Program-made: the position numbers and the translations under genes
In this document: one piece after another, positions 1 to 64,000 of the stretch
How the letters are laid out: each line of letters opens with the position of its first letter
Numbering within the stretch: position 1 is the first letter of the stretch
Source of the DNA: Syntrophales bacterium
Lineage (GTDB): Bacteria > Desulfobacterota > Syntrophia > Syntrophales > UBA2210
Direction: 5' to 3'
Assembly: GCA_963662405.2 (NCBI GenBank)
Contig: CAXXKT010000001.1
Location: 384,001 to 448,000 of the forward strand
Length of the DNA: 64,000 bases
Notes under the pieces: model-generated
What the model saw: the letters and a program-made list of their open reading frames with translations, nothing else
Databases searched by the model: none
What the model was told of the DNA's origin: nothing

Positions 1-66
1 ATCATATTCGTGGGCATTCTCTTTTTTATGGCGTGGATAACAAAATTTTCACGAATCGATGAGTGA
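1..66 (+). CDS. 3' end of a membrane protein truncated by the window edge (possibly an exosortase)
   Basis: Frame 1 reads IIFVGILFFMAWITKFSRIDE*, a hydrophobic helix ending in W plus basic residues; it overlaps the next start. Confidence 0.5.
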   Translation: MIFVGILFFMAWITKFSRIDE

Positions 67-745
67 CATGACGACAAAAGGCATGACGGGGATGCCGGCT
101 TTTCTGGTCCGCTTCATCCCTGCCCTTCTTATTATATCGGCGTTGTTCTACGGTTTTGGCGCGTTCTATACCCGGATGGTCCTCCCCGTTTTCGCCTTTG
201 AAATGGAACTGTTTCATCCCGAATATGAAGTGCTGTCGTACGGAACGGAAAAAACCCGGACCGAGGGGAACAGCATGTATTATATTGTAAAGATCAACAG
301 GGCCACTATCAACAAGGGCGGCATCCCCAAGTACGGGAAAACGGTCAAGCTGAATACGGTCGCCAGCGTCCTGTATATCCAGCCCATTATCGTGTTGTCT
401 CTTCTCCTGTCATGGCCGGGGTTCTCCCTGAAAGAGCGAGGGTCCGGGATATTGATCTCCTTTCCCCTTATGCTGGCGGCGGCATCGATCGACATCCCCG
501 TCTTTTTCATCTCTCAGATAGAACAAGGGTTCCCCGTCGGCTCCCCGTCAGAACAGATACGGATCATGCTGAACAATTTCCTCAGCAATGGAGGACGGCA
601 GTTCCTTGCCCTTCTCGTCGTCCTGGTCACGATTGGGCTTATCAGCATCATGAAGAGCCCGCGGGTGGATCTGAACATACCCCCCAACGACCCCTGTCCA
701 TGCGGGAGCGGCAAAAAATACAAGCAGTGCTGCATGAACAGATAA
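59..745 (+). CDS. Multi-pass membrane protein with C-terminal SEC-C metal-binding motif (resembles exosortase-associated membrane proteins)
   Basis: Several hydrophobic segments; C-terminal NDPCPCGSGKKYKQCC. Confidence 0.8.
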   Translation: MSDMTTKGMTGMPAFLVRFIPALLIISALFYGFGAFYTRMVLPVFAFEMELFHPEYEVLSYGTEKTRTEGNSMYYIVKINRATINKGGIPKYGKTVKLNTVASVLYIQPIIVLSLLLSWPGFSLKERGSGILISFPLMLAAASIDIPVFFISQIEQGFPVGSPSEQIRIMLNNFLSNGGRQFLALLVVLVTIGLISIMKSPRVDLNIPPNDPCPCGSGKKYKQCCMNR

Positions 746-778
746 AGGGGCTGATCTGTTATCGCCGGGGAGGGAAAA

Positions 779-1519
779 ATGAAGGTTACTTGGCACGAAG
801 GCTTCACGCAGTCGTACTGTCTTGATCCGGCCGCGGAGTTCGGGCGGATGGAGGCCGTCACCAATGTTATAAAGGACCGGGTCGAGTTCGTTCCGGCAAT
901 TCCTGCGTCTGAAAAGGATATCCGCGCCTGCCATACCGAGCAGCACATCGCCGCCGTGAAGCGGCAGGGACTCTACGAGATCGCCTCCCTCGCGGCGGGG
1001 GGGACCATCCAGGCCGCCGACATCGGTCTTGCGGAGCCCTGTTTCGCCCTGGTCCGTCCCCCCGGTCACCATGCCTCCGCGAACAGCGCCTGGGGATTCT
1101 GCTTCTTCAACAACATGGCAATCGCTCTCTCGAAGCTGAAACGGGAAGGAAAAATACAAAAGGCCTTCGTCCTCGACTTCGATCTCCACTTCGGCGACGG
1201 GACCGTCAATATCCTGGGCCACGCGGACTACGTAACCATTTACAATCCGTCGGACCACGACGCGAACGCCTACCTCCGGGGAGTGGAAGAGATGCTCCCC
1301 GCCGATGCGGATATTATCGGGATCTCAGCCGGTTTCGACAATCATCTCGAAGACTGGGGGGGCGTTCTCTCGACCGACGACTACCGGGAGATGGGACGCA
1401 TGGTGCGCGCCGCGAGCCGTACGAGCGGCGGGGGCTGCTTCGCCGTCCTGGAGGGGGGGTACAACCACCGGGTTCTGGGGCACAATGTCATGGCCCTGAT
1501 AGAGGGGCTGGAAGAGTAG
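779..1519 (+). CDS. Histone deacetylase family protein
   Basis: Motifs RPPGHHA, GFCFFNN, DFDLHFGDG, SAGFD, LEGGY. Confidence 0.93.
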   Translation: MKVTWHEGFTQSYCLDPAAEFGRMEAVTNVIKDRVEFVPAIPASEKDIRACHTEQHIAAVKRQGLYEIASLAAGGTIQAADIGLAEPCFALVRPPGHHASANSAWGFCFFNNMAIALSKLKREGKIQKAFVLDFDLHFGDGTVNILGHADYVTIYNPSDHDANAYLRGVEEMLPADADIIGISAGFDNHLEDWGGVLSTDDYREMGRMVRAASRTSGGGCFAVLEGGYNHRVLGHNVMALIEGLEE

Positions 1520-1612
1520 GTATCCAAGACATATCGACACAGTATGACGGCGTTCGAGCCGACAATACCTCACGAGTTATCCCAGCATCGTCAGCAAGGG
1601 AGGGAACAATCC

Positions 1613-2662
1613 ATGAAGATACTCAAAAGAATCCTGCAGGGTATCGGCGTACTCATCGGAATCATTATCGTGTATTGTGCGATTATCACGTTCCTCCCCG
1701 GTTTCGAGGTCACGCAGCAGCCCCTGAGTGACGGGAAACAATCGGTCGCACAAGCGGAAGCCGATCTTTCTTCGTTCAGAAAGGATGTGAGCTTCACGGT
1801 TGAGGGAACGACGATCAGCGCGTGGCTCTTCCTGCCGGAGGATCTGTCAGCGAAGGTTCCCTGTATCGTTATGGGGCACGGTTTCGGCGGGACCAAGGAT
1901 ATGGGCCTGGAACGATACGCCCTTCTGTACCGGGATGCCGGCTACGCGGTCCTGGCCTTCGATTACCGCCATTTCGGTCAAAGCGGGGGCGAGCCGAGGC
2001 AGCTCATCTGGATACCCTACCAGCTGGAAGACTGGAAAGCCGCGATCCGATACGTCCGGGGCCTCGAGGAAATCGATCCGGAGAAAATCGCGCTGTGGGG
2101 GACCTCCTTCAGTGGGGGTCACGTAATCGTGACAGCCGCGCAGGACAACCGGCTCGCCTGCGTTGTCGCCCAATGCCCGGGGGTGGACGGTCATGCCTCA
2201 GGGGAAATGTTCGTAAAGAGGGTGGGAATCGGGCATGGGCTTCGCCTGCTCATGCATGGGCAACGTGACCTCATGAGGTCCCTCTTCGGGCTGTCGCCCC
2301 ATAAGATACCCATTGCGGGAAAACCGGGGACGATTGCCTGTTTGAACACGCCGGATGCGTATGACGGCTACCGCAAGACGGTTCCCGACACCTTTATCAA
2401 CGAAGTCTGCGCCCGTATATTGATACGGGGAGGCAAATACCGGCCGGTCAAACATGCAAGCAAAGTCCGCTGTCCGGTCCTCCTCCAGATATGCGAGGAA
2501 GACACCATCATCCCCCTGAGCGCGGCGCAGGAGACGGTCAAAGAGTTGGGGAAATACGGAGAGGCGATCTACTATCCTATCGGTCACTTCGATATCTACC
2601 GGGGGGGTCATTTCGAGGAGGCCCTCAACGATCAACTGGCGTTTTTGAAAAGGCACCTGTAG
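1613..2662 (+). CDS. Alpha/beta hydrolase with N-terminal membrane anchor
   Basis: HGFGG, FDYRHFGQS, nucleophile GTSFSG, C-terminal GHF; GGAGG before ATG 1613. Confidence 0.88.
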   Translation: MKILKRILQGIGVLIGIIIVYCAIITFLPGFEVTQQPLSDGKQSVAQAEADLSSFRKDVSFTVEGTTISAWLFLPEDLSAKVPCIVMGHGFGGTKDMGLERYALLYRDAGYAVLAFDYRHFGQSGGEPRQLIWIPYQLEDWKAAIRYVRGLEEIDPEKIALWGTSFSGGHVIVTAAQDNRLACVVAQCPGVDGHASGEMFVKRVGIGHGLRLLMHGQRDLMRSLFGLSPHKIPIAGKPGTIACLNTPDAYDGYRKTVPDTFINEVCARILIRGGKYRPVKHASKVRCPVLLQICEEDTIIPLSAAQETVKELGKYGEAIYYPIGHFDIYRGGHFEEALNDQLAFLKRHL

Positions 2663-2689
2663 CTCAGCGCTTCGTGAAGGAGGAATTGT

Positions 2690-3661
2690 ATGCTGAAATC
2701 CATACTGATCTCGGCTTTTATCTCAATAGCGATCTACTTCGGTATCGCCGCCGTCCTGATCCTGAGCGGCATCCCCGATCCGCCTGCGCAGGATGAAAGC
2801 AGCCTCCGATTCGAGGAACTGTTCATCGATTACGAAGGCCTGCCCGATCTGCACCGCTACGAGGCCAGAGACGGGGCGCAGTTATCGTACCGCCATTACC
2901 CTTCCGAATCGAACACGGTCCTGATCCTGTTGCACGGCGCGGGGTATCACAGTCGCTACCTGATGCCCCTGGCCCAATTCATCAGCTCCGAAGGCCTGGC
3001 GCATGTCTACACCCCCGATCTGCGCGGGCACGGACCGGCCCCCACGCGAAGGGGCGATATCGACTACATCGGGCAATACGAGGACGACATCGCCGACCTG
3101 ATTGCCGTGGTCCGGGATCGGCACCCCGATGCCGCACTGATCGTCGGTGGGCACTCCTCCGGCGGCGGGCTGACGATTCGCTTCGCGGGGAGTCGGTACG
3201 GGCGGCAGGCCGACGCCTATCTCCTCCTGACACCCTATCTCAAATACAACGCCCCCACCATGCGCCCCCAATCCGGGGGATGGGCGCAGCCCTTCACGAA
3301 ACGTATCATCGGTCTGGTGCTCCTCAATAATGTGGGAATCCGCTCGTTCAATCACCTGCCGGTCATTCGATTCAATACACCCGAAGAGGCAAGGGACGGG
3401 ACGGAGACCCTGTCGTACACCTACCGGCTCAATACGGCATATGCCCCGAAGAATTACAAAAAGGGACTCAAGGCCATTACACAACCCATCCTGGTCGTGG
3501 CCGGCACCGCCGACGAGGTGTCGTACGCCGATCAATTTGAACCCGTCATCTCACAATACACCGACGCGCAGGTGGAACTACTGGCCGGTGTCACGCACAT
3601 GGGGGTCGTGGTGGGAAGCGAAACCCGACCGGTGATAAAGAAATGGCTGGAAGAACGGTAA
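2690..3661 (+). CDS. Alpha/beta hydrolase (lysophospholipase-like)
   Basis: LHGAG, PDLRGHG, GHSSGG; AGGAGG RBS. Confidence 0.88.
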   Translation: MLKSILISAFISIAIYFGIAAVLILSGIPDPPAQDESSLRFEELFIDYEGLPDLHRYEARDGAQLSYRHYPSESNTVLILLHGAGYHSRYLMPLAQFISSEGLAHVYTPDLRGHGPAPTRRGDIDYIGQYEDDIADLIAVVRDRHPDAALIVGGHSSGGGLTIRFAGSRYGRQADAYLLLTPYLKYNAPTMRPQSGGWAQPFTKRIIGLVLLNNVGIRSFNHLPVIRFNTPEEARDGTETLSYTYRLNTAYAPKNYKKGLKAITQPILVVAGTADEVSYADQFEPVISQYTDAQVELLAGVTHMGVVVGSETRPVIKKWLEER

Positions 3662-3759
3662 AAAGAAAAAGTTCGTAACGGCTTGTAGTATCTTTAAATT
3701 GTGTACCAGACATTTTTTTGAAGCTTAATCAATGTGAAAGGAGGAATGATAAAAAGTCT

Positions 3760-3930
3760 TCATGAGCTGTGAATTGGGATACACTGTTTGAAACTTTATA
3801 GTTTTGGGCAGCAAGGCTACTGTTCGACATGTTTACTGGTCTTCGAGACCGCAAAGGAGAATGAAGAGCTGTAGCCGCAACATTCAATGATCTTCGAGAT
3901 CGAATAGGAGATTGGGACCAATTCACCTGA
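3760..3930 (+). ncRNA. Putative IS110 bridge RNA
   Basis: Outer stem GTGAATTGG (3769-3777) / CCAATTCAC (3918-3926); two similar hairpins (3838-3850, 3889-3901) flanked by segments matching the target and donor junctions. Confidence 0.75.
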
Positions 3931-3962
3931 CAGGCGCTGTCCAAGATGTGAGGAGGCGTTCT

Positions 3963-5075
3963 ATGAAGATGAGTATCGGGGTTGACCTTCACAAGACGCA
4001 GTTTACCGTTTGTTGTTTGAGTGAAGATCGGAGTGTTCAGGAGTCGGGCATCTACCCGACGACTGATCGAGGTTACCGGGCATTTATCATGAAGGTGTCC
4101 AACTGGAATGAGGGCGGTTACGAGGTCACGGCAGCGGTGGAATCAACAGGGAACACCCGACACTTTCGCAACCGGTTTTTGAAGGCGGGGATTGAGGTCA
4201 AGATAGTGAACACCTTGAAATTCAAGGTTGTAAATGAGTCAGTAAAAAAGACTGACAAGCATGATTCCCGCACATTGGCTGAGTTTCTTGAGAAAGATAT
4301 GCTTCCCGAGTCCATTCTTTGTTCGCAGGAAAGCGAGGACATTCGAAGGCTTCTCAAGTCACGTTCTGTTCTGGTGAAAGCTTTGGTATCCTTGAAAAAC
4401 CAGATACACGGTTTATTGCTTGGATATGGGATAGAGAGTCGGCGGGGACAGCTGCAGAGCAAAAAAGAAAGGCAGCGAATCCTTGACGGTCTCGCGGACC
4501 ATAGGAGTTACGGAAACGCTGCCCGAGCGGTAAAACCGCTTCTTGGTACAATAGACCAAATTGCATCCGAGGTCAAAGGACTTGAGCGCGTATTATCTGA
4601 TCTTGTTTCTGAAGACGAGGATGTTGCTCTGTTGCAAACGATTCCTGGCGTTGGAATAATAACAGCAGCGACGATTCGGGCTTATACCGATGACATCAAC
4701 CGATATGAGAGCGCCAAGCAGTATGCTGCTCATGCCGGTTTGGTACCATGGGTTCAAAACTCCAACAAGACCATTCGCCATGGTCATATTACCAAGCGAG
4801 GCCCCGTGGAACTGAGGACGGCTTTTGTGCAAATGGTAATGGGGATGCTACGGCTTCGGAATAAAACCGATGGATATTGGCTTATGTACAAATACAAAGC
4901 CATGAAAGAGAACAAGGGAACCGGGAAGAGCGTAATAGCGACGGCGCGAAAGATGAGCACTATTGTATATGCCATCTTGAAGAAGGGGGAGCCGTTTGAT
5001 CCATCGAAAATGCTGCCAGACCCGAAATATGTAGAGATGAGTAAGGTTGCGAGGTGTTATGCTTTGGCCGTTTAA
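3963..5075 (+). CDS. IS110 family transposase/recombinase
   Basis: IGVDLHK, VESTG, KTDKHDS (DEDD RuvC-like domain); LQTIPGVG, GLVP..QNS, GHITKRG; GAGGAGG RBS. Confidence 0.95.
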   Translation: MKMSIGVDLHKTQFTVCCLSEDRSVQESGIYPTTDRGYRAFIMKVSNWNEGGYEVTAAVESTGNTRHFRNRFLKAGIEVKIVNTLKFKVVNESVKKTDKHDSRTLAEFLEKDMLPESILCSQESEDIRRLLKSRSVLVKALVSLKNQIHGLLLGYGIESRRGQLQSKKERQRILDGLADHRSYGNAARAVKPLLGTIDQIASEVKGLERVLSDLVSEDEDVALLQTIPGVGIITAATIRAYTDDINRYESAKQYAAHAGLVPWVQNSNKTIRHGHITKRGPVELRTAFVQMVMGMLRLRNKTDGYWLMYKYKAMKENKGTGKSVIATARKMSTIVYAILKKGEPFDPSKMLPDPKYVEMSKVARCYALAV

Positions 5076-5139
5076 ATTTTAACCATGGGCCTGTTTGACA
5101 GGCTCTCCATGAATTGACTTTTTATAGGAGGAGGTATTG

Positions 5140-5814
5140 ATGGAACTGAAAGAAGCTATCACGAAGCGGATCAGCGTGAGGGGCTACAGACCGGATCCCG
5201 TTTCCCGGGAGGTCCTGACCGAGATCATTGAGACATCCCTTCGCGCGCCGTCCGCGATGAACGTCCAGCCCTGGGGGATCACCGTTCTTGCCGGCGGACC
5301 TCTGGACCGGTTGCGCGACACGAATATGGAGCTGCTGAAATCGGGCGCGGTTCCCGTTTCGGATTTCGGGCATGCGAAACCGTACGAAGGGGTCTACAAG
5401 GAACGCCAACGCACGCTGGGATTCCAATTATACGGCCTCCTCGGCATTGAGCGGAATGACAAGGCAAAACGAATGGAGTGGACCATGAAGGGGTTTCGGG
5501 GGTTCGACGCACCGGCCATGGTCATCCTGTCGGCCGACAAGGGCCTCGATACCCGGCTCGCCGGTTCCGATATGGGCGGACTCATTCAGACCATCTGTCT
5601 GGTGGCCCTCGAATACGGCCTGGGCACCTGCATCAACGGACAGGGCATCTTCTTCCCCGACGCCGTCAGGACGGTTGCCGGTATTCCGGAATCGCACAAC
5701 ATCTATATCTGTATCGCCATCGGCTATCCCGACTGGGACCATCCGGCGAACAGGCTGGTGAGCGACCGGGAGTCCATTGAAACCGTCACGCGCTGGGTCG
5801 GATTCGATCAATAG
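5140..5814 (+). CDS. Nitroreductase family protein
   Basis: KRISVRGY, APSAMNVQPW, IAIGYP. Confidence 0.92.
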   Translation: MELKEAITKRISVRGYRPDPVSREVLTEIIETSLRAPSAMNVQPWGITVLAGGPLDRLRDTNMELLKSGAVPVSDFGHAKPYEGVYKERQRTLGFQLYGLLGIERNDKAKRMEWTMKGFRGFDAPAMVILSADKGLDTRLAGSDMGGLIQTICLVALEYGLGTCINGQGIFFPDAVRTVAGIPESHNIYICIAIGYPDWDHPANRLVSDRESIETVTRWVGFDQ

Positions 5815-5855
5815 AAAACCTTTGGTATCCCGGTAACGGCAAGTCGCCTGTTGAA

Positions 5856-6197
5856 ACGCGGGCCGTGGGGATGAAGAAGGCCAAGGAGATCTGGTACCTG
5901 TGCCGGCGCTACACGGCGAAAGAGGCGCTGGACATGGGACTGGTGAACGCGGTCGTCCCCCCGGACAAACTTGACGAAGAGGTCGCGGCGTGGTGCCGGG
6001 AACTCCTTGAGAAGAGCCCGACCGCCCTCAAGATGCTCAAGTATTCTTTCCACGGGGAGACGGACGGCGTCATGGGAATTTCCAACCTGGGGGTCGGCGG
6101 TCTCAGCATGTATTACGAAACGGACGAATCCCTGGAAGGGAAAACGGCCTTCATGGAGAAGAGAAGACCGGACTACTCGAAATTCCGAGGCAAGTGA
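5856..6197 (+). pseudogene. C-terminal remnant of a crotonase-family enzyme (MenB/BadI-like)
   Basis: AVGMKKAKEIWYLCRRYTAKEALDMGLVN...EGKTAFMEKRRPDY; no room for the N-terminal part after the nitroreductase stop. Confidence 0.75.
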
Positions 6198-6330
6198 TTC
6201 GGCAAACCGCGGGAGGAACTCTTCCTCTGATCTTCACAATTACCCAGGATCTTTTTCACTTCTGACAGGAAATCCAGAAAATGTAAACAACGCTACTTTA
6301 TTTCACACTTTCCTGGACTTTGATTCTTCA

Positions 6331-8289
6331 TCACCGGATCAGCCACTGATCAAAGGGGAGTTCCTCCGGTTCGCGGTCGGCGGGGGCCAGTTCGGCGATA
6401 AAGCGTGACGGGACGGCGTCCGCGCTCCAGACGCCCTGGGTCCGGCCCACCAGGGGATGGCAGAAGTAAAGCTGGTCCTTCGCCCGGGTGGTGGCGACAT
6501 AGAAAAGCCGCCGCTCCTCGTCCTCTCCTCCCGGTTCCTTCAGGGCGCGGGCCAGGGGGAACATCCCTTCCGTGCACCAGATCATGAAAACGACCGACCA
6601 CTCGAGGCCCTTGGCCTGGTGGATCGAGCTGAGGACGACCTTGTGATTGTTCTCCTCCGGCCGGTAGGTGGCCTCTTCCTCCGTGATGTTCGTCATCAGG
6701 GCAAGGTCGCTCAGGAAATCCTCGAGCGAGACGAACTCCGATGAGAAGTTCGACAGCTGCCACAGGTCCTCCTCACGCGAGGCCCCGTCCCCGTATTTCT
6801 CCTCCATTCGCTCCCGGTAGCCCCCCTTCAGGATGGCATCGACAATCCGTGTCAGGGCGTGGGAGTTCGCCAGCTCACGGATCGTCTTCAGCGTTTCCCT
6901 GAATCCGTCGATCCCGGCCGCGGCACCCTTCGGGACTTTTTTCATGAACTCGTCGGAAAAGACGATTTCCATGGGTTCTTCCTGAGCGGAGATATACTCC
7001 CATATCTTCCGTGCCGTCACATCCCCGATCTTGGGGTAGAGTTTCAGGACCCGCTTCCAGGCGATCTCGTCCAGGGGGTTCGCCGCGATCCGCATGAAGG
7101 CGGTCACATCCTTGATGTGGGCCTGTTCGAAGAACCGGATCCCCGACCGGATCTCGAAAGGGATACCCCGCCGGACCAGTTCCATCTGGAGTTCCATGGA
7201 GTGGTAGTGAGCCCGGTAGAGGACGGCGATCTCCCCCAGGGGAACGCCTTCGTCGGACAGCTCGATTATCCGCTGGGTAACGAAATCGGCCTGCTGGAGG
7301 ACATTCCGAATGGGGACGAAGACGGGCCGGACCCCCTTCTTCCGGACGGCCCGCAGGACCTTCTCGAACTGCTGCGGGTTGTTCACGATGCTCATGTTGG
7401 CCAGGGCGAGGATCTCCGGGGTACTCCGGTAGTTGGTCTCCAGCTTGAAGACCTGCGCGTCCGGGTAGCGTTCCGGGAAACGGATGATATTAGTGAAATT
7501 CGCGCCCCGGAAGGAGTAGATGCTCTGGGAATCGTCTCCCACCACCATCAGGTTCCGGTGGCGCGAGGCGAGGAGGTCGAGGATCTCGGCCTGGATAATG
7601 TTCGTATCCTGGTATTCGTCCACCAGGATGTGACAGAACCGGTCGGCATACTCGCCCTGCACCTCGGGGAAATCGGCCAGGAGGGCACGCCAGTTGAACA
7701 GGATATCGTCGAAGTCCATCACGTTCAGCTCCTTCTTGCGGAGCCGGTAGCGCAGGGCGACCTTGAGGATGTCGGTGATGCACCGGGAGAGTTTGCGGTA
7801 TTTCCCCTCGATGATCTCTTCGATCGGCACCCCGGTGTTCGTGGAGAGGCTGATAATCTCTCCCAGGGTGCTGGGCTTGGGGAAGGTGCCGTCCGCGGTG
7901 TGGATTCCCAGCTCCCGGACACAGGTATTGATGAGCTGGCGCGAGTCCTCCGCGTCCACGATCGTGTAGCCCCGTTCGTATCCGAGGAGGTCGGCATACC
8001 GCCGGAGGATGCGGTTCCCCACGTGGTGGAAGGTCCCGCCCCACAACCTCCCCAGGTCCACATCCACCAGCTTCTCCACGCGCGACAACATCGAACGCGC
8101 GGCCTTGTTGGTGAAGGTGGCGAGAAGGATCTGTCCCGGGTCGATCCCCTCTTCGATCAGGTGGGCGACCCGGTAGGTAAGGGCACGCGTCTTGCCGCTC
8201 CCGGCACCGGCGATCACGAGGATCGGGCCGTCAGGGGCCCGCACCACGTCACGCTGTTCGGGATTGAGTTCCTGTTCGTAATCGATCAC
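6331..8289 (-). CDS. pcrA: ATP-dependent DNA helicase UvrD/PcrA family
   Basis: AGAGSGKT, TFTNKAA, VDEYQD, VGDDSQSIYSFRGA, HQAKGLEW, EERRLFYVATTRA; probable GTG start at 8289. Confidence 0.93.
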   Translation of the reverse strand: MIDYEQELNPEQRDVVRAPDGPILVIAGAGSGKTRALTYRVAHLIEEGIDPGQILLATFTNKAARSMLSRVEKLVDVDLGRLWGGTFHHVGNRILRRYADLLGYERGYTIVDAEDSRQLINTCVRELGIHTADGTFPKPSTLGEIISLSTNTGVPIEEIIEGKYRKLSRCITDILKVALRYRLRKKELNVMDFDDILFNWRALLADFPEVQGEYADRFCHILVDEYQDTNIIQAEILDLLASRHRNLMVVGDDSQSIYSFRGANFTNIIRFPERYPDAQVFKLETNYRSTPEILALANMSIVNNPQQFEKVLRAVRKKGVRPVFVPIRNVLQQADFVTQRIIELSDEGVPLGEIAVLYRAHYHSMELQMELVRRGIPFEIRSGIRFFEQAHIKDVTAFMRIAANPLDEIAWKRVLKLYPKIGDVTARKIWEYISAQEEPMEIVFSDEFMKKVPKGAAAGIDGFRETLKTIRELANSHALTRIVDAILKGGYRERMEEKYGDGASREEDLWQLSNFSSEFVSLEDFLSDLALMTNITEEEATYRPEENNHKVVLSSIHQAKGLEWSVVFMIWCTEGMFPLARALKEPGGEDEERRLFYVATTRAKDQLYFCHPLVGRTQGVWSADAVPSRFIAELAPADREPEELPFDQWLIR

Positions 8290-8311
8290 GTTCTTGACAA
8301 AACCATGTATC

Positions 8312-8959
8312 TCATCCCTTGAGGCTCTTTTCGATCTCGGCGACCGTCTCCTTGCTGCTGAGGGAAACGAAGGTCCGCAGGAGCCCTCTCCCATCGTAAA
8401 ACCCGATCAGGGGAGCGGTCTTTTCGTTGTAGGTCTCGAGGCGGTTCAGGATCGCCTCCTCCGTCTCGTCGTCGCGCTGGATGGTGGGACTTCCGCACTT
8501 TTTGCACGTCCCATCCGGATTGGGCGGATTGCTCTTGATATTGTATATCTCCTGGCACTCGGAATTGGAGCAGGTCCGGCGCGTGGTCAGGCGGTCCAGG
8601 ATCACATCCCTCGGGACCTCGAGGCTGACCACGAAGTCGAGGGCAATCCCCAGCTTTGCCAGCAGCTTTTCGAGTTCCTCGGCCTGCGGGATCGTCCGCG
8701 GGAAGCCGTCGAGGAGAAATCCCTTTGCGCAGTCGTCTTCCTGGAGGCGGGCCTCCATGATCTCCATGATCAGGGAATCGGGGACCAGATCCCCGCTGTC
8801 CATATATGCCTTCGCCTTTGTGCCGAGTTCGGAGCCGCTCTTCACGGCGGCACGGAGGATGTCTCCCGTCGAGATCTGCACGGACCCGTCAATCTCGGAC
8901 AGGAGCTTCGCCACGGTGCCCTTCCCCGCGCCGGGCGCGCCCAACAGTACAAGTTTCAT
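8312..8959 (-). CDS. adk: Adenylate kinase
   Basis: GAPGAGKGT, ISTGDILR, LDGFPRT, four-Cys LID. Confidence 0.97.
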   Translation of the reverse strand: MKLVLLGAPGAGKGTVAKLLSEIDGSVQISTGDILRAAVKSGSELGTKAKAYMDSGDLVPDSLIMEIMEARLQEDDCAKGFLLDGFPRTIPQAEELEKLLAKLGIALDFVVSLEVPRDVILDRLTTRRTCSNSECQEIYNIKSNPPNPDGTCKKCGSPTIQRDDETEEAILNRLETYNEKTAPLIGFYDGRGLLRTFVSLSSKETVAEIEKSLKG

Positions 8960-8991
8960 GATACTACCTCCTTGGTAATGTAAACGGACCC

Positions 8992-9020
8992 GTTATATAG
9001 GGAACCCACCACGGGGTCAA
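8992..9020 (-). promoter_or_regulatory. Sigma70-type promoter of adk-pcrA
   Basis: TTGACC-17 nt-TATAAC. Confidence 0.65.
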
Positions 9021-9126
9021 GGGAATAGCGAAGTGACGTGGGGAAGGGAATGGGTTATGTACATTAATGGTGGTTAAGTGGTTGTTATTGCTTAGACTTT
9101 GATAAAATGGGCGCTGTCCCTATTTA
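9015..9126. repeat. Imperfect ~110-bp direct repeat, copy 1
   Basis: GGTCAAGGGAATAGCGnAGTGACG...TTGTTATTG...GGCGCTGTCCCTATTTA shared with 13866-13975. Confidence 0.75.
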
Positions 9127-9202
9127 TTAAATAGAGAGGTGGTCCGGTTCATTAGGACAGGTAACAGGGATTTATAAGTGGGAAGTCGCCCTGTGTTTGT
9201 GT

Positions 9203-10033
9203 TCATGCCGCAGCCTGTCCCTGTGGTAATGATTCAAAATAAACCATAGCCGGTGTCTTCCTGTCAAAAGTATTGTGCCACCGTTTCTCGTTGTAGAATT
9301 GAAAATAGTCGGTAAGCCCCTTCTTCAACTCTTTCATTGAACCGTATGCCTTCAGATAGATATCTTCGTACTTGACGCTCTTCCAGAGCCGTTCGATGAA
9401 GACATTGTCCATCCATCGACCCTTACCGTCCATGCTGACGGAGATGCCATGAGAACGAAGGACATCCGTGAATGCCTCTGAGGTAAACTGGCTGCCCTGA
9501 TCGGTGTTGAAAATATCCGGGCACCCATACGTGGAGAGAGCTTCTTCAAGCGCATCCACACAAAACGCACTGTCCGACGTATTCGACGCACGCCAGGAGA
9601 GGACCATCCGGCTCGCCCAGTCCATAACGGCTACCAGATAACAAAACCCTCGTTCCATGGGAATATACGTGATATCGGCAGACCACACGTGGTTGGGACG
9701 GGTGATATCAAGTCCCCGCAACAGATACGGATATATCGGGTGCTGGGGATGCTTTATCGATAATCTCGGCTTGATGTACAACGCCTCGATCCCCATGCGA
9801 CGCATCAAACGACGTACCTTGTCACGGCTGATATCATACCCTCTCTTCCACAGTTCGTTGCGAATCTTCCGACTCCCATAGAAGGGATACTGAAGATGAA
9901 TCTCATCAATCTGACGCATCAGCTCCAGATCCTTCGCGCTGACCGGAACCGGAGAGTAATAAACACTCGATCGGGACAGATCCAAGAGTTCGCATTGACG
10001 GGTTATGGGCACACTCTTTTCTCTCTTGATCAT
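9203..10033 (-). CDS. IS3 transposase OrfB (rve/DDE domain)
   Basis: WSADITYI, FNTDQGSQFTS, DNVFIERLWKSVKYE. Confidence 0.95.
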   Translation of the reverse strand: MIKREKSVPITRQCELLDLSRSSVYYSPVPVSAKDLELMRQIDEIHLQYPFYGSRKIRNELWKRGYDISRDKVRRLMRRMGIEALYIKPRLSIKHPQHPIYPYLLRGLDITRPNHVWSADITYIPMERGFCYLVAVMDWASRMVLSWRASNTSDSAFCVDALEEALSTYGCPDIFNTDQGSQFTSEAFTDVLRSHGISVSMDGKGRWMDNVFIERLWKSVKYEDIYLKAYGSMKELKKGLTDYFQFYNEKRWHNTFDRKTPAMVYFESLPQGQAAA

Positions 10034-10332
10034 CGCTTTGCGCTCGCTCCGTTGATGCGACCGAGCGCATGTGATAAAAAATCATTCTCCATCGATAACT
10101 GCCCGATCTTGGCGTGAAGTTCTTTCACATCCGGACCCTGGTTGTCCTTATGACCCTTGCCAAATACGTCCGATGCATGATCCAGCAACTGCTTCTTCCA
10201 TGCGGTAATCTGGTTTGGGTGAACCTGGTACCGCTCGGCAAGCTCAACGATCGTCTGGTCCCCTTTCAAGGCCTCCAATGCTACCTTCGCCTTGAAGGAC
10301 GGTGCATGGTTCCTCCGTGGTCTTTTGCTCAT
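10030..10332 (-). CDS. IS3 transposase OrfA (HTH)
   Basis: RRNHAPSFKAKVALEA...ELAERYQVHPNQITAWKKQ; ATGA overlap with orfB. Confidence 0.93.
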   Translation of the reverse strand: MSKRPRRNHAPSFKAKVALEALKGDQTIVELAERYQVHPNQITAWKKQLLDHASDVFGKGHKDNQGPDVKELHAKIGQLSMENDFLSHALGRINGASAKR

Positions 10333-10541
10333 ATCTCTTTCCTCCTTACGTCCACTATAGAGCAACTTGCCCACTTATGCACCTGTCCAAATTTGCCCGA
10401 CCAGCTCTTAGCGTAGCGGAAAAACAGAGAGGGAAAAGATAGGTTGCCTAGGGTGAAGATGGTTAGAGGAAGGATTAATGCTTTGTCCGTGATAAAATAG
10501 CGTTCCCTAATAATAAAAGAAAGAATGTTTCTAATTCCCAA

Positions 10542-10949
10542 TTATTTAACAAGAGACGGATCTTTTAAAATTAACTTAATGTCGTCATAATTGGCGCGAA
10601 ATATCTGTCTTCTGCGGCTTCCATTGAAGTGTTGCTTCAGTTCATCCCGAAACGAAAATCTTTTTTCAGTTGTTGGCCTTGTGCAAAGGATATCATTACT
10701 TAGTAACTCTATTTGGCACTGATATTCCAATCTTTTGATAATTTTTTCATCATAAAAGTCTTCGTTGATATTCTCTCCCTTCTTACCAGCTTTAAATACT
10801 CCCATGATTTGTTTGACACCGGTGCGATAGTAAATAATGTAGTCACCTTCTGATACCAAATCCATTTGCGCTTTATTCCAGAATCCAATAAGATTTTTAT
10901 CGATATCCCATAATTTCTCTTGGTGTACCACAAACCATATAGCTTTCAT
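10542..10949 (-). CDS. EVE/PUA-like domain protein
   Basis: LIGFW...VSEGDYIIYYRTGVKQIMGVFK pattern typical of EVE-like folds; AGGAG RBS; AT-rich. Confidence 0.6.
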   Translation of the reverse strand: MKAIWFVVHQEKLWDIDKNLIGFWNKAQMDLVSEGDYIIYYRTGVKQIMGVFKAGKKGENINEDFYDEKIIKRLEYQCQIELLSNDILCTRPTTEKRFSFRDELKQHFNGSRRRQIFRANYDDIKLILKDPSLVK

Positions 10950-10999
10950 TTTTGCTCCTGCAAAACGGGGATAATTTACTCTAAGCATCTATGGGAGCT

Positions 11000-12256
11000 T
11001 TAAGGCATTGTTTTGTCAACCAATTTATTCAACAGTTTGTACAATTCGTTTTCTTTGCTTGTCCAAAATCTGAACGGGGCAAATCCAATTCTATTACCTT
11101 TCACTTCCTGCTTCTTTAGATCAACATTTTCTCGAACCCGTTCCGAGTAATATGGTTCATCATATATCTTTTTGAGTGAATCCATTGAAAATTCGAGAAT
11201 TCGCTCTTCATATTTGGATAAATCGAAGTTCCTCCTTAAGAGTTCAGTATGAGCTTCTATAGACAACGCTACCGTAGTCTTAAAAGCATAACGTTCATGA
11301 GACTTGCGAATAGAGCTGAACTGCGAAACGCAGAAAAAAAGATAGTAAGCTATTGGGAGTGTGTAAAGGAATCTAAGATAAAATTCATATGATAAATTCT
11401 GAATACTCCAGTTGTTACACCAAATTTGTCCAACTAAAATCAAAAGTATTAACAAAAACCAAATAACTGACAAAGAACGCACGCTTGTATACCATTTACC
11501 AAGCTCGTTAAAGAGGGCTTTACGACGCTCATCAAATGCACCGGCCATTGTTTTGTTTGTGGCAATTTCATATAAATTAGAGATTTTGTTGTTTGTCTCT
11601 GTGGCTTCACTCAAGATGGCCTGTATTAGTTCATTAGAATTTTCTGATTTTTCAAGTAGACTATTGATCTTGTTGGAGTGCTCTTGACATATTTTGAGTA
11701 TTTTATCGATTTCAGAATGAGATAATTGCGTTTCCTCTAACTTGGACTTCATTAAGCTTAATAGATCTTTGGCTTTGTCAACATTGATATTAATATTATC
11801 AAGGCCAATAGAGATAAGCTCTTCATTGTTTCTTGCTTTAGCCTCTATTGATTTTATGGATGCCGATATTTTTCTTATCGACTGAATGGTGGCCCTAAAT
11901 TCCGTATTTACTTCTTTTATCCGTTTTTTTCTCTCCTCTAAATCCTTTCGAAAAGTGTCTGCTTCAGCTAGTGCTTTTTTTAACCCTGTTTTTCGGTTCA
12001 AGATTTTCTCACGAAGGGGAAGGAACGATTCTTTATAAAATGTTTCTGCACGTTCAAGCTTCTGAGAAATAAGTCTTTGCTCTCTTCGATATTTTTTAAG
12101 AACAAAATTCGCATCCGTTTGAATTTTATTTAGCTGATCAATAAGGGATTTAATTTGTTTGTCTTTTTTAGATAGGTTTTGACTGGTACGTTGAGCTTCC
12201 GAGTATATAGATTTTATCTCATCAAGTTGTTGCATGGCTTTTTCTTTTTTGTTCAT
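11000..12256 (-). CDS. Long coiled-coil protein with two C-terminal transmembrane helices
   Basis: About 240 aa of heptad-rich sequence, then AGAFDERR, two TM helices and HERYAFK; AT-rich. Confidence 0.8.
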   Translation of the reverse strand: MNKKEKAMQQLDEIKSIYSEAQRTSQNLSKKDKQIKSLIDQLNKIQTDANFVLKKYRREQRLISQKLERAETFYKESFLPLREKILNRKTGLKKALAEADTFRKDLEERKKRIKEVNTEFRATIQSIRKISASIKSIEAKARNNEELISIGLDNININVDKAKDLLSLMKSKLEETQLSHSEIDKILKICQEHSNKINSLLEKSENSNELIQAILSEATETNNKISNLYEIATNKTMAGAFDERRKALFNELGKWYTSVRSLSVIWFLLILLILVGQIWCNNWSIQNLSYEFYLRFLYTLPIAYYLFFCVSQFSSIRKSHERYAFKTTVALSIEAHTELLRRNFDLSKYEERILEFSMDSLKKIYDEPYYSERVRENVDLKKQEVKGNRIGFAPFRFWTSKENELYKLLNKLVDKTMP

Positions 12257-12290
12257 CGCAAATCTCCCAATCAATAAGAGTGCTGTGAAT

Positions 12291-12444
12291 AAAAAAGCCC
12301 CATCTCTCGTTTTGAGAAACAGGGCTTTCGATGATCAGACCATAATCCCCCCTCGGTTATTACAGCTGTTCAGAAGCTAATCAGAAAAACACAATCAAGA
12401 TCAAAACATGAAAAACCACTACCTCCCTTACGCCATCCTGTCAA
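12291..12444 (-). promoter_or_regulatory. Micro-ORF/terminator leader element, copy E (divergent)
   Basis: TTGACA...GGAGGTA, then GAGGGGGG-att-ATGGTCTGA (12343-12335), then hairpin 12328-12291 with U-tract. Confidence 0.75.
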
Positions 12445-12500
12445 GTAGTATTGTCCGTTTCCTCGGCTTCCCGCGCCGGCAGGGGGCCGAGTGCGGCCCC

Positions 12501-13613
12501 CTATGTACTTCTCATGACAAACCGGTCCCGCCCCGCATCCTTTGCTTCATAGAGCGCCTGATCCGCCGAGTGGACCAGATCATCGAAATCCAGGTCCCCT
12601 GGTGAATCGGTACATATCGCCCCGATAGAAACGGTAATCCGATTAAAGGGACTGGCTTCATGGGGATACGAGAGATCTCTGGTCCCCCGGATGATTTGTT
12701 CCGCCATCTGTTTCACCGTCTCCGCGGAGGTCGATGAAAAGATAATGGCAAACTCTTCCCCTCCGTAACGAAAGACAAAATCGGTCTGTCGTCTGACCTG
12801 GGAGGCAAGCATCCGCGAGAAGGCTACCAGCAGGGTGTCACCGGCCTGATGGCCGTAGGTGTCATTGTACTTCTTGAAATAATCGATATCCGCCATGATG
12901 AACCCGATCGCCAAACCGGTACGTCGGTGCTGCTTGACGATATGGGGGATCACTTCGTCCATGTAGCGGCGATTGTAGAGACCTGTGAGGGTGTCCTTTA
13001 TGGCACGTTCGTTCAACTCTCCCATTATTCCTTCCAGCTTTTTCTGGGCGGAGAGGCGTGTCCGCTCAAACACCAGCGTAAAAAGGGTAACGCCGAGATA
13101 ACTGTAGAAAATACGCAGTATCTTTCCCCCGGAATAGTGAACGAATATCGGGATATGATCGGAAAATGCGTTCACGAACAGAGAAAGGAGGATAATCGAT
13201 AGAGAGAAAAAGGTTCCCAGGCCTGTTCCGAGAAGAAAGAGGGAAATCAGCGGGAAGAGATAATACCAGACAAAGACCATCTGGTTCCCCGCCCCGCTAT
13301 GAAACAGGAACATCAAAAAGACCTGAAGGCAGGAGATGCTCACAATGCTGTAGAGCCGCAGCCGTTTTCCCGTGCGGACGAAGAAAAAAAGAACGATAAG
13401 GAAGACACCGAAACAGAGATTGAGGAGGGCATAAAAGCGCGATTCCTCGATAACCAGGAGGAAGCTCATCATGACAAGAAAGACCACCCCGAGCAGCGTC
13501 AGGGCGTACAGCATGATCCGCTTGCGCAGTTCTTCGCTCTCCTCGATTGTTTCGGAGGGATGAACCGGGAGATTAAATATTTTTTTCAGCAATATGTCTT
13601 TTAAGTGAAGCAT
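12501..13613 (-). CDS. Membrane-bound diguanylate cyclase (GGDEF)
   Basis: Six N-terminal TM segments; DTLTGLYNRR, DIDYFKKYND, RYGGEEF. Confidence 0.93.
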   Translation of the reverse strand: MLHLKDILLKKIFNLPVHPSETIEESEELRKRIMLYALTLLGVVFLVMMSFLLVIEESRFYALLNLCFGVFLIVLFFFVRTGKRLRLYSIVSISCLQVFLMFLFHSGAGNQMVFVWYYLFPLISLFLLGTGLGTFFSLSIILLSLFVNAFSDHIPIFVHYSGGKILRIFYSYLGVTLFTLVFERTRLSAQKKLEGIMGELNERAIKDTLTGLYNRRYMDEVIPHIVKQHRRTGLAIGFIMADIDYFKKYNDTYGHQAGDTLLVAFSRMLASQVRRQTDFVFRYGGEEFAIIFSSTSAETVKQMAEQIIRGTRDLSYPHEASPFNRITVSIGAICTDSPGDLDFDDLVHSADQALYEAKDAGRDRFVMRST

Positions 13614-13803
13614 CTTCTGAACTGCGGATGGCCTGTGTTTGATTTTGGAAAATATGTAAGTGAGTTTTGCATCATGCGTGTATGATACAAAGAAAGGTGT
13701 TCTTTAATCAACATCACGGTTGAGACTTCTGCCGGGAGCTTTTTGAAACCATAAGGAACGGGAAAACTCAGAAGATAAACAGGGAAAAGCGTCCTCTAAC
13801 TAT

Positions 13804-13871
13804 AAAAGCTCTATCGTTTTTTGAAAAACAAAACTCTTGATTATCAAACCATACTCCTACCACCCGGTCAA
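13804..13871 (-). promoter_or_regulatory. Micro-ORF/terminator leader element, copy G (internally shortened)
   Basis: TTGACCGG...AGGAG-t-ATGGTTTGA (13852-13844), then a G.U-rich hairpin ending CGATAGAGCTTTT. Confidence 0.55.
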
Positions 13872-13975
13872 GGGAATAGCGTAGTGACGGGAGAGGGGAA
13901 TAGATCGAATATGACATCTGGCACTAAGCATTTGTTATTGTTTTATCTTTAATAAATAGGCGCTGTCCCTATTTA
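13866..13975. repeat. Imperfect ~110-bp direct repeat, copy 2
   Basis: Shares both ends with 9015-9126. Confidence 0.75.
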
Positions 13976-13977
13976 TG

Positions 13978-14598
13978 CTATTTATGGTGACGCTCAATGA
14001 CGAAATGACACATAGGCGCGCCGTCCACAATACGATTTCCAATGCCGTTGCGGTGGAAGGTCAATTCTTCCGGAAGATAGGTATTGAAAATCGCGTTATC
14101 AACCTCGCACATCAGCCTCGTCAATTCGGGGATTCCGAGGGAAGTGTAGAGCTCATGAAACATGCACTTGTAAACACGAAACTCGTATCTGCAATCGCTT
14201 TGTTCCAGGATTTCCATTGTGTTCCAGCGCGTGGGGCCTTCCTGGTTGGTGCGCTGCTGGTACTGTATCAGGTTGTCGAAGGTGCGCGGGGCCTCCACGT
14301 TCCGAAAATTTCCCTGCTGGACTGCCAGCCCGACAGGAAGGACAAAGGCCCGCACAATCTCATATGCTAATTTCTGCCCGACCCGTTTTTTGAGCCGCAT
14401 ATACATCCATGTCTGCAACGCGGTGATTTCAACAAACTCCCTGGGTATATCCCCGGGCAGTTGTTTTTTGAATCCCGGCAGGGTGAAAAGGGTCGATAAT
14501 AAAAACCACAAAGGATTCCTGATATACCCCTGCAATATGCCGAACGCCATCAGTGCCTTATTGGCCTTTCCCGGTTGATCAATATTTGTCTTCAGCAT
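13978..14598 (-). CDS. L-2-amino-thiazoline-4-carboxylic acid hydrolase-like protein
   Basis: YKCMFHEL...GIPELTRLMCEVD...IVDGAPMCHF; AGGAG RBS. Confidence 0.75.
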   Translation of the reverse strand: MLKTNIDQPGKANKALMAFGILQGYIRNPLWFLLSTLFTLPGFKKQLPGDIPREFVEITALQTWMYMRLKKRVGQKLAYEIVRAFVLPVGLAVQQGNFRNVEAPRTFDNLIQYQQRTNQEGPTRWNTMEILEQSDCRYEFRVYKCMFHELYTSLGIPELTRLMCEVDNAIFNTYLPEELTFHRNGIGNRIVDGAPMCHFVIERHHK

Positions 14599-14726
14599 GT
14601 GCGATCTCCTTGTTTTCATTAAACCCTTCGTAGACAAAGCGAATTCCGGATTGTATTGCCGTGAACGAACAGGCAGGAGGAGAATATGAGGTCCTCTCCA
14701 CACCTGCCCGCTTCCTCGCCGTGCCC

Positions 14727-15485
14727 CTATCCTCGGAGCGCGTCCATGATCGACCGTGCCTTCCGGAAGATAAACGGTTTCATGAGTCGTTTAAGGAAAC
14801 AGACGTGCTCCTCTTCCCACGCGAGGAGGGGTTCGAGCGTGTCCCCGTGAAACGACGGTCTGTCCGTCGCCTCCCAGAATTCCTGGGTCCCCTTCATCCC
14901 TTCCGGCAAAAAGTCGGTTTTGTAGGCCGTGACGATCTCCGGATACCGGCCGAAGTTTATCTTCCTGTCCAGGCAGATGTCGTACAGTTCTTGGTCGAAG
15001 GACGGGTCAAAGGAACGCCACGTTCCCCGATACCTGATTTCCACCACCGTGTGCGGAAAGGGATCGGCCCACCTCTCATAGATGTAAGAGGGGAGAAAAT
15101 CCTCCAGCGCCTGTTTGTGGACATAGACGAAGCGGAAACGGGTCTGAAATCCGGCCCGGCGCGCCATCGCGGAGAGCAGGTTCGCCTTCTGCATGCAGAC
15201 GCCGAAACCGTTTTGCAGGACCTCCTCCGCCGGGATGTTCTGCGGATAGATCCAGTTGAAATCAATCTCATCACGGACATACAGGAAAAGCCTTTCGAGC
15301 TTTTCCGTATCCGTTGACGCCCCCGCGATCACCTCCTCCGTTGTCGATGGTATGTCCCGTTCCGGATACTGTGGTTGAACGCTCCCCGCGCATGCCGATA
15401 GGGCGACGCAGGTGACGGCAACCACCAGCAGGCGTACGGTAAACCCTGCCAGTTGTTTTATGCTGTTTGCTGTGTTGTTTTTCAT
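14727..15485 (-). CDS. Transglutaminase-like lipoprotein
   Basis: Lipobox LSAC; catalytic GVCMQKA, PHTVVE, FDPS. Confidence 0.85.
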   Translation of the reverse strand: MKNNTANSIKQLAGFTVRLLVVAVTCVALSACAGSVQPQYPERDIPSTTEEVIAGASTDTEKLERLFLYVRDEIDFNWIYPQNIPAEEVLQNGFGVCMQKANLLSAMARRAGFQTRFRFVYVHKQALEDFLPSYIYERWADPFPHTVVEIRYRGTWRSFDPSFDQELYDICLDRKINFGRYPEIVTAYKTDFLPEGMKGTQEFWEATDRPSFHGDTLEPLLAWEEEHVCFLKRLMKPFIFRKARSIMDALRG

Positions 15486-15511
15486 CAGAGCCTCCTGTCT
15501 CGTCATCCATG

Positions 15512-15524
15512 TTAACCAGGTTAA
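15512..15524. promoter_or_regulatory. Putative MarR operator
   Basis: Palindrome TTAACC-A-GGTTAA, identical to 16000-16012. Confidence 0.7.
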
Positions 15525-15542
15525 TCTTATGGTTAAAATTTT

Positions 15543-15989
15543 TTACTTCCCGGCGATGTCCCTGATTTTTTGAAAATAGTCCCTGATAACCTGATAGTCC
15601 TTTTCCGGGAGGGCCGATTCTATCTCGAAGAGCGGTCCGAACGTCCGATCCTCGAATTCCTGATGCCCGAGGGCGGCGGTCTGTCCTTTCCCGGTCAGGT
15701 TGAAGATGACTTCACGATTGTTATCGACCCGTTTGCTCTTGAACAGGTAGCCCATCTTGACCAGCTTGGCGACGAACTTTGACGCGGCGGCCTTGGAGAT
15801 GGAGAGCCGCGCGGCCAGTTCCGTCAGGTTGCAGCCGGGCGATTCGCCGACCGCCACGACGGTATGGATGTGGGAGGCATACAGGAGATCGCCGGTTCCA
15901 TAGTCCCGGGGCGTGCTTTCCAACTCCTGGAGATAGAGATGGGACATATAAATCATATCGAGGATGCGTTCGCGGTTTTGGATGTCCAT
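15543..15989 (-). CDS. MarR family transcriptional regulator
   Basis: NLTELAARLSISKAAASKFVAKLVKMGYL...DNNREVIFNLTGKG. Confidence 0.9.
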   Translation of the reverse strand: MDIQNRERILDMIYMSHLYLQELESTPRDYGTGDLLYASHIHTVVAVGESPGCNLTELAARLSISKAAASKFVAKLVKMGYLFKSKRVDNNREVIFNLTGKGQTAALGHQEFEDRTFGPLFEIESALPEKDYQVIRDYFQKIRDIAGK

Positions 15990-15996
15990 GGCGGGC

Positions 15997-16025
15997 ATAT
16001 TAACCAGGTTAACAATACGTGTCAA
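15997..16025 (-). promoter_or_regulatory. marR promoter with overlapping operator (probably leaderless)
   Basis: TTGACA-17-TAATAT; palindrome 16000-16012 in the spacer; ATG 7 nt after the -10 box with no SD. Confidence 0.7.
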
Positions 16026-16408
16026 GCAAAAAGAGATGGCATGGCGAGAGCGTGCTCCGTGGCGGACAGATCCGTTGCCGGTGACACCGCTTTGGGCCTT
16101 TTCCCCGTGCCTTCCAGACGTCTCCGAAAGAACAGCATTTGAACGGACCGTAAAAGATGATATGATATTCTCATCAAGAGGGTTCATATGCCGCCAGTCA
16201 ACATAAAAAAGGTGGGGAATATATGGATGAGAAAAAGGCGGCTCTGCGTTTTAATCAGAAACCGGCGAATATGGCAAGCCTGGCACTGAAGATCCGGGAT
16301 GTCCTCGGAGACACAGTCAACGTGTGATCGAATCCCGACGCTTCCGTTTTTCAGGGTACAACCGTTATCCCTCTTTTTGCGCCAATGCGAACCAGGGGAG
16401 GTTGCCGT

Positions 16409-16891
16409 ATGAGCGACATCGAAAGGGTCAAGCCCCAACCGGCACCTGATTTCGAGATTGTCGACAGCGAGGGACGACCGCTCAGGTTTTCCAGTTATAA
16501 GGGGAACAGGCATGTCGTCCTCATCTTCAACCGCGGTTTTACCTGACCCTACTGCCGGAGGCACATGGCGCAGGTGTGCCGGGACTACCCGAAATTCGTA
16601 AAAAGGGATGCCGAGGTCATCGCCATCGGCCCGGAGAAGCCGCAGGCATTCGCCGACTGGTGGCGCGAACATGCCATGCCGTTCCCCGGACTGGCCGACC
16701 CGGAACACACGGTATCGAAGTTGTACGGACAGGAGGTCAGGTTCTTCAAGCTGGGACGCATGCCGGCACAACTGATTATCGACAAGAACGGGATGATTCG
16801 CTACCGGCATTATGGCAATTCAATGAAGGACATAGCCGAAAACAGTGACCTGTTGTCCAAACTCGATGAGTTGAATCAGGAAGAAAGGTAA
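16409..16891 (+). CDS. AhpC/TSA peroxiredoxin-like selenoprotein (UxxC)
   Basis: GGGGAGG RBS; APDFEIVD...VVLIFNRGFT-TGA(16544)-PYCRRHMAQ continues in frame into the 16565..16891 ORF. Confidence 0.85.
16555..16582 (+). promoter_or_regulatory. Putative bacterial SECIS hairpin
   Basis: GGCACAT-ggcgcag-GTGTGCC stem-loop 13 nt after the in-frame TGA. Confidence 0.65.
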
Positions 16892-16896
16892 TTTTA

Positions 16897-17098
16897 TTCA
16901 CCGGGGAGGGAGGCAGGGCTTGCCGCATCGGTCGCCAAGATCGGCGCGGTCCTGACGGCGTTTCTCTTTCCCGTGCTGCTGCGGAATATCGGTACGGAGG
17001 CGCTTTTATACATCTTCATGGGGGCCTTGCTGCCCGGCGCAGTGATTACCGGGGTCTTTCGCATCGAGACGGCAGGGGTCAATCTGGAGACACTGTGA
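16897..17098 (+). pseudogene. MFS transporter C-terminal remnant
   Basis: AGLAASVAKIGAVLTAFLFPVLL...RIETAGVNLETL*; no start codon or N-terminal part. Confidence 0.65.
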
Positions 17099-17413
17099 AG
17101 GGCAACAAATCGCCTCCGCCACGTTATGCAATACCCCGGTTCGGAATAATTCAGACAGGATTTTCATTTTCTCCGAGCGGCGCCACATAATAGGACTGCC
17201 CCGAGTTGCTTCCGGGAAAGAGCGATTGACAAAAAATCGCGGCGTGTGCTAGGGCTCGATGCCGAGAGCCGAGCTTCATCGGCAGTTGCCTGCCCTTTTC
17301 TCTGTGTTTAAGGCGTGGACAGCACGCGTGGCGACGGCGTCACGAGGAAGAATCGCGATGCTCGGATTTGTGTCTCGTCATACATACGGATCCGGTGGAA
17401 AGGCGTGGGGGAG

Positions 17414-17968
17414 ATGTGGATAGATTTCAAAATTGGGTTGCTGACGATTTTCTTTATCATCATGACGGCAACTGCCGCCCAATCGCTCGAATTGACCAAG
17501 AGCTTCACCAATGATCCGGTGAACCCCGGCGGCACCGTGACCCTGGAATTCACCATCACGAATTCGGACGCCGAGGCGGCTTCGAATATTGGTTTCACAG
17601 ACGATCTGGATGCCGCCCTTCCGGGCCTCGTGGCAACCGATCTTCCCAAAAATGACATCTGCGGGGCGGGCTCCTCGCTGCCCGGCGCCGGTTTTCTCAC
17701 CTTTACCGGCGGCAGTCTGGCACCGGGCCAGTCCGTTTCCTTCGATGTTACGCTTCAGGTACCCGCAGGAGCGGCGGCCGGCACCTACCCCAACACGACA
17801 AGTGACTTGTTCCAGGCAGGCATCTCTGTTTGCGACCCGGCCACGGATTCCCTGACCGTGGGCGATCAGCCACCCTTCATTCCCACCCTGAGTCAATGGG
17901 GTATACTCATCCTGTTTTTCTTGACCGTTGCCATGGGCGTCGCGGCGATTAACCGCCGGCGGGCCTGA
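17414..17968 (+). CDS. Secreted DUF11-like protein with IPTL-CTERM sorting signal
   Basis: Signal peptide; LTKSF...PGGTVTLEFTITN; C-terminal IPTLSQWG, TM helix, RRRA. Confidence 0.88.
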   Translation: MWIDFKIGLLTIFFIIMTATAAQSLELTKSFTNDPVNPGGTVTLEFTITNSDAEAASNIGFTDDLDAALPGLVATDLPKNDICGAGSSLPGAGFLTFTGGSLAPGQSVSFDVTLQVPAGAAAGTYPNTTSDLFQAGISVCDPATDSLTVGDQPPFIPTLSQWGILILFFLTVAMGVAAINRRRA

Positions 17969-18075
17969 TCTTTTATCAGATCGGAATGAAACTGTTGTGT
18001 ATGAATAGGTCATAAACAGAAACAGCTATCCCCGATGGTTCTCTTTGTTGATTGCTTGTGGTAACAAAAAATGAA

Positions 18076-18378
18076 ATGAGCAGCGAAGATGGTCGGAGTA
18101 TCGAGTACCAACATGATATGGATTTGGGGTACCGGTATCATGCCTGGAATAATATCCAGCCCGGTGAGACACGCCAAAAAGAGTACTCGGGCATAAGTGC
18201 AGGCTTCTGTTTCAAAAAATTCAGAATCAGGATCAATCAAGAATTTTCAGGTTGCGAGGCGGGAAATCTGGCGAATCGATGGGTTGAGAGAATAGGAACA
18301 TGGTGCGAGAACGTTCATGTGAAAGCCAGACGTGATGGCTGTAATCTCATACTGGAAGTTGAACGTCAAGGCGGGTAG
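18076..18378 (+). CDS. Hypothetical protein
   Basis: Open frame only; no recognised motif. Confidence 0.35.
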   Translation: MSSEDGRSIEYQHDMDLGYRYHAWNNIQPGETRQKEYSGISAGFCFKKFRIRINQEFSGCEAGNLANRWVERIGTWCENVHVKARRDGCNLILEVERQGG

Positions 18379-18731
18379 CGAACATTGTGCGCACAATAGG
18401 TGCAAAGTAGCGCAGCAAGGACAACGACCTTTTCCAACAGCCATTATTCGGATCAAGAAATGGTCAGGAATGGGGTACCATCTCCAATTATCCCAGCGAT
18501 TAAAGAACAGGAGGAACAGGTGCCTATTCCCGGTTGCGGCGAAGGGATTACCAAGAACCGTATATCGTGCCATGATTCTTGTGTTGACCTGTATGTCGAC
18601 TTCTTTTATTTTTCTTTCTTAAAATAAATTGTTCTGCTAGAAAGGCAGGCACTTGCAGCGGGAAGGAAACGTCCACAATGATTCCTTCAGACGTGCTACT
18701 GTCTGCTTCTTGAGCATTTAAAGGTTTTCTC

Positions 18732-19742
18732 ATGGGTAAAAAACCAACATATTCCGAACTGGAACAAAGAATCATAGTGCTCGAAGGAACGCTGAAAGAA
18801 ACCCGGCGTCTCCAGGCAAAGCTCAAGGAGAGTGAGGTCAAATATCGCTTTCTTGTGGAACATATGCGTGATACCGTCTGGACTCTCGATATACAGGACA
18901 TGAAACCCACCTATGTGGGACAAGCCAGCGAAAAAGTCCTGGGGTTCACCCCGGAGGAGCGGTTGAATCAGCACCTGTCTGAGATGGTGACACCGGAAAC
19001 GTATGCACGGCTCATGGAGGTCCTGACCGGCGAACTGGCGAAAGAAGGGTCAACCGATCCCGACAGATCCATCGTCATCGAGATGGAATATTATCATAAG
19101 GATGGCGGCACCCGCTGGCTGGAGAACAGGGTGAATGCAATTCGCGATGACGGCGGCGCCATAGTGGGGCTTCACGGCGTCTCGCGGGATATCACGGAGC
19201 GCAAACGAACGGAAGATGCTCTGCGGGATAGTGAACGGATATACCGTGAACTCAGTACCATTGATATGCTCACACAGCTGTACAATCTTCGACAGTTTGA
19301 TATTCAGATCAAGATCGAAACGGATCGGTCAAACCGTTATGACCAGCCCCTAACCCTTCTTTTTCTTGATCTCGATGACTTTAAGACATTCAACGATGCC
19401 TACGGCCATATCGAGGGAGACAAAGTACTCCAACGCGTCGGCGAGGAGATCAAAGAGTGCCTGCGCGAGACGGATTTTGCGTATCGCTATGGCGGAGAAG
19501 AATTTACCGTTATCCTGCCGATGACGACACAAGCCGACGGCGTTACGATAGCCGAAAGAATCCGCACGAGGATCAAGGAAGCGGATTTTTCCCCGTCACC
19601 GGGCCAGACCGTTCGCATGACGGTAAGCATCGGTGTGACGCAGTACAAAGGGCAAGAGGAGATAAAGGCCTTTATTCAGCGGGCCGACCGATTGATGTAC
19701 CAGGGGAAGGAACGGGGGAAAGATCGGGTCTGTGGTGAATGA
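18732..19742 (+). CDS. PAS-GGDEF diguanylate cyclase
   Basis: KPTYSELEQR leader; PAS/PAC (YHKDGGTRWLE...RDITERK); RYGGEEF. Confidence 0.93.
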   Translation: MGKKPTYSELEQRIIVLEGTLKETRRLQAKLKESEVKYRFLVEHMRDTVWTLDIQDMKPTYVGQASEKVLGFTPEERLNQHLSEMVTPETYARLMEVLTGELAKEGSTDPDRSIVIEMEYYHKDGGTRWLENRVNAIRDDGGAIVGLHGVSRDITERKRTEDALRDSERIYRELSTIDMLTQLYNLRQFDIQIKIETDRSNRYDQPLTLLFLDLDDFKTFNDAYGHIEGDKVLQRVGEEIKECLRETDFAYRYGGEEFTVILPMTTQADGVTIAERIRTRIKEADFSPSPGQTVRMTVSIGVTQYKGQEEIKAFIQRADRLMYQGKERGKDRVCGE

Positions 19743-19945
19743 GAGGAAACACCCCTTTACAGGGTGCGATGCATGGGGGCGATGTCTCCTGTCTGTGCGG
19801 ATCTTCGTTCCTACCGTTGTCTTTCTCGCCGTAACCGTGGAATAACCGTTCATGTCCGTTTTGCTCCCGCCACAAGCGTATGTTTCCCATCGGAGAAATG
19901 CCTGGGGCGCCGGCACACGTTATCCTTTCCTGTTGAATCCATCCC

Positions 19946-20551
19946 CTATCTGGTCAGGTAGCCGCTGAGGTGTTTCTGTATCATCTGCTCGTATCCGAAG
20001 TAGAAATGATCGGCCCCGCAGACGATCTCAAGTCTGCACCCCACCTGCCGGGTTATCGTTTCCAATGAAGGGAGGGGGCAGAACTGGTCCCGGTCACCGC
20101 AGATGATGAGGCCGCATTTCCCGGCGAGGGGCGAAAAGTCGAAGGAAACGAAATCGATGGGTGGCGAGACCATGACGACATCGGACAGGCCGTCATATCC
20201 GGCGAGGAATCGCGAATTGACCCATGCCCCGAAGGAATAACCCGCCAGGATTATGTCGTCCGCGCCCTTCTCTTTCAGGAAGGAAATGGCTCCTCCGACA
20301 TCGTCCTGCTCACCCACACCGTCGTCGAAACGGCCTTCGCTTCTCCCCACACCTCTGAAATTAAACCGCAGGGTTGCATAACCATGATCGTAAAAAGAGG
20401 ACACAAGGGCATCAACGACGTTGTTCTCCATGCTCCCCCCCATCAGGGGATGGGGATGGGTCACGACCACGCCTTTGGAACCGCATCCCGAGGCATAGAG
20501 CCCCTCAATGGTCAATCCTCCGCTTTCAAATACAGTCTGTTCTTCCTTCAT
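19946..20551 (-). CDS. Alpha/beta hydrolase
   Basis: HPHPLMGGSM, RFNFRGVGRSEG, GYSFGA, GADHFY. Confidence 0.9.
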   Translation of the reverse strand: MKEEQTVFESGGLTIEGLYASGCGSKGVVVTHPHPLMGGSMENNVVDALVSSFYDHGYATLRFNFRGVGRSEGRFDDGVGEQDDVGGAISFLKEKGADDIILAGYSFGAWVNSRFLAGYDGLSDVVMVSPPIDFVSFDFSPLAGKCGLIICGDRDQFCPLPSLETITRQVGCRLEIVCGADHFYFGYEQMIQKHLSGYLTR

Positions 20552-20608
20552 TTCCGTCGTGTCTCACGCGGGATCTATTGCTTCACATGCGTTTCCTATA
20601 CCGTACGC

Positions 20609-20959
20609 TCAGAAACCGGCCTCGGCCAGCTCCCGATCGACCCGGTCTGCGTCTCCGATGTTATACTGTACCAGTTTTTTCAAATGGAAAAAGCCGGTTT
20701 CGTCAACACCGGTCAAGGCAAGGGCTATCCCCTCATCATCGCTTCGCACGATGGTCGCCCGGGCGGTGATCGTCGCCTCGGGACTCAAGACAATTTGAAT
20801 ATCGGCGGCCTCACCCATCTTGATCCTTTTATCAGGTCTGCATAACATACCGTTCATGCTGATATTTTCCGTTTCCAGTAGCAGGGATTCCCGCCCCCTT
20901 GTCACCATTACGTCAAAATGCACCGAAGTCCTTGATCTCCTTCTTTTTTCCATTGTCAT
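20609..20959 (-). CDS. PilZ domain protein
   Basis: RRRSR (RxxxR) and NISMNG motifs. Confidence 0.85.
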   Translation of the reverse strand: MTMEKRRRSRTSVHFDVMVTRGRESLLLETENISMNGMLCRPDKRIKMGEAADIQIVLSPEATITARATIVRSDDEGIALALTGVDETGFFHLKKLVQYNIGDADRVDRELAEAGF

Positions 20960-21387
20960 GACGCCTCCTTCTCCGGTCTTGTACATATACGAAACACCCC
21001 CTCAAGCACTAAAGCTCCATTGCGATATCCTGTCAAGAAATATTACCGCAACGAGAGCCAAAGAACAGCGAACCGGACAGGCAGCGTTCGGTACCATTTT
21101 GATGGCCATCCCGAAAAGAGAATAAGGAAAAGTCGAATCGATTGGAAAAAATCCTATGACGGATTTCGATATGACAATAGACACAGGCAAACCCGCGGGA
21201 GGACCAACAGGGATCTCAAAAGAATTCACTCTGAGACAATTCCCAAAGGATGGAGGAGATCCTGCAAAAATCATATCATATTGACCGAATCTGAGAAACG
21301 TGTTACTTGATCCAAGTAGCGGGGGATACGGATGTTCCATCAAAGATGGTGGTGTTATAAGGGAGGGGAGAGGTTTATCGAGATCGG

Positions 21388-22119
21388 ATGAAAAGAGGTC
21401 ACCTGACAGCAATATTCTTGAGATCTCTATCTATTCAAGCTTCATGGAGTTTCAGGGGAATGCAGAATGTGGGCTTTGCCTATTCCCTGATTCCGTTTGT
21501 CAAGTCCGGAGGTGACAAAGAATGGATCTCCGGGATATTGACCCGGCATATATGCCCCTTTAATTCTCATCCCTATCTCACGGGGGCAATCATCGGTTCG
21601 GTGACACGACTGGAGGAGGAGGCGGTCACAAGTCCTGACCGTTATCCCGATGCCGTCCGACGGAAAGAAGCACTGATGGCCCCCTATGCCGCGGTGGGAG
21701 ATCCCTTCTTCTGGGGAGGGCTCAAACCCTTTTCCGCGGTGCTCGGCGTTCTCCTTGCCCTTGAAGGGCTTATCGTTGCCCCTCTCTTGTTTTTCCTGCT
21801 CTATAATTCTGTCCATATCTGGATACGTGTAAACGGTTTCATTGAGGGGTATCGTGATGGAAACGGAGCAATCGGCTTTCTGGGGAAACTCGGTCTGCCT
21901 CATAAAACCAGGGTGCTCAAATGGGGTACAACCGTGCTCCTCGCCATTTTGAGTGTAATTTTTCTTGATTCCTCTTTTTCATCAGCAGAGATTCCCTGGG
22001 GCTTCACCCTCGGAGGAACCTGTGCCGTGGTCCTCCTGTGTTCATGGCTGGTGAGTAAAGGGGTATCCTCACTTGCGATGCTGTATGGAGCGGCTCTCGT
22101 GTTTGTGGTGGTTGCGTAG
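21388..22119 (+). CDS. manZ: PTS mannose/fructose/sorbose family IID component
   Basis: IQASWSFRGMQNVGF, FNSHPY, LMAPYAAVGDPFFW. Confidence 0.85.
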   Translation: MKRGHLTAIFLRSLSIQASWSFRGMQNVGFAYSLIPFVKSGGDKEWISGILTRHICPFNSHPYLTGAIIGSVTRLEEEAVTSPDRYPDAVRRKEALMAPYAAVGDPFFWGGLKPFSAVLGVLLALEGLIVAPLLFFLLYNSVHIWIRVNGFIEGYRDGNGAIGFLGKLGLPHKTRVLKWGTTVLLAILSVIFLDSSFSSAEIPWGFTLGGTCAVVLLCSWLVSKGVSSLAMLYGAALVFVVVA

Positions 22120-22120
22120 G

Positions 22121-22390
22121 ATGAAAAGGGTAAAAACATTCACCTTAAAAAATAAGCTGGGACTCCACGCGCGGGCTGCCGCCAAGATCGTGGACGTATT
22201 GTGCCGACACAAGTCGACAGTCTTTCTTGCGAAAGATGGAGAAAAGATTGACGGCAGGAGTATCCTTGAGATATTGACCCTTGCCTGCCCCATAGGGAGT
22301 CAGATCACCATCGAGGCCGAAGGGCGGGACGCGGATGATGTCATGGGGGAAATTGAGAAGCTCATCGAGGGCAAGTTCGGAGAAGAATAA
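22121..22390 (+). CDS. ptsH: Phosphocarrier HPr
   Basis: NKLGLHARAA, DGRSIL. Confidence 0.95.
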   Translation: MKRVKTFTLKNKLGLHARAAAKIVDVLCRHKSTVFLAKDGEKIDGRSILEILTLACPIGSQITIEAEGRDADDVMGEIEKLIEGKFGEE

Positions 22391-24175
22391 GTGAGTGAAA
22401 GTGAACTGAAGACGATAGCCGCTTTGAAAGGGATCGGGGTGTCTCCGGGGATCGTGATCGGGCATGCCTATGCCATGGACCACCAGGATATCAAAGAAAC
22501 ACTCTATAAATTGGATAACGGTCGATTTGTTGCCAAGGAAATAAAACGGTTCAAAAAAGCCCTTAAGGACTCAAAGCAGGAACTGCTGGACATCAAGAAG
22601 GACATCGGAAATCGTAAGGGAATCGGCCCGCTTCTTATCGATGTCTATATCATGATACTCGAAGACAAAACCCTCGTCGACACAACTATACAAAACATCG
22701 AGAATCATCGTGTTAACGCCGAATGGGCATTGAAGATGACCATATCCGGTCATCGGCAGATATTCGATGCAATTGAAGACGATTATCTGAGGGATCGCAT
22801 CAGAGATCTGGAATATGTAGGGCAACGAATCCTGAGAAACCTGTCCGGAAAGGCCATCGAGAGGATCTCCGATATCGAAGGAGAGGTGGTCATCGTCGCG
22901 CGAGATCTCTCGCCTGCCGATACGGTGCAGATGACAACCGGCAAGATACTGGGGTTTGCGACCGACATGGGCGGGAAAACCTCCCACACCGCGATTGTGG
23001 CGAAATCGATAGAGATCCCGGCAGTTGTGGGACTGGAAAAAGTGACCAGAGAGGTGAGCACCGGTGATCTGATCATCGTTGACGGGACGGCGGGGGTTGT
23101 CATCGTCAATCCCGACCCGGAAGTCATCAAACGATACGAAGACAAAAAACGGCACTACCTCGCCATGGAAGAGGATATGCTCAAGAACGCTCACCTCCCC
23201 GCCATAACGGCGGATGGCCATAGTGTGGGCGTCGGAGCCAATATAGAATTCGTCGAGGAGATTCCCTCCGCTGTCTTTCACGGCGCCAACGGTGTGGGGC
23301 TGTACCGGACGGAATTCCTCTACATCAACAAAAAATCGCTCCCCACTGAAGAGGGACACTTCGCAAACTATAAGAAGGTGATAGAGGGGGAAGGAATTAA
23401 GTGGGCAACCATCAGGACCTTTGATCTGGGAGGGGACAAATTCATCTCCGATGCCGGATTGGCCGAAGAAATGAACCCGGTAATGGGGCTCCGGGCAATC
23501 AGATTCTGTCTTCAGGAGGTAGAGCTCTTCAAGGTCCAGTTGCGGGCGATATTGCGCGCCAGCGCTTACGGCAATACCGGCATTCTGCTCCCCATGATTT
23601 CAGGTATCCAGGAGCTGATCGATGCACGGAAGATCATCGACGAGGTCAAAGAAGATTTGACGGCCGCCGATATCCCCATCGATCATCATATCAAAATAGG
23701 CGTCATGATTGAAGTGCCCTCTGCAGTGATATTGGCGGATCGATTGGCGGAGCAGGTCGACTTCTTCAGTATCGGCACCAACGACCTGATACAATATGCC
23801 CTGGCGATCGACCGTGTCAACGAGCGGGTCACCTACCTGTACGAACCCCTCCATCCCGCTGTTTTGATGATGCTCAGGCAAACCGTCGAGGCGGGGCATC
23901 GGGCCGGCATCAAGGTGGCGATGTGCGGTGAAATGGCGGGCGACCCACTGTGTACCGCTATCTTGCTGGGGCTGAAACTGGACGGGCTGAGCATGACCCC
24001 GCTGGCTATTCCTCGCGTCAAGAAGATAATCCGTAATTCGACGGTCGCGGAATCGGCAAAGCTCCTCGAGACGGTCATGGACTTTTCCACGGCCCGTGAG
24101 ATCGAACAATATGTAAAAGACTATATGATCCGGATGTTCCCCGAATGTTGCCCCGTACACTGGCAGGCAGACTGA
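22391..24175 (+). CDS. ptsI: PEP-protein phosphotransferase (enzyme I)
   Basis: GGKTSHTAI, GLYRTEF, FFSIGTNDLIQY, MCGEMAG. Confidence 0.96.
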   Translation: MSESELKTIAALKGIGVSPGIVIGHAYAMDHQDIKETLYKLDNGRFVAKEIKRFKKALKDSKQELLDIKKDIGNRKGIGPLLIDVYIMILEDKTLVDTTIQNIENHRVNAEWALKMTISGHRQIFDAIEDDYLRDRIRDLEYVGQRILRNLSGKAIERISDIEGEVVIVARDLSPADTVQMTTGKILGFATDMGGKTSHTAIVAKSIEIPAVVGLEKVTREVSTGDLIIVDGTAGVVIVNPDPEVIKRYEDKKRHYLAMEEDMLKNAHLPAITADGHSVGVGANIEFVEEIPSAVFHGANGVGLYRTEFLYINKKSLPTEEGHFANYKKVIEGEGIKWATIRTFDLGGDKFISDAGLAEEMNPVMGLRAIRFCLQEVELFKVQLRAILRASAYGNTGILLPMISGIQELIDARKIIDEVKEDLTAADIPIDHHIKIGVMIEVPSAVILADRLAEQVDFFSIGTNDLIQYALAIDRVNERVTYLYEPLHPAVLMMLRQTVEAGHRAGIKVAMCGEMAGDPLCTAILLGLKLDGLSMTPLAIPRVKKIIRNSTVAESAKLLETVMDFSTAREIEQYVKDYMIRMFPECCPVHWQAD

Positions 24176-24209
24176 GAAGGGCAGGACGGAAAATAGGCAG
24201 AGTGCAGTG

Positions 24210-26807
24210 ATGAGATCGAAGTGGCAACGATTCGGCAGGCAGGTTGGCGAATACTACAACGGATTTCTGTATGAAGAGAAGAAATCGCCCTTGTTCCGCC
24301 TCCTGGCCAGGACCTTGTCCAAAGCAAAAGCCGACGAAGAAGACCTGGAACGACTGAAATCCCTCTCTCATCAAGGGGTCGTTGTACATGCCCTGAAGAA
24401 TAAGAGCCAGCTGAACTGTCTGATTCTTCGAAATGTTTTTATCAGAGGGGGTGTCCCGCAGCCTGTCTATTGTCACCATATCAACATGCTTCTCTGGCAG
24501 CCCTTTCGGGATGCCGTGCGGGCGATCATATCGCAATGGTTTTACAATCCCTTTTTTAATAACTATCTGAAAAGAATAACAAAGAAAAAACAAAGCTCCG
24601 TGATATACCTCCGGGGCTCGGCATTTCTCGGGACTCAAAGCGGGAAAGATCCTCTCGGGCAACTAATCGACGCACAGAGGGAAATGGATGTGCCGATTTT
24701 TCTCGTGCCTCAGCTTGTCGCCTATGGGCGCAGACGGGAGAAAAAGGATAAGGGCCTGGCGGATCTTCTCTTCAGCCAGACAGAAAATCCCGGGACACTG
24801 CGACGGATCATAACCTTTTTCAGGTACCACCATAAGGCGTTCATCGTCTCCTCTCAACCGGTTAATCTCTCTGAATTTTTGGAAATTCATAGAGGCAAGC
24901 CCCGGGAAACCATCGGCTATCTCCTGAGACGAGAACTCATCGACAAAATCGATACGGAAAAGAGGGCCATTGTCGGTCCCGTTATCAAGTCGAGAGAGGA
25001 GATTGTCGAGATAGCCCTGAGAGACCCGAACTTGATACGGTTCATGGAGGAAATGGCGGCAAACGGCAAAGAGGGGTATGACGCCGTCGTTGACAAGGCG
25101 AAGAGGTATCTCCTTGAGATAGCTGCGGGGTGCAATGAAACGTACATTGGATTCGCGGACCGAGCGCTCACCTGGCTGTGGAACAATATATATGACGGTG
25201 TGATTGTGGACAAGGAAGGGCTTGCCCGGATGAGAGAGGTGGCAAAGAAGATGCCCTTCGTCGTAATCCCCTGCCATCGCAGCCATATAGACTATCTCCT
25301 AATTCACTATGTCTTTTACTACAACAACATACAGCTCCCCTTCATCGCCGCCGGTGCCAACCTCAGCTTCTGGCCCATGGGTCACTTTTTCAGGAGTATC
25401 GGAGCCTTTTTTATCAGGAGAACCATCGGCGGCAATGCCCTGTATGGGGAGGCCCTGGCCAAATATATCAAGACACTCCTCGCAGAAGGGCTCCCCATAG
25501 AATTCTTTATTGAGGGGGGGAGAAGTCGTACCGGAAAGATGGTGATGCCGAAATACGGACTCTTCTCGATGATTATGCAGGCATATCGAGAATCGAACTT
25601 CGAAGATCTGGCCATTATTCCGGTCTTTGTCGGATATGACCGGGTGGTGGAAGAAAAATCGTACCTGAAGGAACTGGAAGGAGGCGGCAAGGAAAAAGAG
25701 AAGATATTTTCTCTCCTCAAGAGCATCAATGTCCTCAAAAAACGGTACGGACGGGTCTACATGAATGTGGGGGAACCAATGCTCCTCAAGTCATATCTTG
25801 CCGCTCAGGAAACCCCTATTGAAGAGATGACCCTTTCCGAGAGAAGAGCGCTCTACCGGATGATGGGATACGAGGTAGTGAATGAAATCAACGCGGTGTC
25901 CGTTGTGACGCCCTCTTCCCTTGTCGCCGCGGGGCTGCTGGCCTACTACCGGCGAGGGATCTCTCATGACGACCTGATGGACATCCTCGATGAATTTTAT
26001 AGATATCTCGAACACGTAGGGGTCCGGTTCTCGTCAACCTTTGTGAACAGAGAGCGGGCCGTGGGCGACGCCTTGAGCATGTTCGAATCCTCCGGTCTCA
26101 TATCGAAAATGGGGCCCGACGAGGAAGACGAGGAGGACGAACTTGCCGAGACGATATACTCCGTTGATGAAAACAAGAGACTGAATCTTGAATATTATAA
26201 AAACAACATACTCCATTCCTTTGTCTCGTTCGCCTTCGTCTCACTCTCGATCCTCTCGGGGCCGGGCAGCAGAATACCGCTTCCCGAGGTAATGGAAGAT
26301 TACACCTTCTTTAAGACTCTCTTTATGGACGAATTCATCTATGACAACAGGAGAAATGATCGTGAAGAGGTCCAGCGGGTTATCTCGTACGCGCGCGGCA
26401 GAGAACTGCTTGTCGTCCATGAAAATGTCGATGGGGAGGTATCCTTCGAGGCAACCGGGAAGGGACAGGTCTTCCTTCCCGCATTCGCCGGACTTGTTCA
26501 AAACTATCTTGAATCGTACTGGATTGCGTCCCGAGGATGTGTCTACCTGAAAAATAAGGGACGACAGGAAAAAGAGCTGCTCAAGAAGATCCAGAAACTC
26601 GGCGTCAAGATGTACAAGAAGGGGGAACTTTCCAAGATGGAATCCCTCTCCCAGGCAAATTACAAAAACGCCCTGAAGTTCCTGAGAGACTCCGGCGCGA
26701 TATCCCTGTCCACCGACGAAGACGGAGAGAGCACACGAACCCTTTCCCTGGCTGACAACGGACGCCTGGAACCCCTGAGGCGGAAGTTGTTCAAGTTTAT
26801 GAGATAG
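24210..26807 (+). CDS. Glycerol-3-phosphate acyltransferase PlsB-like
   Basis: HRSHID, GAFFIRR, FFIEGGRSRTGK. Confidence 0.88.
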   Translation: MRSKWQRFGRQVGEYYNGFLYEEKKSPLFRLLARTLSKAKADEEDLERLKSLSHQGVVVHALKNKSQLNCLILRNVFIRGGVPQPVYCHHINMLLWQPFRDAVRAIISQWFYNPFFNNYLKRITKKKQSSVIYLRGSAFLGTQSGKDPLGQLIDAQREMDVPIFLVPQLVAYGRRREKKDKGLADLLFSQTENPGTLRRIITFFRYHHKAFIVSSQPVNLSEFLEIHRGKPRETIGYLLRRELIDKIDTEKRAIVGPVIKSREEIVEIALRDPNLIRFMEEMAANGKEGYDAVVDKAKRYLLEIAAGCNETYIGFADRALTWLWNNIYDGVIVDKEGLARMREVAKKMPFVVIPCHRSHIDYLLIHYVFYYNNIQLPFIAAGANLSFWPMGHFFRSIGAFFIRRTIGGNALYGEALAKYIKTLLAEGLPIEFFIEGGRSRTGKMVMPKYGLFSMIMQAYRESNFEDLAIIPVFVGYDRVVEEKSYLKELEGGGKEKEKIFSLLKSINVLKKRYGRVYMNVGEPMLLKSYLAAQETPIEEMTLSERRALYRMMGYEVVNEINAVSVVTPSSLVAAGLLAYYRRGISHDDLMDILDEFYRYLEHVGVRFSSTFVNRERAVGDALSMFESSGLISKMGPDEEDEEDELAETIYSVDENKRLNLEYYKNNILHSFVSFAFVSLSILSGPGSRIPLPEVMEDYTFFKTLFMDEFIYDNRRNDREEVQRVISYARGRELLVVHENVDGEVSFEATGKGQVFLPAFAGLVQNYLESYWIASRGCVYLKNKGRQEKELLKKIQKLGVKMYKKGELSKMESLSQANYKNALKFLRDSGAISLSTDEDGESTRTLSLADNGRLEPLRRKLFKFMR

Positions 26808-26857
26808 GAAGGCAGGGTTCAGGCCATGCCAATTGCAACCCAAACCCTGCCTCGCAT

Positions 26858-28348
<1,491 letters not shown>

Positions 28349-28351
28349 GGA

Positions 28352-28663
28352 TTAACCGATCCCGCGCACCTGATTCACCATCGATTGCGAGAATTCATCT
28401 ATCTTTCCCGAAGAGGCGGATCGGATTCCGGCGGATGCCTTGCGCGATTTTTCGATCTTTTTCTGGGCCCCCTCTTGCGCCTCTGAGATGATCCGGTCAC
28501 GCTCACCCTTGAACGTGTCGACGAGCAATTCCCCTGACGTGATCTCCCGTGCCTTCTTATTGGCCTCTTCCAGGATCCCCCGCGCCTCTGCCCGAGCCGC
28601 CTCTATCAGCTTTTCGGCTTCTTTCTCTATCTCTTTGATCGTATCGCGTATCTCTACCGGCAT
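28352..28663 (-). CDS. V/A-type ATPase subunit H/G
   Basis: IKEIEKEAEKLIEAARAEA coiled coil; last gene of the operon. Confidence 0.7.
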   Translation of the reverse strand: MPVEIRDTIKEIEKEAEKLIEAARAEARGILEEANKKAREITSGELLVDTFKGERDRIISEAQEGAQKKIEKSRKASAGIRSASSGKIDEFSQSMVNQVRGIG

Positions 28664-28674
28664 AGTTATTCTCC

Positions 28675-29130
28675 TTATACGGTCCCCTTCCCTTTCGCGA
28701 GTTCCCCATATTGTTGGGTGGTGATGTAGATACCGTGATCGAAAATACGGATGGTCTTGTTGATTGTTTCAACCGCCTGCCGGTGATCCATGGCACTCAG
28801 GAACGGCTCCTGAAAATCGGCATAGAGCCACATGTGCCTCCTCATCATGATGAGGGCATAAAGTGTCTCATGGAGCGGAATCTCGTGCTGATAACTGACT
28901 TCCGCATACTCTGAAAAATATTTTCGCACCTCAGTGTAGGGCTTCTCACTGAAATACATCGTGATCAGATTTTTGTAAAAGAAGCCTGCCCTCTTGAGCA
29001 GTTCCTCTTCAGAGAAGTTGCTGAATGAAGCAGTCCGGGGGTTTTGCCTTACGGCGTTGCACCACTGCTGCGCGATTTCTCTTCGGTGGTTTTCCAGGAC
29101 ATTGATCAGTCTGTCTGCGAATACTTTCAT
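28675..29130 (-). CDS. RsbRD N-terminal/globin-like helical protein
   Basis: LENHRREIAQQW...IPLHETLYAL..MRRHMW...FDHGIY pattern. Confidence 0.55.
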   Translation of the reverse strand: MKVFADRLINVLENHRREIAQQWCNAVRQNPRTASFSNFSEEELLKRAGFFYKNLITMYFSEKPYTEVRKYFSEYAEVSYQHEIPLHETLYALIMMRRHMWLYADFQEPFLSAMDHRQAVETINKTIRIFDHGIYITTQQYGELAKGKGTV

Positions 29131-29170
29131 GGCGAGCCCTCCCTTTCGTATTAGTGTATTGCCGTATTCC

Positions 29171-29596
29171 TCATGCGGTGAAGACATACTGCGTGGTCGT
29201 CTTCAACACCCTCCTCAGCACCTGTAACTGCGGTTTAAAAATCGTTATCGCATCGGACTTCCAGGATACGGGCATCTCCAATATCCGTGAGAATATCTTT
29301 GCTTCAGTCCCCGTTTTCGACCGCACCACCAAGCGATCCCTGCGAGATTCCACCTCTATTATGATCGGCAGGAAAAGTCCCTCTTTATCTTTATTTTCTA
29401 CTATCTGTGCCAGATACTCAAGCTCTTTTTTCTTAAAAACATGCCTGCTTCCGTCACCACATGCAACATGGGGCCGTTCCTCTTCCAGCAATTCGCTCAG
29501 CGTCTTGCGCCTCCGGGGGAGATGTGCGTTGAATTCCTTCATATTGCCCGCGAGGCAACTCTCGAATATTCCGTCCACACCCGGCTTAATACGCAT
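29171..29596 (-). CDS. DUF61 (UPF0216) family protein
   Basis: NAHLPRRRKTLSELLEEERP...DGSRHVFKKKELE. Confidence 0.75.
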   Translation of the reverse strand: MRIKPGVDGIFESCLAGNMKEFNAHLPRRRKTLSELLEEERPHVACGDGSRHVFKKKELEYLAQIVENKDKEGLFLPIIIEVESRRDRLVVRSKTGTEAKIFSRILEMPVSWKSDAITIFKPQLQVLRRVLKTTTQYVFTA

Positions 29597-30236
29597 ATGC
29601 CTCTCTCTGCTCGATCAATAATTTGACATATTTAAGTCGGGCTGTCTCCTCTCGGTCCCGCTCCTCAAATTTCATCGTCAGGTACTTGATAGTGACTTCG
29701 AGTCCCGGAATGACGATATATTCGAGCCCATTGTTAACCCTTTTGACCTTGTTGATTTCAGACCCCAGGAGCTCCAGGGAATTCTGCAGTTCCGCCAGTT
29801 CGATCGTGGTTTTCAGACACTGACGTGAGAGAGCGGTACTGTTGTCCACCAACGCGGAAGTCTCCGATGTAGTCCTGACGATCGTCCCTGGTGTCTGCAG
29901 ATCTTCCACTTCGAGAACGGGAATCCTGACACCCGCAACATTCCGGGTTCCCGTCCCGATCTTGAGGGTCATCCTGGAGTCGAGCAGTTCCTTTTCCAGT
30001 AACGCATATCCATGATATCCCGTCGTGACCGAAAGGTTCCGGTAGGCCTCCTTGTACTCAGCGAGGAGACGCTCCTTGACCGAGGAACATTCCTTAACGG
30101 TGTCAAGAAATTCCATGATCAGGATGGAAAGCCGGTCCTTGACAATCTTCTGAATCCTCGTGGCGAGCTTCAGACGACGTTTCAGACGGGAGAGTTCGAT
30201 CTTTGTCGGTCGTGTGACCTGAACCTTTGTTGACAT
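29586..30236 (-). CDS. atpD: V/A-type ATPase subunit D (operon 1)
   Basis: PTKIELSRLKRRL, NVAGVRIP, KRVNNGLEYIVIP. Confidence 0.92.
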   Translation of the reverse strand: MSTKVQVTRPTKIELSRLKRRLKLATRIQKIVKDRLSILIMEFLDTVKECSSVKERLLAEYKEAYRNLSVTTGYHGYALLEKELLDSRMTLKIGTGTRNVAGVRIPVLEVEDLQTPGTIVRTTSETSALVDNSTALSRQCLKTTIELAELQNSLELLGSEINKVKRVNNGLEYIVIPGLEVTIKYLTMKFEERDREETARLKYVKLLIEQREAYAY

Positions 30237-30250
30237 GGCACCTCTCTTGC

Positions 30251-31672
30251 CTATGTGGCTTCTGCTGTAATTTCCGTTTTCGGGGCCTTCGGAAGATAGC
30301 GTTCAATATATTCTTCCTGAATGAGCTTGAGGTCCTCCGTGGGGAGCATGGAAAAGATGTTCCACGCCCTCCCCAGCGTCTCTTCAACCGTCCTCCGTTC
30401 CTTTTCGTCCTGTGATATGAATTCGTCTTCAAATCGATCCGAAGCGGCCAGATAGAGCCGGTCCCGATCACTCAGCGCCTCGGAACCGATGACGGTGGAG
30501 ATCTCCCGCAGGTAATTCCCCTCCGCATAGACGGCGTACGACTGCATGAAGGCGTTGTTGTGATCCTCCCGCGTGTTCCCCTCGCCGATCCCCTCCTTCA
30601 TCATCCGCGAGAGGGAGAGGAAGACATCAATGGGGGGATAGATCCGTTTGCGCTCCAAGGCCCGCGACAGGACGATCTGCCCCTCGGTGATATATCCCGT
30701 CAGGTCGGCGATCGGATGGGTAATGTCATCATCCGGCATCGTCAAAATGGGGATAATCGTCACGGAGCCTTCCTTGCCGCTGATCCTCCCCGCCCGTTCG
30801 TACAGAGAGGCAAGGTCCGTGTACATGTACCCCGGATACCCCCTCCTACTGGGTATTTCACCCCTCATGGCGGCAAGTTCCCTCAGGGCGTCACAGTAGT
30901 TGGTGATATCCGTCAGGATCACCAGGACATGCATGTCATGCTCCCAGGCCAGGTACTCCGCCGCCGTCAGCGCGAGGCGGGGGGTCGACAGCCGCTCGAT
31001 AACGGGGGAAGAGGCCGTATTGATGAATGCGACGGTCCGGCTAAGCGCGCCGGTCTCCTCCAGGTTCGCGATAAAATACCCCGCGTCGTCATAGCTGACA
31101 CCGATTGCGCCGAAGACGATGGCGAATTCTTCCGATTTTCCCTTCAGGGTCGCCTGGCGGAGGATCTGAGCGGCGATCTTGTTGTGAGGCAGACCCGATC
31201 CGCTGAAGATGGGAAGTTTCTGCCCGCGAACCAGGACGTTGAGTCCGTCTATCGCAGAGATCCCGGTCTCGATAAATTCCGCCGGAGGCATGCGCGATGC
31301 GGGATTTGCCGGCACACCGTTGATATCGAGGTAGCTATCCGCCACGATCGGGGGACCGCCATCTATAGGGTTCCCGCTTCCGTCGAAGATCCTCCCCATG
31401 ATATCCCCGGATACGGGAAGCTTCAGGGTTTCTCCCTTGTACTTGACCTTGCTGTTCAGGAGATCGACCTCACTCACCCCTCCGAAGACCTGAACGACGG
31501 TGGTCTCCTTCCCGACTTCAATGACCTGCCCGACCCGTATCTCACCGGTACCGAGCTGGACATCCACGATCTCATTGTATTTGATACCGGGGATACTCTC
31601 GATGACAAGGAGTGATCTCCGTGCGGTGCTGATTGCCTTCGTCTGTCTCGTAAATAGCTGCATAGCCTCCAC
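30251..31672 (-). CDS. atpB: V/A-type ATPase subunit B (operon 1)
   Basis: [36 protein letters not shown]. Confidence 0.96.
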   Translation of the reverse strand: MEAMQLFTRQTKAISTARRSLLVIESIPGIKYNEIVDVQLGTGEIRVGQVIEVGKETTVVQVFGGVSEVDLLNSKVKYKGETLKLPVSGDIMGRIFDGSGNPIDGGPPIVADSYLDINGVPANPASRMPPAEFIETGISAIDGLNVLVRGQKLPIFSGSGLPHNKIAAQILRQATLKGKSEEFAIVFGAIGVSYDDAGYFIANLEETGALSRTVAFINTASSPVIERLSTPRLALTAAEYLAWEHDMHVLVILTDITNYCDALRELAAMRGEIPSRRGYPGYMYTDLASLYERAGRISGKEGSVTIIPILTMPDDDITHPIADLTGYITEGQIVLSRALERKRIYPPIDVFLSLSRMMKEGIGEGNTREDHNNAFMQSYAVYAEGNYLREISTVIGSEALSDRDRLYLAASDRFEDEFISQDEKERRTVEETLGRAWNIFSMLPTEDLKLIQEEYIERYLPKAPKTEITAEAT

Positions 31673-31680
31673 GCGCCTCC

Positions 31681-33417
31681 TTACACAAAGGGATTTTTAT
31701 CCATGTCGGACCATAACTGCTTCATGTATATGTCGAAATCCTCATTTGGTATATCCTTCATCCGTGATATCCGGGGGAGCATCTTCGAGGCGTTTATCTC
31801 ACTGACCAGCATCCCTGACTCGGTCGCCTCCTGCGCCAGTTCATAGAACTTCATGATGGCGCTGATCATCATGTGCGCCCGGGTGGGCTGTGTATAGGTA
31901 TCGACGGGATGATAGGCGCTCTGCATCAGGAAATCTTCCCTGATCAGGCGGGCGGCAAGGAGGACCAGCTTGTCATCTTCGGGAAGTGCCTCGGGTCCGA
32001 CCAGCCGAACGATCTCTTCTAGTTCCGCTTCGTGCTGGAGCGTAATAAGGGCATTGTTGCGTATCTCATCGTAGTCGGGGCTGATCTTACTCCACCATGC
32101 ATCCACTGCGTCGGTATAGAGGCTGTAGCTCTGGAGCCAGTTGATGGTCGGGAAATGTCTCTTGTTGGCGAGGGCGACATCCAGCGAATAGAGGACATCG
32201 ACGATTCTGAGTGTCGCCTGGGTGACCGGTTCGCTAAAGTCAGCACCGGGAGGACTGACGGAGCCGATCACCGTCGCGGATCCCATCCGCTGGGGATTCC
32301 CTACACATTCGACCCTTCCGGACCGCTCGTAGAAGGCGGAGAGACGGGAGCCCAGGTAGGTGGGAAATCCCTCCTCCCCCGGGGTCTCCTCGAGCCGTGC
32401 GCCGATCTCTCGCATCGCCTCCGCCCATCGGGATGTCGAATCGGCAACGAGGAGGACATCGTACCCCATATCCCGGAAGTATTCGGCCATGGTAATCCCG
32501 ATGAAGATACTGATCTCCCGCGCGACGACGGGCATGTTCGACGTATTGGCGATGAATATCTCCTTCTCCTGGAGGAGCCGGTCCGTGGCGGGGTCTTTCA
32601 GCTTCTTGAAGCTGTGGAGGACATCCGCCATCTCGTTCCCCCGTTCACCACATCCGACGTAGATATTCAGCTGTGTCTGGGACCATCGGGCCATCTGCTG
32701 GAGGGTAACGGTCTTGCCCGTCCCGAACCCTCCGGGGATGGCGGCCTTTCCTCCCAGTGCCAAGGGGAAGAGGTAGTCGATGATCCGCGTCCCGGTCACC
32801 AGGAGGTCTTCGGGATCGAACCGCTGTTTATATATCCGGGGTTTTCGAGCCGGCCACTTCTGCATGAGGGTGAGGGGCTTCTTTTCACCATCGTGTTCCA
32901 GAACGGCAACGGTCTCTTCAATAGTAAAGTCCCCTTCCTTTATCTCGAGGATAGTCCCCTGCATGCCGATCGGTACCATGATCTTGTGCTCGATCAACCC
33001 TGTTTCGGGAACCGACCCGATAATGTCCCCTTCCTGAATGGTGTCGCCCTCTTTCACGGAAGGGGTGAAATGCCATTTCTTTTCCCGGTCGAGGGCATGG
33101 GTCCGTACCCCCCGTACCAGAAAATCGCCGATGTCGTCCATCATGGTGACGAGGGATCGCTGAACACCATCATAGATGTTCCCGACAAGACCGGGTCCCA
33201 ATTCCACCATGAGGATATTGCCCGTTCCGGTCACCGGTTCCCCGACCTTGAGCCCGACAGTATCCTCATATACCTGGATGACCGCCTTGTCCCTCTCAAG
33301 ACCGATAATCTCCCCCGTGAGCCGTTCGTCCCCCACATCGACGACCTCGTATACCTGAGATCCCCTCATATCCTCGGCGATTACGACAGGCCCCGAAATT
33401 TTCCAGATCTTCCCCAT
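31681..33417 (-). CDS. atpA: V/A-type ATPase subunit A (operon 1)
   Basis: [27 protein letters not shown]. Confidence 0.97.
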
Positions 33418-33471
33418 AGGTCATGCCTCACTTTGGTAGTATGGTTGGTCTGAATCCCAACGGTTTTCTCA

Positions 33472-33819
33472 TCAGATGTTTACGTTAAACCCGATCAGTT
33501 TTTTGGTATATGTCTTATAGTATTCCTTGACATCCTGTTCTTCCGTCTTGAACCCCGGTGGAATCCCAATCAAAATGGCGGAGGTGCGCTTGCTCTCTTG
33601 CAGATAGGTGATCGTATCGGCAACTTTTCTGCTCCAGCCTTCCGGCATCATGATGACACCGATGGAGCTATCTCCCGCGACTTCCGTCAGGACCTCCCTG
33701 AGTTTTTCAGGAGTAGCCTCTTTATCATCTATAATCCGGCACTTTTCAACGCCGGCAAGCCTCATCAGGGCCGTCTGGTCCCTGTTCCCGATAACGGCTA
33801 CGGTTACCTGTTCATTCAT
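33472..33819 (-). CDS. atpF: V/A-type ATPase subunit F (operon 1)
   Basis: AVIGNRD...RLAGV...KKLIGF. Confidence 0.85.
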   Translation of the reverse strand: MNEQVTVAVIGNRDQTALMRLAGVEKCRIIDDKEATPEKLREVLTEVAGDSSIGVIMMPEGWSRKVADTITYLQESKRTSAILIGIPPGFKTEEQDVKEYYKTYTKKLIGFNVNI

Positions 33820-34853
33820 GCCGCGATCACCAGTTCCTTTATCTCTGTTGGGGGTATCCCGTCTGCAAGCATCTTAAATATCAACCTGAGGTTTCGTATC
33901 TCCAGTTCCTTTATCAGGAGATACCACAGCATATTGGCGGTCGACAGGATCCGGGGAGAGAGGAGATCCTTGAGCATTCTGAACCGGTGTTTCTCCGTTA
34001 TCCGGTCAATTACCTTGATTTCCGTATCCTTTTCAAACGCCTTGGCTATCTCTTGTGCCAAAAGGTGATAGCCGGTGTTTTCTACTCGTCCCGTTATTTC
34101 GCCTATTTTGAGTATAAACAGTTCCTGCACAACCCCTTCGGAAAGCATACGACCGCCCCCGAGAACGGGCATCCCTGCGGCCTGCCCCCCTGCAAGAGAA
34201 ACCCGAAAGACCGTCCGGAGATTCTCCAGATCAATATTGGTCTGGAAGGCCTGCGCGAGGAGATACCCATCGCCCATCCCCCTGAATGCCTCCAAGACTT
34301 TTTGATGATAGAGGTTTTGCATGGCAGTCTCTGCTTCGGTAATAGACTGCGCATCTTTTTCGTCCATCCCTTCGAGGACCCGGTTATAGTCCCCCAGATT
34401 GCACCGGTTAAGGATCGTGTAGATTTCTTCCTTTTCTTTCACGGTCGCAAGCTCTTGCAGGAATCCAGCATTGTGGATGGCACCCAGAGGGAGCATTGAC
34501 GAGGGTACCCGTTTCAAGAGTATCCGTAAGGCGACTTTGATGTTCATGACATCATACTTCTCGGCATACAGACACGCTATGCGTGACATATCCGGGGGTG
34601 TGTTGAAACTCTCAAGACGCCCCAGGCATTCTCCCAAGTACAACCACAGATATTCGTCGGCGTCATCGAAGGTTGGGATCGGCCGGTCAAGCAGGTATGC
34701 CCCGACATCGGTATCGTCGATCATCTCCAGTGCATCCTGCATGGTGGCGGATCGCTGCAACATCTCGCCAATCTGTTCCGAGGATACCGATCGGGACTCC
34801 TCCCCCTTGAGATAAGCCGCCATGAATGAGTATCGTGTGTTTATCAGGTTCAC
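33816..34853 (-). CDS. atpC: V/A-type ATPase subunit C (operon 1)
   Basis: YDVMNIK, IDLENLR, KELEIRNLRLI. Confidence 0.87.
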   Translation of the reverse strand: MNLINTRYSFMAAYLKGEESRSVSSEQIGEMLQRSATMQDALEMIDDTDVGAYLLDRPIPTFDDADEYLWLYLGECLGRLESFNTPPDMSRIACLYAEKYDVMNIKVALRILLKRVPSSMLPLGAIHNAGFLQELATVKEKEEIYTILNRCNLGDYNRVLEGMDEKDAQSITEAETAMQNLYHQKVLEAFRGMGDGYLLAQAFQTNIDLENLRTVFRVSLAGGQAAGMPVLGGGRMLSEGVVQELFILKIGEITGRVENTGYHLLAQEIAKAFEKDTEIKVIDRITEKHRFRMLKDLLSPRILSTANMLWYLLIKELEIRNLRLIFKMLADGIPPTEIKELVIAA

Positions 34854-35446
34854 TGTCTGGTCTCTCCAAAGAGTTTTTTTCCCAGTTCGGGCATAATTTT
34901 CGGCATCAGCATCCCCATCCTCACCTCGAACGAATTGTCGATGCTGACCATACCATCCGTTGATTCAACGATAATTCCCCCGAGGCAGTCATGTTCTACG
35001 ACCTCCTCTATCTGTCTGCTCAGATCATCGTCATGCTGGACGGCCTTGTTGACGGTATCGATATCCCGTGGAGAAGCGAGGATTCTGAGCTTTTCATCCG
35101 ACTCAAAAGCCACCACGGCCTCCTTGATCAGGACGGCCAAGGCCGTTTCATCGGTTAGTTCCCGGGCAAGAGTCTCATTCGTTTTTGCTACGATCTCGTT
35201 GATGACCTCATCCTGCTCCTTGAGAATCTCCTGCCGCGCCTTGAGAGAGGATTGCGCCAGTATCCTTGCTGCCTCACGCTGTGCCTCCGACAAGATCCGA
35301 AGCTTCTCCTCTTCGAAGCGCTTCTCTTTCTGCTGCTCCGCGTGAGCCATGAGGTCCTTGGCCTTTGTCTTGGCGTTGGCCACAATCTCCTGGGCCTCTT
35401 TTTGCGCCTTATCAAGTATGGTCGCTCTAATCTTATCTGTTTCCAT
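34850..35446 (-). CDS. atpE: V/A-type ATPase subunit E (operon 1)
   Basis: N-terminal coiled coil; LGGIIVES.DG..SIDNSFE. Confidence 0.88.
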   Translation of the reverse strand: METDKIRATILDKAQKEAQEIVANAKTKAKDLMAHAEQQKEKRFEEEKLRILSEAQREAARILAQSSLKARQEILKEQDEVINEIVAKTNETLARELTDETALAVLIKEAVVAFESDEKLRILASPRDIDTVNKAVQHDDDLSRQIEEVVEHDCLGGIIVESTDGMVSIDNSFEVRMGMLMPKIMPELGKKLFGETRQ

Positions 35447-35459
35447 ACCGTTCACCCTT

Positions 35460-35933
35460 TCACATAAGCTTGAGGATGCTGAGTGCCATGATGGTAAAGA
35501 CCAGACCGAGAACACCGATCAACTCCACGAAAACAGCGAGCATCATAGAGGCGGTCAGGATCCGTCCCTTGGTCTTAGGAAGAAGCGCAATCCCTGAGGC
35601 ACACACCGACCCTTGGAATATTGCTGAGGCAAACTCGGCGAATCCGGCCATGATGCCGATCCCCAGCACCATGATCCCGGCACCGACACCGGCGAGGGCG
35701 GCGATCTTCGGAAGGACCACCGTGAGGATGATAATCAGGATGATAAGACCGTAAAAGCTCTGTGTCATGGGGAGAGATGCCAGGACGATCACGTTTCGGA
35801 GCTGTCCCGGTTCCTCCGACAGAGTAGCCACCCCGGACGAGGCGGCATTGGCGATTCCTATAGCCGATCCTGCAAGTCCCCCCGCGAGCGCCATCGCACC
35901 ACCAAATGTAGCCAAGGCTTGAATCAACGTCAT
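35460..35933 (-). CDS. atpK: V/A-type ATPase subunit K, four-TM, Na+-type signature
   Basis: LPMTQSFYG, SAIFQG, FVE. Confidence 0.92.
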   Translation of the reverse strand: MTLIQALATFGGAMALAGGLAGSAIGIANAASSGVATLSEEPGQLRNVIVLASLPMTQSFYGLIILIIILTVVLPKIAALAGVGAGIMVLGIGIMAGFAEFASAIFQGSVCASGIALLPKTKGRILTASMMLAVFVELIGVLGLVFTIMALSILKLM

Positions 35934-35947
35934 CTCTTCACCTCTCT

Positions 35948-37951
35948 CTAAAATTTTTTGCCTACAATTGTCTCTCTTCTCACGCTCAGATGAAACGGAT
36001 TGTATTCCTTTCCGCCCCCCTCATAGAATTTCAGCAGAAATTCCACAAAGCAGAGCCTGAGAGAGTGTATAAATGCCGCAAGACTGCTGAGGAACAGATT
36101 GAATATATGGAAGATGAGCAGCATGATCATCCCGATCACAAAAGCCAGGATACCTCCCAACACACCGGGCATGAAAGAGGAGATCGTAGAAGAAACCCAG
36201 TCGGAAAGCAGGTTAAAGGAAGACGCAAGATAGAAGGTGGCAAGGCCGACCCCGGCCAACCGTGAGTACGACATGATATCTCCCAGGATGCCGGTGAGAT
36301 CGAAGATCCAGAACACACTCCCCAATCCCCCCATCTGCATGAATGCTCCGACGACAATCAGCACCAGACCCACAAGCATCGGATAGGCCAACGATCCATA
36401 CACTCCGGGGGCCAGCGGAAGCAATTCAATGGTTAGCATTACTTTGAACAGGTAAGGAATACCGAAGATCTCCAGCAGGAATAACCCTGCCTTGCTGACC
36501 ACAATTCCCCAATCCCCTTCCTTAACTCCCTTAACTAAACCGAGAAGATGAGCGAGATTCACGTGTATCAGACCGATTATCAGTGAAAGCGTGATAAAGG
36601 AAATGGGGTCTGAGAGTTGTTTCTGAACCCAGCGCACCAGGGCGAGTGATACGAGGTCTATCTCGAAATACATCTGAAGGAAATCACCCAGATAGGTCCC
36701 CGAAAGGAGACCGAAGACAAGAGCGACCCCTCCACTGATGTACAATACTTTACGAAACAGATCGGTCCCTTCGGTCGTGGGATCGTCGACGAGTTTATCA
36801 AGGATAAAGCGGGCGAGAATCAGCAGGCCCAGCGCGTAGACGACGTCACAGAGCATGAGACCGAAGAAAAAGGCAAAAAAGTAGGCAACACTCGGCGTCG
36901 GGTCCCATCCCCCGTACTTGGGCAAACTAAAGAGATTGACAATCACCTCGAAGGGCTTGATGGGCCGCGGATTCTGGAGCTGCGTCGGGGGCTCATCGGA
37001 AGGAACCGCATCGCGTGCATCGACAAAAGTATTCTCAAGGGATGCATGTATCTCCGATATAATGAAATCGGTTTTGCTCTGGGGAACCCATCCTTCAATC
37101 AAAGCGACATAGTGGGTTTCCGCCATTCGCTCAATCGCGGACAGCATCTCATCCTCCAGGGAGACCGTCTCCCTGTACAGGGCGATCCGTTCCAGATTCT
37201 CGGAGGTAATCGTTTCTATCTCCTTCTCGAGGGCGTCGATCTCTCCTTTTTTATCTTCAATGATATCATTCTTTTTTATAATGAATTCCCTCAGGGTGAC
37301 ATCTTCCGGAGGAACATCCAGAGGCAGAGACCCGAGGTCTCGCGCCACCGCCTCTACCAGATTCTGCTCGGTAGTTCTGGCAATAGTATAGACCACCGTT
37401 TCCTCTTCAGAAGAAGCGATAACCTTTTGAATGATATGCTCACCGGTCTTTTCCAGGAATGCCTTGGCTGCCGGCAGCGGAAACACGAATACCCTGGCTG
37501 AAAGATAACCACCCGAGTAGTATAGATCTCTTAAGGGGAGATTGATCTCTTGTGCGAGGATATCCAGGTACCTCGCCAGTCCATTCATGGTAGCGATATC
37601 GGTTTCCAGCTTTATAGCATTCTCGCGGAGGCGGGTACACTGGTCGCGCAATCTATCGGTCCGGTACAGGATTGTGTCAAGTGGCTCAGCTGCCCTCTCT
37701 TCCGGTATGAGGACTTTATGCTCGCCCCTGATATACGATAGGATATCGTTAATATTGACGGTTATTTTTCGTATAAGATTTCTTTTTGCTTCGACTGCGG
37801 CTAAATCGGCGGGGTTCAGTTCCTGGGGTTCTTCGATATGGAGGACGCCAATTTCCTGCAAACGTTCCAAGGTCTCTTGAGAAGCATCTTTGGCGGTTAC
37901 CACTCTGACCTTGGACATTACTTCAGGTGTATTGATAAGCAATGGGATCAT
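35948..37951 (-). CDS. atpI: V/A-type ATPase subunit I (operon 1)
   Basis: GWVP, PPTQLQN, DPTP, SYSRL, HSLRLCFVEF. Confidence 0.95.
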   Translation of the reverse strand: MIPLLINTPEVMSKVRVVTAKDASQETLERLQEIGVLHIEEPQELNPADLAAVEAKRNLIRKITVNINDILSYIRGEHKVLIPEERAAEPLDTILYRTDRLRDQCTRLRENAIKLETDIATMNGLARYLDILAQEINLPLRDLYYSGGYLSARVFVFPLPAAKAFLEKTGEHIIQKVIASSEEETVVYTIARTTEQNLVEAVARDLGSLPLDVPPEDVTLREFIIKKNDIIEDKKGEIDALEKEIETITSENLERIALYRETVSLEDEMLSAIERMAETHYVALIEGWVPQSKTDFIISEIHASLENTFVDARDAVPSDEPPTQLQNPRPIKPFEVIVNLFSLPKYGGWDPTPSVAYFFAFFFGLMLCDVVYALGLLILARFILDKLVDDPTTEGTDLFRKVLYISGGVALVFGLLSGTYLGDFLQMYFEIDLVSLALVRWVQKQLSDPISFITLSLIIGLIHVNLAHLLGLVKGVKEGDWGIVVSKAGLFLLEIFGIPYLFKVMLTIELLPLAPGVYGSLAYPMLVGLVLIVVGAFMQMGGLGSVFWIFDLTGILGDIMSYSRLAGVGLATFYLASSFNLLSDWVSSTISSFMPGVLGGILAFVIGMIMLLIFHIFNLFLSSLAAFIHSLRLCFVEFLLKFYEGGGKEYNPFHLSVRRETIVGKKF

Positions 37952-38448
37952 CCGGTTTCCTCCATTCGAGCAAGAATTGCTGGCTAAGAAAAACCTACTC
38001 TGATAATCCAGTTTCCCTCATAGCATTACCGTTGGAGAGGTGGTTTTAAGGCATAGTGTGAAAATCCTCCTTTGCGAGAATATGTAAATTCCTTATATGG
38101 AATTTTGGAAAAAACCGTTTGAAGCATCTTAATTGCACGTCATATCAGTTGTCAAGGACAAAATTCTTTTTTCTAACAAAGTGATTGACAAAAGCCCTGT
38201 TTGTCCCTCATTATAGAGTCAAGCATATGTGGAGTGGTTTCCGATAGGAGTCGGTTGTGCTTCACTTTTTACGGAAATGTTCTTTTCGAGGCGCTTGAAT
38301 TGTTTTCAAACGGAAATTGTGTCTACGACGGCGTTTACGAAAGGCCCTCTTCAAGTTCGTATAGCCCGCATTCTCCCTATCAACCTCAGGAGCGCGGTCT
38401 GCAATCCAAGCATTAACCTTTTACCCTATGACGTAAAGGAGGACTGCC

Positions 38449-38658
38449 ATGACTGACAGCGTTTACAAGATTATAGAGTTGGTAGGAACCAGCACCGTGT
38501 CATGGGAAGATGCTGCCAAGAATGCCGTGGAAACGGCCAGCTCAACCCTTCACGATCTGCGGATCGCAGAAGTCACCCGGCTCGACATGACCCTCGAAGA
38601 CGGAAAGGTCAAACAGTACCGGGCACGGGTCCGCGTATCGTTCCGGCTGGAAGATTAA
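38449..38658 (+). CDS. Dodecin family flavin-binding protein
   Basis: VYKIIELVGTSTVSWEDAAKNAV...YRARVRVSF. Confidence 0.92.
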   Translation: MTDSVYKIIELVGTSTVSWEDAAKNAVETASSTLHDLRIAEVTRLDMTLEDGKVKQYRARVRVSFRLED

Positions 38659-38847
38659 TCTATCTTTTTAAACACATCGAAATCACCCTTTCGTGTTTGC
38701 CCCTGCAGGGGTAAACGCGAGGCGGAGGTGTGTCTCGGAAGGGAGAACCTGCAACCATGACGGAACCATGAGGGATGGGAATCCGGTATCTCTGATCTGA
38801 ACCTTAGTATATCAGAGCGACTGCCGGAGAGCGGAAAGGAGGGAGCC

Positions 38848-39777
38848 ATGTACCAATTCAAACATGTTACGGTAGGGCTCGCACTGGGTGAGCAGGACAA
38901 GACAAAAATCCAGTATGCGGGACTGGTCAGTTGGCTGGCCTCATCGGAACGGATCACCTTCTCCCACATTGTCAGCCGTGACAAGTTGCCGGAGAAGACA
39001 GGCGCCGACGTTCCCGCATCTATCGAAAAAAAGGCGAGAAGCCGGATGCAGGAGCTGGTCGAGCAATACTATGATGGTCCTCCCGCCACACAACTTGATT
39101 ACGATATAATTCCGGAATCGCCGCTGGTGGAAATCGAGATTCTCCGGAGATTACGGGAGCAAGAGGCCGATCTTATCATCCTCGGGAAGATCAGCAGTGA
39201 ATTTAACGGGGTGGAAACAGTCCCCGTCAGCATCTCGCGGAAGGCGGCCTGTTCGACCTTGTATGTCCCCCAAGAGGCCGAACCCCGGACAAACCGTCCC
39301 GAAGAGATCACTATCCTCGTTCCCGTCGATTTCTCCGAAAACGCGGCGGATGCCATGAGACTGGCAATCGACTTTGCCGTCGCCCATGAGATACCGAGTA
39401 TCTACTGTGTGCATGTCTACGATGTGCCCCTGGGATACTACAAGCGGGGGAAAGAATACGAAGAATTCGCCGAGATCATGGAGAAAAACGCGGAAAAGAA
39501 ATGTCAGGAATTCATCAAAGATATCAATTTCAAAGGGATCTATCTCAATCCGATCATCGTGAGGATCCACAAGAAGCCATACGAAACGATCGCCCAGACC
39601 GTGGAGGAGTACGGCATCGATCTGGTCATCATCGGGTCGAGAGGTAAAAAGGCCGCCGCGCGGTTCCTGCTGGACAGCGTGACGGAGCAACTCATCCGGA
39701 CGACAGCGGCGCCGCTCCTTTCTTACAAGAGAAAGGACAAGGACATGAGTCTCTTCGAGGCACTCCTGCGGTTATAG
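38848..39777 (+). CDS. Tandem universal stress protein
   Basis: ILVPVDFSENA, DLVIIGSRG...LLDSVTEQLIR. Confidence 0.88.
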   Translation: MYQFKHVTVGLALGEQDKTKIQYAGLVSWLASSERITFSHIVSRDKLPEKTGADVPASIEKKARSRMQELVEQYYDGPPATQLDYDIIPESPLVEIEILRRLREQEADLIILGKISSEFNGVETVPVSISRKAACSTLYVPQEAEPRTNRPEEITILVPVDFSENAADAMRLAIDFAVAHEIPSIYCVHVYDVPLGYYKRGKEYEEFAEIMEKNAEKKCQEFIKDINFKGIYLNPIIVRIHKKPYETIAQTVEEYGIDLVIIGSRGKKAAARFLLDSVTEQLIRTTAAPLLSYKRKDKDMSLFEALLRL

Positions 39778-39801
39778 GGGGCCATCGACAGGAGAACCGG
39801 T

Positions 39802-40110
39802 ATGGACGATACGATCACCCGTATCATGGAGATCGAGAAACGGTGCGCCGACGAGATCGAAGGGGCTCAGCAGGCGTCACGGCGGACGATCGAGGAGCAC
39901 CGGAAGGCCGTCGAGAAAGGGAAGGCGGAAGAGAACACCCGGATTGCCGGAGAGAATGAGGCTCGGCTGAAGGAGACGGTCGCGGAGGAACAGAAAAAGA
40001 TCGAAGCGGCATTTCACGAGGCGGAGGGCGATCTGGAGGAGCTCTTTCGGGATACATCATTAAAACGGGAGATACGGGAACGGATCGTCTCCATCCTGCT
40101 GGCGGATTGA
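39802..40110 (+). CDS. V/A-type ATPase subunit H/G (operon 2)
   Basis: Coiled coil ITRIMEIEKRCADEIE; first gene of the operon. Confidence 0.65.
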   Translation: MDDTITRIMEIEKRCADEIEGAQQASRRTIEEHRKAVEKGKAEENTRIAGENEARLKETVAEEQKKIEAAFHEAEGDLEELFRDTSLKREIRERIVSILLAD

Positions 40111-40116
40111 AAAACC

Positions 40117-41046
40117 ATGAGATACTATGCGGACGACAGCTACCTCCACGCGAGGATTTACGCCATGAGGAGCCGTCTCATCCCATCCGACGGGTACGCC
40201 CCGCTCCAGCGGGAGTACGAGGCCTCATATGCCGGCCCCCACGGGATGATCGAGGCAAAGGAGGGGACCTTCCGGGAGCAGATCGCCCCTATCATTCATT
40301 TGGCCGAGGCGACGGAGCGATACGCCCCCCTCTTTATCGCGTTTCTCCGCCGGTACGAGGCGAATAACGTGAAGCTCCTCCTGGCAAAGGCATTCGGGAG
40401 GCGATCCATCGAACAGTGGTACGATATCGGCCCCTACGCCACCCTCGATCGGGATCTCTTCGATGGTGATCCGGCCCCGGACGACCTGCAGGCGGCCCTG
40501 GCCGGGACCTACCTGGACGGGATATTCGAGGGAAGGGCAACCTACGAGCGGATCGAGGATCGCGTTGATATCCTCACCGCCCGGCACTTCTTTGACACGT
40601 CGGACGCCTTCCCCCCCGAGGGGCGGGAGGTCTTCCGGGATTTCATCCTCCGACGGCTCGCCGTCCTCATGGTCATCCGGCAGTGGCGGTTCCGGGTCAC
40701 TTACGGCTGGAGCGACGAGCGGATCTGGGCCTACCGGGACGAACTGGGAGCCCTCTTCGGGGAGACCGACTGGCCGCAGGTGAGGGAGCTCGTGGGGGTG
40801 CTCGTCCGGCGGCTCAGGGAGATGGGGGGGCAGACCCCGGGCCCGGCGGAGGCGGAGTCATTCCTCGAACGTTCCTATTACCGGTGGGTCGCGTCGATGT
40901 TTCACCGGGATTTCCACTCCGTCCACTGCGTGATGGCGTACCTGTGGCTCCTGGACTATCAGATACGGAACCTCTTGTGCATCATCGAGGGGATCAGGTT
41001 CGGCCTGTCCCCCGAGGCGATACTCGAAACGATCATCAGCGATTGA
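40117..41046 (+). CDS. atpC: V/A-type ATPase subunit C (operon 2)
   Basis: YLHARIYAMRSRLI, YEANNVK, QIRNLLCIIEGIRFGL. Confidence 0.85.
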   Translation: MRYYADDSYLHARIYAMRSRLIPSDGYAPLQREYEASYAGPHGMIEAKEGTFREQIAPIIHLAEATERYAPLFIAFLRRYEANNVKLLLAKAFGRRSIEQWYDIGPYATLDRDLFDGDPAPDDLQAALAGTYLDGIFEGRATYERIEDRVDILTARHFFDTSDAFPPEGREVFRDFILRRLAVLMVIRQWRFRVTYGWSDERIWAYRDELGALFGETDWPQVRELVGVLVRRLREMGGQTPGPAEAESFLERSYYRWVASMFHRDFHSVHCVMAYLWLLDYQIRNLLCIIEGIRFGLSPEAILETIISD

Positions 41047-41054
41047 GGACGCCT

Positions 41055-42947
41055 ATGTTCGTCAAGTCCGATATCAGGAGGGTCTCCATCGCCCTCGAAC
41101 GGCGGTTCTACCACGAGGTCTACCGTGCTCTCGGCGAAGCGGGGATCATTCACCTGGCCCCCCCGCGGGACCGGGACGCCGTGATGGACGCGCCCCTGCG
41201 TGAGGAAGAGACACGGGTAAAAGAGATCCTCGCGGGGATCGAACATGCCTTGCAGACCCTTCATATCGAGCCGGGGGCGACCGCCGGGCACGCGATCGAT
41301 ACCGCTCGTGACGGGGCCTTCGCCTCGAAGGTGCAGCGGGAGCTTGAGCGCGTGGAACGGGTGCGTTCGCGGATTCATGAAACATTGGAAACGGCGGACC
41401 GGCGCGTGGAGTACCGCGCGGCCCTGGACCGGATGGGGATCGACCCGCCGGCCCTGCACGGGGCACGGCTGGTCCGGACGGTCTTCGGGACCGTGGCGGA
41501 GACCGAGTGGGAGCCGCCGACCGGCGAGCGATTCGTCGTTGCAAAGGCCAATAGCTACGTCTGCGGCGCCGCCCTTCCGGCAGATTTCCCCGCCATGCTT
41601 CAGTTTCTGAGGGGATACGGCTTTACGGACCATTCCAACGAGATCACCGGTATGTCCGTCACGGAACTGGAGTTTCGCGCGGAGACCCTGAAGGGGCGGC
41701 TCGCCACCCTCGATCGGTATCTGGTCAATCTGCGCAAGACGGTGGGGCCGACCCTGGCGGAGCTGTATGCCCCCTACCGGGAATACGGGGAGGTCTTCGC
41801 AGCGATGAAGCTCTCCCTCTTCTCCGCGAAGGCCCTTTTCATCGCGGGGTGGATGGACGCGAAGGACCGGGAGTGGCTCTTCGAGATCCTCCGGGGGATC
41901 TGCGGCGACCGCTTCATCGCCGTCGTCTCCGATCGGCGGGACCCCGATGCCCCGGTGCGCCTCATGAACAGCCGGCTCCTCAGGCCCTTCGAGCTCCTCG
42001 TGAAGACGATGGGGATGCCGGCGAACAGCGAGATCGACCCCACGCCCCTGACGGCCGTTACCTTCGTCGTCATGTTCGGCCTGATGTTCGGCGACCTCGG
42101 CCAGGGGATCGTCATCGCCCTCGGCGGCCTCCTCCTCCGGCGGATGGCGAAGATGCGAGGAGACCCGGAATCGACCATCGGCCAGGCCGGGGGGATCTTG
42201 GTCGCCTGCGGCCTCTCCGCCGCCGTCTGCGGCATCCTCTACGGCAGCGTCTTCTCGAACGAGCACCTCATCCCCGCGCTCCTCTTCCATCCCATCGAAA
42301 ATATCATGCCCCTCTTCGCCGTCACGATCCTTCTCGGGGTCCTCTTCATCAGCCTGGGACTCGGCGTCAACGTCCTCAACAACCTGATGAACGGGAACTA
42401 TACCGAGGCACTCCTCGAGAAGCGGGGGCTCGCCGTCTTCATCCTCTACGGCGCCGTCGTGATCCTTGCCGTGCGCTGCACCCTCACCGGGCAGGGACCC
42501 TCGCCGTGGGCGGTCGGCGCCTTCGTCCTCTTCCCCCTCGCGGTCTTCTCGCTCCGGGGCGTCCTCGGCCCGCTCCTTTTCAAGAGTCAAAAACCGCACA
42601 GCGCGGTCGAATACATCATCGAGACCTGCGTGGAGATCCTGGAGATCGGCCTGAGCATGCTGGCCAACACCGTCTCCTTCATCAGGGTCGGTGCCTTCGC
42701 CCTCTCCCACGCGGGTCTGAGCATCGTGACGTACACCCTCGCCGGGATCGTCGATCCGGCGATGCGCTCCGTGGGTGCCATCATTGTCATCATCGTGGGG
42801 AATGTCTTCATTATCGGCTTCGAATGCCTCATCTGTCTGATCCAGTCGATGCGGCTCGAGTACTACGAGTTCTTCAGCAAGTTTTTCAGGGGGGACGGGG
42901 TGGGCTTTGTCCCCTTCAGACTCAAGGCAACAAACCCGGAGGTGTAG
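41055..42947 (+). CDS. atpI: V/A-type ATPase subunit I (operon 2)
   Basis: EIDPTP, MFGDLGQG, NTVSFIRVGAFALSH, RLEYYEFFSKF. Confidence 0.94.
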   Translation: MFVKSDIRRVSIALERRFYHEVYRALGEAGIIHLAPPRDRDAVMDAPLREEETRVKEILAGIEHALQTLHIEPGATAGHAIDTARDGAFASKVQRELERVERVRSRIHETLETADRRVEYRAALDRMGIDPPALHGARLVRTVFGTVAETEWEPPTGERFVVAKANSYVCGAALPADFPAMLQFLRGYGFTDHSNEITGMSVTELEFRAETLKGRLATLDRYLVNLRKTVGPTLAELYAPYREYGEVFAAMKLSLFSAKALFIAGWMDAKDREWLFEILRGICGDRFIAVVSDRRDPDAPVRLMNSRLLRPFELLVKTMGMPANSEIDPTPLTAVTFVVMFGLMFGDLGQGIVIALGGLLLRRMAKMRGDPESTIGQAGGILVACGLSAAVCGILYGSVFSNEHLIPALLFHPIENIMPLFAVTILLGVLFISLGLGVNVLNNLMNGNYTEALLEKRGLAVFILYGAVVILAVRCTLTGQGPSPWAVGAFVLFPLAVFSLRGVLGPLLFKSQKPHSAVEYIIETCVEILEIGLSMLANTVSFIRVGAFALSHAGLSIVTYTLAGIVDPAMRSVGAIIVIIVGNVFIIGFECLICLIQSMRLEYYEFFSKFFRGDGVGFVPFRLKATNPEV

Positions 42948-42948
42948 G

Positions 42949-43287
42949 ATGACCAGGAACAAAAAGGCTGTCATTTTTCTGTTGACGTGTCTCATCGTCG
43001 CCCCCTTTGTCATATTCCCCGCCGTGATGCTGGCGGCCGGCGATGAAGCGGCCGAGGCCGCCCTGGACGGGGGATGGGTAGGGATGGCGTACCTGTCCGC
43101 CGCCCTGGCCGTGGGGCTGGCCTGCATCGCGAGCGCCTTCGCCGTCGCCCGGATCGGTTCGGCGGGGATCGGCGCGATGAGCGAGAAGGAGGAGCTGACG
43201 GGGCGGATACTGATCTTCCTCGGTCTTGCCGAAGGGATCGCTATCTACGGCCTGATCATCGCGATCATGATCCTGAACAAGCTGTAG
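42949..43287 (+). CDS. atpK: V/A-type ATPase subunit K, single hairpin with hydrophobic leader
   Basis: GLAEGIAIYGLIIA. Confidence 0.92.
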   Translation: MTRNKKAVIFLLTCLIVAPFVIFPAVMLAAGDEAAEAALDGGWVGMAYLSAALAVGLACIASAFAVARIGSAGIGAMSEKEELTGRILIFLGLAEGIAIYGLIIAIMILNKL

Positions 43288-43288
43288 C

Positions 43289-43597
43289 ATGAAGATATTT
43301 ATTATCGGTGACATCGATACGGTAAGCGCCTTCCGCCTCTCGGGGGTGGAAGGGGTGATCGCCGACAGGGAGAACGTCCCGGAACGCCTCGAAGAGGTGC
43401 TCCGGGGGGGAACGGCGGGGATCGTGATGGTGACGAGCGAACTCGCCGGGGACCTCCAGGAGCGGATCACGCAGATCAACCTCGCCCCGGAGGGGCCCGT
43501 CGTGATCGAGATCCCGGGTATCGACGAGCCTGAGGGATTCCGCCGGTCCGTCGTGGGGTACATCGCCGAGGCCCTCGGCATCTCCCTCGAATCGTAG
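43289..43597 (+). CDS. atpF: V/A-type ATPase subunit F (operon 2)
   Basis: IIGDIDTVSAFRLSGVEG, PVVIEIP. Confidence 0.92.
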   Translation: MKIFIIGDIDTVSAFRLSGVEGVIADRENVPERLEEVLRGGTAGIVMVTSELAGDLQERITQINLAPEGPVVIEIPGIDEPEGFRRSVVGYIAEALGISLES

Positions 43598-43610
43598 GAA
43601 AGGGGTCGCC

Positions 43611-44213
43611 ATGAAAGAGCCGCCGCTGGAAGAGTCGATCAGGAAGGAGGCCGAGGAGACCGTGCGCGCCGTCAGGGAACGGGAGGCCGCTGAGATCCGG
43701 GAAATGGACGAGTCCTGCGCCGCCGAGATTGAGGAATTTAAAAAGAAGACAGAGTCAGAGACCCGGGCGCGGATCGAGCAGGAACGATCCCGGCTTGAAA
43801 ACAAAGGCCTCCTGGAACGGAAAAAACTGAAACTGCGCGGCCTCGAAGCATTCATCGGCCGTATGGTGGAGGAGGCGGTGGGGACCATGCGGGACGACCC
43901 ACGGTATAAGGAATTCTTCCTGGACCGGGTGCGCGAGGCCGCCCATGAAATACAGGCCGGCATCGAGGTTTCCCTGCATACGGCAGACCTCCCCCTCGAA
44001 AAGGAGATCATGGCGGCCGCGGGGAAGACGGGGCGAAACCCCGACGTCGCGGTGCGCGCGGACCCGGCGATCCGGTGGGGAGGGTGCGCCATCAGCGACG
44101 GGGCAACGGGGCGCATCTTCAACAGCACCATTGAGCGGATCTACTACCGGCAATCGGCGACGATCCGCCGGGAGATCACGAAGATCCTGAACGAGAAGGG
44201 CTTCTCCTTCTAG
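43611..44213 (+). CDS. atpE: V/A-type ATPase subunit E (operon 2)
   Basis: Coiled coil; WGGCAISDG..GRIFNSTIE. Confidence 0.85.
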   Translation: MKEPPLEESIRKEAEETVRAVREREAAEIREMDESCAAEIEEFKKKTESETRARIEQERSRLENKGLLERKKLKLRGLEAFIGRMVEEAVGTMRDDPRYKEFFLDRVREAAHEIQAGIEVSLHTADLPLEKEIMAAAGKTGRNPDVAVRADPAIRWGGCAISDGATGRIFNSTIERIYYRQSATIRREITKILNEKGFSF

Positions 44214-44230
44214 CTGACGGAGGCAGGGAC

Positions 44231-46003
44231 GTGGAAGAGATGCTGACAGGACGGGTGATATCGGTAAACGGCCCGATCGTCAAGGCGGCGGGCCTCAGGG
44301 GAATACGGATGTTCGACATCGCCGAGGTGGGGGCCGACCGGTTGATCGGCGAGGTGATCCGTCTGATCGGGGACATCACCGTCATCCAGGTGTACGAGGA
44401 CAACACGGGGCTGATGCCGGGAGACGAGGTGACTTCTTCCTGCCGCCCCCTGTCGGTCCTCCTGGGACCGGGTCTCATCGCGAACATCTACGACGGGATC
44501 CAGCGCCCCCTCGTCGGGATCTCCGAGGTCTGCGGCGCCTATATCCGCAAGGGGATCAAGCTCTCTCCCCTCGACACGAAGAAGAAATGGGAATTCAACC
44601 CTCTGATAAAGGCGGGGACCGCGGTGCGGGAGGGGGACATCCTTGGAGAAATCCCGGAGTCTCCACTCGTTACGCACCGGGTTCTCGTCCCCCCCGGCGT
44701 ATCCGGCACGCTGGCCGCAATCGTCGGGTCGGGGGAGTATACGATCGAGGATGAGCTCTACACCGTCGAGAACGGCGCCGCCCCCTACCAGGGAAAACTG
44801 GCCGCCTACTGGCCGGTCCGCAAACCGCGGCCGAGCCGGGGGAACAAGAAGCCCTTCATCCCCCTGATGACGGGGCAGCGGATCATCGACACCTTCTTCC
44901 CCATCGCCCGCGGAGGGACGGCAACCATCCCCGGCGGGTTCGGGACGGGAAAGACCATGACCCAGCACGCCCTGGCGAAGTGGTGCAACGCCGACATCAT
45001 CGTCTATATCGGGTGCGGGGAGCGGGGCAACGAGATGACCGACGTCCTGACAGACTTCCCGAAGCTGATCGACGAGCGCAACGGACGCCCCCTGATCGAG
45101 CGGACCGTGATGATCGCCAATACCTCGAACATGCCCGTCCCCGCCCGCGAGGTGAGCATCTACACCGGGGTGACCATCGCGGAGTACTACCGCGACATGG
45201 GGTACAGCGTGGCGGTGATGGCCGACTCCACCTCCCGGTGGGCGGAGGCCCTGCGGGAGCTCGCCAGCCGGCTCGGTGACATGCCGGCCGAGGAGGGTTT
45301 CCCTCCTTACCTGGCAACCCGCCTCGCCGAGTTCTACGAACGGGCGGGCCTCGTGGAGACCCTCTCCGGAACCGACGGCGATATCAGCATCATCGGCGCG
45401 GTATCCCCCCCCGGGGGGGACTTCTCGGAGCCCGTCACCCAGCACACCTCGCGCTTCGTGCGGTGCTTCTGGGCCCTGGACAAGATCCTCGCCGATGCCC
45501 GCCACTACCCCTCCATCAGCTGGATCGACAGCTACACCGAGTACCTCCACGACATCGAGGGGTGGTGGAAGGACCTGGACCCCGAGTGGCTCACGATCCG
45601 GGGGGAGGCGATGGGGATCCTCCTCGAAGACAACCGCCTCCAGCAGGTGGTAAAACTCGTCGGGAGCGACGCCATGCCCCCGGCCCAGCAGTTCATCCTC
45701 TTCGTGGCGGAGATGATCAAGAACGCCTTCCTCCAGCAGAACTCCTTCGACCCCGTCGACAAGTACTGCCCCCCGGAGAAACAGCTCAAGCTCCTCAAGG
45801 CGATCCTGGATCTGAACAAAAGAGGAGAGGAACTGGTGAAGGGCGGGATGAGCGTCAAGGAGATCGCCGCCCTCGATGTGGTGTCGGAGATGGTGCGGCT
45901 CAAGTCCGAGGTCCCCAACAAGGAGCTGGGCAGGATCGACGACTACCGGGAGCGGCTCGCCGCGGGGCTCGATTCGCTCAAAGAGAAAACGGGAGAGGTG
46001 TAG
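44231..46003 (+). CDS. atpA: V/A-type ATPase subunit A (operon 2)
   Basis: [25 protein letters not shown]. Confidence 0.97.
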   Translation: MEEMLTGRVISVNGPIVKAAGLRGIRMFDIAEVGADRLIGEVIRLIGDITVIQVYEDNTGLMPGDEVTSSCRPLSVLLGPGLIANIYDGIQRPLVGISEVCGAYIRKGIKLSPLDTKKKWEFNPLIKAGTAVREGDILGEIPESPLVTHRVLVPPGVSGTLAAIVGSGEYTIEDELYTVENGAAPYQGKLAAYWPVRKPRPSRGNKKPFIPLMTGQRIIDTFFPIARGGTATIPGGFGTGKTMTQHALAKWCNADIIVYIGCGERGNEMTDVLTDFPKLIDERNGRPLIERTVMIANTSNMPVPAREVSIYTGVTIAEYYRDMGYSVAVMADSTSRWAEALRELASRLGDMPAEEGFPPYLATRLAEFYERAGLVETLSGTDGDISIIGAVSPPGGDFSEPVTQHTSRFVRCFWALDKILADARHYPSISWIDSYTEYLHDIEGWWKDLDPEWLTIRGEAMGILLEDNRLQQVVKLVGSDAMPPAQQFILFVAEMIKNAFLQQNSFDPVDKYCPPEKQLKLLKAILDLNKRGEELVKGGMSVKEIAALDVVSEMVRLKSEVPNKELGRIDDYRERLAAGLDSLKEKTGEV

Positions 46004-46006
46004 CCT

Positions 46007-47401
46007 ATGGCCGCTGAGATCGAATACACGAACCTGTCCGGGATCTCCGGCCCCCTGATCTTCGTCGAGGGGGTCAAGGGCGTCGGGTACGGCGAGATCG
46101 TGGAGATTCGGGACGAATCGTCCGAGGTGCGGATCGGCCAGACCCTCGAGGTGGACGAGGACCGCGCCATCGTCCAGGTCTTCGAGGGGACGAGCGGGCT
46201 CTCCGTCAAGGGGGCGCGGGTCACCTTCGTGGGGAGATCGCTCGAGATCCCCGTCCACCGCGACATGCTCGGCCGGGTCTTCGACGGGCTGGGGCGCCCC
46301 ACCGACGGCGCCCCCCCGGTGATCACCGACAACATGATGAACGTCAACGGCCTCCCCGTCAACCCCTGGAGCCGGGAGTACCCGCGCGACTTCATCCAGA
46401 CGGGGATCTCGGCCATCGACGGGATGAACACCCTGATCCGGGGGCAGAAGCTCCCCATCTTCTCCGGGAGCGGGATGCCCCACAACCTGATCGCCGCCCA
46501 GATCGCGCGGCAGGCCCGGATCCTCTCCTCGGAGGAGGAGTTTACCGTAATCTTCGCCGCCATGGGGGTCAAGTTCGACATGGCGCGCTTCTTCATCGAC
46601 TCCCTTGAGGAATCGGGGGTCCTCACGCATTCGGCCATATTCCTCTCCCTCGCCGACGCCCCCTCGATCGAACGCCTCATCACCCCCCGCGTCGCCCTGA
46701 CGCTGGCCGAGCACCTCGCCTTCGAGGAGGGGATGCACGTCCTCGTCATCATGACCGACATGACGAACTACTGCGAGTCCCTCCGCGAGCTGTCCAGCTC
46801 GCGGGGCGAGATCCCCTCCCGGAAGGGTTACCCCGGCTACCTCTACAGCGACCTCGCCGCGATCTACGAGCGCGCCGGGCGGCTCAAAGGAATGAACGGC
46901 TCGATCACGCAGGTCCCGATCCTCACCATGCCGAGCGACGACATCTCCCACCCCGTCCCCGACCTGACGGGGTACATCACCGAGGGGCAAATCGTCCTGG
47001 AGCGCGAACTTTTCAACAAGGGGATCTATCCCCCCATCGCCGGGCTCCCCTCCCTGTCGCGCCTGATGAAGGACGGGATCGGCGAGGGGCGGACGCGCAA
47101 GGACCACGCCCAGAACGCCGCCCAACTCTTCGCCTCCTACGCGAAGGTCAAACGGATCAGGGCCCTGGCGGCCATCGTTGGCGAGGAGGAGCTCTCCGAA
47201 CTGGACAAGATCTACCTGAAATTCGGGACCGCCTTCGAGGAGCGCTTCCTCCGGCAGGGGCCCGACGAGAACCGCTCGATCATCGAGACCCTCGACCTGG
47301 GGTGGCAGATGCTCTCCCTCCTCCCGAAGGACGAGCTGTACCGGGTCTCCATGGAGGAGATCCAGCGCTACTACATACCGCAGCAGGAGGCCAGTGGATA
47401 A
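46007..47401 (+). CDS. atpB: V/A-type ATPase subunit B (operon 2)
   Basis: [25 protein letters not shown]. Confidence 0.96.
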
Positions 47402-48024
47402 TGCCGGCGATCGATATCCCCCCCACCAAATCGTCCCTGCGCAGGCTCAAGGAGGACCTCGCCTTCGCCTACGAGGGGTACGACCTCCTCAACCAGAAGC
47501 GCGAGATCCTCGCCATCGAGATCATGCGACACATCGGCGAGATCCGGAAGATGGAGGCCGCCCTCGCGGGGGTCCTCGGCGAACTGTACGCGGCCTACCG
47601 TAAGGCGGCCGTCGAAATGGGATCGGACACGATCACCCGGAAGAGCTGTTCAGAGAAACGGTCCTATTTCTTCCACATGGAATTCACGAAACTGATGGGG
47701 CTCCGGCTCCCGGTGATCAGACTCTCCCCCAAGCGCCCCCGGATCACCGCCACCCTGCCGGGGACGACCGTCGCCTACGATGAGGCGAAGGAAAAATCGC
47801 GCGCGGCCCTCGAGGCCCTCGCCGAGTACGCCACCATCACCAAGGCGATCATGATGCTCTCACGGGAACTGAAGAAGGTCCAGCGGCGGGTCAACGCCCT
47901 CGAGAAGATCTTCATCCCCCAGCACGAAGAGGCGAAGAAGTACATCTCCGACCGGATCGAGGAGATGGAACGGGAAGAGATCTTCGTCAAGAAGCTGATC
48001 AGGCAGCGGGTGGAGGGGGAGTGA
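47401..48024 (+). CDS. atpD: V/A-type ATPase subunit D (operon 2)
   Basis: PTKSSL, GYDLLNQKR, QRRVNALEKIFIP. Confidence 0.93.
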   Translation: MPAIDIPPTKSSLRRLKEDLAFAYEGYDLLNQKREILAIEIMRHIGEIRKMEAALAGVLGELYAAYRKAAVEMGSDTITRKSCSEKRSYFFHMEFTKLMGLRLPVIRLSPKRPRITATLPGTTVAYDEAKEKSRAALEALAEYATITKAIMMLSRELKKVQRRVNALEKIFIPQHEEAKKYISDRIEEMEREEIFVKKLIRQRVEGE

Positions 48025-48082
48025 AGGATTATATGCTATCAGGAGATAAAGACTCTTTCATATCAAAAATTTTAGAGCTTCG

Positions 48083-48490
48083 CTAAGTTTGGACAACAAA
48101 GTCCCCAACCTGTACCTCTTCAAGCTTAAGCAAGAAAGTATTTCCTGGAGTGATCGTTTCTGTAACCGTCTCTGGCTGAACAAAGGTACTAAACAAATCC
48201 AATCCTTTTCGAGTTCGCTCCTTTACTATTTCTTTAGTGTCAGGGTGCTTCCCATAACCACATGATTTTAGGGTGCTGATCTTTTCTTGTACGTGTGTGG
48301 CTTCGGCTTTGCCTTTGACTATTTCAAGTTTTTCTAATTCCTCTTTTGTTTCTGGATCAACAATTGTTTCACCCAGACCGATAATAATAAACTTGTCGCC
48401 TTGATTTATGCCCCCGTTTCTTCCCTTATTAATAACAACGGTATAAGGATCAACTACCTTTAAAACCTTTGCAATATATTTGTCAGGCAT
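48083..48490 (-). CDS. Hypothetical beta-rich protein resembling the FlgT C-terminal domain
   Basis: VVINKGRNGGINQGDKF...IVDPETKEEL...VQEKIS; AT-rich. Confidence 0.6.
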   Translation of the reverse strand: MPDKYIAKVLKVVDPYTVVINKGRNGGINQGDKFIIIGLGETIVDPETKEELEKLEIVKGKAEATHVQEKISTLKSCGYGKHPDTKEIVKERTRKGLDLFSTFVQPETVTETITPGNTFLLKLEEVQVGDFVVQT

Positions 48491-49007
48491 TATTCTCCTC
48501 CTGTTGATCAAGTTCTGAAAGAATACTAAATGGTATGACTGGTCTGATTATAATATTGTTCAACTGGGACATAATGGAAGATATTGAAGCCTCGTCGATC
48601 AACTCCTTAATAATCTTTATTTGTATAAGTTTTTCTTGTACGTGATGTACAACGCCCACCAGAGCGACTCTTTCAACACCGTCTTCTACCATGTAACATC
48701 CAACAACAATGTTGTTAAGAAAATTTTCATTTTTCCTAATGATGAGTATTTTCTCTTTGTTAAGAAATTTAATGGGAGATTCTTGGCTGGGCACAAGCTT
48801 TCTCGATTGCCAAATATCAAAAATTACTTTCAGAAGGATAAAACAAGCAGAAAGCAATAATAACAATGTAAAAAGAAGCCATTTAATTGAAATTTGGGTA
48901 TTAATATCTATGAATAGTTGCGTAATTCCGGAAAGAAATCCAATAACACCCAAGGTGATTGAAAGACCTGATAAACTAAAAAAATGTTTCTTTATTTCTT
49001 CACGCAT
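48483..49007 (-). CDS. Hypothetical two-TM protein
   Basis: Two N-terminal TM helices plus a soluble beta domain; overlaps the next start; AT-rich. Confidence 0.7.
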   Translation of the reverse strand: MREEIKKHFFSLSGLSITLGVIGFLSGITQLFIDINTQISIKWLLFTLLLLLSACFILLKVIFDIWQSRKLVPSQESPIKFLNKEKILIIRKNENFLNNIVVGCYMVEDGVERVALVGVVHHVQEKLIQIKIIKELIDEASISSIMSQLNNIIIRPVIPFSILSELDQQEENNA

Positions 49008-49084
49008 GCTTACTTTAAACCCTAGCAAGTAGTCTAAACTAGAGGCGTTTCCCGTATTAATTTACAACACATTCCCTATCACAA

Positions 49085-49250
49085 CACACAAAAGCCCCAT
49101 CGCTCGGGTTCGAGTAACGGGGCTTTTCGCAATCAGACCATACGCGCTCCTTTGTGTTTGAGGTGCGGGCCGGACAGGTAAAGCTAACAAAAAACAAGTT
49201 CGTAATGAAATCGAAGGGAAGGATACCTCCCCGGGGGATTCCGGTCAAGG
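49085..49250 (-). promoter_or_regulatory. Micro-ORF/terminator leader element, copy A
   Basis: TTGACC(49248)-17-TATCCT; AAGGAG-5 nt-ATGGTCTGA (49141-49133); hairpin 49127-49090. Confidence 0.85.
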
Positions 49251-49306
49251 ATTTAATTACAGCCCGAGGCATCAAAAAAGGAACCATGGGCCTTTTTTCT
49301 CCTCAC

Positions 49307-50566
49307 CTATGGTGGCCCTCCGTACGTACATGGCGAAGCAGGATCGGGCGCCCGAACATGGCGATGATTACCAGGAGACCGAAGCGGGTCAGTTTGGATC
49401 AGGCGAATAATCAGGGCAACCGATGCGGAGGCGCTGGCCAGCGCGCCAAACCCTGTGAAGACCCGCGCACCCACCCGTTCCCGAAACGCGAGGCCGCATA
49501 CGACGGTAAAAGTGAACAGAAATGCGAGGCTGGCAGCTTCAACGAGGGTGGTGAGCGCCCCGAAAACGGAGAGGATCGCCGCCAGCGCGCCGAGTACTAT
49601 CACCGCCCGGTTCGGTATGCCTGCCTTGTTCTTGTGATCGAGGGCGGCCGGCAACTCACTGTCTTCCGCAACCTCATAGACGAGCCGCGCTGTTGCAAAG
49701 AGCGTCGAATTGATGGCCGATCCGGTAGAGAACGCCGCGGCAATCGTCACAATGACGAGGCCGGCGGTCCCGAGTGCCTGCCGGCCCGCGATGGCAAGAG
49801 CCACTTCCTGGTGCTGCATAACCTGGTCCGCCCCGATCAGCATCACCGTCCCCAGCGCGACCACGATGTACACACCGATCACGGCAATGATGGCCGACAG
49901 CACCGCGAGCGGGAGGGTTTTCCGCGGGTTATCGATATCATCATAATCGTAGGTCAGCAGCTGAAAACCCTCATAGGCCATAAACACGGAGGCCGCGCCG
50001 AATAACGCCGCGCCGATCCCCGTGTCCGGCACGTTCCGGGAGAGCATCGGCGGGTCCCACTGGGCAAGCCCCCACCCCGCCAGCCCCACAAGAACGACTA
50101 TCTTGAACCACACGAGAAAGACCTCGACACCGCCGGCTTCACCGACGCCGCGCAGATTCAAGCAAATGAACGCAATCAGGATGGCAACGGCGGCCGCGCG
50201 CGGGAACCACGGTCCCAGACCGGCAACATACCCGAGGTACTGCCCGAAGGTGGAGGCGTATACCGCGTTTGTCAGCACATACCCGACGATGAGCACCCAC
50301 GAAAGGCTGCCGGCGGCCCCCTCCGCGTTGATCTCGCGGAGAAACGTGAACGCGCCTCCCCCTTCGCCGTAGTAATCGGCCAGTTTTACGTAGCTGTATC
50401 CCGTGGCCAGGGCGATGAGGCCGGCAGCCAGGAAACTGAGCCATGTCAATGCGCCGGCGATTCCGACAACGACGCCGAGTGTGGAAAAGATGCCGCCGCC
50501 GATCATACCGCCGACGGCCATCGACCATGTGGCGTTGAAATTAAGCTTGGTTTGAGGCTGATTCAT
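49307..50566 (-). CDS. APC family amino-acid permease, frameshifted near the 3' end
   Basis: AVGGMIGGGIF, EGGGAF, FMAYEGF; last TM helix lies in another frame. Confidence 0.85.
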   Translation of the reverse strand: MNQPQTKLNFNATWSMAVGGMIGGGIFSTLGVVVGIAGALTWLSFLAAGLIALATGYSYVKLADYYGEGGGAFTFLREINAEGAAGSLSWVLIVGYVLTNAVYASTFGQYLGYVAGLGPWFPRAAAVAILIAFICLNLRGVGEAGGVEVFLVWFKIVVLVGLAGWGLAQWDPPMLSRNVPDTGIGAALFGAASVFMAYEGFQLLTYDYDDIDNPRKTLPLAVLSAIIAVIGVYIVVALGTVMLIGADQVMQHQEVALAIAGRQALGTAGLVIVTIAAAFSTGSAINSTLFATARLVYEVAEDSELPAALDHKNKAGIPNRAVIVLGALAAILSVFGALTTLVEAASLAFLFTFTVVCGLAFRERVGARVFTGFGALASASASVALIIRLIQTDPLRSPGNHRHVRAPDPASPCTYGGPP

Positions 50567-50644
50567 GGTAAATTAGGGACACTTCCCTATTTTTTACAAA
50601 TTTCTTTTTATCTGTTTTGGCCTCTCAGCCATCCCCGTCACAAA

Positions 50645-50806
50645 ACACAAAAGCCCCATCGCTCGGGTTCGAGTAATGGGGCTTTTCGCAGTCAGACCAT
50701 ACGCGCTCCCTTTTGTGTATGAGGTGCGGGCCGGATGGGTAAAACTAAAAAAGTTTGTAATGAAATCAAAAGAAAGGATACCTCCCCCCGAGGATTCCGG
50801 TCAAGG
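50645..50806 (-). promoter_or_regulatory. Micro-ORF/terminator leader element, copy B
   Basis: TTGACC-18-TATCCT; AGGGAG-ATGGTCTGA (50700-50692); hairpin 50686-50649. Confidence 0.85.
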
Positions 50807-50874
50807 ATTTTATCGCGGACCGGGGTGTCGGTTCCGGAGCGCAACGGGTTCCATCGAATCGTTCCGACAATCCT

Positions 50875-51936
50875 TCACTGTTTGTCCAGCAACCCATCAT
50901 CGAGTATCTGCTGGAAATGGTCTTTCACGGTCTGCTCGACGGGGATATACGACATGCCCAGATCTGTCTTGCTGTAAGAGCTATCGAGTCTGATATGAAT
51001 CCCGACATTTCTGCTCGCAAATTTCCGCGTGTAGCCCATCACCGGGGCAATGAGCCAGAACAGGAATTTGGGGGCCTGTCTCCGGGGAAACGGATACCGG
51101 TCTCCAAAATGTTTTCGAAGGATATTCGCTATATCGAGAAGCGATACTTCTTCACTCACGACGATGTGCCGCCCGCTCGCTTCCGGGGTGTACCCCGCCT
51201 TGACGTGGGCGGACGCCACGTCACGCACATCAACGATACAACTGTACAATTCCGGAACCCCGGTTTTGTAGATACCATTGCCAAAGAGGATCATGGTGTT
51301 GATGCTCATGGAGTCTTTCCTCTTCGACAGAGAAGGGCCAAGGATCCATCCGGGGTTGATCGTCAGCAGATCCCATTGCTCCTGTTCCGCGGCGAGAGCC
51401 CAGGCTTCTCTTTCCGCGATTGTCTTTGAATAGTTATAGGGCTGGTGGTCGGCACTGCTCGTGACGTTCCATTCCTTTTCAGTGAGTATGCCCTCCGGGG
51501 CCAGCGCCATGTCGGCATTGTCGCCGTATATCGCCACGACACTGCTGGTGAGCACCACCCGCTTCATCGTCGGGGTTCTTTGCGCCGATTCGAGGACATT
51601 GCGTGTCCCCTCTCTGGCCGGTCGTATCAATTCTTCTCCAGGATTCTTGATTCCGGTTATGAAGTAGGGTGAGGCGGTGTGCATCACCAGCTCGCACCCT
51701 CGCATCGGTTCATCGAAACTTCCCGGATTCAGAAGATCCGCCTTGAACAACGTCAACTGCCCGGTCGCTGTTTCCGCCAAGGCTTTCAGATGTTCGATCT
51801 TTTGCATATCCGAAGGGTCGCGTACCGTTGCGTGAACAGGGGTTCCCTCTTCCAGCAAGATCTTGATTATCCAGGAAGCCACGTAACCCGTACCCCCCGT
51901 AACCAATACCGGTTTGGTCTTATCGATTTCGCGCAT
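50875..51936 (-). CDS. NAD-dependent epimerase/dehydratase (dihydroflavonol-reductase-like)
   Basis: VTGGTGYVAS, HTASP, LTSS, YNYSK. Confidence 0.92.
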   Translation of the reverse strand: MREIDKTKPVLVTGGTGYVASWIIKILLEEGTPVHATVRDPSDMQKIEHLKALAETATGQLTLFKADLLNPGSFDEPMRGCELVMHTASPYFITGIKNPGEELIRPAREGTRNVLESAQRTPTMKRVVLTSSVVAIYGDNADMALAPEGILTEKEWNVTSSADHQPYNYSKTIAEREAWALAAEQEQWDLLTINPGWILGPSLSKRKDSMSINTMILFGNGIYKTGVPELYSCIVDVRDVASAHVKAGYTPEASGRHIVVSEEVSLLDIANILRKHFGDRYPFPRRQAPKFLFWLIAPVMGYTRKFASRNVGIHIRLDSSYSKTDLGMSYIPVEQTVKDHFQQILDDGLLDKQ

Positions 51937-52021
51937 GACACCCTCCTTATCTATCCTCGGAAACGCAGGTCTCCTCTCGAGTATTGGACAGGTTTCTCTT
52001 TTTCCGCCTTTACAATCACAA

Positions 52022-52185
52022 AACACAAAAGCCCCATCGCTCGGTTCGAGTAACGGGGCTTTTCGCAATCAGACCATACGCGCTCCTTTTATGTATCAGG
52101 TGCGGGCCGGACAGGTACAGCTAACAAACAAGCTCGTAATGAAATCAAAGGGAAGGATACCTCCCTGGGGGGATTCCGGTCAAGG
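52022..52185 (-). promoter_or_regulatory. Micro-ORF/terminator leader element, copy C
   Basis: TTGACC-18-TATCCT; AAGGAG-ATGGTCTGA (52077-52069); hairpin 52063-52027. Confidence 0.85.
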
Positions 52186-52415
52186 ATTTTATTGAAAGGG
52201 CGGGGTGCTCATAGGTTTCAGGCGGCACCGGGAGGTGGGGATCGATCGCCTGTCTGAACGAGAGGGTTGAGGGACGCCAGGCAGATCTTTCGGACAGCAT
52301 GAGGAGCTGTTTGCGGAGTTGATGCCGGTCGTATCCGCCCTCCTTGCCATACCATCCAAGTGGGGGTCAATGACTCTGTGGTGTTGATCGAGCTTGCCTA
52401 TGAGGTTCTGAGGTT

Positions 52416-52448
52416 AAAAAAACTCCGGCGAGCCGCTGCCCGCCGGAG
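52416..52448 (-). terminator. Intrinsic terminator
   Basis: CTCCGGCG...CGCCGGAG followed by T7 on the minus strand. Confidence 0.7.
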
Positions 52449-52515
52449 CGAGAAGATCCACTGACGTAACGAAGTAAAAAAAACGGCGTTGGTGACGAAA
52501 TGTCCTGACAGGCCT

Positions 52516-53097
52516 TTAGCTTACAGGTTTCTTGTCCTGAATTTTCCCCATCCGTTTTCCCAGCCAGTCTTTCAGCCTGTCAACAAGAGAAGGCTTTTTG
52601 AACGTGAGCTTTGTTTGCGCCGTCTTATCGGAACTCATGGACGTGACTTTGGCGGTATAGACACCAGCCGGAATAGTCGGTTGGGTAATGACAACAAACT
52701 GATTATATTTCCCGTCATCGGCATACGTGCCGCTGACGTTCCCTTTCAGGATTCCGGTGACCTTCGCGAGGGGGCCTATCGGGGCGGTAAATTGACCGGC
52801 GGCATCGACTTTTCCGTCAGCTACCACCACCTCGGTTTCATCAGGGCCAAAGAGCGTTACGAATACGGAATCTTCAGGCACGAATCCCGACCCTCCGAAT
52901 ACAATCTTTTGCTTCATCAATGTAGCAGCACCGAGACTGACGCATTCGGGGTTCACAATCAATTGAGGTCCCGTAATCTCAGGATCAAAGGTTTGTGGCC
53001 CGGCCGTACACCCGGTAAGCAGAAGGCCCCCTGTTACCCCCCATAACACTACCAGAAACAAAAACGCCAAAACCCTGCTTTTTTGAATGCTCAACAT
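52516..53097 (-). CDS. Putative lipoprotein with Ig-like domain
   Basis: LLTGC lipobox; GSGFVPEDSVFV. Confidence 0.75.
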   Translation of the reverse strand: MLSIQKSRVLAFLFLVVLWGVTGGLLLTGCTAGPQTFDPEITGPQLIVNPECVSLGAATLMKQKIVFGGSGFVPEDSVFVTLFGPDETEVVVADGKVDAAGQFTAPIGPLAKVTGILKGNVSGTYADDGKYNQFVVITQPTIPAGVYTAKVTSMSSDKTAQTKLTFKKPSLVDRLKDWLGKRMGKIQDKKPVS

Positions 53098-53299
53098 GTA
53101 AAGTCCCCCCCTGAGTTTTCAATTTATTATAGCATGGTGATGTAAGATGTGGTGCTCTTGTCGGCATGTGGCATTTCTACCGTAGGAACAGTATATTTTC
53201 TCGCGCAATATTTTTCAAGAGAAAATCATCGCTTTCGGATGAAATAGCGACAGCTCCCTCTGTATGGGACAATAAAAATTTGAAGTACAAGCTTCACAC

Positions 53300-53464
53300 G
53301 ACACAAAAGTCCCATCGCTCGGTTCGAGAAACGGGCTTTTCGCAATCAGGCCATAGGCGTTCCTTTTTGTTTGAAGTGCGGGCCGGACAGATACAGCCAG
53401 CAATAAAATAAGTTCGTAATGAAATCAAAAGGAAGGGTACCTCCCCGGGGGATGCCGGTCAAGG
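53300..53464 (-). promoter_or_regulatory. Micro-ORF/terminator leader element, copy D
   Basis: TTGACC-17-TACCCT; AAGGAA-ATGGCCTGA (53354-53346); hairpin 53340-53305. Confidence 0.8.
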
Positions 53465-53633
53465 GCTTTATCGAGGTGCATTTCGTATGGTGTATCAGTG
53501 ACCGAAGGGAAAAACCAGTTTCCCGCGAAGGACGAACCAACTGATTTCCCCGAGATTTTGACACTTCACACTAAATATCTTTGTCCTGCCATCCGATAGT
53601 GCTATAAAGCCCCGCAGTACAAGGAGGGGATAC

Positions 53634-55415
53634 ATGCGCGAACACTGGGATACCAAGCGGGCCTTCATTCTGGCGGCGATCGGATCGGCGATCGGACTGG
53701 GAAATATCTGGCGTTTCCCCTTCAAATGTTATGAAAACGGCGGCGGGGCGTTTCTCTTCGCCTATCTGATCGCCATGATCACGGCGGGGATTCCCCTCCT
53801 TATCATGGAGATGGGCATCGGTCACCGGTTCGGGCTGGCGGCACCACTCTCATGGAGGACAATCTCAAAAAAATATGAATGGATCGGCTGGTGGGCCGTG
53901 TTCGTATCGTTCGTTATCACCACCTACTACACGGTGGTAATGGCCTGGAGCCTGAATTTTTCTGTCTATTCCTTGAGCCAGGCATGGGGTGACAACCCGT
54001 CAGACTTTTTTTACAACTCATTTCTCCGACTCACGGACAGCCCTTTCAATCTGGGAGGGATACGCGTTCCAATCCTGGTTTCCCTGGCCGCGGCCTGGGT
54101 ACTGATTCTTGCCTCGATCTGGAAGGGCACCCGATCGGTTTCGAAAGTCGTTTATATCACGGTATTTCTGCCGTGGTTGATCCTGATCGTCTTTGTAATC
54201 AGAAGCGTCATGCTTCCGGGAGCCATGGAAGGACTCCATTATTATCTGTACCCCGTCATGGAAAAGCTCATGAATCCCCGTGTCTGGGTGGCGGCCTATG
54301 GGCAGGCCTTTTATTCGCTGTCCATCGGGTTCGGTCTGATTATCGCCTACGCCAGCTATCTCAAACGGGACACCGATATTGTCAGCAGCGCGGTCATCAT
54401 TGCATTGAGTGACGGCGCGACCGCCTTTGTCGGCGGCTTCGCCGTGTTCGGTTCACTGGGTTTTTATGCCCACCTGAATAACCTGCCCGTCACCGAGGTC
54501 TTACAGGGCGGACCGGGGTTGGCATTTGTAACGTATCCGGCGATCATTAATCAGTTGCCGTATTCATGGATCTTCGGGATCCTCTTTTTCCTGATGCTGA
54601 TTACCCTGGCGCTGGATTCCTGTTTTGCCCTGGTGGAATCCGTATCTTCGTCATTGAGGGATAAATTCGGCTGGGGCATTAAGAAATCCAACCTGCTTGT
54701 CGCCATTCCGGGATTTGTGGTCGGCATTATTTTCACGACCGGCGCGGGGTTGTACTGGCTCGATATCGTCGATAAGTGGATGGAGTTCTTTGGGCTGGGG
54801 ATGGTGATCCTCTTTGAAACGATTGTCATCGGGTGGTTTTACGATACGGGAGGTTTGCGGCAGTATGCCAACCGGCCCTCGGATATCAAGATCGGGAGGT
54901 CATGGGAAATCCTCTTGAAATATTTAATCCCGGTTGCACTGGCAATCCTCGTCGTCAGTGAAGGCATCCGGCTGATTCGCATCGGTTATGGTGATTACCC
55001 CGCTTCGGCACTGCTCATAGGAGGGTGGGGCGTGGCATTGATCCTGCCGGTTATTGCCTTCCTGGCCGCCAAGCTCAGAGGGAAAGAAAAATCCCTTTCC
55101 CCTTTGCCGGAGCCCGTGGAAGACCTGACCGATCAGACCGGTTTTCGTCACTATGCCCTTTTCCAGCGAGTCGTCATAGTTTTGATCGTGGTCACCTCTG
55201 TGGTTGCCCTTGTGGCCCGATGTTTTCCCCGTATGACACATTTCGTTGTCCCCGTTGTCATCATCACCATGGTTATCAGCCTCGTGGGGGGATCCGTGTA
55301 TTTTCTGAAAATCTCGTCGGGCAATTTTGAGAAACGGGAAGAATGGCGGGAAAGGTATGCATTGGATCAACAGAGAAGCAGTACCAATCGAGCCCGAAGG
55401 GGTTCCCGCCAATAA
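53634..55415 (+). CDS. Sodium-dependent transporter, NSS (SNF) family, with C-terminal extension
   Basis: GSAIGLGNIWRFP, NGGGAF, QAFYSLSIG, GPGLAF. Confidence 0.93.
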   Translation: MREHWDTKRAFILAAIGSAIGLGNIWRFPFKCYENGGGAFLFAYLIAMITAGIPLLIMEMGIGHRFGLAAPLSWRTISKKYEWIGWWAVFVSFVITTYYTVVMAWSLNFSVYSLSQAWGDNPSDFFYNSFLRLTDSPFNLGGIRVPILVSLAAAWVLILASIWKGTRSVSKVVYITVFLPWLILIVFVIRSVMLPGAMEGLHYYLYPVMEKLMNPRVWVAAYGQAFYSLSIGFGLIIAYASYLKRDTDIVSSAVIIALSDGATAFVGGFAVFGSLGFYAHLNNLPVTEVLQGGPGLAFVTYPAIINQLPYSWIFGILFFLMLITLALDSCFALVESVSSSLRDKFGWGIKKSNLLVAIPGFVVGIIFTTGAGLYWLDIVDKWMEFFGLGMVILFETIVIGWFYDTGGLRQYANRPSDIKIGRSWEILLKYLIPVALAILVVSEGIRLIRIGYGDYPASALLIGGWGVALILPVIAFLAAKLRGKEKSLSPLPEPVEDLTDQTGFRHYALFQRVVIVLIVVTSVVALVARCFPRMTHFVVPVVIITMVISLVGGSVYFLKISSGNFEKREEWRERYALDQQRSSTNRARRGSRQ

Positions 55416-55472
55416 GACTTTGAATGGTCAGGCACCGGCAATCATCCTCCGCCGGCGCCTGACCCGGCCTGT

Positions 55473-56585
55473 TTATTTGAAGACCAGCATTGTCGAGGTC
55501 TGATTGATATGACCGAGGTATTCTTCACCGTAGGTGCTGAACCCGACGGTCGGGACATCGGTGAAGACCTTTCCGTAATCGTCCGTTTTTTCACCTCCCT
55601 TGAGCTCGAGTGTCCTGAGGATGCAATGGAAATTGACGATCCCCGCGATCGATCCCATTTCCTTCCGTTTCGCCTCGATAGCCGCCTTCGTATCACCGAC
55701 GATATCACCCGATTCCAAGAGTGAAAGTTCCATCCCCTCCAGTATCTGACAGTAGAATTTGATGACCGTGCCCTGAACCTGCTGGGGACTTCTGACGAAG
55801 GGTTCGCCGTCAACCATGAGCCCCAGGGGGTTTTTCATGAAGTAGTCGGCCGCCGCATCTACCGGTACGCCGACGGCCTCGGCATAGGCTTCCGTGGCGG
55901 GCCTGCCATTAAATTCGATGACTTCTCTGTTCTGCTCATCGACTTTTGTAGCCACCAATACCGGGGAAAGCTGTTTAAAGCTCTGTGTCTTAACGATGTC
56001 GAAGGGCCTGGCGGCCTTTATGAGGACCAGGATCGCGGCATCGGTGCACGCCTTTCCTTCGGCAAAGAGGTGCGTCGCCTGGAACTTGAGGTCATCACCG
56101 GCCGACCCGCCGATAAAGGTAACGTTGGTCAGATCGCCGATCCATTCCATCAGTCTCTCCTCGGCACCGCTGAGGCCGTCGGCCAATATGATGCCTACAT
56201 ACGTTTCGAAATCAATAGACGCCATGTCCGTTCCGAAGTGCTTTTCGAAAGAATCGAATGCACCGATGATCATGTCTTTATTCCCGGTCGCGATACCCTC
56301 CACGACTTCAATTTTCATGTCTTCGATGATGTCGCCGCCGAAGGCCATGGCCACGATGGATTCTTCCAGCATTTTTCCCGAAACGATCTCACCGGCCGTC
56401 GTACAGCCGAAGACGGGAACAGCGTCAAAGGCCTTCTGCATTTCCGCGGCCACCGCATCGGGATCGTAAGACGACGAAACAAAATAAATGACTGTTTTAA
56501 AGGACTCGACACCCAGGGCCTGCCGGATCGTTTGAACCGCTTTGGTGACATCTTTTTCAGTGGTGTACGCTGTTTTGATACTCAT
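55473..56585 (-). CDS. Stand-alone FIST domain protein
   Basis: GCTTAGEI, DGLSG.EE, GGSAGD, CILR, GFSTYGE. Confidence 0.9.
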   Translation of the reverse strand: MSIKTAYTTEKDVTKAVQTIRQALGVESFKTVIYFVSSSYDPDAVAAEMQKAFDAVPVFGCTTAGEIVSGKMLEESIVAMAFGGDIIEDMKIEVVEGIATGNKDMIIGAFDSFEKHFGTDMASIDFETYVGIILADGLSGAEERLMEWIGDLTNVTFIGGSAGDDLKFQATHLFAEGKACTDAAILVLIKAARPFDIVKTQSFKQLSPVLVATKVDEQNREVIEFNGRPATEAYAEAVGVPVDAAADYFMKNPLGLMVDGEPFVRSPQQVQGTVIKFYCQILEGMELSLLESGDIVGDTKAAIEAKRKEMGSIAGIVNFHCILRTLELKGGEKTDDYGKVFTDVPTVGFSTYGEEYLGHINQTSTMLVFK

Positions 56586-56622
56586 ATATCTTCTCCTCCG
56601 TTACATATTCTGTGTTTGGCTA

Positions 56623-56826
56623 CTACGAGATCTTGACTCCCATCTCCTGCGCCGTCATGATGACTTTTTTTATGACGGCAGGGTCGTCCGCCGAACGCGC
56701 GTCATACTTGTCGGGGTTGAGTCCCTTCAATATCAGCTTTGTCTTTGTCGTGGTCATCAGGGTGGGATTTCCACCTGACTTAGCCGTTACGATCTCATCC
56801 AACATCTTCTTGATTTTTCCCGCCAT
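56623..56826 (-). CDS. Small hypothetical protein
   Basis: AGGAGG RBS; GNPTL...TKTKLILKGLNPDKY...DDP. Confidence 0.75.
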   Translation of the reverse strand: MAGKIKKMLDEIVTAKSGGNPTLMTTTKTKLILKGLNPDKYDARSADDPAVIKKVIMTAQEMGVKIS

Positions 56827-57242
56827 AGATTCCTCCTTGAGTAATATGATTTCCCGTTGTCCTGTTTTAGTAGATTGTAAGATTCCAAGCGATCAAATGT
56901 ATGATAAACTCAGATCCAGGTTGTTGCCTGGTCCGGCCCTCTCGGCTTATGCCGCAGGAGCTTCATCACAGGCCCCGACGGATCAATAATCGGCAGTAAC
57001 CTTTATTTCTTTAGAAAATAACGTAAAAGGGGAGGAAGAAGGGAAGATCGGACAAGGGGCATCGGGATCTTACGAAAAACGCCGTCCCGGGGGATTTCGC
57101 GCATATTCTGATTCATAAAAGATCGGGTAGTCCCCCGTCGAAAGGCTATACGCTATTCCTCTTGGCACAAGAAACCACGCGAGGATTTCACGGGCTCTCC
57201 CCGCGTTGTGATTTTTCAATCGTTACAGCGACAATAAAACAA

Positions 57243-57978
57243 GGGTCTTGACTAGAACAGCGGTTTATTTTTGAAGTTCTTTAACAACAATTTATAGATA
57301 TCGGTGTTACGGTTGTTGAACCGGAACTCACATTCCTTGAGATGCAGGTAAAAGGTTGATTGTGGAATACCATGGAACTTCATCAGCCTCCGTTTTGCGA
57401 ATGACCAGAAGGATTCAATGCCATTGATGTGGCTTTTCCCCCTGGCAAATTCATTGGCTCCGTGATGAACACGGTAATGCTTTTTGTATCCCAAGTCAAC
57501 CAAACCATCATAGCCTCTCCAACTATCTGAATGTATGACACTATTCGGTTCAACTTTGCCCCTGATAATGGCCTGGAGAGTCTTCCTGGCGCAATCGGGA
57601 ACGATTTCGGTATAGACACTGCCTTTTCGTTGCAGGATACCGAATACAGGGGTTTTTCTCCCGGCCCCACGGCCTCGTTTCCCTTTGATACGTTTTGCAC
57701 CGAAATATGATTCGTCAACCTCGATTTCACCCTGAAATGGTGATTCTTCTTCGCACAGATCAGCTATACGTTGACGAATCAAAGACAGATATCGATTCAC
57801 CGTATTTCTATTGAGTTTTGTTAAAAGAGCGATGGTTTGAGCATCCAAATCGAAGGCAAAATACTTCACGATCTCTCTAAATTTTGCCTCTGAAATTTTG
57901 GAATTTTTTACATACTTGTTACTTATTGACATGACTAGACTCTTAACATATTTCCGTGTGCTGTTCTAGTCAAGACCC
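57243..57978 (-). mobile_element. IS1595-family element (IS1016-like), 736 bp
   Basis: Perfect 19-bp inverted repeats GGGTCTTGACTAGAACAGC; 8-bp target-site duplication TAAAACAA (57235-57242, 57979-57986). Confidence 0.95.
57252..57932 (-). CDS. IS1595 family transposase
   Basis: EVDESYFG, GKRGRGA, HSDSWRGY, HINGIESFWS, HLKECEFRFN. Confidence 0.95.
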   Translation of the reverse strand: MSISNKYVKNSKISEAKFREIVKYFAFDLDAQTIALLTKLNRNTVNRYLSLIRQRIADLCEEESPFQGEIEVDESYFGAKRIKGKRGRGAGRKTPVFGILQRKGSVYTEIVPDCARKTLQAIIRGKVEPNSVIHSDSWRGYDGLVDLGYKKHYRVHHGANEFARGKSHINGIESFWSFAKRRLMKFHGIPQSTFYLHLKECEFRFNNRNTDIYKLLLKNFKNKPLF

Positions 57979-57982
57979 TAAA

Positions 57983-58046
57983 ACAAAAGCCCCGTTGCTC
58001 ATTTCGAGAAACGGGGCTCTTGTAATCGGTCCGTATGTGCTCGTTG
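57983..58046 (-). terminator. Decayed leader element copy F, hairpin intact
   Basis: GAGCCCCGTTTCTC-gaaat-GAGCAACGGGGCTTTT; micro-ORF position reads ACGGACCGA. Confidence 0.65.
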
Positions 58047-58051
58047 TTTCC

Positions 58052-58849
58052 TTATTTATCTGTGCTCTTCAGCATTTCAAGCAGTTGCGGCGTCGCCTTG
58101 CCGTCAGGATACAGACCCTTCGTGCGCTGAAACTCCTGGATCGCAGTCTTCGTCTTGCCCCCGAACATCCCATCAATCGGACCCGGCGCGTATCCCAGAT
58201 CGGTCAGGCGCTGCTGGACTTGACGGACCAGTTGCTGCCCGGTGGACCTGTTGGTGCTCCGAGTCGATGGCGCGGCCTGGTTCATCTTTTTTACATACTC
58301 CTGTATACCCGATTCCGAGAGCAACTGACTGTCAACCTGAACACCATGAGCCTGGGCCAGGCGAAACCACCTGACCGCTTCCCTGTTGCTCTGCGGGACC
58401 CCGATCCCCTGGGCATACATCAGTCCGAGCAGATCCATGGAGGGCCCGTGCTCCAGAGCGGCGGCCTGTTCGAGATGGCGTACCGCCACCATCGAATTAG
58501 AGAAAATCAATTCCATGCCGATAAAGTAATGCGCCGCCGGGGAACCGTTCTCCGCGGCCTGCCGTATCCAGTACTCGTATTGCCTGATATCTCGCTGTAC
58601 CCCTTCCCGGTTCAGATACATGTTGGCGAGCATGAACTGTCCATACGGGCTTCCCGCCTGGGCAGCCGTTTTATATTCCTGGAAAGCGGTAACAAAATCC
58701 TTGTTCTGATATGCCTCGTCCGCCTTTTCCTCAGCGACGCTTGACTTGTACAGGTCTACCGTCTGAGACAATGTCCCCGCGCAACCGGACAAAAAACCGC
58801 CTAAGACAATCAAACCAGCTATAACCAAAACCTTTCGATAGCGAATCAT
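58052..58849 (-). CDS. Lipoprotein with Sel1-like repeats and peptidoglycan-binding domain
   Basis: LSGC lipobox; LGLMYAQGIGVPQSNREAVRWF; VQQRLTDLGY.PGPIDGMFGGKTKTAIQEFQ. Confidence 0.9.
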   Translation of the reverse strand: MIRYRKVLVIAGLIVLGGFLSGCAGTLSQTVDLYKSSVAEEKADEAYQNKDFVTAFQEYKTAAQAGSPYGQFMLANMYLNREGVQRDIRQYEYWIRQAAENGSPAAHYFIGMELIFSNSMVAVRHLEQAAALEHGPSMDLLGLMYAQGIGVPQSNREAVRWFRLAQAHGVQVDSQLLSESGIQEYVKKMNQAAPSTRSTNRSTGQQLVRQVQQRLTDLGYAPGPIDGMFGGKTKTAIQEFQRTKGLYPDGKATPQLLEMLKSTDK

Positions 58850-58916
58850 CGTCAGTCTCCCTTATCTTTGTTTGCCCTCACCCTGCCTTCAATTGTAAAT
58901 CACCGGACAGGTACCG

Positions 58917-59798
58917 TTACTTCGCACCACCGCCGCTGCTGCTGTTATGGACGAGATAGCGATTACCGCTGTCCGTCACCACATAGAAATTATGGCTGTC
59001 ATCGACCTGCATATTATACAGCGTGTGGCGTGCCCGATGGTAATCGACTGAAACAATCGTGACCATACAACCGTCTATCTGCACCTCGTCACCTTCCCGC
59101 AGGTCGCGCACCCTCTTCCAGCCGGTGTCGCTGAGGAGCCGTTCGGTTCCGGTAGCGGAAAGCTCTCCGTTGATCGTATAGAGATGATTTCCCTCGACGG
59201 TGTAGACATCGACCACCGGTTTGATTACCGTAGTCTGATACCCGATATCGTAGGTCAGGACCCGATCACCGGGGCGGATCTGTTCAAAGGGTTTTGCCGA
59301 TCCGTCCGCCATGGTCACGAGCGTATCGGGCAGAAAACACCCCCCCGACTGGGAGATAATCGTCTGTCTCTCCTGCTCCAACCGGTCGACTTTCTTCTTG
59401 AGCCGTTCAACTTCCTTCTCGGTGGCGGCTGCTTCGGTATAGTGCCGATTTGCCGCATCTTCATATGTCTCTTTGCCATCTCCCTTGAACCATCCCCGAC
59501 TTTGGTCGTTCTTGACATCATTTATGACCCCGAGGTGCTGTTCCTTGACCGCGTGCGCCTCCAGGCCGCTAATGGTCTCTCGAGTGTTTTCGATGTCTCT
59601 CTCGACTTCTTTCACTGTTCGCGGCGTAACAGGAGCAGGGGGCGGGGTCTCAGGCTTGGGGGCCGGCTTTGCATACCTATAACCCCTTGACGGCCCCGGG
59701 GACAGACAGAATGCGACAGCATCCTGAATTGAGAATACGATTGCTGTGCCGATCACCAGAACGACAAACATTGACTGGAGCATGTTTTCTCTTTTCAT
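58917..59798 (-). CDS. Secreted protein with C-terminal Hint (intein-like) domain
   Basis: Signal peptide, Pro linker, coiled coil, CFLPDTLVTMADG...LYNMQVDDSHNFYV...LVHN-S. Confidence 0.88.
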   Translation of the reverse strand: MKRENMLQSMFVVLVIGTAIVFSIQDAVAFCLSPGPSRGYRYAKPAPKPETPPPAPVTPRTVKEVERDIENTRETISGLEAHAVKEQHLGVINDVKNDQSRGWFKGDGKETYEDAANRHYTEAAATEKEVERLKKKVDRLEQERQTIISQSGGCFLPDTLVTMADGSAKPFEQIRPGDRVLTYDIGYQTTVIKPVVDVYTVEGNHLYTINGELSATGTERLLSDTGWKRVRDLREGDEVQIDGCMVTIVSVDYHRARHTLYNMQVDDSHNFYVVTDSGNRYLVHNSSSGGGAK

Positions 59799-59983
59799 AA
59801 TATCCCTCAATAGTTAAAACTGCTTTGAATGTGATTTTTCTCTAATTTATACCAAGATTACTTTTTGTGTCAATCTCCTTTTGCGTAGCGGAGCCAAGGT
59901 GCCGTTTCTCCCCCGGGACGCATGATCCATCTCATCTCGTTCTTGTCAGGGGGAGGAGCATTGCTCGTTTGAGCACCGTGTTT

Positions 59984-60454
59984 TCAACCGTGTGCATCAG
60001 TAAGATCGTCTATGGTCCACCACCTGACATCATCGATTCCCCGGACCATCTGATAGGCACCGACGGTGACACGAAAGAGGGCACAGCCAGTCGACCGAAG
60101 AAAGGATTCGAGATCGGGGTGCCTCTCCAGGTGCGCGTTGAGAGCGGTGTCCAGCCCTGCATCCGCGATCTCTTCCGCGCGGCCAAGCGCGGTGATGACG
60201 AAGCCTTCCCGCTGACCCGGGATGGACATGCCCCGGCCATCGATAAAGAGGGCTACTTTGGTGTTGCCGATCAGATTGCGGTACTTGCGTGTGCCGCGAT
60301 AGGTGGCGAAGAGGAGGTGCCGACAGTTTCCGGACGGTGTGATGGCTACCAGGCTCGCATGGGGCTGTCCGTCGTGCTCCGTCGTCAGAACGGCAAATCC
60401 TGCCGCCTGGAGCACCTTTTCGATCAACTGGATCATATCGGGTTGATGTTTCAT
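59984..60454 (-). CDS. Pyridoxamine 5'-phosphate oxidase-like FMN-binding protein
   Basis: AVLTT..DGQPHASLV, FATYRGTRKYRNL..NTKVALFID. Confidence 0.87.
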   Translation of the reverse strand: MKHQPDMIQLIEKVLQAAGFAVLTTEHDGQPHASLVAITPSGNCRHLLFATYRGTRKYRNLIGNTKVALFIDGRGMSIPGQREGFVITALGRAEEIADAGLDTALNAHLERHPDLESFLRSTGCALFRVTVGAYQMVRGIDDVRWWTIDDLTDAHG

Positions 60455-60565
60455 GTCGGGTTCAACCTGATGATGGCCCGGCGACGTTTCTGTTGCCGGA
60501 GGAAAACCGTTGAGCAGATACTTACTGATAATAAACAGAGAAACACACCAAACGGACTATACTGA

Positions 60566-60594
60566 AGGATACCCTTCCGACTTATCACGGTCAA
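60566..60594 (-). promoter_or_regulatory. Sigma70-type promoter
   Basis: TTGACC-17-TATCCT, the same hexamers as the leader elements. Confidence 0.55.
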
Positions 60595-60604
60595 GAATTA
60601 TGTG

Positions 60605-60695
60605 TTTAATTAGGGACAGCGCCCATTTTTGTAAATGCCTAAATTAAATCTTATTTTCTGTGATAGGAGAAAAATGGGCGCTGTCCCTAATTAAA
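60605..60695. repeat. REPIN-like perfect 26-bp inverted repeat
   Basis: TTTAATTAGGGACAGCGCCCATTTTT-39 nt-AAAAATGGGCGCTGTCCCTAATTAAA. Confidence 0.85.
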
Positions 60696-60701
60696 TCCTA
60701 A

Positions 60702-61577
60702 TTAAATATCGACCCCCAAGAACGTACGCAGCAGATAACCGATGAAGAAGCTGAACGCGGCGACGCTCAGGCTCAGGCCCGCCATTTCAATAAAGCGTTT
60801 TCTGAATGATTCGTCTTTGGCAACAGAAATGTAATAATTAAAAAGGGCGATGATCAGAACGGCACCGGCAAGCGTACATCCCAGACAGAGGTAATAGTCG
60901 TTGAGGACCAGATAGGGCAGGATGAGAAGCAGCACGGTAATCAGATAGGCAACGCCCGTGTAAGTCGATGCCCTCAAGGGATTCTTGGTCGTTTCTTCCG
61001 CCTTTGTGGAGAGGTATTCTGAGGCCCCCATCGAGAGGGCGGCGGCGATGCCGGTAATCGAACCGGTCAGGGCGATCAGCTTCGTGTTCTGCAGGGCCAG
61101 GGTCAGCCCCGCCAGCGCACCGGTCAGTTCAACAAGGGCGTCGTTGAGACCCAGGACCATGGAACCGGTATAGCGCAGCCGCTCCTCGTCCAAGAGTTCA
61201 AGGAGGGCGGTCTCGTGCTGGTTCTCCTCACGCATAATGATCTCAGCCTCCGGGATCTCGGCCCGGAGACGCTCATAGCTCTCCTGGGCACCCTGCTCCC
61301 CCTGCTCCATCAGCTTGACGCCGAAGGTAAACCCGAATAGGCGGCTGATCCAGTAGTATTTCCACATCTTCCACCGGTCGGGCGCTATATCCTCTTGGGT
61401 ATAGGTGCGCCAGGTGTGGTAATGCCGGAGTTCGTCGTTGGAGATATCTTCCAGTACCCGCCGGTTCGCGGGTTCGCGGACCCGCTCGGCCAGCCTTTTG
61501 TAAATATAATGTTCGGTGATTTCGTTCCGTTGAAAGGTCAGGACCTTCCGGCGAATTTCCGCGCTGACAGCCATCAT
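60702..61577 (-). CDS. Rubrerythrin-like/VIT1-CCC1 membrane protein (MbfA-like)
   Basis: Two ExxH motifs (DELRH, EENQH); VLGLNDAL, SMGASEYLS. Confidence 0.9.
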   Translation of the reverse strand: MMAVSAEIRRKVLTFQRNEITEHYIYKRLAERVREPANRRVLEDISNDELRHYHTWRTYTQEDIAPDRWKMWKYYWISRLFGFTFGVKLMEQGEQGAQESYERLRAEIPEAEIIMREENQHETALLELLDEERLRYTGSMVLGLNDALVELTGALAGLTLALQNTKLIALTGSITGIAAALSMGASEYLSTKAEETTKNPLRASTYTGVAYLITVLLLILPYLVLNDYYLCLGCTLAGAVLIIALFNYYISVAKDESFRKRFIEMAGLSLSVAAFSFFIGYLLRTFLGVDI

Positions 61578-61639
61578 TCAGCTCCTTGTATCTCTCTATT
61601 CAGATGCCCGGGTGATATAACCTCTTCAGGCGGGAGAAC

Positions 61640-62245
61640 CTATGACGGGCCCGTCAGCCTCAGCACCCCGGCCCGCTCCATGGCCGTGACCACCTCACAC
61701 AGAGGAAGACCGATCACATTGGTGTATGACCCCTGGATCTCCTTGATAAAAAAGGCCGCTTTTCCCTGGACGGCGTATCCTCCCGCCTTATCATACGGTT
61801 CATCCGTTCGCGTGTACCACTCCATCTCATCCGGGGAGATCTCCTTGAACAACACACCGGAACGGACGGAATCATTGACGACAGCACCCAGTCCTCCCTT
61901 TACGAGCGCGAACCCCGTTATGACGATGTGCTCACGACCGCTCAGCATGCCGAGCATCCGCTTCGCCTCGACGGGGGTTGCCGGTTTGCCCAGGACATCG
62001 CCGTCTATGACCACGATCGTATCCGCACCGAGGACCCACCGGGTCGGATGCGCCCGGGACACCGCGAGGGCCTTTTCTTTCGAAAGCCGCAGGACATGTT
62101 CTTCCGGTGATTCTCCGGCCACAGGACTCTCATCAACATCGCTCGGGATAATGTCGAAATCAGGTATCAGCGCCCTCAATAGCGTCCTGCGACGTGGTGA
62201 AGCGGACGCCAGTATAAAGGACGCTTGCATGTTCATAGTATTCAT
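61640..62245 (-). CDS. maf: Maf family nucleotide pyrophosphatase
   Basis: ILASASPRR, GADTIV, GKP, DKAGGYAVQG, NVIGLP. Confidence 0.95.
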   Translation of the reverse strand: MNTMNMQASFILASASPRRRTLLRALIPDFDIIPSDVDESPVAGESPEEHVLRLSKEKALAVSRAHPTRWVLGADTIVVIDGDVLGKPATPVEAKRMLGMLSGREHIVITGFALVKGGLGAVVNDSVRSGVLFKEISPDEMEWYTRTDEPYDKAGGYAVQGKAAFFIKEIQGSYTNVIGLPLCEVVTAMERAGVLRLTGPS

Positions 62246-62293
62246 GTCTCCTCATGTCATTTCATACGGGGCAAGGAACCACCCACCTCCCTA

Positions 62294-62695
62294 TCAGGGA
62301 CAGTCGGCAATAGATTTGACGATTATTTTCCTCACCCGGGGACCATCGAATTCACAGAAAAAGATCGACTGCCACGTCCCCAGGACAAGGGTCCCTCCCT
62401 CCACAATGAGAATCTCGGAGGGACCGATAATCGACGCCTTGATGTGCGCGGCTGAGTTACCCTCGATGTGCCGGTAGCCATCATTCAGAGGAACCATCTT
62501 ATCAAGCTCCATCAGGATATCTTTCGGCACATCGGGGTCCGCTTTTTCGTTAATCGTGACTGCTGCGGTCGTATGAAGCGTGTATACATAGCATATTCCG
62601 TTCGCCACACCACTTTTCCGGACGATGGAGGTAATCTCCCGCGTAATATCGATCATCTCAAAACGCGCCTTGGTCCTCACGGTCAACTGGTCCAT
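62294..62695 (-). CDS. yjbQ: YjbQ family protein
   Basis: HTTAAVTINE.ADPDV, HIEGNSAAHIK, LGTWQ, EFDGPR. Confidence 0.93.
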   Translation of the reverse strand: MDQLTVRTKARFEMIDITREITSIVRKSGVANGICYVYTLHTTAAVTINEKADPDVPKDILMELDKMVPLNDGYRHIEGNSAAHIKASIIGPSEILIVEGGTLVLGTWQSIFFCEFDGPRVRKIIVKSIADCP

Positions 62696-62887
62696 ACTGT
62701 CCTCCATAACAGCGGGGGATTCTCCCAAAAGGAATCATTCCCATTTTGAATATATCTTTTGACTTATCTTTTCTCATTGTCTATATTCCAGAAGTTACGT
62801 TGCTTCGGAGTCTACTCGATCCTCCGAATACTATTAAGGCATGTTCCTCGCCGCGCCAGTACGATAAAGGGCTTATCAACGCAAACC

Positions 62888-63577
62888 ATGAAACCTGAAG
62901 AGTTCTTGCAGGGGGTATCCCTCTTCCAATCTCTCAGCCGCAGCGACAGAGAGTGCCTTGCCGCTTCCCTCAAACGACGCTTATTGAAGAAGGGAGAGGC
63001 TCTCTTCCGCAAAGGGGATGAGGGAACGTCACTTTATATAGTACAGTCGGGTAGTGTCAAGGTTGTTCTTCCATCAGAGATGGGGGATGAGGTCGCGGCC
63101 GCCATTCTCTCTGAAGGAGATTTCTTCGGTGAGATGGCACTCCTGGACGGGATGCCGCGTTCGGCCGATGTGATAGCGCTCGAAGCTTCCGCGCTCCTGG
63201 CACTGAACCAAAGAGATTTTCTGGCTTTTCTAAAAGGAAATGAGGGGGCCATACAGGCGATCTTTTCCTACCTCACCATGCGGCTACGCAGAACCGATGA
63301 ACTGCTTGAAGATGCTTATTTCCTTAATATTTCAGCACGCCTCGCCAGAAGACTCGTCGAGCTGTCCGAAAAATACGGTCAACAAAGTGCGGAAGGAGGA
63401 CCGATAAAGATCGATCTGCGTCTGACACAGAAGGATCTTGCCAGTATTGTGGGAACAACTCGGGAAAGTGTCAACAAAGAACTGAGGGCTCTGCGTGAAA
63501 AGGGTTTCGTCGTCACCGAGGAAGATGCCCTGCACATTCTCAACTTTGAAGGTCTCAGAAAGCGTGCCCGCCTCTAA
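62888..63577 (+). CDS. Crp/Fnr family transcriptional regulator
   Basis: FFGEMALLDGMPRSA cNMP cassette; LTQKDLASIVGTTRESVNK HTH. Confidence 0.93.
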   Translation: MKPEEFLQGVSLFQSLSRSDRECLAASLKRRLLKKGEALFRKGDEGTSLYIVQSGSVKVVLPSEMGDEVAAAILSEGDFFGEMALLDGMPRSADVIALEASALLALNQRDFLAFLKGNEGAIQAIFSYLTMRLRRTDELLEDAYFLNISARLARRLVELSEKYGQQSAEGGPIKIDLRLTQKDLASIVGTTRESVNKELRALREKGFVVTEEDALHILNFEGLRKRARL

Positions 63578-63587
63578 TAGATTGTCA

Positions 63588-63603
63588 TGTGACGCACATC
63601 ACA
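63588..63603. promoter_or_regulatory. Consensus CRP box
   Basis: TGTGA-cgcaca-TCACA. Confidence 0.65.
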
Positions 63604-63761
63604 CCAAAGCGATGAAGCGCCTCATTGCTTTGACCGCCCATCTCTAGTATACGGCTGGAGAATAGGTTTGTGTACCCATAATATTCCGCGCTTTTGCATG
63701 CCGCTGCCCCGCAGAGCGGGGTGATGGCATTTCGGCAGGAAAGAATTGGTAGTGTATATTC

Positions 63762-64000
63762 ATGATTCCTCCGTACGATCCATATATTCCTGTGATCCTC
63801 TCGGCACTTTTGGGCGCCGTCGTGGGTAGTTTCCTCAACGTATGCATCTACCGCATCCCGGAGGGACGATCCATCGTCTTCCCGGCTTCACACTGCCCTG
63901 TCTGTTCGCAACCGATACGATGGTATGACAACGTACCGATTATCAGTTTTCTGATTCTCAAGGGAAAATGCAGAAAATGCGCGCAAAGAATATCCCCCCT
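63762..64000 (+). CDS. pilD: Prepilin peptidase (5' part; absent from the ORF track)
   Basis: GAVVGSFLNVCIYRIP...SHCPVC...WYDNVPIISFLILKGKCRKC. Confidence 0.93.
   Translation, partial: MIPPYDPYIPVILSALLGAVVGSFLNVCIYRIPEGRSIVFPASHCPVCSQPIRWYDNVPIISFLILKGKCRKCAQRISP

What the first reader, a model, noticed from the sequence alone, without database searches (positions are those of the whole stretch)
3731..5142. IS110 apparently programmed to target ribosome-binding sites
Seen: the empty site is TGTGAAAGGAGGAGGTATTG-ATG, which is the SD of the nitroreductase, and the IS right end rebuilds AGGAGGAGG. Read like the donor loop, the target loop spells AAAGGAG|AAACA(TG), an SD, spacer and start codon. 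The ATG requires extending the guide 2 nt beyond the donor-matched length, and the real right flank (GAGGT) fits only partly through U.G wobble. Inference: SD targeting provides many insertion sites that leave ORFs intact but separate them from their promoters.
Basis: partly seen in the sequence, partly recalled or inferred. Interest (0 to 1): 0.72.

Follow-up and report, generated by a model that had tools for sequence, protein, structure and literature searches.

The report
Insertion sequence aimed at ribosome-binding sites
This is an RNA-guided jumping gene of the IS110 family whose guide RNA spells a ribosome-binding site, so it lands just ahead of start codons and leaves a replacement site behind; mycobacterial IS900 picks the same target.

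Summary
Window 3744-5130 is an IS110-family element with nine identical copies in this genome. Every copy has [A/T]AAGGAG on its left. Its right end, TATAGGAG, restores AGGAG in front of the downstream DNA. Eight of 9 copies have an ATG 5-9 nt further on.

Relatives behave the same way: 15 of 15 copies in a Spirochaetia genome, 37 of 39 sites in other genomes and 81 of 110 metagenome sites.

The non-coding left end has two bridge-RNA-like loops. A 7-nt guide, AAAGGAG, equals the left flank in 29 of 44 elements and matches at least 6 of 7 in 41 of 44. A 5-nt donor guide pairs with the element's left end in 40 of 46. Both beat all 10,000 permutations. Ribosome-binding-site targeting is therefore written in the RNA.

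A register in which CAU+N6 faces N6+ATG has modest support (p=0.002-0.008).

The guide order is mirrored relative to IS621.

IS900 has the same kind of target, so this is a new variant of a known kind. This scan has noted the same thing in other genomes.

The parts
3737..3743 (+). Left target plus core (AAAGG+AG): the host Shine-Dalgarno half left upstream of the element
   Evidence: Shared by all 9 copies (8 AAAGGAG, 1 TAAGGAG). Equals the RNA guide at 3853-3859.
3744..5130 (+). IS110-family element, with one copy of the AG core counted at the right end. The exact crossover inside the AGGAG shared by both junctions cannot be fixed from this copy.
   Evidence: Nine 100%-identical copies. Contig depth about 41x against 4-6x in the flanks. 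In L059 and L129 the junctions place the crossover within the last 3 nt, GAG.
3744..3748 (+). Right donor (RD) GAATG, the first bases of the element
   Evidence: Complementary to RNA CAUUC at 3881-3885. 40 of 46 elements are perfect, with compensatory variants.
3747..3755 (+). TGaTAAAAA, an extended -10-like half of a junction promoter. It lies 17 nt from TTGACT once the ends are joined in a circle.
   Evidence: Read from the sequence. Conserved across relatives. Function is inferred from the junction promoter described for IS110 elements (PMC11208160, passages read).
3749..3758 (+). Left arm of a 10-nt subterminal inverted repeat, ATAAAAAGTC
   Evidence: Reverse complement of 5116-5125.
3808..3940 (+). 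Bridge-RNA-like core of the non-coding left end (two loops)
   Evidence: Covariance model R1 scores 148 bits here and finds 58 relatives in 75 sources. RNAalifold stems have compensatory pairs. No Rfam family matched.
3828..3836 (+). 5' strand of the target loop: an invariant CAU followed by a variable N6 (GUUUAC). It is a candidate guide for spacer plus ATG on the sense strand.
   Evidence: For the register N6+ATG, the cross-element permutation gives p=0.008 (left-anchored) and p=0.002 (ATG-anchored). The within-genome test gives p=0.002. CAU is also predicted to pair with AUG at 3861-3863 inside the RNA, so its role is open.
3837..3851 (+). Inner hairpin of the target loop
   Evidence: Compensatory pairs at columns 31/44 and 33/42.
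3853..3859 (+). Guide AAAGGAG. It has the same sense as the left flank, so it would pair with the bottom strand. It spells the Shine-Dalgarno sequence and ends in the AG core.
   Evidence: Guide equals flank in 29 of 44 elements (7 of 7) and matches at least 6 of 7 in 41 of 44. No permutation of 10,000 reached the observed value. Variants TAAGGAG, TTAGGAG, GAAGGAG, CAAGGAG, AGAGGAG and CACAGAG track their flanks.
3881..3885 (+). Donor guide CAUUC, which pairs with GAATG at the element's left end
   Evidence: CATAC/GTATG, CATGC/GCATG, CGTGC/GCACG and CACTC/GAGTG covary.
3888..3902 (+). Inner hairpin of the donor loop
   Evidence: Columns 84/95 show GC in 22 and AU in 20 sequences. Columns 85/94 show UA in 20 and CG in 18.
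3904..3910 (+). Donor guide AUAGGAG, which equals the element's right end plus core
   Evidence: Matches 5124-5130. GAATAGGAG or GGATAGGAG in nearly all of the 58 aligned RNAs.
3963..5075 (+). Recombinase gene (370 aa), co-oriented with the downstream host gene
   Evidence: PF01548 at 8e-19 and PF02371 at 3e-20. PDB sequence hits to ISCro4 (9t56) and IS621 (8wt6) at E about 1e-18.
5114..5119 (+). TTGACT, the -35-like half of the junction promoter in the right end
   Evidence: Read. TTGACTTTTTATAGGAG is conserved in relatives from several phyla.
5116..5125 (+). Right arm of the subterminal inverted repeat, GACTTTTTAT
5124..5130 (+). Left donor plus core, ATAGG+AG. It supplies a new AGGAG at the original distance from the host start codon.
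   Evidence: Same in all copies and relatives.
5131..5142 (+). Right target: host spacer GAGGTATTG and the ATG of the nitroreductase gene (5140-5814)

Best explanation
This is an active IS110-family element that uses a bridge-type guide RNA encoded in its 219-nt left end.

Shown: one strand of the RNA's target loop (AAAGGAG) is identical to the Shine-Dalgarno sequence found at the left of every copy. It changes together with that flank in related elements. The donor loop carries AUAGGAG, which equals the element's right end, and CAUUC, which is complementary to its left end.

[quoted passage not shown] The recombinase then exchanges strands at the AG dinucleotide, which is CT on the other strand and matches the family's usual core.

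The element's right end also ends in AGGAG, so the downstream gene keeps a ribosome-binding site at the same distance from its ATG. The target is strand-specific, so the recombinase gene always points the same way as the host gene.

Probable but not shown: the other strand of the target loop (invariant CAU plus six variable bases) adds a weak preference for a matching spacer and an ATG about 6 nt after AGGAG. That preference, together with selection against gene-disrupting copies, would explain why copies sit at real gene starts more often than the 7-mer alone predicts.

Relative to IS621 the two guides of each loop are in the opposite order. IS621 geometry is recovered only if the element is read on the strand antisense to its recombinase gene.
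For: - Nine identical copies, all at [A/T]AAGGAG.
- Guide equals left flank in 29 of 44 elements and matches at least 6 of 7 in 41 of 44. The donor guide is complementary to the left end in 40 of 46. Both exceed all 10,000 permutations.
- Natural reprogramming: L129 has guide CACAGAG and flank CACAGAG, away from any SD.
- An ATG lies 3-11 nt after the rebuilt AGGAG in 8 of 9 own sites, 37 of 39 genome-contig sites and 81 of 110 metagenome sites. It does so in 10 of 11 copies of a 34%-identical Lentisphaeria clade.
- Background in the own genome is 31%.
- Right-side guide: register-specific covariation over 27 guide groups and 66 sites (p=0.008 and 0.002).
- The 8 occupied gene starts match the guide-predicted spacer at 3.0 of 6, against 1.78 in 282 other [AT]AAGGAG gene starts (p=0.002).
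- Copy L003 interrupts an MttB gene on the opposite strand yet still has AAAGGAG-N6-ATG.
- L095's 5' strand is complementary to 6 contiguous bases of its non-SD right flank in the same register.
- One perfect 16-mer, AAAGGAGGTAAACATG, exists in the genome. About 0.01-0.03 is expected by my estimate.
- The recombinase has both IS110 Pfam domains and matches IS621 and ISCro4.
- IS621's loop order is LTG, stem-loop, RTG, with LTG on the bottom strand (PMC11208158, passages).
Against: - No RNA data: the guide RNA has not been seen, and no Rfam family matches.
- The right-side match is weak (about 2.5 of 6). Spacers vary from 5 to 9 nt.
- About ten registers were tried, so the p-values of 0.002-0.008 are only moderately convincing.
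- CAU is invariant and is predicted to pair with an equally invariant AUG inside the RNA. It may be a structural linker rather than a guide.
- The Lentisphaeria clade mostly has AAU there, yet still sits at ATGs.
- The spacer mode of 6 is not informative. In the Spirochaetia genome, TAGGAG-Nx-ATG counts were 33, 69, 35 and 22 for x=5-8, against controls of 16, 26, 36 and 19. At x=6, about 12 of the 69 are the element's own junctions. The excess over control still peaks at 6.
- The perfect 16-mer is unoccupied. No perfect site exists in the Spirochaetia genome.
- One own copy (C2) has no ATG nearby. 29 of 110 metagenome sites lack one, though some of these are reprogrammed subfamilies or chance 17-mer matches.
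Confidence: 0.8

Rival explanations
1. Only the 7-nt guide (AAAGGAG) selects sites. The excess of real gene starts comes from purifying selection: copies inside genes are lost, while copies that rebuild a ribosome-binding site are tolerated. On this view the 5' strand of the loop, including CAU, is structural.
For: - CAU/AUG are invariant and predicted to pair within the RNA.
- The N6 match is weak and spacers vary from 5 to 9 nt.
- The Lentisphaeria clade has AAU, not CAU, yet 10 of 11 copies are at ATGs.
- The natural TAGGAG-N6-ATG excess in the Spirochaetia genome already peaks at 6.
- IS621 has a 3-nt linker, C47-U49, before its 9-nt guide (PMC11208158).
Against: - Covariation is register-specific while shifted registers sit at the null. 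This argues against a pure composition effect.
- Occupied gene starts match the guide better than 282 other gene starts with the same 7-mer (p=0.002).
- The intragenic antisense copy L003 still has N6+ATG.
- L095's 5' strand matches its non-SD right flank.
Confidence: 0.3
2. The target loop is read exactly like the donor loop: two unpaired bases face the core, and UGUUU(+CA) then pairs with AAACA(TG) immediately after AG. The ideal target would be AAAGGAG-AAACATG, with a 4-nt spacer.
For: - It is the direct analogy with the donor loop, where CAUUC followed by AA pairs with GAATG right after AG.
- It fits the IS621 layout of a 9-nt guide whose last two bases face the core (PMC11208158).
Against: - There is no covariation in this register (observed 1.271, null 1.272, p=0.50).
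- Only 4 of the 118 sites with an ATG in relatives and metagenomes, and 0 of the 8 in the own genome, have a 4-nt spacer.
- In the own genome position 1 is A in 3 of 9 right flanks and position 4 is C in 1 of 9.
Confidence: 0.05
3. The donor loop, or the protein itself, picks the sites ('half-match'). The donor guide AUAGGAG differs from the target guide by one base, so SD-like sites may be engaged by the donor loop rather than by a dedicated target loop.
For: - In the Spirochaetia genome, 9 of 15 left flanks are ATAGGAG. That equals the donor guide 7 of 7 but the target guide (UUAGGAG) only 6 of 7.
- A 2026 preprint reports that substrates matching half of the bridge RNA suffice for IS621 excision and for off-target insertion (10.64898/2026.08.31.748434, abstract and outline only).
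- Tandem right ends occur in L048 and L093.
Against: - Across elements the left flank tracks the target guide at the variable positions (A/T/G/C at -7, A/T/G at -6), while the donor guide stays ATAGGAG.
- The own genome has 8 AAAGGAG and no ATAGGAG flank.
Confidence: 0.1

Closest known systems
IS621 and ISCro4 (IS110-group bridge recombinases with bridge RNA; Durrant 2024 PMC11208160 and Hiraizumi 2024 PMC11208158, passages read; PDB 8wt6 and 9t56)
   Same: - DEDD/RuvC-like plus Tnp-domain recombinase.
- Long non-coding left end upstream of the gene and a short right end.
- Two loops, each made of a guide, a stem-loop and a second guide.
- Guides that covary with target and donor.
- A core that reads CT on one strand.
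- -35 and -10 halves split between the two ends.
   Different: - The target is the Shine-Dalgarno sequence rather than REP elements.
- Guide order in each loop is reversed relative to the recombinase gene. The bottom-strand guide is 3' of the stem-loop here and 5' in IS621.
- The guide on the 5' strand does not cover the core.
- Target and donor left arms are nearly identical (AAAGGAG against ATAGGAG), so the site is regenerated.
- There is a perfect 10-nt subterminal inverted repeat.
IS900 of Mycobacterium avium subsp. paratuberculosis (IS110 family)
   Same: - Same kind of target. PMC8141618 (passages read) gives the motif CATGNNNNNNTCTCCTT, the reverse complement of AAGGAGA-N6-CATG.
- Its reference list carries Doran et al. 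[quoted passage not shown]' (title only).
- It rarely disrupts coding sequences.
   Different: - If that motif is written in the orientation of the transposase, which I could not check, the IS900 transposase is antisense to the host gene. A second ORF, hed, is said to use the host signals.
- Here the recombinase is co-oriented with the host gene, no hed-like ORF is proposed, and the right end restores the SD.
- No guide-RNA reading of IS900 was seen in the papers searched.
- I did not compare the sequences.
IS1111-type elements with seekRNA (ISEc11, ISPa11, IS4321; Siddiquee 2024 PMC11187229, abstract and passages read)
   Same: - RNA-guided, orientation-specific insertion into a short repeated host motif.
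- Subterminal inverted repeats.
- The paper states that the order of the two target matches is reversed between the IS1111 and IS110 types. That may correspond to the mirrored order seen here.
   Different: - Their non-coding region lies downstream of the transposase gene. Here it is upstream.
- Their targets are attC, Tn21 ends or REP, not ribosome-binding sites.
- Group membership of this recombinase was not tested.

Membership tests
IS110 family (DEDD recombinase insertion sequences) | Recombinase with an N-terminal DEDD/RuvC-like domain (PF01548) and a C-terminal Tnp domain (PF02371) | tested here: met
   PF01548 at 8.1e-19 (residues 5-155) and PF02371 at 3.2e-20 (residues 222-302). IS621 and ISCro4 chains at E about 1e-18.
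IS110 family (DEDD recombinase insertion sequences) | Catalytic serine in the Tnp domain | tested here: inconclusive
   In the alignment, the S of query QNSNK stands opposite the first S of ISCro4 ESGSS. I did not verify which ISCro4 residue is catalytic.
IS110 family (DEDD recombinase insertion sequences) | No long terminal inverted repeats or target duplication, and sequence- and orientation-specific insertion around a short core | tested here: met
   All 9 copies are at [A/T]AAGGAG in one orientation relative to the motif. Only the AGGAG shared by target and donor is repeated.
IS110 group as opposed to IS1111 group | Long left end with the RNA upstream of the gene, short right end, and no or short subterminal inverted repeats (as stated in PMC11208160 and PMC11187229) | tested here: inconclusive
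   The left end is 219 nt and the right end 55 nt, with the RNA upstream. That fits the IS110 group. A perfect 10-nt subterminal inverted repeat (3749-3758 and 5116-5125) and the reversed guide order point the other way. No phylogeny with named IS1111 members was made.
Bridge RNA / seekRNA | Guide segments in internal loops that covary with both target and donor DNA | tested here: met
   Left target guide: 29 of 44 perfect. Right donor guide: 40 of 46 perfect. Both exceed all 10,000 permutations. The left donor guide equals the right end. The right target guide has weak support only.
Bridge RNA / seekRNA | Two stem-loop modules with conserved secondary structure | tested here: met
   21 consensus pairs, 8 with compensatory changes, including both inner hairpins and the outer stem of the target loop. 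The outer stem of the donor loop was not found.
Bridge RNA / seekRNA | The RNA is expressed and bound by the recombinase | not testable with these tools
   No RNA run was listed. The promoter halves were read by eye only.
Bridge RNA / seekRNA | Match to a curated RNA family | tested here: not met
   no Rfam 15 hit apart from a chance isrD match (E=0.98). I do not know whether Rfam holds a bridge-RNA family.

The most novel reading that the evidence does not exclude
The target loop reads a complete translation-initiation signal on both DNA strands. AAAGGAG would pair with the antisense strand of the Shine-Dalgarno sequence. CAU+N6 would pair with the spacer and start codon on the sense strand. 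The element would then tell working gene starts from stray AGGAG motifs. It would do so with a guide layout mirrored relative to IS621, with recombinase and RNA encoded antisense to the CT-core strand. Its target is near-universal among bacteria that use SD-led translation, and relatives were found in contigs labelled as at least five phyla, so it would need no reprogramming to move between hosts.
Probability: 0.45. Interest if true: 0.72.

Novelty: new variant of a known kind. Interest (0 to 1): 0.6.

Why it matters
Bridge recombinases are known mostly from elements that home to REP sequences or other mobile DNA. Here the guide is written against one of the most widespread short motifs in bacterial genomes, the complement of the 16S rRNA tail.

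This offers a molecular explanation for an old observation, that IS900 targets translation initiation signals.

It would also help explain how one clade occurs in contigs labelled Desulfobacterota, Spirochaetota, Bacteroidota, Chloroflexota and Lentisphaerota (record titles).

It shows a built-in way to limit damage: the element brings a spare ribosome-binding site at the right spacing. Placement in 5' leaders in the sense orientation would also let host promoters transcribe the element. That last point is inference.

For genome engineering it offers a natural example of a short, abundant, orientation-defined landing site and of a mirrored guide layout.

Tried and rejected
- **Rfam.** A scan of 3600-5300 found no relevant family.
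- **RNA evidence.** No RNA holder was listed. The three DNA contig sets laid on the region gave no joint across an empty site and no start or end information.
- **Wobble-tolerant scoring** of the right flank: no signal in the first set of 18 guide groups.
- **Spacer length as evidence that CAU reads ATG:** dropped, because the natural TAGGAG-Nx-ATG excess in the Spirochaetia genome also peaks at 6. The own copies show 5-9 against a broad background.
- **Perfect predicted 15-mer in the Spirochaetia genome:** none found, only two sites with one mismatch.
- **Intramolecular pairing of CAUUC with the GAAUG after the donor guide:** no covariation. L031 and L034 change CAUUC but not the downstream segment (by eye).
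- **CAU/AUG closing pairs:** invariant, so they say nothing either way.
- **Terminator scan between the recombinase stop and the right end:** none found. This is weak evidence only.
- **My first regular expressions** for the loops missed most loci. They were loosened and then replaced by a covariance model.
- **The 17-mer metagenome scan** also returned loci with no recombinase upstream. These were kept in the ATG count but not used for guide tests.
- **Not used:** protein homology searches, structure prediction and complex prediction.
Full report
**1. What is at 3731-5142**

The sequence shows a 1.39-kb element between two junctions. The left junction is ...caatgtgAAAGGAG|GAATGATAAAAAGTC. The right junction is ...TTGACTTTTTATAGGAG|GAGGTATTG-ATG.

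The ORF at 3963-5075 (370 aa) carries both IS110 Pfam domains, PF01548 and PF02371. By sequence it matches the solved ISCro4 and IS621 recombinases at E about 1e-18. The ORF starting at 5140 is a nitroreductase and the ORF ending at 3661 is an alpha/beta hydrolase.

The right end does rebuild AGGAGGAGG.

**2. Copies in this genome**

The whole genome holds nine 100%-identical copies. Contigs from public runs of the same sample show the element at about 41x depth against 4-6x for the flanks.

All nine copies have [A/T]AAGGAG on the left: eight have AAAGGAG and one has TAAGGAG. All end in TATAGGAG. Eight of 9 have an ATG 5-9 nt after the rebuilt AGGAG.

- Seven of these open ORFs of 71-239 codons.
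- The eighth, L003, is not a gene start. With the site restored, a 524-codon ORF on the opposite strand spans it. The part left of the element is an MttB-family methyltransferase (PF06253, 3.6e-46). This site still reads AAAGGAG-N6-ATG.
- The ninth copy, on C2, has no ATG nearby.

The genome has 1200 [AT]AAGGAG sites. Of these, 375 (31%) have an ATG at 4-11 nt and 294 open an ORF of at least 60 codons. By my own binomial arithmetic, 8 of 9 has a probability of about 6e-4. The 7-mer alone therefore does not explain the placement.

**3. Relatives**

A scan of species-representative genomes gave 77 loci.

- A Spirochaetia chromosome has 15 fetched copies (74% protein identity). All 15 are at [A/T][T/A]AGGAG with an ATG 5-7 nt after the rebuilt AGGAG.
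- Over all genome-contig loci with a readable right flank, 37 of 39 have an ATG at 3-11 nt.
- A clade only 34% identical, in Lentisphaeria and Victivallales, has left junctions [A/G]AAGGAG|ATGGTATGATAAAT and a right end ATCATAGGAG. An ATG follows at 5-9 nt in 10 of 11 copies.
Of 110 unique right flanks of at least 14 nt, 81 have an ATG at 3-11 nt.

The 29 metagenome sites without an ATG include a reprogrammed subfamily (section 5), loci with no recombinase upstream and possible GTG or TTG starts.

Record titles name Desulfobacterales, Spirochaetia, Treponema, Leptospira, Dysgonamonadaceae, Dehalococcoidales and others.

**4. The guide RNA**

Upstream of the recombinase gene, 42 distinct relatives align over 133 nt. 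RNAalifold gives an outer stem, an internal loop and an inner hairpin for the first module, and a second inner hairpin. Eight pairs show compensatory changes. A covariance model built from this alignment finds 58 such RNAs in 75 sources.

In the window the first loop reads CAU-GUUUAC (3828-3836), hairpin (3837-3851), C, AAAGGAG (3853-3859). The second loop reads CAUUC-AA (3881-3887), hairpin (3888-3902), A, AUAGGAG (3904-3910).

- **Left target guide.** The 7-mer equals the left flank in 29 of 44 elements and matches at least 6 of 7 in 41 of 44. At the three variable positions the observed match is 2.66 against 1.94 in permutations, and none of 10,000 reached it. TAAGGAG, TTAGGAG, GAAGGAG, CAAGGAG and AGAGGAG guides each sit beside the matching flank.
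- **Right donor guide.** It is complementary to the element's first five bases in 40 of 46. The pairs CATAC/GTATG, CATGC/GCATG, CGTGC/GCACG and CACTC/GAGTG are compensatory.
- **Left donor guide.** AUAGGAG equals the right end.

**5. Natural reprogramming and the core**

In L129 the guide is CACAGAG and the left flank is CACAGAG. In L059 the guide is TTGAGAG and the flank TTTAGAG. These elements are not at ribosome-binding sites, so the choice of the SD lies in the RNA and not in the protein.

At their junctions the left side keeps the target's base at position -4 and the right side keeps the donor's. The crossover therefore lies in the last three bases, GAG. All guides end in AG. On the other strand this is CT, the conserved core of IS621 and its relatives (PMC11208158, passage read).

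**6. The right flank**

Over 27 different guides and 66 sites this register shows nothing (1.271 observed, 1.272 in permutations, p=0.50).

The register in which all nine bases CAU+N6 face N6+ATG does show a signal. Anchored on the left, 2.32 of 6 match against 1.91 (p=0.008). Anchored on the ATG, 2.49 match against 1.99 (p=0.002). Registers shifted by one to three bases have the same base composition and sit at the null, so composition is not the cause.

Further points in favour:

- Within this genome, the eight occupied sites with an ATG match the predicted spacer GTAAAC at 3.0 of 6. The 282 other [AT]AAGGAG gene starts average 1.78 (p=0.002). The true guide scored best of 15 hexamers tried.
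- L095 has lost the SD target. Its 5' strand is complementary to six contiguous bases of its right flank in this same register.
- The genome holds one perfect 16-mer, AAAGGAGGTAAACATG. It lies at the start of a 403-codon ORF that I took to be PilC/GspF-like from its sequence, without a family search. It is unoccupied. I estimate 0.01-0.03 such sites by chance.

Points against:

- The match is weak and spacers vary.
- I tried about ten registers.
- CAU is invariant and is predicted to pair with an invariant AUG in the RNA.
- The distant clade mostly has AAU at that place.
- The spacer mode of 6 is also the natural mode in the Spirochaetia genome.
- That genome has no perfect site.

I put the odds that this strand contributes to site choice, ATG included, at about even.

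**7. Layout compared with IS621**

In IS621 each loop runs stem, left guide, stem-loop, right guide. The left guide pairs with the bottom strand (PMC11208158; PMC11208160).

[quoted passage not shown] IS621 geometry is recovered if the element is read on the strand antisense to its recombinase. The core then becomes CT. CAU+N6 becomes a 9-nt left guide, and the donor-loop strand is 8 nt, the same lengths as in IS621. AAAGGAG becomes a 7-nt right guide that covers the core.

This is inference from the sequences and the cited passages. Siddiquee et al. state that the order of target matches is reversed between the IS1111 and IS110 types. I did not test which group this recombinase belongs to. 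The element also has a perfect 10-nt subterminal inverted repeat.

**8. How it most likely works**

Shown:
- The guides and their covariation with the flanks.
- The strand-specific placement.
- The regenerated AGGAG at unchanged spacing.

Inferred from the family:
- Excision to a circle. This would bring TTGACT (5114-5119) to 17 nt from TGaTAAAAA (3747-3755), forming a promoter that reads into the guide RNA. These halves were read by eye. Junction promoters are described in PMC11208160.
- Pairing of the RNA with donor and target, and serine-mediated strand exchange at the core.

Inferred without a test:
- Host transcripts read into the element, because it always lies in the sense orientation just upstream of a start codon.
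- The downstream gene depends on read-through. No terminator-like site lies between 5075 and 5130.

**9. What is known**

- IS900 has the target motif CATGNNNNNNTCTCCTT and rarely disrupts genes (PMC8141618, passages). This is the reverse complement of AAGGAGA-N6-CATG.
- Doran et al. 1997 is cited there under the title 'IS900 targets translation initiation signals...' (title only).
- Full-text searches for IS110 or bridge RNA together with Shine-Dalgarno, ribosome binding site or RBS found no paper that links a bridge-RNA guide to the SD. Durrant et al. do not mention RBS in their main text.
- I did not open the supplementary target tables of these papers.
- This scan's own earlier notes describe the same phenomenon in at least eight other genomes. 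They agree with the reading here but are not independent evidence.

**10. Verdict**

This is a real, active element.

It is a new variant of a known kind. It combines bridge-RNA recombination with an IS900-like target choice. It differs in being co-oriented with the host gene, in regenerating the SD and in its mirrored guide order.

Noticed in passing
L105, L109, L124, L130, L132, L138, L172, L174, L185, L190, L191 (metagenome loci), about 60 nt upstream of the 17-mer: A recurrent short sequence ...gcgtAAAAAGTCAAtcgaaagttga...cttcTTGACTTTTTATAGGAG stands in front of N5-7+ATG with no recombinase gene upstream. It carries both end motifs of the element in inverted orientation and looks like a miniature non-autonomous derivative or a solo right end.
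   Followed up: partly
L048 2637-2690 and L093 (two matches 34 nt apart): Two right ends (GACTTTTTATAGGAG) lie in tandem. This fits the element's own right end being a near-match to its target, so that elements insert next to each other. Several Spirochaetia copies (L018, L019, L024, L025, L028) also sit directly after a repeat ending in ...gcatccatgc.ggaa.tttttatAGGAG.
   Followed up: partly
L095, L129, L165, L089, L101, L102, L196, L197: A subfamily has guides CACGGAG or CACAGAG instead of an SD. Its right flanks share nnCAC[A/G]GAG, set in repeat-rich DNA with inverted CACNGAG...CTCNGTG motifs. This is a natural retargeting away from ribosome-binding sites.
   Followed up: partly
G000 C1 about 92406-92421 (outside the window): The only perfect 16-nt match to the full predicted target (AAAGGAG+GTAAAC+ATG) lies here. 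It is the start of a 403-codon ORF that I read as PilC/GspF-like without a family search, downstream of an ORF that looks like a SpoU/TrmH-type methyltransferase. It is unoccupied.
   Followed up: partly
L003 (G000 C1 2112892-2114278): This copy interrupts an MttB-family trimethylamine methyltransferase gene on the opposite strand. The restored ORF is 524 codons long. The gene is split in this genome.
   Followed up: yes
window 5090-5130 as laid in runs X1 and X3: One contig in each run holds only the last 41 nt of the element, with a 2-nt deletion at 5107, followed by a flank beginning TATGGGATG. That flank is absent from the genome assembly. Left flanks not among the nine copies also appear. 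The sample may hold further insertion sites or a second strain.
   Followed up: partly
L013-L028 left flanks: In the Spirochaetia genome, 9 of 15 left flanks are ATAGGAG. That equals the donor guide exactly but the target guide (UUAGGAG) only 6 of 7.
   Followed up: no
window 3742-3773: The left junction creates AGGAGGA-ATG followed by an 8-codon ORF (MIKSLHEL*). The spacing between the SD and the ATG is too short for a normal start.
   Followed up: no

What the first reader, a model, noticed from the sequence alone, without database searches (positions are those of the whole stretch)
3760..3930. Readable bridge-RNA architecture in the IS110 left end
Seen: two parallel modules, each guide-3 nt-hairpin-2 nt-guide. 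Module 1 is TGTTT-act-GGTCTTCGAGACC-gc-AAAGGAG, closed by GGCTAC/GTAGCC. Module 2 is CATTC-aat-GATCTTCGAGATC-ga-ATAGGAG. Module 2 matches the reconstructed circle junction ATAGGAG|GAATG (one guide identical, one reverse-complementary). The AAAGGAG of module 1 matches the left target flank. Joining the ends also creates TTGACT-17 nt-TAAAAA with an extended-10 TG. Known: IS110 bridge RNAs have target and donor loops and are expressed from a junction promoter. Inference: an intact, reprogrammable bridge system.
Basis: partly seen in the sequence, partly recalled or inferred. Interest (0 to 1): 0.78.

Follow-up and report, generated by a model that had tools for sequence, protein, structure and literature searches.

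The report
Shine-Dalgarno-seeking IS110 bridge RNA element
This is a recently active IS110-family jumping gene whose left end encodes a two-loop guide ("bridge") RNA; the guide matches ribosome-binding sites, and its guides sit in the opposite order to the textbook element IS621.

Summary
The element is window 3744-5130 (1387 bp). It has nine 100%-identical copies in this genome.

Evidence from about 150 related loci that the left end encodes a bridge RNA:
- Target-loop 3' guide (3853-3859): it equals the left flank. At position -7, 78 of 98 pairs match, against a shuffle mean of 33.
- Donor-loop 3' guide (3904-3910): it equals the last 7 nt of the right end in 104 of 106 rows. Five of these changed on both sides.
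- Donor-loop 5' guide (3881-3885): it covaries with the first 5 nt of the left end.
- All stems show compensatory changes.
- Both halves of the junction promoter are conserved.

- The proposed 5' target guide TGTTT is not shown to match right flanks; the signal is marginal.
- The guide order is reversed relative to IS621. With the 10-bp subterminal inverted repeats, this is IS1111-like, although the RNA lies upstream of the transposase.
- The target is the Shine-Dalgarno sequence of a gene, and the right end rebuilds it.

No circle junction or RNA evidence was obtained.

The parts
3737..3743 (+). Left target flank AAAGGAG, the host Shine-Dalgarno sequence into which the element inserted
   Evidence: identity among the nine copies starts here. 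8 of 9 left flanks are AAAGGAG and 1 is TAAGGAG.
3744..5130 (+). The insertion sequence (1387 bp), from GAATG to ATAGGAG. The exact crossover within the AGGAG shared by both junctions is not resolvable.
3747..3755 (+). TG plus the -10 box TAAAAA, the left-end half of the junction promoter
   Evidence: TGATAAAAA sits at this place in 110 of 124 related left ends.
3749..3758 (.). Left subterminal inverted repeat ATAAAAAGTC; its partner is 5116-5125
   Evidence: 10 nt, 100% complementary, each arm 5 nt from its tip.
3769..3777 (+). 5' strand of the outer stem; pairs with 3918-3926
   Evidence: 89.7% of cells paired; 7 of 9 pairs have changes on both sides.
3784..3811 (+). 5' stem-loop. Its 3' strand (3803-3812) can alternatively pair with 3936-3945.
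3815..3876 (+). Target-binding loop: base stem 3815-3825/3866-3876, variable 5' arm 3826-3837, hairpin 3838-3850, left target guide 3853-3859
3830..3834 (+). Candidate right target guide UGUUU; unproven
   Evidence: only a marginal excess of pairing with right-flank positions +3 to +7; 2-5 of 5 paired in the nine own copies.
3853..3859 (+). Left target guide AAAGGAG. It is identical to the top strand of the left flank, so it would pair with the bottom strand.
   Evidence: covaries with the flank at positions -7 to -3; positions -2 and -1 (AG) are invariant.
3881..3885 (+). Right donor guide CAUUC, complementary to left-end bases 3744-3748
   Evidence: 28, 28, 27, 25 and 28 of 28 unique pairs paired; z 4.3-5.0 at the three variable positions.
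3889..3901 (+). Donor-loop hairpin
   Evidence: 97.3% of cells paired; 38 and 27 sequences changed on both sides at two of its pairs.
3904..3910 (+). Left donor guide AUAGGAG, identical to the right-end terminus 5124-5130
   Evidence: identical in 104 of 106 rows, including 5 rows where guide and end both read ATAGAAG. Position -8 is identical in 1 of 106.
3918..3926 (+). 3' strand of the outer stem
3936..3945 (+). 3' strand of a long-range helix with 3803-3812. It crosses the outer stem, so it is a pseudoknot or an alternative fold.
   Evidence: 89.8% of cells paired; 9 of 10 pairs have changes on both sides.
3963..5075 (+). Recombinase gene (370 aa), preceded by GAGGAGG at 3950-3956
4488..4507 (+). 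Hairpin GGTCTCGCGGACC inside the gene, followed by ATAGGAG. It resembles the two loop hairpins. Its role is unknown.
5114..5119 (+). -35 box TTGACT, the right-end half of the junction promoter
   Evidence: TTGACT sits at this place in 121 of 130 related right ends.
5116..5125 (.). Right subterminal inverted repeat GACTTTTTAT
5124..5130 (+). Right-end terminus ATAGGAG. It is the left half of the donor site and a replacement Shine-Dalgarno sequence for the downstream ORF (ORF 5137-5814; ATG at 5140).

Best explanation
Window 3744-5130 is an active IS110-family insertion sequence. Its left end is transcribed into a bridge (seek) RNA of about 160-180 nt (3769-3926, possibly to 3945).

The RNA has a 5' stem-loop and two pseudo-symmetric internal loops, each capped by a nearly identical hairpin.

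Donor loop (shown by covariation):
- Its 3' arm AUAGGAG has the sequence of the last 7 nt of the right end, so it would pair with the bottom strand.
- Its 5' arm CAUUC is complementary to the first 5 nt of the left end.
- Together they read the RE-LE junction of the excised circle.

Target loop:
- Its 3' arm AAAGGAG has the sequence of the left target flank, which is the Shine-Dalgarno sequence of a host gene (shown).
- Its variable 5' arm may add weak recognition of the right flank (not shown).

Inferred steps:
- The recombinase exchanges strands at the invariant AG. On the opposite strand this reads CT, the IS621 core.
- Insertion therefore falls between the Shine-Dalgarno sequence and the start codon, always co-directional with the gene.
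- The right end (TATAGGAG) supplies a new Shine-Dalgarno sequence at the original spacing.
- In the circle, TTGACT (right end) and TGnTAAAAA (left end) are brought 17 nt apart. This would be a promoter for the RNA and the recombinase.
- In the integrated state, the host gene's own promoter would read into the element.

Placement. Guide order (top-strand-pairing guide 5', bottom-strand-pairing guide 3') and the 10-bp subterminal repeats are IS1111-like. The upstream position of the RNA is IS110-like.
For: Element and protein:
- Nine 100%-identical copies with sharply defined ends; left flanks AAAGGAG in 8 of 9 and TAAGGAG in 1 of 9.
- Pfam PF01548 and PF02371. NCBIfam NF033542 at 228.9 bits against a cut-off of 140. 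D8/E60/D98/D101/S267 invariant in 89-90 of 90.

Target guide versus left flank. 98 unique pairs with 24 distinct 9-mers. Identical at -7: 78 (shuffle mean 32.9, max 46). At -6: 93 (68.0). At -5: 95 (79.6). At -4: 97 (89.4). At -3: 97 (91.3). In each case 0 of 2000 shuffles reach the observed value. Position -8 is not significant (27 against 23.5).

Donor guides:
- The 5' guide versus the left-end start: 28 unique pairs; 28, 28, 27, 25 and 28 paired; z 4.3-5.0 at the variable positions.
- The 3' guide equals the right-end 7-mer in 104 of 106 rows, 5 of them with ATAGAAG on both sides.

RNA structure on 82 distinct left ends. 87.9% of cells paired against 81.4% shuffled. 341 cells changed on both sides against 135.7. 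0 of 500 shuffles reach these values. Slid controls give 27-45% paired.

Promoter halves. TTGACT in 121 of 130 right ends; TGATAAAAA in 110 of 124 left ends.

Shine-Dalgarno targeting:
- 79 of 104 unique right flanks carry a start codon that opens an ORF, 74 of them 5-8 nt after the right end.
- A congener's orthologous gene has an uninterrupted AAAGGAG, then 10 nt, then ATG.

Guide order. IS621 reads stem-LTG-SL-RTG and stem-LDG-SL-RDG (Hiraizumi 2024, passages; Durrant 2024, passages). IS1111 seekRNAs have the reverse order (Siddiquee 2024, abstract and sections 6 and 12).

Subterminal repeats.
Against: - No direct evidence of the RNA, the circle or recombination. No RNA run holds the stretch. 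Contigs of four runs show no RE-LE joint, but contigs drop rare forms.
- No Rfam family matches.
- The 5' arm of the target loop does not clearly pair with right flanks. In 89 SD-type pairs, 264 of 445 bases pair at +3 to +7 against a shuffle mean of 244.5 (2 of 1000 shuffles reach this; 8 offsets tested). That register is 2 nt off the donor-loop register. In the nine own copies 2-5 of 5 pair.
- The single-sequence fold is not unusually stable (z -1.45).
- Shuffle controls ignore relatedness of the elements, although each insertion site is an independent event.
- Nine loci were dropped from the guide counts as mis-parsed or aberrant: L032, L061, L065, L110, L115, L116, L122, L142 and L143.
- The 19 Lentisphaeria-type loci (L066-L078 and L080-L084) were left out of the alignments.
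Confidence: 0.85

Rival explanations
1. The left-end structure is only a 5' leader that regulates transposase translation or transcription. The matches to flank and ends would be copies of end sequence with no guide role, and the protein alone would recognise AGGAG.
For: Two mutually exclusive helices share strand 3803-3812. The 3' strand lies just upstream of the transposase ribosome-binding site, which looks regulatory. The invariant AGGAG part of the target could be read by protein.
Against: Positions -7 to -3 of the 3' target guide track the flank across independent insertions. The 5' donor guide tracks left-end bases +2 to +4. Guide and right end change together to ATAGAAG. A leader with no guide role would not predict covariation with DNA outside the RNA.
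Confidence: 0.05
2. It is a true bridge-RNA element, but a one-sided one. Only the 7-nt left guide selects the target, and the 5' arm of the target loop is structural or serves another step such as excision or a handshake.
For: The right-flank signal is marginal, and the right flanks of the nine own copies have no consensus. The 5' arm is nonetheless the most variable RNA segment, with 47 distinct 12-mers among 89 pairs.
Against: In non-SD-targeting relatives (L149, L150, L152, L161, L166 and others), the 5' arm is complementary to a sequence 1-7 nt into the right flank. However, the offset varies, and the arm is also complementary to the left guide itself in those elements.
Confidence: 0.35
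3. The copies are fossils of a past burst, and the system no longer works.
For: No circle or RNA was observed.
Against: Nine copies are 100% identical over 1394 bp, each with an intact ORF and intact guides. All guides match their current ends.
Confidence: 0.07

Closest known systems
IS621 bridge recombinase and bridge RNA (IS110 group; Durrant et al. 2024 and Hiraizumi et al. 2024, passages read)
   Same: DEDD/RuvC plus Tnp recombinase. RNA encoded in the left end upstream of the gene. A 5' stem-loop, then the target loop, then the donor loop. Each loop reads both strands around a dinucleotide core. The promoter is split across the RE-LE junction. No target duplication.
   Different: Guide order within each loop is reversed here: the right guide is 5' and the left guide is 3'. 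The long guide (7 nt including the core) is the 3' one. The 5' guide does not cover the core. The core reads AG on the gene strand (CT on the other strand). Subterminal repeats are 10 bp rather than 2-3 bp. The target is a Shine-Dalgarno sequence, not a REP element. The catalytic-serine motif reads SN, not SG, in 86 of 90 relatives.
IS1111-type seekRNA elements (ISEc11, ISPa11, ISKpn4; Siddiquee et al. 2024, abstract and sections 6 and 12 read)
   Same: [quoted passage not shown] Subterminal inverted repeats fall in the 7-17 bp range. A junction promoter is present.
   Different: In those elements the non-coding region and RNA normally lie downstream of the transposase; here they lie upstream. 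The paper names ISMtsp17 as a rare IS1111 relative with an upstream region. I did not place this protein on a tree with labelled references. It is 26.6% identical to the IS4321 transposase over 77% of its length.
IS900 of Mycobacterium avium subsp. paratuberculosis (IS110 family)
   Same: It targets translation-initiation signals. I saw only the title of Doran et al. 1997, in a reference list. The rest is recalled.
   Different: As recalled, not checked: IS900 lies in the opposite orientation to the target gene, and the targeting serves expression of an antisense ORF. No bridge-RNA analysis of it was seen in the searches.

Membership tests
IS110 family (RNA-guided DEDD transposases) | N-terminal DEDD RuvC-like domain plus C-terminal Tnp domain with a catalytic Ser | tested here: met
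   PF01548 (E 8e-19) and PF02371 (E 3e-20). NF033542 at 228.9 bits against a cut-off of 140. D8/E60/D98/D101/S267 invariant in 89-90 of 90.
IS110 family (RNA-guided DEDD transposases) | Sequence-specific insertion without target-site duplication | tested here: met
   Nine copies all sit after (A/T)AAGGAG. The right flanks are unrelated to the left flanks. Only AGGAG is shared between the two junctions.
Bridge/seek RNA systems | Structured non-coding RNA in a non-coding end, with two internal loops | tested here: met
   every helix has compensatory changes; 0 of 500 shuffles reach the observed values.
Bridge/seek RNA systems | Loop arms covary with target and donor DNA | tested here: met
   Left target guide, right donor guide and left donor guide all covary. 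The right target guide is inconclusive.
Bridge/seek RNA systems | Promoter reconstituted at the RE-LE junction; circular intermediate | tested here: inconclusive
   The sequence and its conservation fit: 17-nt spacing, and 121 of 130 and 110 of 124 for the two halves. No joint was seen in contigs of 4 runs and no RNA run is listed.
IS110 group sensu IS621 | RNA in the left end, upstream of the recombinase | tested here: met
   Left end 219 nt (3744-3962); right end 55 nt (5076-5130)..
IS110 group sensu IS621 | 5' arm of each loop pairs with the bottom strand (left guide) and 3' arm with the top strand (right guide) | tested here: not met
   The order is reversed in both loops (compared).
IS1111 group | Subterminal inverted repeats of 7-17 bp | tested here: met
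   10 bp, perfect: 3749-3758 / 5116-5125.
IS1111 group | Top-strand complement 5' of bottom-strand complement in the RNA | tested here: met
   compared.
IS1111 group | RNA / long non-coding region downstream of the transposase | tested here: not met
   The RNA is upstream.
IS1111 group | Transposase clusters with IS1111-type proteins; GL-P----S(T)G motif | tested here: inconclusive
   The motif reads GL-P----SN. The protein is 26.6% identical to IS4321 over 77% of its length, E 4e-10. No tree with labelled references was made.
Rfam RNA families | Match to a curated covariance model | tested here: not met
   Only two chance-level hits below the gathering scores, both inside the coding region.

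The most novel reading that the evidence does not exclude
This element represents a widespread, undescribed clade of IS110-family elements. Members were found in MAGs labelled Spirochaetia, Desulfobacterales, Dehalococcoidales, Dysgonamonadaceae, Lentisphaeria and others. The clade combines an upstream bridge RNA with IS1111-type guide polarity and long subterminal repeats. It homes to the near-universal Shine-Dalgarno motif in the sense orientation. By doing so it would borrow the host gene's promoter for its own RNA and recombinase, and it rebuilds the ribosome-binding site so that the downstream gene stays translatable. This would be an operon-hitchhiking strategy that needs only about 7 nt of target guide.
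Probability: 0.4. Interest if true: 0.65.

Novelty: new variant of a known kind. Interest (0 to 1): 0.5.

Why it matters
Bridge RNAs are already known, so the existence of one here is not new. Three things are useful.

1. A natural lineage mixes the defining traits of the IS110 and IS1111 groups: RNA position against guide order and subterminal repeats. This bears on how the RNA moved between element ends, and on whether guide order is tied to RNA position.

2. Target choice appears to rest on a 7-nt guide aimed at ribosome-binding sites, with the site rebuilt by the right end. That would explain how such an element could spread across phyla at low cost to the host, and how an integrated copy could be transcribed without its junction promoter.

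3. The clade gives about 80 distinct, naturally reprogrammed RNAs for studying guide rules. For genome engineering the short target guide is a drawback.

Tried and rejected
- Rfam scan of 3600-5200 at E<=10: no relevant family.
- Public runs: no RNA holder listed.
- Contigs of runs X1-X4 laid on 3650-5250: no RE-LE joint, only flank loose ends of other copies.
- Right target guide: all offsets +1 to +8 tested. Only +3 to +7 is marginal.
- Intramolecular pairing of the target loop's 5' arm with the left guide: present in the 11 non-SD 'termite-type' loci, but not general in the 66 SD-type RNAs.
- Local 3' hairpin 3929-3941: poorly supported at 69.2% paired. The long-range helix fits better.
- Promoter scan of the integrated copy: four consensus-like sites against 1.6 expected; none was pursued. 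No terminator-like site in the right end.
- Naming the element through plasmid records: the only close hit is an unnamed 'IS110 family transposase' on a Thiospirochaeta perfilievii plasmid, 75% aa identity and 77.6% identity over the left end.
- Group assignment through IS4321 similarity: not decisive.
- Literature on Shine-Dalgarno targeting by bridge elements. Four searches: 'IS110 + Shine-Dalgarno + insertion'; 'IS900 + translation initiation signals'; 'IS110 family + ribosome binding site + target site + start codon'; 'bridge RNA + Shine-Dalgarno'. None returned a paper describing it. PMC7823733 and PMC3196728 proved irrelevant. Supplements of the bridge-RNA papers were not read and may list such targets.
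- Earlier findings of this scan: nothing to show.
- A short ORF after the host SD (ATG at 3746): rejected as functional, because relatives whose left end starts GCACG lack the ATG.

Full report
**1. What is there**

- Module 1: TGTTT (3830-3834), ACT, GGTCTTCGAGACC (3838-3850), GC, AAAGGAG (3853-3859). It is enclosed by GGCTAC (3815-3820) / GTAGCC (3871-3876).
- Module 2: CATTC (3881-3885), AAT, GATCTTCGAGATC (3889-3901), GA, ATAGGAG (3904-3910).

Downstream lies a 370-aa ORF (ATG 3963, stop 5075). It has Pfam DEDD_Tnp_IS110 and Transposase_20. It passes NCBIfam 'IS110 family RNA-guided transposase' at 228.9 bits against a cut-off of 140.

**2. Boundaries and copies**

The window's genome holds nine copies, 100% identical over window 3737-5130. 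Aligning their flanks puts the element at 3744 (GAATG...) to 5130 (...ATAGGAG).
- Left flanks end in AAAGGAG in 8 of 9 copies and TAAGGAG in one.
- Right flanks share nothing.
- Only AGGAG is common to both junctions, so there is no target duplication. The crossover lies somewhere in AGGAG.
- A perfect 10-bp subterminal inverted repeat lies 5 nt from each tip: 3749-3758 / 5116-5125.

**3. Relatives**

A protein-seeded scan gave 77 loci in species genomes, at 31-91% aa identity. The MAGs are labelled Spirochaetia, Desulfobacterales, Treponema, Alkalispirochaeta, Marispirochaeta, Leptospira, Dehalococcoidales, Dysgonamonadaceae, Lentisphaeria and others. A second scan gave 80 of 260 metagenome relatives.

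Of the 166 loci held:
- 156 had the donor-loop anchor, 142 a recognisable left-end start and 130 a right end.
- 130 loci were parsed into guides and flanks.
- The 19 Lentisphaeria-type loci (L066-L078 and L080-L084) were left out of the alignments.
- Nine mis-parsed or aberrant loci were dropped from the guide counts: L032, L061, L065, L110, L115, L116, L122, L142 and L143.

**4. Guide/DNA covariation**

Left target guide (3' arm of loop 1) against the left flank, over 98 unique pairs:

| Position | Identical | Shuffle mean |
|---|---|---|
| -7 | 78 | 32.9 (max 46) |
| -6 | 93 | 68.0 |
| -5 | 95 | 79.6 |
| -4 | 97 | 89.4 |
| -3 | 97 | 91.3 |

In each row 0 of 2000 shuffles reach the observed value. 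Positions -2 and -1 are the invariant AG. Position -8 is at background (27 against 23.5). The guide is therefore 7 nt long.

Right donor guide (5' arm of loop 2) against left-end bases +5 to +1, over 28 unique pairs: 28, 28, 27, 25 and 28 paired, with z 4.3-5.0 at the three variable positions. Examples are CAUAC/GTATG, CAUGC/GCATG, CGUGC/GCACG and CGUUC/GAACG.

Left donor guide (3' arm of loop 2) equals the last 7 nt of the right end in 104 of 106 rows. In 5 of these both read ATAGAAG. Position -8 matches in 1 of 106.

**5. The unproven arm**

The 5' arm of the target loop is the most variable part of the RNA, with 47 distinct 12-mers among 89 pairs. Its complementarity to right flanks is marginal.
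- At +3 to +7, 264 of 445 bases pair against a shuffle mean of 244.5 (sd 7.3). 2 of 1000 shuffles reach this, and eight offsets were tried.
- That register is 2 nt off the donor-loop register.
- In the nine own copies UGUUU pairs with 2-5 of 5 bases, and with 2 of 5 in the window copy.
- In 11 relatives that target CACAAAG, CACGGAG, CGCAGAG or GGGGGAG instead of an SD, this arm is complementary both to the left guide and to a second, imperfect target copy 1-7 nt into the right flank.

I leave its role open.

**6. RNA fold**

On 82 distinct left ends (alignment A1) the nested model comprises the outer stem 3769-3777/3918-3926, the 5' stem-loop, the target-loop base stem and the two hairpins.
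- 87.9% of cells are paired against 81.4% shuffled.
- 341 cells are changed on both sides against 135.7.
- 0 of 500 shuffles reach these values, and slid controls give 27-45% paired.

RNAalifold instead pairs 3803-3812 with 3936-3945. That helix has 89.8% of cells paired and compensatory changes at 9 of 10 pairs. It competes with the 5' stem-loop and crosses the outer stem, so it is a pseudoknot or a switch. The single-sequence fold alone is unremarkable (z -1.45).

**7. Target biology**

The right end ...GGTTGACTTTTTATAGGAG is conserved across the clade: TTGACT in 121 of 130, and the left-end TGATAAAAA in 110 of 124. Of 104 unique right flanks, 79 have a start codon opening an ORF, 74 of them 5-8 nt after the right end.

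The elements therefore sit between a gene's Shine-Dalgarno sequence and its start codon, co-directional with the gene. The right end replaces the Shine-Dalgarno sequence at the native spacing. A congener's orthologue of the downstream ORF has an uninterrupted AAAGGAG, then 10 nt, then ATG.

Two points are inferences. One is that the host promoter then transcribes the RNA and recombinase. The other is that the downstream gene remains translatable. No terminator-like site was found in the right end.

**8. Comparison with known systems**

IS621: the loops read stem-LTG(A50-U58)-stem loop-RTG(G77-G80) and stem-LDG-stem loop-RDG. The left guides pair with the bottom strand and the right guides with the top strand (Hiraizumi 2024 passages; Durrant 2024 passages). 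Here the order is right guide, hairpin, left guide in both loops.

IS1111-type elements: Siddiquee et al. [quoted passage not shown] They also report that IS1111 elements have subterminal repeats and a downstream non-coding region, with rare exceptions such as ISMtsp17 (abstract and sections 6 and 12). Durrant et al. give 7-17 bp subterminal repeats for IS1111 against 2-3 bp for IS110.

This element is therefore IS1111-like in guide order and repeats, and IS110-like in RNA position.

Read on the opposite strand, the junction is CATTC|CT|CCTAT. This gives the IS621-type CT core and the IS621 RNA-DNA geometry, with the gene cassette inverted relative to core polarity. That reading is an inference.

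The serine motif reads GL-P----SN, not SG, in 86 of 90 relatives.

Targeting of translation signals has a precedent in IS900. I saw only the title, in a reference list. Four library searches found no description of bridge RNAs aimed at Shine-Dalgarno sequences. Supplements were not read.

**9. What is missing**

There is no RNA, circle or activity evidence. There is no Rfam model match, and no tree against labelled references.

**Verdict**

This is a real, very probably functional bridge-RNA element. It is a new variant of a known kind, and of moderate interest.

Noticed in passing
window 4488-4507: Inside the recombinase gene, GGTCTCGCGGACC (codons G-L-A-D-H) forms a hairpin like the two guide-loop hairpins and is followed by ATAGGAG. 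Of 90 distinct relatives, 65 keep a fully paired 4-bp stem in three versions: GGTC/GACC 44, GTGC/GCAC 12, GTTC/GAAC 9. The amino acids change with the stem. Slid windows pair in 0-1 of 90.
   Followed up: partly
window 3803-3812 with 3784-3794 or 3936-3945: One strand has two covarying partners: a local 5' stem-loop and a long-range helix that crosses the outer stem, just upstream of the recombinase ribosome-binding site. This is a possible pseudoknot or switch.
   Followed up: partly
run X4, contig record 21, laid on window 3824-3853: A marine-sediment contig follows the target-loop DNA up to 3853 and then continues with TAAGGAG plus what looks like a gene start. This may be a deletion or recombination at the guide-coding DNA, which itself looks like a target.
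   Followed up: no
L142, L143, L149, L150, L152, L157, L159, L161, L162, L164, L166: A sub-clade targets CACAAAG, CACGGAG, CGCAGAG or GGGGGAG instead of an SD. Some members have the donor end changed to ATAGAAG. Their target-loop arms are mutually complementary. The right flank holds a second, imperfect target copy. L149 is a tandem pair of elements separated by 8 nt.
   Followed up: partly
L013-L028 (one Spirochaetia MAG chromosome): At least 15 copies in one genome. Several left flanks (for example L019 and L025) repeat up to 14 nt of the element's own right end. This suggests insertion next to a right-end remnant or an earlier copy.
   Followed up: no
L066-L084 (Lentisphaeria-type, 31-37% aa identity): These distant relatives also sit after A-rich GGAG flanks and carry GAAAGGAG and TATAGGAG in their upstream region. 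Shine-Dalgarno targeting may therefore extend well beyond the close clade.
   Followed up: no
window 3853-3859 vs 3904-3910: The target and donor left guides differ at a single base (AAAGGAG against ATAGGAG). The right end is therefore itself a near-target, and Shine-Dalgarno sites are near-donors.
   Followed up: no

Follow-up and report, generated by a model that had tools for sequence, protein, structure and literature searches.

A portable promoter and mini-ORF–terminator leader unit in Syntrophales, a candidate ribosome-occupancy attenuator

Why should several genes of one bacterial locus each be preceded by the same promoter, by a reading frame of two codons and by a terminator that such a frame almost touches? 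An initial annotation of the window (64 000 nt of the Syntrophales contig CAXXKT010000001.1, the whole stretch of DNA analysed here) described seven such repeats and proposed a candidate new regulatory system, a label that we judge fair. Here we describe the unit, its distribution and its conservation, and weigh the ways in which it may act.

Anatomy of the unit

The repeat unit is ~165 nt long and consists of a sigma-70-like promoter, a leader of ~115 nt, a Shine-Dalgarno sequence (SD), AUG-NNN-UGA and an intrinsic terminator (Table 1). On reading the window copies we found every feature of the initial annotation on the minus strand. The promoter of copies A–C is TTGACC, 17/18 nt, TATCCT, and a consensus scan rated all three promoter-like; the -10 of copy D reads TACCCT. 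The mini-ORF ATG-GTC-TGA stands 5 nt 3′ of GGAG in copies A, B and C, and the reported middle-codon variants, ATG-GCC-TGA in copy D and ATG-GTT-TGA near 13850 (13852-13844), are present. The latter copy keeps its SD and a weakened hairpin, without recognisable promoter spacing. The copy near 58000 is decayed, as described, its start and stop now reading ACG-GAC-CGA and its terminator hairpin being kept. The downstream flank of this copy is identical to that of a copy at C3:212041.

An inverted-repeat search returned the terminator as an imperfect hairpin with 17-nt arms, 5–6 nt past the stop and followed by a T-tract. The reported variation of its stem pairs between G.U, A-U and G-C is genuine, and the wobble pairs work on the minus strand only. 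Among 100 unique relatives, pair 83-103 is UG in 39, UA in 30 and CG in 20, while pair 84-102 is GU in 48 and GC in 33. Stem pairs are standard in 84–100% of alignment cells, double changes occur at 79-107 (15) and 90-96 (9), and predicted folds give stems of 13–16 bp. From this covariation and these folds we infer that the hairpin is a genuine terminator.

Table 1. Copies of the unit in the window and their cargo genes (window positions)
Feature	Position	Strand	Evidence or description
Copy A	49079..49254	-	nhmmer E 3e-24; promoter scan; inverted repeat; sequence reading
Copy A promoter	-35 49248-49243; -10 49225-49220	-	
Copy A SD and mini-ORF	SD 49150-49147; mini-ORF 49141-49133	-	GGAG; ATG-GTC-TGA
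Copy A predicted terminator	arms 49127-49111 and 49106-49090	-	then T-tract
Cargo of copy A	48483..49028	-	181-aa predicted membrane protein, no Pfam family
Copy B	50638..50813	-	nhmmer E 1e-22; promoter scan; sequence reading
Copy B promoter	-35 start 50804; -10 end 50775	-	
Copy B mini-ORF and predicted terminator	mini-ORF 50700-50692; terminator about 50686-50641	-	ATG-GTC-TGA
Cargo of copy B	49307..50566	-	419-aa amino-acid permease, AA_permease_2 E 4e-42
Copy C	52016..52191	-	nhmmer E 2e-27; promoter scan; sequence reading
Copy C promoter	-35 start 52183; -10 end 52154	-	
Copy C mini-ORF and predicted terminator	mini-ORF 52077-52069; terminator about 52063-52018	-	ATG-GTC-TGA
Cargo of copy C	50875..51936	-	353-aa NAD-dependent epimerase/dehydratase, E 5e-23
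Copy D	53294..53471	-	nhmmer E 1e-22; sequence reading
Copy D promoter	53462-53457; 53439-53434	-	TTGACC; TACCCT
Copy D mini-ORF and predicted terminator	mini-ORF 53354-53346; terminator about 53340-53299	-	ATG-GCC-TGA
Cargo of copy D	52516..53097	-	193 aa, lipoprotein-like N-terminus, no Pfam family
Copy E, main genome-wide type	12286..12453	-	nhmmer E 5e-37
Copy E -35 and mini-ORF	-35 12444-12439; mini-ORF 12343-12335 (codons 12343-12341/12340-12338/12337-12335)	-	TTGACA; ATG-GTC-TGA
Copy E predicted terminator	about 12328-12289	-	fold = 16-bp terminator
Cargo of copy E	11000..12274	-	424-aa ORF, no Pfam family
Decayed partial copy	13802..13869	-	nhmmer E 0.2 only
3′-module-only copy	57978..58035	-	nhmmer E 1e-9, model positions 104-162

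Distribution and cargo

The repeats are real, but seven was far too low a count: an nhmmer search of the 3.8-Mb genome (E<1e-4, >90 nt) yielded 54 copies. A pattern search of the same genome gave 27 matches, against 0 in a reversed control. A covariance model gave 285 matches in 30 of 38 genomes of the same bacterial family; matches were found in 68 of the 151 genomes of the order and, in a phylum-wide sample, in a handful of lineages elsewhere in the phylum. Judged by sequence, the repeats belong to an undescribed and very large family of portable units that join a promoter to an RNA leader. The term portable, used in the initial annotation, is borne out in that the whole unit precedes unrelated genes, although it understates how wide the family is phylogenetically.

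The proteins encoded downstream of different copies fall into unrelated Pfam families. Dozens of accessory and anti-phage defence genes stand downstream of units, with Gabija, Thoeris, PD-Lambda-5, HD-GYP and GGDEF genes among the cargo types. Short modules are common to the DNA downstream of several leaders.

In the 700 nt downstream of each of the 54 copies we looked for the first ORF of 150 aa or more, which is co-oriented with the unit in 44, opposite in 6 and absent in 4; with 44 copies co-oriented, the unit is arranged in cis with its cargo. These counts bear on the possibility that what the unit serves to make is the terminated RNA of ~115 nt, a small RNA encoded in many copies that might act as a sponge for ribosomes or an RNA chaperone, or regulate in trans, and that cargo expression is leakage. 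Such a role would suit 54 near-identical transcription units in one genome, each with its own predicted promoter and strong terminator, and also the six copies that face an opposite-strand ORF and the four with none nearby. The prevailing co-orientation speaks against it, as a trans-acting small RNA gene should be placed without regard to the direction of its neighbour. Moreover, the 5′ two-thirds of the RNA is unconserved between clades, only the SD, mini-ORF and terminator remaining, and no conserved single-stranded seed is evident besides the ribosome-binding site. We consider the small RNA quite improbable.

A near-identical promoter region stands before non-homologous genes in the 54 copies, the pattern described for putative mobile promoters, which are highly similar promoter regions reused before non-homologous genes (Nijveen, Matus-Garcia, van Passel 2012; PMC3575422). 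Unlike those promoters, the present unit adds a conserved, translated-looking leader and a terminator, and it is no recent copy but one whose conservation spans an order. The copying of the whole unit, promoter included, before unrelated accessory genes would also agree with a constitutive expression head or insulator, in which a portable promoter and a leaky terminator set a low, fixed level of cargo expression, the SD and mini-ORF stabilise the leader or hitchhike, and nothing is sensed. Conservation of the leader, treated below, bears on this alternative.

Comparison with known elements

A check of the whole window against Rfam gave 0 matches at gathering score, and an Rfam 15 search of 48900-53600 gave 0 matches at E<=1. 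The possibility of IS or MITE ends was rejected: there are no terminal inverted repeats at the unit ends, and the terminator hairpin is the sole inverted repeat of at least 10 nt inside each unit. A few other inverted-repeat pairs are short and lie away from the unit ends. A bacterial selenoprotein signal (UGA with a SECIS hairpin) was likewise rejected, as a variable 1-nt indel after the stop loses the downstream frame; it is also countered by UAA in a distant clade.

Integron platforms consist of a Pc promoter and attI, and class 1 integrons carry the short ORF-11. The present unit resembles such a platform in being a promoter-bearing head where acquired gene cassettes sit. It differs in that most copies precede single genes and none of the 54 adjoins intI, whether intact (C1:2211990-2212934) or broken (C1:30608-31553), and identity with a Pc-attI platform adjoining intI was rejected. 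The DNA near intI showed no blastn similarity to the DNA downstream of the leaders.

Conservation of the mini-ORF

Start and stop are both kept in far larger alignments than the window allows. In the organism's own genome ATG is present in 41/44 copies and the exact two-codon frame in 36/44; the figures are 75/85 and 70/85 for the same family, and 30/30 and 28/30 for three other families of the order (f7, f12, f13). One TAG stop in the last set arose by insertion. Much of the within-genome conservation could stem from recent copying rather than selection.

In a distant clade from the phylum-wide sample (families f55, f61 and f82) the promoter, 5′ leader and ORF sequence are all different, the ORF being mostly ATG-GAA-GAA-TAA. 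ATG is kept there in 29/33 copies and a stop precedes the stem in 23/33, the two alternative frames giving 12/33 and 3/33; the frames span 2–5 codons in 22 of those 23 copies, mostly three. Only the SD, start, short frame, stop and terminator are common to this clade and the rest.

AUG is the best-conserved triplet of the RNA, with weighted frequencies of 0.95 (A), 0.97 (U) and 0.90 (G). The stop follows at 0.87, 0.86 and 0.93, codon 2 at 0.78, 0.67 and 0.84, and the spacer at 0.26–0.77. The sense codon varies freely (GTC, GCC, ATC, GAC, GAA and others). The canonical frame is absent from 8/44 own-genome, 15/85 family and 10/33 distant-clade copies. Where TGA is lost, another stop precedes the stem in about 8 of about 22 copies, not clearly above chance, and TGA-to-TAA changes are rare (2).

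A purine-rich SD sits 3–6 nt 5′ of the start, and the stop is 9–10 nt from the first conserved stem C in 62/72 copies. In the three-codon clade this gap is mostly 4–5 nt, so that the extra codon is matched by a shorter gap and the AUG-to-stem distance stays at about 16–19 nt. This is the reach of a ribosome on a start or stop codon, as known from footprints and toeprints. A constitutive head leaves unexplained why SD, AUG, very short frame, stop and fixed stem distance outlast a replaced promoter and leader, and why AUG is the most conserved triplet. Although no sensing structure was detected by alignment or by folding against shuffles, as such a head would have it, we regard it as rather unlikely.

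Two flanking bases, the U just 5′ of AUG (0.82) and the C just 5′ of UGA (0.84), are conserved as well, which coding does not explain. Conservation beyond coding need would fit factor-dependent antitermination, with the conserved UAUGNNCUGAU as the site recognised by a protein, such as a NusG paralogue or an RNA-binding antiterminator, or by another RNA, and with start and stop triplets that are incidental; 29 of the 38 genomes of the family have at least two NusG-domain matches. The distant clade, however, keeps SD, AUG, stop and terminator without UAUGNNCUGAU, reading GAUGGAAGAAUAA instead, and the short list of features that it shares with the rest argues against a sequence-specific protein site. 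A NusG paralogue is moreover found in 2/6 genomes of a genus (g4) that lacks any copy of the element, so there is no co-occurrence signal. Of such a factor we are very doubtful.

A ribosome-occupancy model

The reading that we favour, at a probability of about 0.5, is that the unit is a portable expression head built around a minimal transcription attenuator that responds to ribosome occupancy. In this head a sigma-70-type promoter would drive the leader, whose invariant core is a strong SD, a start, one or two sense codons, a stop and, a few bases on, a strong intrinsic terminator. By default RNA polymerase would halt at the terminator and a short RNA would be released. If a ribosome were on the mini-ORF while the terminator is being synthesised, whether still at the start or detained at the stop, the front edge of that ribosome would mask the 5′ arm at its A-rich foot and first G-C pairs. 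The masked hairpin could not close beside the U-tract, and transcription would continue into the cargo gene. Cargo expression would therefore track how many initiation-competent ribosomes are available, or how long they dwell on a frame whose shortness keeps them from clearing the SD. Ribosome loading would be needed within roughly 70 nt, from SD to U-tract, a kinetic step that the model presupposes.

The mini-ORF lies directly 5′ of the terminator, and downstream genes may therefore be switched by ribosome occupancy. As in occlusion-type attenuators, the SD and start of the leader ORF are upstream of the terminator in all four sets of copies, and the 5′ arm of the terminator is within the ribosome footprint of that ORF. 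From such features we infer promoter and terminator activity, mini-ORF translation and read-through by ribosome occupancy. The interpretation in the initial annotation, that a dwelling ribosome blocks the terminator, is partly supported: it came through three of the refuting tests that the annotation itself had set (Rfam, IS ends, larger alignments) and has a geometry that fits a ribosome at the stem base. Its more specific proposal, that read-through reports RF2 kinetics, is unsupported across clades, as the distant clade has mostly UAA (18/23) and three codons.

Alignment and folding revealed no antiterminator or pause element in the leader. Candidate helices able to hide the SD or AUG are 65–85% paired in the alignment, have few compensations and do not exceed shuffled controls in strength (mean z -0.30 and 0.0). 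A trp-type leader-peptide attenuator was rejected, there being no compensated alternative helices, none above shuffles, and a free sense codon.

A bolder and unlikely extension is that all the leaders act together as a single sensor of translation status for a whole regulon, by which more than 50 accessory loci would be held off by the same terminator and released together when ribosomes linger on a frame that is too short for them to leave the SD; defence islands would then share an alarm switch at the RNA level, and no shorter translated attenuator would be known. Among the loci are what look like complete heads of Gabija, Thoeris, PD-Lambda-5 and further defence systems, as well as c-di-GMP enzymes, and lingering might follow phage takeover, shortage of release or recycling factors, ribosome-targeting toxins or antibiotics.

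Relation to known attenuators and minigenes

The closest known systems are the ribosome-occlusion attenuators of ampC and pyrBI; the E. coli ampC attenuator has an SD and AUG-stop before a terminator and serves growth-rate control. Like these, the present unit has, directly 5′ of an intrinsic terminator, a site for ribosome binding and a frame that is very short or overlaps the terminator, and read-through is proposed to need a ribosome that physically prevents the hairpin. The sequences are unrelated, which excludes homology. While ampC, credited with 'a strong attenuator' in a review (PMC11024256), and pyrBI are single enterobacterial loci, ours is a multi-copy family (54 copies in one genome, 285 matches in one bacterial family) whose unit brings its own promoter, has one or two sense codons and precedes accessory and defence genes.

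The trp, his, leu and thr leader-peptide attenuators, and the antibiotic-responsive uORF attenuators found by Term-seq, also couple a translated leader ORF, in our unit a predicted one, to an intrinsic terminator. The present unit differs from them in having no regulatory codons, no detectable antiterminator/anti-antiterminator pair and a frame of 2–5 codons. Phage lambda bar is a two-codon minigene. Others are the minigenes of axe-txe (PMC8708949) and of the LEE1 leader (PMC3262186). All three share with our unit an SD, a start, one sense codon and a stop as a regulatory leader element; they act on translation of a neighbouring gene or via peptidyl-tRNA drop-off, and none is known to be paired with a terminator or to recur as a portable unit in many copies.

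Significance

If the ribosome-occupancy mechanism holds, the unit would be a minimal form of translation-coupled transcription attenuation, with a two- or three-codon frame and no antiterminator, and the first such attenuator found to travel as a unit with a promoter of its own, one that recurs hundreds of times within an order of syntrophic anaerobes. Synthetic biology would gain a compact natural part, a promoter joined to a putative ribosome-gated terminator. The family has members enough to annotate, by covariance model, genomes that at present carry no RNA-regulator annotation at such sites. Even if only a constitutive expression head, the unit marks accessory-gene insertion points in these genomes; if truly a switch, it would give many anti-phage defence systems and second-messenger enzymes a common regulatory input.

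The repeat unit and its identity

Four units of ~200 nt lie on the minus strand of 48800–53700, each preceding a different gene. On reading the sequence, the promoter part of a unit is TTGACC, 17/18 nt and TA(T/C)CCT, followed by ~70 nt to GGAG; the 3′ part continues with 5 nt, the mini-ORF ATG-GTC-TGA, 5–6 nt, an imperfect hairpin whose arms are 17 nt long, and a T-tract. The fourth copy has GCC as its middle codon in place of GTC. Minus-strand reading, a promoter scan and an inverted-repeat search all bear out the description of these units in the initial annotation. In all four copies an inverted repeat, GGGGAGG-TAT-CCTTCCC, spans the −10 hexamer; it might act as operator of a dimeric repressor or, given an earlier transcription start, as a 5′ stem-loop.

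Coordinates of leader copies and associated features (own genome, G000; window positions where indicated)
Feature	Location	Strand	Remark
Copy A	window 49079–49254	minus	
Copy B	window 50638–50813	minus	
Copy C	window 52016–52191	minus	
Copy D	window 53294–53471	minus	
Copy E	window 12286–12453	minus	complete
Further copy	window near 13850		decayed
Further copy	window near 58000		3′ part only
Inverted repeat over −10	window 49216–49232, 50766–50791, 52149–52166, 53429–53446		all four copies
Integron integrase gene intI	C1:2211990–2212934		intact
Integron integrase gene intI	C1:30608–31553		broken by TAA
Leader copies	C1:2668572, 2673211, 158489		
Loci L002, L015, L020	C1 near 1415721, 158489, 306414		fused to ~230-nt sequence
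Copies sharing a 3′ flank	window 57932–58000; C3:212041		flank follows T-tract
ORF after shared flank	window 57252–57932		226 aa
Copies near apparent tRNA 3′ ends	C1 near 1880779, 2539194, 2335828; C2 near 323321		
Short repeated modules	window about 49040–49070, 50570–50600		3′ of terminator

A known RNA family or an insertion sequence end had been named as the identities that would speak against a new element, and neither was found: Rfam gave no match at the gathering score in the whole window and none at E ≤ 1 for 48900–53600, and the inverted-repeat search gave no terminal inverted repeats, the terminator being the sole inverted repeat within each repeat unit. A selenocysteine/SECIS reading of the UGA was rejected because the reading frame is not kept. 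Our literature search, which covered few subscription journals, found no description of this element. As a reused head the unit fits the 'putative mobile promoters' of PMC3575422. The repeats are a real, large and undescribed family of cis-elements, and we put at about 0.9 the probability that the promoter-leader-terminator unit is genuine and conserved and that its mini-ORF is under selection.

Copy number and distribution

A first profile, built from the four window copies, matched the 3′ 70 nt (SD, mini-ORF and terminator) at ~40 more sites in the genome. Alignment of these sites gave the main type of the family; the copies of the window form a subtype with higher G+C. A second profile (E < 1e-4, >90 nt) found 54 copies, with some on each of the three contigs that make up the 3.8-Mb genome; the seven copies counted initially are confirmed as copies, but their number was far too low. 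In the alignment the common unit is ~165 nt long and comprises an A-rich stretch, TTGACA, 17 nt, an invariant TA and a ~115-nt leader ending in the terminator, with a further ~110 nt upstream common to ~20 copies.

With one genome scanned per species, the exact pattern was found at 38 loci, nearly all in Syntrophaceae, Syntrophales or related MAG records. Matches L066, L069, L082, L068 and L090 lie on contigs assigned by binning to archaea, 'Candidatus Theseobacter' or Muribaculaceae, and are most likely mis-binned contigs or, in one case, chance.

The covariance-model search of genomes of the phylum that the initial annotation had proposed was run with R1, a model of the RNA part of the unit, and found matches at family, order and phylum level. 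R1 has 285 matches in the window's family, in 30/38 genomes and 9/10 genera (up to 54, 31, 17 and 16 per genome), one genus having none in 6 genomes. Across the order (E ≤ 1e-4) it matches 68/151 genomes, 38/62 genera and 19/24 families. The phylum sample held five genomes from the order, two of them matching, and nine more matching genomes elsewhere in the phylum, which fall in five families (f55, f61, f49, f69 and f82); a separate search of one of these genomes gave 36 matches. R1 is therefore specific, and beyond the order the element has a patchy distribution.

Conservation of the mini-ORF

Henikoff-weighted conservation was computed over 100 unique sequences of the window's family; it peaks at the start codon (A 0.95, U 0.97, G 0.90), at the stop codon (0.87, 0.86, 0.93), at the G/C core of the terminator and at the U-tract. 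Codon 2 is less conserved (0.78, 0.67, 0.84), and the spacer 3′ of the stop ranges over 0.26–0.77.

Larger alignments, in which the initial annotation had asked whether start and stop would hold, retain both. ATG is present in 41/44 copies of the own genome and 75/85 of other genomes of the family, and an exact ATG-NNN-stop in 36/44 and 70/85. Outside the window's family, sequences of the order were inspected for three families; in f7, f12 and f13 the promoter sequence differs and the 5′ leader is unrelated, and ATG is found in 30/30 and ATG-NNN-stop in 28/30 (27 TGA, and one TAG from an inserted A).

In a distant clade (f55, f61, f82) the core has the sequence AAGGAG, 5 nt, ATG-GAA-GAA-TAA. 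ATG is retained in 29/33, and a stop precedes the stem in 23/33, versus 12/33 and 3/33 in the two other frames; 22 of these 23 frames are 2–5 codons long, 13 having three codons, and they end in TAA (18), TGA (4) or TAG (1). What all clades have in common is therefore not a particular RNA sequence but a set of parts: a strong SD, start codon, very short reading frame, stop codon and terminator. Some members of the distant clade (L206, L207, L209, L212, L214 and L227) have a frame that extends from the conserved ATG across the whole terminator, perhaps a pyrBI-like version of the device.

Spacing and RNA structure

In 62/72 canonical copies the first conserved C of the stem comes 9–10 nt after the stop; in the clade with one extra codon it mostly comes 4–5 nt after it, so that the AUG-to-stem distance stays near 16–19 nt. 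A ribosome's footprint or toeprint extends to about +15 to +17 from the A of AUG, or 9–10 nt past a stop codon in the A site. By the measured spacing and these established values, a ribosome on the mini-ORF extends as far as the hairpin's foot.

Covariation supports the terminator alone: its pairs are 84–100% standard, with double changes at 79–107 (15 sequences) and 90–96 (9) and many exchanges of G.U for G-C or A-U. Four other candidate helices were checked for compensatory change, and conserved sequence rather than compensation explains all of them. A GAUUAU/AUCAUC hairpin around the mini-ORF was rejected as the cause of AUG/UGA conservation: its pairs are 11–97% standard, the conserved AUG/UGA bases never co-vary, and it is missing in other clades. 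Pairing of the 5′ end with UGAUCA is accounted for by conserved sequence with no compensation. An antiterminator formed between the SD and the 5′ arm of the terminator was rejected: it would have ≤4 bp, two of which hardly ever form. An extended hairpin, UGAACAGCUGUAA / UUAUGGUCUGAUCA, predicted for copy E, pairs the AUG...UGA stretch with an upstream segment, and an analogous hairpin of other sequence is predicted for copies A and C; against shuffled upstream sequence its duplex energy has a mean z of −0.30 (3/100 below −2), leaving it unsupported. Sequestration of the SD by upstream CCCU-like motifs gave a mean z of 0.0 overall and −0.55 in other families, in a test window ill-suited to short loops. 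Neither sequestration idea did better than shuffled controls, and we therefore claim no antiterminator or sensor domain. RNAalifold on 30 sequences of other families returned only three pairs because MAFFT misaligned the loops.

Proposed mechanism

Because of the conservation, spacing, structure and cargo context, the simplest reading is ribosome occlusion, with the unit acting as a minimal attenuator whose mini-ORF is translated and which brings its own promoter; we give this an even chance. By default, polymerase would terminate at the predicted terminator, and a ribosome bound on the mini-ORF would block the hairpin foot and allow read-through. On a frame of two or three codons after a strong SD, the SD/anti-SD contact would persist with the ribosome on the stop codon and prolong its stay; a longer stay on such frames is drawn from the minigene literature. 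The initial annotation had proposed such an attenuator in a version specific to RF2, which does not hold generally, since the distant clade stops mostly at UAA. Against occlusion stand the minority of copies with frames running into the stem, lost stops that are not clearly replaced above chance, and two conserved bases flanking start and stop, which it leaves unexplained, as well as the kinetic window in which a ribosome would have to load. Co-occurrence of the element with a NusG paralogue was uninformative. The closest precedents include the ampC and pyrBI attenuators. Two-codon minigenes within leaders (PMC8708949 and PMC3262186) are also among them.

Integrons, apparent tRNA ends and possible mobile elements

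No leader copy of the own genome adjoins the intact or the broken intI, and blastn found no similarity between intI-proximal DNA and DNA 3′ of leaders; the leader is therefore not part of a canonical integron platform, and may instead head orphan arrays in some cases. Several short repeated modules lie between terminator and cargo start at many copies, among them L010, L014, L007, L019, L011, L015 and L035, and in the window. They include a GTATTATGCGG...CCGCATAAC-type hairpin, a TTATCAGGATCCAGATAAACATTGTTG motif and an AATTAATACGGGAAGTGTCCCTAGTTT motif, and may be attI/attC-like pieces.

At L002, L015 and L020 the same ~230-nt sequence is fused at one point of the upstream ~110-nt module (…CTAC|TACTGCTCAG…). 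It looks like one end of an inserted element, possibly an insertion sequence, and the repeated fusion point suggests site-specific insertion into that module. Pfam identified an IS110/IS116-family transposase downstream of another copy, L051. Two copies, one in the window and one on C3, have an identical flank right after the T-tract, GGGTCTTGACTAGAACAGC, followed in the window by an ORF; this flank is probably an insertion sequence end that landed twice at the same leader position. Four copies start ~50–150 nt from an apparent tRNA 3′ end (GGTTCGA...CCA), a proximity that fits islands integrated at tRNA genes.

Cargo genes

In 44/54 copies the first downstream ORF of ≥150 aa (within 700 nt) has the same orientation as the leader; in 6 it is opposite, and 4 have none. 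Tabulating the downstream genes, as had been proposed initially, showed unrelated Pfam families and several PADLOC defence matches. Among the head genes 24/53 have no family, and the others include HNH, AAA_15/21, protein kinase, DUF5677, Mrr_cat, TIR_2, patatin, DUF2971, UvrD, HD-GYP (three), GGDEF (two), Lcl_C (two), MscS, amino-acid permease, epimerase and others. Defence matches in PADLOC, rated strong, are GajA (1e-224), PD-Lambda-5_A (6e-133), ThsB (2e-111), PDC-S31 (1e-39), PDC-M14A (6e-23), NERD+UvrD/GajB-like (3e-22), mad6/PD-T4-6 kinase (4e-21), Ppl (4e-18), PDC-S02 (3e-11) and a type IV restriction enzyme (2e-9). Cargo in other genomes is similarly mixed, with KAP NTPase, DUF4062, TIR, SIR2, XhoI, FRG and TnsA-like endonuclease, and also MFS, MscL and acyl-CoA enzymes. 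Most copies head single genes, and 22 adjacent pairs of copies are ≤12 kb apart; the element marks clusters of accessory genes.
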